Source of the DNA: Amoebophrya sp. A120
Lineage: Eukaryota; Protista; Dinoflagellata
Length of the DNA stretch: 5,749 nt
NCBI GenBank assembly: GCA_905178155.1
Contig: CAJINV010000004.1
Coordinates: 3,875,117 to 3,880,865 of the forward strand
Reading direction: 5' to 3'
Shown: piece after piece, positions 1 through 5,749 of the stretch
Numbering within the stretch: the first letter of the stretch is position 1
How the letters are laid out: every line of letters starts with the position of its first letter
Translations under genes and position numbers: made by a program
The notes under the pieces: generated by a model
The model's database searches: none
What the model was told of the DNA's origin: nothing
The model's input: the letters and a program-made list of their open reading frames with translations, nothing else

Positions 1-2
1 AG

Positions 3-864
3 GACGTGACCATGCGGGAAAAGAAGAAAAAAGCGGTGCTGCGCTGCCACGACCTGCTGCTCCAAAACCAGTTTCACGCCTCGCTGTCGACGCTGATGGG
101 TGTGTATCAAATGCAAAAATGTCTGGGTCTGGAAGAATGCAGCTTGTCATGCTAAATCTGAAGCATGCAAAAATCTGTGTTGCATGATTACCAAAAGTCG
201 CCCAGTTTTGATCAAGTCGGGAGCAGGGAGTTTCTCATGCAGGATAGGCATTAGGGAGATCGCACAGACTCTGTCGTGCTAGGTCCTGCATTCCAGACCT
301 CATGGGTCATCGAAAAGCTGCATGACAAGTCGCGCATTCTTCCTGACCCAGACACTTTTGCATTTGATAGTGTGGAAGTGGGGACCCAGGACACGCCGGC
401 GGTGTACATGAAATTTCTATTGAGAGGAAAAGTCCCCCATCCCCATGTCGAAAAGGCATGCTTTCGAAAATTTGTGTTGCTGATTTGAGACCACAAATCA
501 CGTCTGTCTTGCAAGAAGACAAACGCAGAGGCTTCCGCGCCATTATGGAAGCGATTTGGCATGCTGTTGGGGCTAGAGGGCAGCCGTTTGTAATGCCAAG
601 CACCTAGACCCAAATGTCCCTCCCTAGGCCGCGCATCTGGCTGCGATGCCGTATTGCAAGACAGCGCGCATTTGTGTACACAAGTCCTGCATCACAGATT
701 TCCCATTTGATATGGGGTGGGGGCTTTTTTCATTTTGATAATTTCAGGACGAAACTTTCCACTTTCAGTTCGACCACGACGCCGCACGGGAAAATTTCCG
801 CCGGGCCCTGGCGTTGGTGCTGAACCAAGAGGACGTGGTGTGGGAAAGGACTTTTCAAGTTTGA
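3..864 (+). CDS. 3' part of a split protein-coding gene, join(<3..104,375..417,746..864); hypothetical protein with a PH-fold-like C-terminus
   Basis: Deleting E1 and E2 plus one copy of each 5-bp direct repeat gives one open frame: DVTMREKKKKAVLRCHDLLLQNQFHASLSTLMGV-EVGTQDTPAVYMKF-QDETFHFQFDHDAARENFRRALALVLNQEDVVWERTFQV*, stop TGA 862-864. Third codon positions are mostly G/C. The frame is open from the window edge. The PH-like call rests only on the strand-strand-helix pattern and is inference. Confidence 0.8.
105..369. mobile_element. E1: 265-bp MITE/introner-like TIR element within the gene
   Basis: TIRs 105-152 and 320-369: TATCAAATGCAAAAATGTCTGGGTCTGGAAGAATGC... versus reverse complement TATCAAATGCAAAAGTGTCTGGGTCAGGAAGAATGC.... 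Exact 5-bp direct repeat GTGTG at 100-104 and 370-374. Confidence 0.92.
418..740. mobile_element. E2: 323-bp MITE/introner-like element with degenerate TIRs within the gene
   Basis: Left end TATTGAGAGGAAAAGTCCCCCATCCCCATGTCGAAAAGG versus right-end reverse complement TATCAAAATGAAAAAAGCCCCCACCCCATATCAAATGGG. Further pairing of 468-480 with 689-701. Exact direct repeat ATTTC at 413-417 and 741-745. Removal restores the frame. Confidence 0.85.
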
Positions 865-946
865 GGGTCACGTGGTCCAGCTGTTACGACGAGTAGCTTT
901 TATCATGACAGTATAAAATCAGCACATTGACAATTTAATACGAACG

Positions 947-1303
947 TATCGAAAGTGCAACTACTACCGCTACCGGAATATTCCAATTTTTGAGGGTCGA
1001 AAAAAACAGCTTCTGAGGATCGGAAAAAAGAGCCTCTCAGGGTTGCCGGAATCCTGACGCCAGGCTGCGGATTCGCCCCTGCCGAAAGCCTGACCGCCCT
1101 GCTTCATCATCGTCGTGAATAGCTAGTAAGAACACGCTTCATCTTCAGCTTCGTGTGGTGTTGTACTGCAAGTGCTGGCGCAACATTATAGCTAAGGGTC
1201 TTCGCGATTTGTGAACTAGCTAACCCCTCAGAAAACAGACTAAAAAAAGGCCGAACGTTGGAAGCCAATCCGCCCGGGCCTATCGCTCCCTCTGGCCCCA
1301 CCT
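947..1303 (+). repeat. Left long TIR of E3
   Basis: Aligns to the reverse complement of about 3066-3428, e.g. TCTCAGGGTTGCCGGAATCCyGACGCCAGGCTGCGGAT, TTGTGAACTAGCTAA and GGAAGCCAATCyGCCCGGGmCTATCGCTC. Confidence 0.9.
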
Positions 1304-1973
1304 CAAGGTCGGCGAGGTGCTCGATATCGTCCTCGGGAACAGCTAGCATCTCCTCCAATATCAGCGTGGCCAGTGCTTTCTCGTGGATGGCCCAATCCGC
1401 GAGCTTCGCGTCTCCGAACCGCCGCGCAGTGACGACACTGATCAGCCGGGAGCCTAGTAAGTTTTTACTTTTGCAGCTGTCGAAGAAGATGCTGGGCCGC
1501 CCTCTGGTGTTTGGTGTTGCTCGTCGGGCCTAGTGTCACGGGGCCAGCGGCTTCCTTTTCTGGGGGGATGCGCCGGATTTTCGCCCGACAAAGTCCAGGG
1601 CTGGGGACTCACTCGCAAAGGCTGGAGAGGTGGCGCGTTGGCTGTTAGCTTAGTTCACCTGGTGGCGACTATTATGGCGATCGGGCTCTTGATCGTCGCG
1701 CCGGGGGACGGCCGGCCCACAACCCCGGCCGAAACAATCGCGAGCCCGAACCGACAGAAAAACGAAAGCACAGCGCCAGCATATTTGTGCGGGATTCTGA
1801 TGATATATATACGCATCATCGTCGTCATATTTGTGCACGAATCTGATGAATATACTCGGAAAATAATAAATATATTAATATATTCCGGCCGTCTGACCAG
1901 GCTCGAGTCCGAGCCTCGCCACTTTTCTGGAATTTATTCGCTTTTTGTTGGTTTTTTTGTCGACTTCTGGCCC

Positions 1974-2380
1974 GGTAGTAAAATCGCCAAAATCGCCGAC
2001 ACCATGCGGGCTATCTTTCTACTCCCGACATTTTCAACGAGTGGAAATATTACAGAAATATTAAAAAAGTAATTAACTTAATATATTTATTCCCAAGATA
2101 ATAAATATATTCGCGGGGAATATTTTTTTAATCACGAAAGCCGTCAGCTTTTGCTATGGTTTTGGTCGGTAGTAGAAAGAGAACCACCACGGTGCTGCTG
2201 ATTTTTGCGAATTTGCTACCGATTCAGAAAGTCGACAGAAATACGCCAGAAATCACAACAAGCGCCGGAATATTCGAAAATAATAAAGCTATACCATTTT
2301 TGAATATTTTCCTTCATGGCGCGCGTCGGTAGTAGAAACAGAACCCGCATGGTGTGGACGATTTCGGCGATTTTGCTACC
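1974..2380. repeat. Three copies of a ~56-bp motif in the AT-rich core of E3 (one forward, two inverted)
   Basis: 1974-2029 (GGTAGTAAAATCGCCAAAATCGCCGACACCATGCGGGCTATCTTTCTACTCCCGAC) is the inverted copy of 2165-2220 and 2325-2380. The latter two are direct repeats 160 bp apart. Confidence 0.85.
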
Positions 2381-2437
2381 GAGCCCAAAACCAAAGCCAA
2401 AGCGTGCGACTTTGTTGGTTTTTTTTAAAAAACTGTC

Positions 2438-2470
2438 GCGAGGCTCGTGCACGAGCCTCGCACGAGCCTC
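2438..2470. repeat. Perfect 24-bp palindrome plus an 11-bp tandem duplication
   Basis: GCGAGGCTCGTGCACGAGCCTCGC at 2438-2461. GCACGAGCCTC occurs at 2449-2459 and 2460-2470. A related hairpin AGGCTCG-AGTC-CGAGCCT lies at 1899-1916. Confidence 0.85.
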
Positions 2471-2504
2471 GCGGATATAGTATCTCAATACTTTCGGCAT
2501 ATTT

Positions 2505-2595
2505 CTGGCGAATATAATTCGACCACTTTCGAGCTCGGGCGAGAGCTCTGGCGGATATAATGAATTCGACTACTTTTCGAGTTCGGCCGAGAGCC
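2505..2595 (+). repeat. Imperfect ~45-bp tandem repeat, 2 copies
   Basis: CTGGCGAATATAATTCGACCACTTTCGAGCTCGGGCGAGAGCT (2505-2547) and CTGGCGGATATAATGAATTCGACTACTTTTCGAGTTCGGCCGAGAGCC (2548-2595). Confidence 0.8.
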
Positions 2596-3065
2596 AAAAG
2601 GATATACGTCGCGAAGCGGTTCGCCCACTTTTTGAGCCTCGGCGGGAGCCAAAGCAAACAAGTCACGGCCGAATAGCCGGCCCAAAAGGTCGGCCCGGGA
2701 GCGCCTCTTTGTGGCGACGCGGCCGGCCGATGAAATGAGTGGGGCTGCGTGCCGCAGGGGAGTTGGGTCCCCACCCGGGCCGCCGCGCCATCTGTCTTTC
2801 CTCCTGCTCGTCCTAATCTTCTTGCCCAGGGCCAGAAGACCAGGGCCGCGACGAGCAAAAACTAGTGCTACGGATGGCGCTAGTAGTCAAAAAGCACCGC
2901 TGCCATGCAGCAAGATAGAAGTAAAAGTAAAGCAGTACTGTGCTCCAGCGCCTTCGTCAGCGAAGCTTCTCCAGTTTCCAGCTCGACGGCTTCGCTGTTG
3001 TCGGAAAGCTGGCGCAGCTCGATCTTCCTGATCAGCCGCTTCCTGGCGGCGTCGTACCCTCCGCG

Positions 3066-3428
3066 GAGGTTGGCTGGGACCAGAGCGATAGTCCCGGGCA
3101 GATTGGCTTCCGTCGTTCGACCTTTTTTGCGCTCCTTTTCTGAGGGGTTACTTAGCTAGTTCACAAGTGAAGACTTTAGACCCTAAACCCTAAACCATTT
3201 AGCTATAACGTGCCAGCGCTTGCCGTTCTTCTTGTATATCAAAGGACAACGCACGAAGATGATGATGAAGCAGTGCGGTCTTCAGGCTTTCGGGAGGGTC
3301 GGATCCGCAGCCTGGCGTCGGGATTCCGGCAACCCTGAGAAGCTTTTTTTTTGGATCCTGAGCGGCTGTTTTTTTCGACCCTCAAAAATTTGAATATATC
3401 GGTAGCGGTAGTAGTTGCACTTTCGATA
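3066..3428 (-). repeat. Right long TIR of E3
   Basis: Reverse-complement partner of 947-1303. It differs by indels, including a telomere-type insertion at 3181-3196. Confidence 0.9.
3181..3196 (-). repeat. Short interstitial TTTAGGG-type telomeric repeat (2.3 units)
   Basis: CCCTAAACCCTAAACC, absent from the equivalent position of the left TIR (TATAGCTAAGGGTCTTC). Confidence 0.55.
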
Positions 3429-3621
3429 GAACGCGAACCGATTCACTTTCAAGAGTTTGATTTGATTTCCGTAGCAGAAGCAGCTTTATATATCGTTATC
3501 CGTAGCAATAGGTCGATACATATANGAACGCGAACCGATTCACTTTCAAGAGTTTGATTTGATTTCCGTAGCAGAAGCAGCTTTATATATCGTTATCCGT
3601 AGCAATAGGTCGATACATATA
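3429..3621 (+). other. 96-bp exact duplication around a single N; probable scaffolding artefact
   Basis: 3429-3524 is identical to 3526-3621, separated only by the n at 3525. Confidence 0.8.
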
Positions 3622-4103
3622 GAAGTACTTACTCGAGAAGCAGAGCAGAGGTACTTCCAACGCGAATTATCCCACAATAATTTGTCGTACGCATATGCAG
3701 GGCGAGAAGTATGATTCATGGGCGCCCCACCCTGCTGGTGCCTGCGGTCTCTATCTTCTGCGAATCAGCTGCTACGTGTTCAAGGGATCTGTCGCAGCGT
3801 AATATCGCAGGCTGCAGCAAGGAGCACCTGTCGTACTCTAATGCCTGCTCCGCCACTTTTTCATTGAAATTGTGCAAAAGATCTCTTTGTCAAAAAATCG
3901 TGCTATCACAGCTTTTTCTATCGAAGGTTGCAGTGCTTCGCTGCAGTAGCAGGTGGAGCACCAGTACTAGCTGTAGTGTCACGTGGCCCCGAAGAACCGT
4001 TCAGCCGCTTGGAGATACGAAACTACTCGGAGTCCTCACTGCCACTTGTTACTTTCACGAAACTCCTACATGGAGTCACTTTCAGTAGCATTACCACCAA
4101 TTC

Positions 4104-5413
4104 GTATTCGTACGCAGCTGCGACTGCGAGATCCGGTAGTGGTTTTTGGCCATCCCTTGTCGTCCTATAATCGTTCAAATTTTTCCAGTTTCCAATCGTC
4201 CACTATGTCGTAACCGTAGGCGTTCGCGGTTTCTTCTTTCGTTCACTACACATCTGAGAAGCTGAAATCGTCTTCCGTTACTTACTACAAACATGAAGAC
4301 GTTGATTGCACAAGTTAGGTAGTCATCAAGAACGTTCCATCGTTTTCCAGCATTCGCATTGAAAAAAAAAAAAAATGAATTTCCTACACATCAGGACGCC
4401 CCCCACATGCGTGGCTACGAACAAACTTGGAGTTTATCTTCCGCCACTTTATGTATTTTACACGAGGTCGAGGACCCCTTCGTATAGCCTATTTCGCATT
4501 CATAATTGTTTCATGCGACTAAACAAAACTTGAACGATCGCTATTCTATTTTATCCCTGCTCGACGCACCAGCACTGGTCGTACCGGTAGGCGAAGAACG
4601 TGTGCGTATCTGGACCTGGAGCAAGAAAATGACGACGTTCTTCATGTGCTCACGGTTTACTTGGTTCACCGGTTCCGGTTGTTCCGTGTGGTGGATCGTG
4701 ATCACCGGTTCATTCGTGATCATGATAATCGCGCGCCATCATGGCTTTTCTGATGCTGCGACTGGTACATGATGAGTAGTCCGAAAGTATTCGTGCGCAG
4801 CTACGGGGTGCAACTTAGTTCCGGAGTCTGAATGTCGTGGTTTTCTGGCCGCCCCTTTTCGTCCTCTCGTTCAAATTTTTCGTTCAGTTTCCAATCGTCC
4901 AAAAACGCGAATGTTTCGTAATCGTTCGTGATTTTTCTTCTTCCTTGTTCACTACGTTTCTTAGAAGCTGAAATCTTGTCTGCATTTACTGCGGACGTGA
5001 GTAGATTGATTGCTCACGATGTCAACTAGTTTTTATCAACGTTCCATTTTCTTGTCAGTGACAAGCGCTAGCCTTCGCATTGAAAAAAAAGTTGAATTTT
5101 CTACACATCAGGACGAACCCCCGAGTGGCTACAACTAACTTGGAGTTCAAATTTTACCACTTTGTAGTTTATGTTACACGTTCACGCGGCGGTGTAACCG
5201 TATTTCTATTTTTTTCATCCGGTTAAAGCAAAACTTGAGCAGCTGCTATTCTAAGTAAGTGTTTTATCCCTCTCCGCGTCACTGGTCGTATTAACCGTAG
5301 GCGAAGAACGTAACATCTTGAGCAAAATGACACCCTTCTTCATGTGCTCAACACGGTCTACCAGGTTCACCGGTTGTTTCGTGTGGTGGATCGTGATCAC
5401 CGGTTCATTCGTG
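4104..5413. repeat. Diverged ~690-bp tandem repeat (copy A about 4104-4718, copy B about 4787-5413)
   Basis: Collinear shared blocks GTATTCGTrCGCAGCT, TCGTTCAAATTTTTC, CAGTTTCCAATCGTCCA, AGAAGCTGAAATC, TTCGCATTG(A)n, CTACACATCAGGACG, GTAGGCGAAGAACGT, and 34 identical bp at 4685-4718 and 5380-5413. Confidence 0.9.
4541..5080 (-). pseudogene. Possible decayed minus-strand gene copy in the tandem repeat, product unknown
   Basis: Peptides are conserved between copies (DDWKL(N)EKFER; TNEPVITIHHTxQP...EHMKxxVI), several indels are frame-preserving, and stops lie near 4541 and 5251. The frames are broken by stops and frameshifts, so coding status is uncertain. Confidence 0.35.
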
Positions 5414-5431
5414 TGGCGCGAGGAGGGGACA

Positions 5432-5710
5432 TATCCTGAGTAAAAACGTACCCACACCAGAGTCAGGGTGGGGATTTTGCAACACAACCCTAGGAGTTTG
5501 GTGAGTCATGCATGACAAGTTGCACTATGCAGTGTAGTGCAGGTTAGCAAGTGCAGCCGCATCACAGATTCGTCTGCTCATCCTGTTCACAGCATCACAA
5601 ATTCCAAAACACGATTGGAAATGGCTCTCATGGGGATGCGCATTACAAGTCTTCCTCTCTTTGCAAATCTGCATTACAACTCTGGTGTGGGTACGTTTTT
5701 ACTCAGGATA
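5432..5710. mobile_element. E4: 279-bp MITE/introner-like TIR element
   Basis: Perfect 32-bp TIR TATCCTGAGTAAAAACGTACCCACACCAGAGT at 5432-5463 and 5679-5710. It has the same TATC...GATA ends as E1 and E3 and the same internal motif as E1 and E2. The flanks GGACA and CTCAC do not match. Confidence 0.88.
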
Positions 5711-5749
5711 CTCACGGTCTGCTGGTTATGTCACCAGTTGTTTCGTGTG
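5711..5749. repeat. Partial third copy of the tandem repeat
   Basis: CTCACGGTCTGCTGGTTATGTCACCAGTTGTTTCGTGTG resembles 4649-4690 and 5347-5385. Confidence 0.7.

Follow-up and report, generated by a model that had tools for sequence, protein, structure and literature searches.

How a gene of Amoebophrya sp. A120 can function with two terminal-inverted-repeat elements lodged in its reading frame, and at which level these elements are removed, is the question raised by the present locus. In the window (the whole stretch of 5,749 nt that was analysed), the two elements, E1 and E2, are very probably short non-coding DNA transposons that interrupt the coding part of a conserved gene, from whose RNA they are likely removed. 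They belong to the published A120-type introner system of Amoebophrya, and in this sense they are already known.

Organization of the locus

The features of the window are collected in Table 1. A sequence-only reading of the same DNA had reported the two elements and the stop codon (TAA, 153-155) that interrupts the unspliced frame starting at base 3; both are present, but E4 and E3 were missing from its list of elements. E1 is flanked by copies of GTGTG and E2 by copies of ATTTC. The inverted arms of E1 span 36 nt and are 94% identical, the arms of E2 are diverged, and both elements fold end to end, with RNA folding z-scores of -8.6 for E1 (0/200 shuffles as stable) and -5.3 for E2 (0/100). 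A motif composed of TAT, seven variable nucleotides, and at least three A (TAT-N7-AAA) is found at both ends of each of E1, E2, and E3. E2 has 13 BLAST matches among the related loci listed (69-88% identity), three of them end to end. E1 and E2 are separated by 48 nt, made up of 43 nt and one copy of the repeat, as against the approximately 45 nt noted earlier.

Table 1. Coordinates of the features in the window
Feature	Position	Strand	Remark
Exon A (coding, 5' end open)	1..104	+	ends with left duplication GTGTG, 100-104
E1, 265-nt TAT...ATA introner	105..369	.	both ends TAT-N7-AAA
E1 right 5-bp duplication copy	370..374	+	one copy would leave with E1
Exon B (coding, 43 nt)	375..417	+	ends with left duplication ATTTC, 413-417
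E2, 323-nt TAT...ATA element, second family, diverged arms	418..740	.	
E2 right 5-bp duplication copy	741..745	+	
Last coding exon	746..864	+	stop TGA 862-864; 3' UTR on to 946
E4, 2482-nt TAT...ATA element, long inverted arms	947..3428	.	in 3' UTR
Likely 3' UTR, continued	3429..3695	+	contig 9 of run X3 ends at 3695
E3, TAT...ATA element	5432..5710		32-nt perfect arms; no target duplication

E4 is bordered by the duplication GAACG (942-946 and 3429-3433) and has inverted arms of about 340 nt, with 276 of 385 aligned columns identical; its ends carry TAT but not AAA. Two minus-strand frames (1107-1529 and 2880-3155) score as coding in a self-trained model, and inner inverted repeats are located at 1965-2385. 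The frames of E4 gave no credible match in Pfam and none in PHROGs or in viral contigs, a helix-turn-helix lead in the Atlas (at 0.83) fell below the bar, and Rfam returned one match, at chance level. E4 may be a longer and now decayed representative of the mobilising family. As for E3, its relatives reach 95% identity, and a target duplication is present in 8 of 10 full-length relatives but not in E3 itself. E3 sits where the third copy of a local repeat has its edge, which suggests that one end of the element was rearranged or mis-joined.

The segment 3429-3524 recurs exactly at 3526-3621, with a single N (3525) in between; this 96-nt duplicate is an assembly join and no biological repeat. 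An old tandem duplicate (4136-4718 and 4834-5413) is 69% identical over about 600 nt, and a low-depth contig of run X3 matches 5148-5358.

The host gene and its restored reading frame

Removal of E1 and E2, each with one copy of its duplication (270 and 328 nt, respectively), gives 87 open codons that end at the TGA of the last exon, with no stop or frameshift although the arms of E2 are diverged. Two homologues, P0001 and P0011, were identified with the last exon (742-861) as the sole query, and the restored frame can be aligned with both of them across all three exons: 63/85 residues are identical to P0001 without a gap, and 54/85 to the C-terminus of P0011 with one gap. By exon, the identities to P0001 and P0011 are 26/34 and 22/34 (exon A), 6/14 and 9/14 (exon B), and 31/37 and 23/36 (last exon). 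The C-termini of both proteins differ from the stop position in the window by no more than a few residues. When pairs of junctions near each element were scanned, the best alignment scores were obtained at lengths of 270 and 328 nt with both homologues.

The conservation relative to P0001 and P0011 supports the view that the host gene is live, and the absence of decay in its exons, claimed earlier, is borne out. The proposed 87-aa frame is likewise open and conserved, but it covers just the 3'-terminal part of a longer gene, P0011 (source name Amoebophrya sp. A25) being a protein of 716 aa. The gene looks lineage-restricted, because a search with P0011 as the query retrieved only P0011 itself and one further protein. 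In the search that had yielded P0011, 17 of 18 matches were dropped as short repeat matches (P0003 and P0004, both checked, are TPR proteins). No Pfam family was found for the host protein, all PH-like leads being sub-threshold.

Related elements at other loci

The exact 25-nt pattern of the E1 end occurs at no fewer than 134 loci, all within one accession series, with 0 matches in viral contigs. At least 116 unique copies of the E1 family were located without assuming a duplication. Among the copies listed, 108/116 start with TAT and 94/116 are bordered by an exact 5-nt duplication, while lengths of 2, 3, 4, 6, and 7 nt account for 10, 1, 1, 0, and 1 copies; a 5-nt duplication was seen in 0/2000 random pairings. 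The duplicated 5-mers of the copies listed have no consensus. In 74 of the 94 copies (among matches listed), none of the equivalent cuts on the two strands offers a GT-AG, GC-AG, GA-AG, or AT-AC pair.

A detector that combines TAT...ATA ends, paired arms, and a 5-nt duplication was run on 241,255 nt of related loci and found 229 elements (216 unique), as compared with 0, 0, and 1 in three shuffles. AAA occupies positions 11-13 in 382/432 ends, a proportion to which the search pattern itself contributed in part. Detected elements occupy approximately a quarter of the bases in these loci (L001-L134); E2 itself was missed, its arms being too diverged for a detector of paired arms. Within the arms, pairing often fails at positions 4, 5, and 7 but is kept at 11-13 (and at 1-3, where the detector imposes it); a sequence-specific reading of TAT-N7-AAA is suggested by this pattern.

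The consequences of removal for the reading frame were evaluated by calling strand and frame separately for each flank, using a codon model that had been trained on segments outside the elements. Such a call could be made for 75 of the 216 elements; both flanks lie on the same strand in 67, and 61 of these are in phase after removal (p about 1e-22, in a test blind to removal that is off by 3 nt). Under the strictest cut, all 43 of 43 elements are in phase. Read-through is possible in 0/60 in-frame elements, and the insertion phases among 60 elements are distributed 23:25:12. A blunter test based on the longest frame gave 105/160 on removal versus 72-78 for off-frame controls (103 for a shift of +3 and 7 unspliced); it was replaced by the flank-phase test because its separation from the controls was only modest.

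Orientation within genes was compared in six clusters defined by interior sequence (47 of 62 elements), in which the two directions are represented 13:12, 5:7, 2:2, 1:1, 1:1, and 2:0. The exon side of the elements has no consensus. As 19 of 112 neighbour pairs are at most 50 nt apart, the close spacing of E1 and E2 is not special.

Sequencing reads across the window

Four runs were mapped to the whole window, including X1, which behaves as DNA, and X3, which is classed as RNA by an automated guess only. X1 has depth in 30/30 bins, with summed values of 1e4 to 7e5 over the bins of E1, E2, and E3 and of 22-60 over the unique parts. Depth of X3 is confined to 11/30 bins, with none over 961-3456 or 3841-4992. 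From the raw-read RNA runs X16 and X17, 52 and 4 partial reads (90-99%) were obtained on repeats only, leaving the gene uncovered.

In contig 9 of X3 (880 nt), positions 368-466 correspond to 1-99 of the window, 509-710 to 740-941, and 711-880 to 3526-3695; the contig extends 367 nt upstream of the window start and is identical to the window over 740-941, with zero differences. The gap between its first two pieces is 42 nt, which equals precise double removal (48 nt minus 6 nt fitting either side), while GT-AG splicing of E1 predicts 45 nt. Contig 9, from a putative RNA run, is therefore spaced as expected after removal of both elements, exon B being matched by length alone.

Contig 9 also skips E4 exactly, position 941 being joined to 3526 (equivalent to 3429). 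However, the depth of X1 is about 21-28 inside E4 and over 4689-5402, as compared with 45-58 over 1-99, 769-960, and 3526-4714, which suggests that the locus has a second copy or allele from which E4 is absent. Position 62, C in the window, is G in both X1 and X3 (a silent change), and at position 3975 all X1 contigs differ from the window base. A second copy or allele may thus exist, because X1 depth halves in E4 and base 62 differs in X1 and X3. Since X1 depth is halved inside E4, its skipping in contig 9 is no evidence of splicing; the chances are even that the absence of E4 from this contig is due to a DNA copy or excision rather than to splicing.

Alternative explanations

The element-free form might come from DNA, either as an expressed second copy or allele devoid of the elements or through excision resembling that of ciliate internal eliminated sequences (IES), which the sequence-only reading had proposed alongside removal from RNA. 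In ciliates, IES are excised from somatic DNA in a programmed manner at a TA pair, and one TA is kept, whereas E1-family elements keep a random 5-mer. An empty site would look the same as the removal of an element with one duplication, and both the halved X1 depth inside E4 and the window base at 62, unseen in X1 or X3, agree with an origin in DNA. Such an origin is nonetheless improbable. With 61/67 other insertions restorable in frame and 0/60 readable through, it is unlikely that each of them has a spare empty copy; the DNA-like run X1 carries the element families at very high summed depths; and none of the 15 joints listed, of 90, corresponds to an empty site at this locus. Moreover, the class of introns described by Farhat et al. 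(PMC7789003) is defined there by junctions in RNA-seq data, placed on genome assemblies in which the elements are still present. Of the two routes proposed earlier, removal from RNA agrees with contig 9, and DNA excision gained no positive support for E1 or E2. Removal at the RNA level is likely here, given one contig of a putative RNA run, the frame statistics, and the demonstration of the class in print.

Still less probable is ordinary spliceosomal splicing at nearby canonical sites. Among the equivalent cuts no GT-AG pair exists (six positions for E1 and seven for E2), in agreement with the earlier description of the junctions as not GT-AG; in-frame GT-AG choices do exist close by, namely, 104-370 for E1 (267 nt, one extra residue) and 432-747 or 402-747 for E2. 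In addition, 15% of the canonical introns of A120 share the same repeat layout (PMC7789003), and in other dinoflagellates the duplication supplies introners with their splice sites (bioRxiv 2020.10.14.339549). These choices, however, score below precise removal: the score against P0001 decreases from 339 to 330 with GT-AG at E1 and to 321 or 298 with GT-AG at E2, and that against P0011 decreases from 278 to 267 and to 264 or 242, respectively. The 42-nt gap of contig 9 and the limits of its pieces, at 99 and 740, match only the precise form, and the duplications have no G bias.

A dead gene copy struck by two ordinary MITEs, which the plain MITE anatomy of the elements and a possible second locus copy might bring to mind, can practically be dismissed in view of 87 codons without a stop or shift despite the diverged E2 arms, the conserved exons with their kept stop position, and the same pattern at dozens of other loci.

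Comparison with known systems

Precise removal of E1 and E2 from RNA would conform to what has been reported for A120. Non-canonical introns with RNA-seq support, inverted repeats, and direct repeats of 3-5 nt were described by Farhat et al. 2021 (PMC7789003), who counted 29,850 repeated non-canonical introns in A120, their ends consisting of TAT, seven variable bases, and at least three A. According to Gozashti et al. 2025 (PMC12130899), A120 has 58 introner families, including TIR elements of approximately 260 bp with non-canonical sites, and its family 38 contains integrase-like frames. E1 and E2 resemble these introners in their ends, border repeats, hairpin, length of about 250 nt, occurrence in families, non-GT-AG junctions, and presence of several copies per gene, and the closest named homologue of their host gene comes from Amoebophrya A25; the comparison with Amoebophrya introners made earlier was thus right down to the terminal motif. 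Of the features of A120 introners, an inverted repeat of at least 8-20 nt joining both ends is found in E1, while E2 is diverged and folds end to end; direct repeats at the borders (3-5 nt) measure 5 nt at both elements; and membership in a repeated family is evident from the loci that share one 25-nt pattern and from the very high summed X1 depth. No defining difference was found.

Some details differ or have no counterpart in the published descriptions. Here the duplication has a constant length of 5 bp and a random sequence, as against 3-5 nt with a variable position in PMC7789003, and the pipeline of that study covered introns of 40-1000 nt, whereas E4 has 2482 nt and lies in a 3' UTR. Copies in both orientations are not stated for Amoebophrya in the main text of PMC7789003 or in the literature searched, although subscription papers or supplements may contain such a statement. 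Three 14-nt end motifs had no match in the supplement text of PMC12130899, whose tables are apparently devoid of sequences.

The TIR introners of Aureococcus and Polarella are similar in their transposon origin, TIRs with target site duplications, length-neutral removal, and, in some classes, insertion in either orientation (bioRxiv 2020.10.14.339549; PMC9860276). Their duplications are biased because the elements carry or recruit real splice dinucleotides, while no bias is observed here. Other non-canonical introns have their own end preferences, e.g., AG-AC or AG-AT in Fritillaria and CAG/CTG pairing in euglenids (PMC11282704). Among DNA transposons, IS3EU and GingerRoot share the TA..TA termini (PMC10045372), reflected in the predominant TAT start of the copies listed, and their integrase-like transposases would fit the integrase-like frames of A120 family 38 (PMC10045372; PMC12130899). 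Their duplications, however, are usually 6 bp (PMC10045372), a length absent from the 116 copies listed here. No assignment to IS3EU or GingerRoot was made, because the duplication is 5 bp rather than 6 bp and no transposase was found.

A parallel outside Amoebophrya is SOS splicing, described in C. elegans and human cells, which requires pairing of the arms and the factors AKAP17A, CAAP1, and RTCB instead of the spliceosome (Zhao et al. 2025, PMC12779559). As would be the case here, a DNA transposon leaves the mRNA near its paired inverted ends and without GU-AG; SOS splicing operates in 3' UTRs as well. SOS splicing is imprecise and leaves indels (PMC12779559), whereas here the join is exact and the genes depend on exactness. 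Imprecision of this kind is not seen in contig 9, which has an exact join, or in the phase kept at 61/67 elements, bearing in mind that contigs hide minor isoforms. Neither Amoebophrya nor introners are mentioned in the main text of PMC12779559.

Possible mechanism of insertion and removal

Insertion may be mediated by an integrase-like transposase acting in trans at nearly random sites, with the 5-bp duplications pointing to a 5-nt staggered cut. Searches of the E4 frames in Pfam, PHROGs, viral contigs, and the Atlas found no transposase. Removal would then occur at the RNA level, with the element and one duplication copy leaving together. Its signal could reside in the symmetric ends TAT-N7-AAA, which would be able to pair and bring both duplications together; a signal in the ends is argued for because copies work both ways and no consensus exists in the duplication or at the exon edges.

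The enzyme is perhaps a hairpin-guided cut-and-ligate activity similar to SOS splicing but precise, a reading that we favour weakly, by analogy, and at slightly less than even odds. Strong stems, which would hide both ends, the lack of splice dinucleotides, the precedent of SOS splicing, and the absence of strand bias in a motif resembling a branch point near the 3' end (13 sense versus 11 antisense cases of 62) speak for it; the imprecision of SOS splicing speaks against it. A spliceosome adapted to act without U1, as suggested by Farhat et al. (PMC7789003), is nearly as likely. Both ends supply a T-rich 3' stretch, whichever the orientation. Guidance by a hairpin, as envisaged in the sequence-only reading, did not gain from the pairing test: mismatches of the G-U and A-C types in the arms number 54 and 46 on the sense strand (p = 0.48), with no G-U excess. 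Sense and antisense energies, whether of the arm duplex or of the whole element, do not differ either, and selection for RNA pairing is therefore without support. A strict need for a hairpin is also argued against, because clear inverted repeats are present in only 11-30% of the non-canonical introns of Amoebophrya (PMC7789003).

A more general proposal, that Amoebophrya possesses a precise spliceosome-independent pathway which excises paired transposon ends from mRNA in any orientation and at any target and seals the exons exactly, even in the case of a 2.5-kb element in a 3' UTR, is doubtful at present. If true, thousands of genes would depend on this pathway, a perfected equivalent of SOS splicing in animals, and transposon insertion into exons would come at almost no cost.

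Significance

The locus is one of the tens of thousands of published Amoebophrya introners. The present analysis adds a fixed 5-bp random duplication, both orientations, the lack of an exon-side consensus, and the absence of read-through. With these additions, the signal can be narrowed down to the symmetric ends, and a direct comparison with SOS splicing suggests itself. The window does not decide the enzyme question, yet it provides a compact substrate, with two elements, a 43-nt exon, and one GT-AG decoy. Proof of a precise non-spliceosomal route would add a further way to process nuclear mRNA.

Follow-up and report, generated by a model that had tools for sequence, protein, structure and literature searches.

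The window analysed here (5,749 nt of contig CAJINV010000004.1 of Amoebophrya sp. A120) contains four elements with inverted ends, E1 to E4 (Table 1), and raises the questions of what kind of mobile element they are and whether, and by what rule, they are removed from RNA. They are most probably non-autonomous DNA transposons with terminal inverted repeats (TIRs), of the published A120 introner kind, excised from pre-mRNA along with a single copy of their target-site duplication (TSD). The finding is already published and not new in itself; the locus offers handles on the mobilising enzyme and on the splice cut rule of an unusual system.

Table 1. Features of the window (a dot marks an unassigned strand)
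Feature	Coordinates	Strand	Details
Exon, small PH-like protein gene	1-104	+	runs off window start; ends in left TSD copy GTGTG; open frame, match to P0001
E1	105-369	.	265 bp; TSD GTGTG (100-104 / 370-374); TIR 34/40; 36-bp TIR
Short exon between E1 and E2	375-417	+	borders ambiguous inside 5-bp duplications
E2	418-740	.	323 bp; TSD ATTTC (413-417 / 741-745); TIR 26/40, degenerate
Last coding exon and start of putative 3' UTR	746-946	+	stop TGA 862-864; covered by X4/X5 contig
E3	947-3428	.	2482 bp; TSD GAACG (942-946 / 3429-3433); TIR 37/40
Exact 96-nt duplicate around single N	3429-3524 / 3526-3621 (feature 3429-3621)	.	joint 941>3526; X1 contig starts at 3526
Transcribed segment, putative rest of 3' UTR	3526-3814	+ (strand inferred from ORF)	X4/X5 pieces, joined to 941
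E4	5432-5710	.	279 bp; perfect TIR 32/32; flanks unduplicated

Inverted TAT...ATA ends are present in all four elements, and a 5-bp duplication flanks E1, E2 and E3, whereas the flanks of E4 do not match (GGACA on the left, CTCAC on the right), so that this copy has no TSD. The initial annotation, which described one terminal signature shared by four elements, is therefore right for the ends and wrong for the 5-bp part. Its formula TATC...GATA has to be shortened to TAT, because the left end of E2 is TATT and because TATC occurs at only 335 of 492 element ends in related loci, against 487 of 492 for TAT. Its estimates of about 58% coverage and a ninefold size range agree with the measured values (58.3% of the window; 9.4-fold). 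In 500 dinucleotide shuffles of the window, N5-TAT...ATA-N5 pairs numbered 1.58 on average and 6 at most, against 10 observed; with a TIR of at least 12/20, four pairs were observed against a mean of 0.016 (one pair in 8 of the 500 shuffles, two pairs in none). The fourth filtered pair (1871-2282, inside E3) was rejected as a nested element, a repeated AT-rich motif accounting for it.

The four elements are not equally alike. Indeed, (i) the motif TAT, 7 nt, AAA is found at all six ends of E1, E2 and E4, (ii) at positions 11-13 these three read AAA, and short motifs in their interior recur among them, while E3 lacks both and has GCA at positions 11-13 of both its ends, and (iii) over the first 30 bases just 11-20 agree between different elements. 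End to end, E1, E2 and E4 are predicted to fold into RNA hairpins (z of -7.35, -5.91 and -6.87, respectively); an Rfam search gave 0 matches.

The same signature was sought in 134 loci (389 kb) of one related assembly, which stand in for the genome-wide scan called for by the initial annotation. A scan blind to the signature found 272 pairs combining a TIR with a 5-bp duplication, of which 242 were TAT...ATA-ended, while each of three shuffles of the loci gave 2 pairs, none TA-ended; the signature thus well exceeds chance, and it recurs over many distinct families. Duplications of 6 bp accompanied only 4 pairs, none of them TA-ended (0/4). TAT ends with a 5-bp TSD recur over 33 clusters, AAA-less families among them, and TAT + 7 nt + AAA is present at 433 of the 492 ends. 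In these loci, which were picked by the E1 end, 88 of the 244 elements are members of the E1 family, 12 of the E2 family and 17 of the E4 family, and the 17 other E4 members do carry a 5-bp TSD. Target sites are slightly GC-rich and show no positional preference, in line with what the initial annotation had read from three duplications. E1, E2 and E4 fit the published A120 introner motif and belong to repeated families, that of E1 being very high-copy. These three would form one lineage, and E3 a separate family sharing only the end chemistry.

E1 and E2 interrupt a gene for a small protein, whose PH assignment is an Atlas lead only (scores 0.84-0.88) and for which a single homologue, P0001, was found. 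Among 121 removal lengths tested for E1 and E2, the best was removal of each element with 5 nt (5+5), which gives a gap-free alignment with P0001 at 63/85 identities, so that the conserved protein is exactly restored; neither element has a GT-AG register on the + strand. An SNF2 ORF in the related loci (two proteins at E<=1e-100, one of them named Amoebophrya sp. A25, with 55% across the whole query) allowed the same comparison: in locus L007, k=5 was best for two of three TAT elements, one of them gap-free at 60/63, and at 1946-2098, a poorly aligned region, k=2 outscored k=5 (178 vs 174). Across junctions, 480 nt stayed open after frame-restoring removal in 66 of 179 cases against 26-31 of 179 after frame-shifting removal, a test in which removals of 2, 5 and 8 nt are indistinguishable; a laxer version was too lax, leaving 167-173 of 172-178 junctions open at every k. 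GT/GC..AG in any exact register was found for only one of 58 oriented elements. E1 and E2 fit removal from RNA as non-canonical introns, with the caveat of a possible paralog. In Amoebophrya, more than 60% of introns are non-canonical and U1 snRNA was not found (Farhat 2021, PMC7789003).

Putative RNA contigs extend this picture. Contigs of runs X4/X5 (one sample, guessed to be RNA) skip the element plus 5 nt at E1 (270 nt), at E2 (328 nt) and at E3, where the skip is longer by 97 nt because of the 96-nt duplicate around the N, which is likely an assembly-gap artefact. At E4 the joint 5430>5715 skips 284 nt; it has 29 letters on its short side, is flagged 'between: not known' and lies 1 nt from one element end and 4 nt from the other. 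Of the runs, X10 alone is certain to be RNA; it gave 52 reads, in repeats only. Run X1 spans all 30 bins, with none of the E1-E4 joints listed there. Because the putative RNA contigs join across both E3 and E4, the contrast drawn in the initial annotation between intronic and intergenic elements is doubtful and probably wrong: splicing probably removes E3 and E4 as well, although the contigs may derive from a paralog or allele, one that may never have held some of the elements. The unmatched flanks of E4 remove the usual 5-nt ambiguity, which makes this copy a handle on the splice register. Flanks that do not match were counted in 84 of 288 pairs, some of these being mispaired.

Since E3 starts 82 nt past the stop codon, its removal is not needed for coding; it is quite likely a 3' UTR intron of 2.5 kb. 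An alternative with an appreciable minority probability is that E3 is unspliced: a polymorphic, low-copy, long-TIR insertion, with the transcript stemming from another copy of the gene, or from an allele, that lacks it, and E1, E2 and E4 being ordinary introners. The position of E3, its lack of AAA and of the internal motifs of the others, the five letter differences between the X4/X5 contig and the window within 740-941 (synonymous in the three cases shown) and the X1 depth, about 22-37 inside E3 against about 45-60, roughly twofold, in several flanking contigs, all point that way. Against it, X1 shows no 941>3526 joint (though contigs can drop one) and over 3526-3814 the X4/X5 contig does not differ from the window; what is skipped is exactly the element and one TSD copy, though an empty site would look alike.

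E3 was also examined for the ORF that the initial annotation proposed to seek in long members. Its two arms can be aligned along about 342 bp (73%), with the outer 168 bp at 86%. Its longest frame has 203 aa, a length reached by 12 of 300 shuffles, and its frames gave no credible match in Pfam or PHROGs; a Gln_deamidase_2 match (E 0.0014) was below the family cut-off and was rejected. The 140-aa frame, the only one screened beyond Pfam and PHROGs, has no credible homologue, no longer homologue and no viral locus; its AlphaFold pLDDT is 38. An HTH-like reading of this frame (Atlas 0.83, recognition below threshold) was rejected, as were two weak representative matches to long bacterial-type repeat proteins with scores summed over repeats. 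The E3 terminus had 0 matches in viral contigs, and no family member occurs in the 134 related loci, which indicates low copy. E3 thus has no recognisable transposase ORF between its TIRs, as would be needed for an autonomous DNA transposon; it behaves like an AAA-less TAT introner outside the published consensus families. A full-length, enzyme-coding relative could well be sought with its arms, which are long, distinct and low-copy.

In the preferred reading, the element would insert at a 5-nt staggered cut. The enzyme making it would be encoded outside the element and is likely a DDE transposase of integrase-like type; we lean slightly towards the IS3/IS481/Ginger/LTR-integrase group, with the Ginger listing of A120 family 38 as the link. 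Subsequently, the element and one duplication copy would likely be removed from the pre-mRNA: pairing of the TIRs in the transcript may form a long helix and so place the exon ends side by side, to be cut there by a modified spliceosome that does not depend on GT-AG. A bolder and rather unlikely version holds that an RNA helix closed by TAT...ATA is all that splicing reads, the cut falling at a constant distance from it without GT-AG and whatever the duplication, family or length. If so, any TA..TA element with a 5-bp TSD from an unnamed integrase-like lineage, E3 included, would be a scarless intron on insertion.

The initial annotation invoked one transposase lineage for all elements. That the elements share a type of transposase can fairly be inferred, while one enzyme for all four is rather doubtful, E3 lacking the AAA and internal motifs and no transposase having been found. 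Its stronger form, a single transposase of an unclassified superfamily, is somewhat unlikely. It accords with the ends and TSD common to the 33 clusters, AAA-less ones included, with a combination of TA..TA and 5 bp that differs from IS3EU/GingerRoot, with their 6 bp, and from Ginger1/2, with their TGT ends, and with the lack of homology to known Gingers in A120 family 38, which is listed as 'Ginger; 5-bp TSD, TA/TA termini' and has ORFs homologous to Copia/Gypsy (Gozashti 2025, PMC12130899, supplementary file 8). Against it stand the low agreement between first bases of different elements, the deviant sub-termini of E3, the lack of any enzyme in the E3 frames and of any transposase or integrase by Pfam in the 58 scanned of 159 long locus ORFs, and the fact that a published listing already marks the lineage as Ginger-like.

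Spread by an RNA route instead of cut-and-paste, through reverse splicing or an LTR integrase acting on reverse-transcribed hairpin introns, is clearly unlikely. For A120, the published study (Farhat 2021, PMC7789003) detected no transposase, reported autonomous LTR elements, preferred a copy-paste mode and spoke against mobilisation by transposases in general, the last of which also weighs against the preferred reading; LTR integrases typically produce TSDs of 5 bp, and the Copia/Gypsy-like ORFs of family 38 agree. The long TIRs at exact DNA boundaries, the layout of E3, which is that of a deleted DNA transposon, and, with little weight since just 8 were scored, the finding of 3 in one orientation and 5 in the other relative to the coding strand argue against this route. 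A chance arrangement or assembly artefact, suggested by the gap duplicate and the mismatched E4 flanks, has a negligible probability and is already refuted for E1-E3 by the shuffle controls of window and loci, by families present in other contigs and by X1 contigs, which between them cover most of E3 and also span 4689-5402.

Subgroups of hAT with a 5-bp TSD exist; the literature search turned up no paper on hAT5. The statement in the initial annotation that no known element has these ends is not supported, as A120 introners, family 38 and the TA..TA elements IS3EU/GingerRoot attest. Family 38 is set apart by description, being about 810 bp long with ORFs, a size and content found in none of E1-E4; family 200, of unknown class and with 4 copies of about 2.47 kb, is like E3 in size, by description only (PMC12130899). 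IS3EU/GingerRoot (PMC10045372, PMC6839031) resemble E1-E4 in their TA..TA termini, GC-rich targets without sequence preference and, for GingerRoot, TIRs of 100-150 bp; their TSD is usually 6 bp, in contrast to the 5 bp of E1-E3, and membership is defined by an IS3/integrase-like DDE transposase, of which the E3 frames and the 58 locus ORFs showed none. Ginger1 and Ginger2/TDD have TSDs of 4-5 bp, with which the 5 bp found here agree, and 5 bp is the length in TDD-4 and TDD-5; Ginger2/TDD TIRs of 260-297 bp recall the long arms of E3, but their termini are TGTNR and their targets AT-rich, unlike the TAT ends and unbiased, slightly GC-rich targets found here (PMC2836005). Non-canonical introns of Fritillaria borealis (reviewed in PMC11282704) are likewise derived from transposons with TIRs and TSDs and removed without GT-AG, but in an animal lineage and with dominant AG-AC/AG-AT borders. 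The A120 introners, with inverted repeats of TAT, 7 nt and AAA and direct repeats of 3-5 nt (Farhat 2021, PMC7789003), differ from E3, which is 2.5 kb long with arms of 168-342 bp, lacks AAA and lies past a stop codon, the published intron analysis covering 40-1000 bp; their direct repeats of up to 5 nt compare with 5 bp in E1-E3 and none in this E4 copy. With E1, E2 and E4 they share the TAT + 7 + AAA ends, the hairpin-forming structure, a length of about 250 bp, the division into many families and the absence of an internal transposase.

A perfect 5-bp target duplication (TSD), different in each case, flanks E1, E2 and E3, but none is present at the dissimilar flanks of E4 (Table). The signature attributed to all four elements in the initial annotation is therefore retained in part: TAT...ATA ends with a 5-bp TSD hold for E1-E3, and the 5-bp component fails for E4. 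Element coverage, initially put at about 58%, was measured at 58.3% of the window. A duplication combined with a terminal inverted repeat (TIR) of at least 12/20 was found for 4 pairs, whereas 500 dinucleotide shuffles averaged 0.016 such pairs; one of the 4 pairs (1871-2282) is a repeated motif within E3 and was rejected as a separate element. Between different elements, only 11-20 of the first 30 bases are identical. AAA at positions 11-13 and short internal motifs are common to E1, E2 and E4, for which end-to-end hairpins are predicted (z -7.35, -5.91 and -6.87, respectively), and both are absent from E3, the arms of which are alignable over ~342 bp at 73%.

Coordinates of the four TAT...ATA elements in the window
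Element	Position	Left flank	Right flank
E1	105-369		
E2	418-740		
E3	947-3428		
E4	5432-5710	GGACA	CTCAC

In the AT-rich core of E3 (1850-2620), inverted repeats are nested (1969-2051 / 2303-2385 / 2165-2229) and positions 2437-2473 form a near-palindrome. The right arm of E3, and not the left one, carries two telomere-like CCCTAAA units (3181-3196), possibly a repair scar; the A120 telomere motif is reported as TTTAGGG (PMC7789003).

E1 and E2 interrupt a small gene, and deletion of each with one duplication leaves an open frame to a TGA at 862-864. When 121 combinations of removal lengths were compared with P0001, the single longer homolog of the last exon among 12 candidates, 5+5 obtained the top score, gap-free and with 63/85 identical residues. 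The Atlas matches of P0001 to PH domains (0.84-0.88) are a lead only. On the plus strand, exact removal of E1, E2 or E3 offers GT..AG in none of the possible registers. At positions 62, 822, 828 and 837 the read contigs differ synonymously from the window, which indicates two or more copies or alleles of this gene.

With the E1 end as query, at least 134 loci (389 kb), all under a single assembly prefix (JACKZZ01), were retrieved. Among the matches listed from these loci, the best near-full-length relatives reach 92% for E1, 81% for E2 and 95% for E4, and none was found for E3. A signature-blind scan (TIR of at least 15/20 plus an exact non-palindromic 5-bp duplication) of the 389 kb returned at least 272 distinct pairs, at least 242 of them with TAT..ATA ends, versus 2 pairs, none with TA ends, in each of three block shuffles; as in the window, the signature exceeds chance. 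Among the matches listed, 244 locus elements of up to 700 bp and the window's four form 33 clusters; the two largest bear the E1 end, which the search selected for, and the remaining clusters are unselected. Still among the matches listed, (i) the ends are TAT in 487/492, TATC in 335/492 and AAA at 11-13 in 433/492; (ii) 185 of 246 target sequences are distinct; (iii) 58 of 242 elements are orientable, with a TSD base composition no different from that of the flanks, which upholds the proposed lack of target preference, and with GT/GC..AG possible in one of the 58; and (iv) when pairs are collected irrespective of a duplication, it is perfect in 204/288 TAT...ATA pairs and shows five mismatches in 25/288, some of which are mispaired ends. 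Duplications of 3 bp gave at least 326 pairs, with TAT..ATA outside the six commonest ends among the matches listed; other lengths gave, with the same scope, 52 (4 bp), 4 (6 bp), 17 (7 bp), 3 (8 bp) and 0 (9 bp). TAT-ended families with a 5-bp TSD and without AAA also occur among the matches listed (clusters of 8 and 6), their TIR starts loosely resembling those of E3.

Among the matches listed, 480 nt remained open after frame-restoring removal at 66/179 junctions versus 26-31/179 for frame-shifting removal (p ~1e-7), a test blind to 2 versus 5 versus 8 nt. Three TAT elements were compared in an SNF2 gene (L007), which also holds an E2-like copy at 3804-4128. The top score fell on k=5 at two of the three, one of them gap-free (60/63) within the helicase motif, and k=2 scored slightly above k=5 at the third. 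The SNF2 ORF matches two proteins at E<=1e-100, one from Amoebophrya sp. A25, which makes an Amoebophrya the probable host of the window.

Contigs from four of 12 listed runs (X1, X4, X5 and X10) were compared with the window. X4 and X5, one sample whose RNA nature is a guess, skip 99>370, 411>740, 5430>5715 and 941>3526, the last spanning E3, its TSD and 97 nt of gap duplicate; their depth is zero across E3 and 3841-4224. None of these joints is listed for X1, which covers 30/30 bins, and whose summed depth over E1/E2/E4 is several hundred to >10,000 times that of the E3 interior, a ratio that is not a copy number. E3 and E4 are probably spliced out of RNA. Counted against this reading are (i) five differences from the window in the skipping contig at 740-941 (three shown, all synonymous), (ii) X1 flanks at ~2x the depth of the E3 interior, (iii) one X5 contig continuing from exon into E1, and (iv) the coverage of repeats alone by X10, the only certain RNA run among those compared. 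The E4 joint removes 1 nt beyond the element at left and 4 nt at right and, if a real splice, would fix the register because the E4 flanks differ; the reported co-orientation of Amoebophrya genes (PMC7789003) would favour the plus strand. An exact 96-nt duplicate flanking a single N (3429-3621) is likely an assembly-gap overlap.

To the left of E4, two units (4136-4718 and 4834-5413; spacing ~700 nt, 69% alike) are partly covered by putative RNA contigs and hold short frames on both strands, two of which were tested against Pfam and had no match. The E4 right flank resembles the earlier part of such a unit, which suggests that two E4 copies may have recombined; this would account for the absent TSD. 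A 503-nt skip in an X4 contig (4587-5089), with GT..AA ends and no TIR, is possibly either an intron of a different non-canonical type or a junction of paralogous units.

The length of the longest E3 frame (203 aa) was attained in 12/300 shuffles; E3 frames had no credible match in Pfam or PHROGs, and a 140-aa frame no credible relative or fold. When 58 of the 159 long ORFs of the loci, among the matches listed, were scanned with Pfam, all families detected were those of host genes, and no transposase emerged.

The observations comprise TIRs in the DNA itself, duplications uniformly of 5 bp, families present in repeated copies and exact restoration of the frame. A transposase acting in trans, with a 5-nt staggered cut, probably inserts the elements. 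Its likeliest affiliation is with the integrase-like DDE group, since TA..TA or TG..CA ends together with TSDs of 4-6 bp are characteristic of that group (PMC10045372, PMC2836005, PMC6839031) and since introner family 38 (PMC12130899) has such ORFs. Removal would fall to a modified spliceosome that takes the terminal helix as its guide. Such helix-guided excision, at a fixed offset, of every member of an unnamed TA..TA / 5-bp lineage is a tentative and rather doubtful proposition.

TIR elements with 5-bp TSDs include Transib (CAC ends) and bacterial Tn3 (GGGG ends). The initial view that the present signature matches nothing known is contradicted by published text: A120 introners are described with an inverted-repeat motif of TAT, seven variable bases and at least three As, and with direct repeats of 3-5 nt, in a paper that also counts 29,850 repeated introns, grouped into 1954 families (PMC7789003), and the family 38 entry reads 'Ginger; 5-bp TSD, TA/TA Termini', similar patterns being stated for other A120 introners (PMC12130899). 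The same text of PMC7789003 reports no transposase in A120, and the literature text searched names no transposase or cut rule; figures and supplements may cover the E3 family or the register. The four-element pattern is real but already known. E3 works like an A120-type introner, but lacks the AAA motif and is only probably spliced, whereas E1, E2 and E4, all with AAA at 11-13 and the last in a copy without duplication, are members of the published A120-type introner families.
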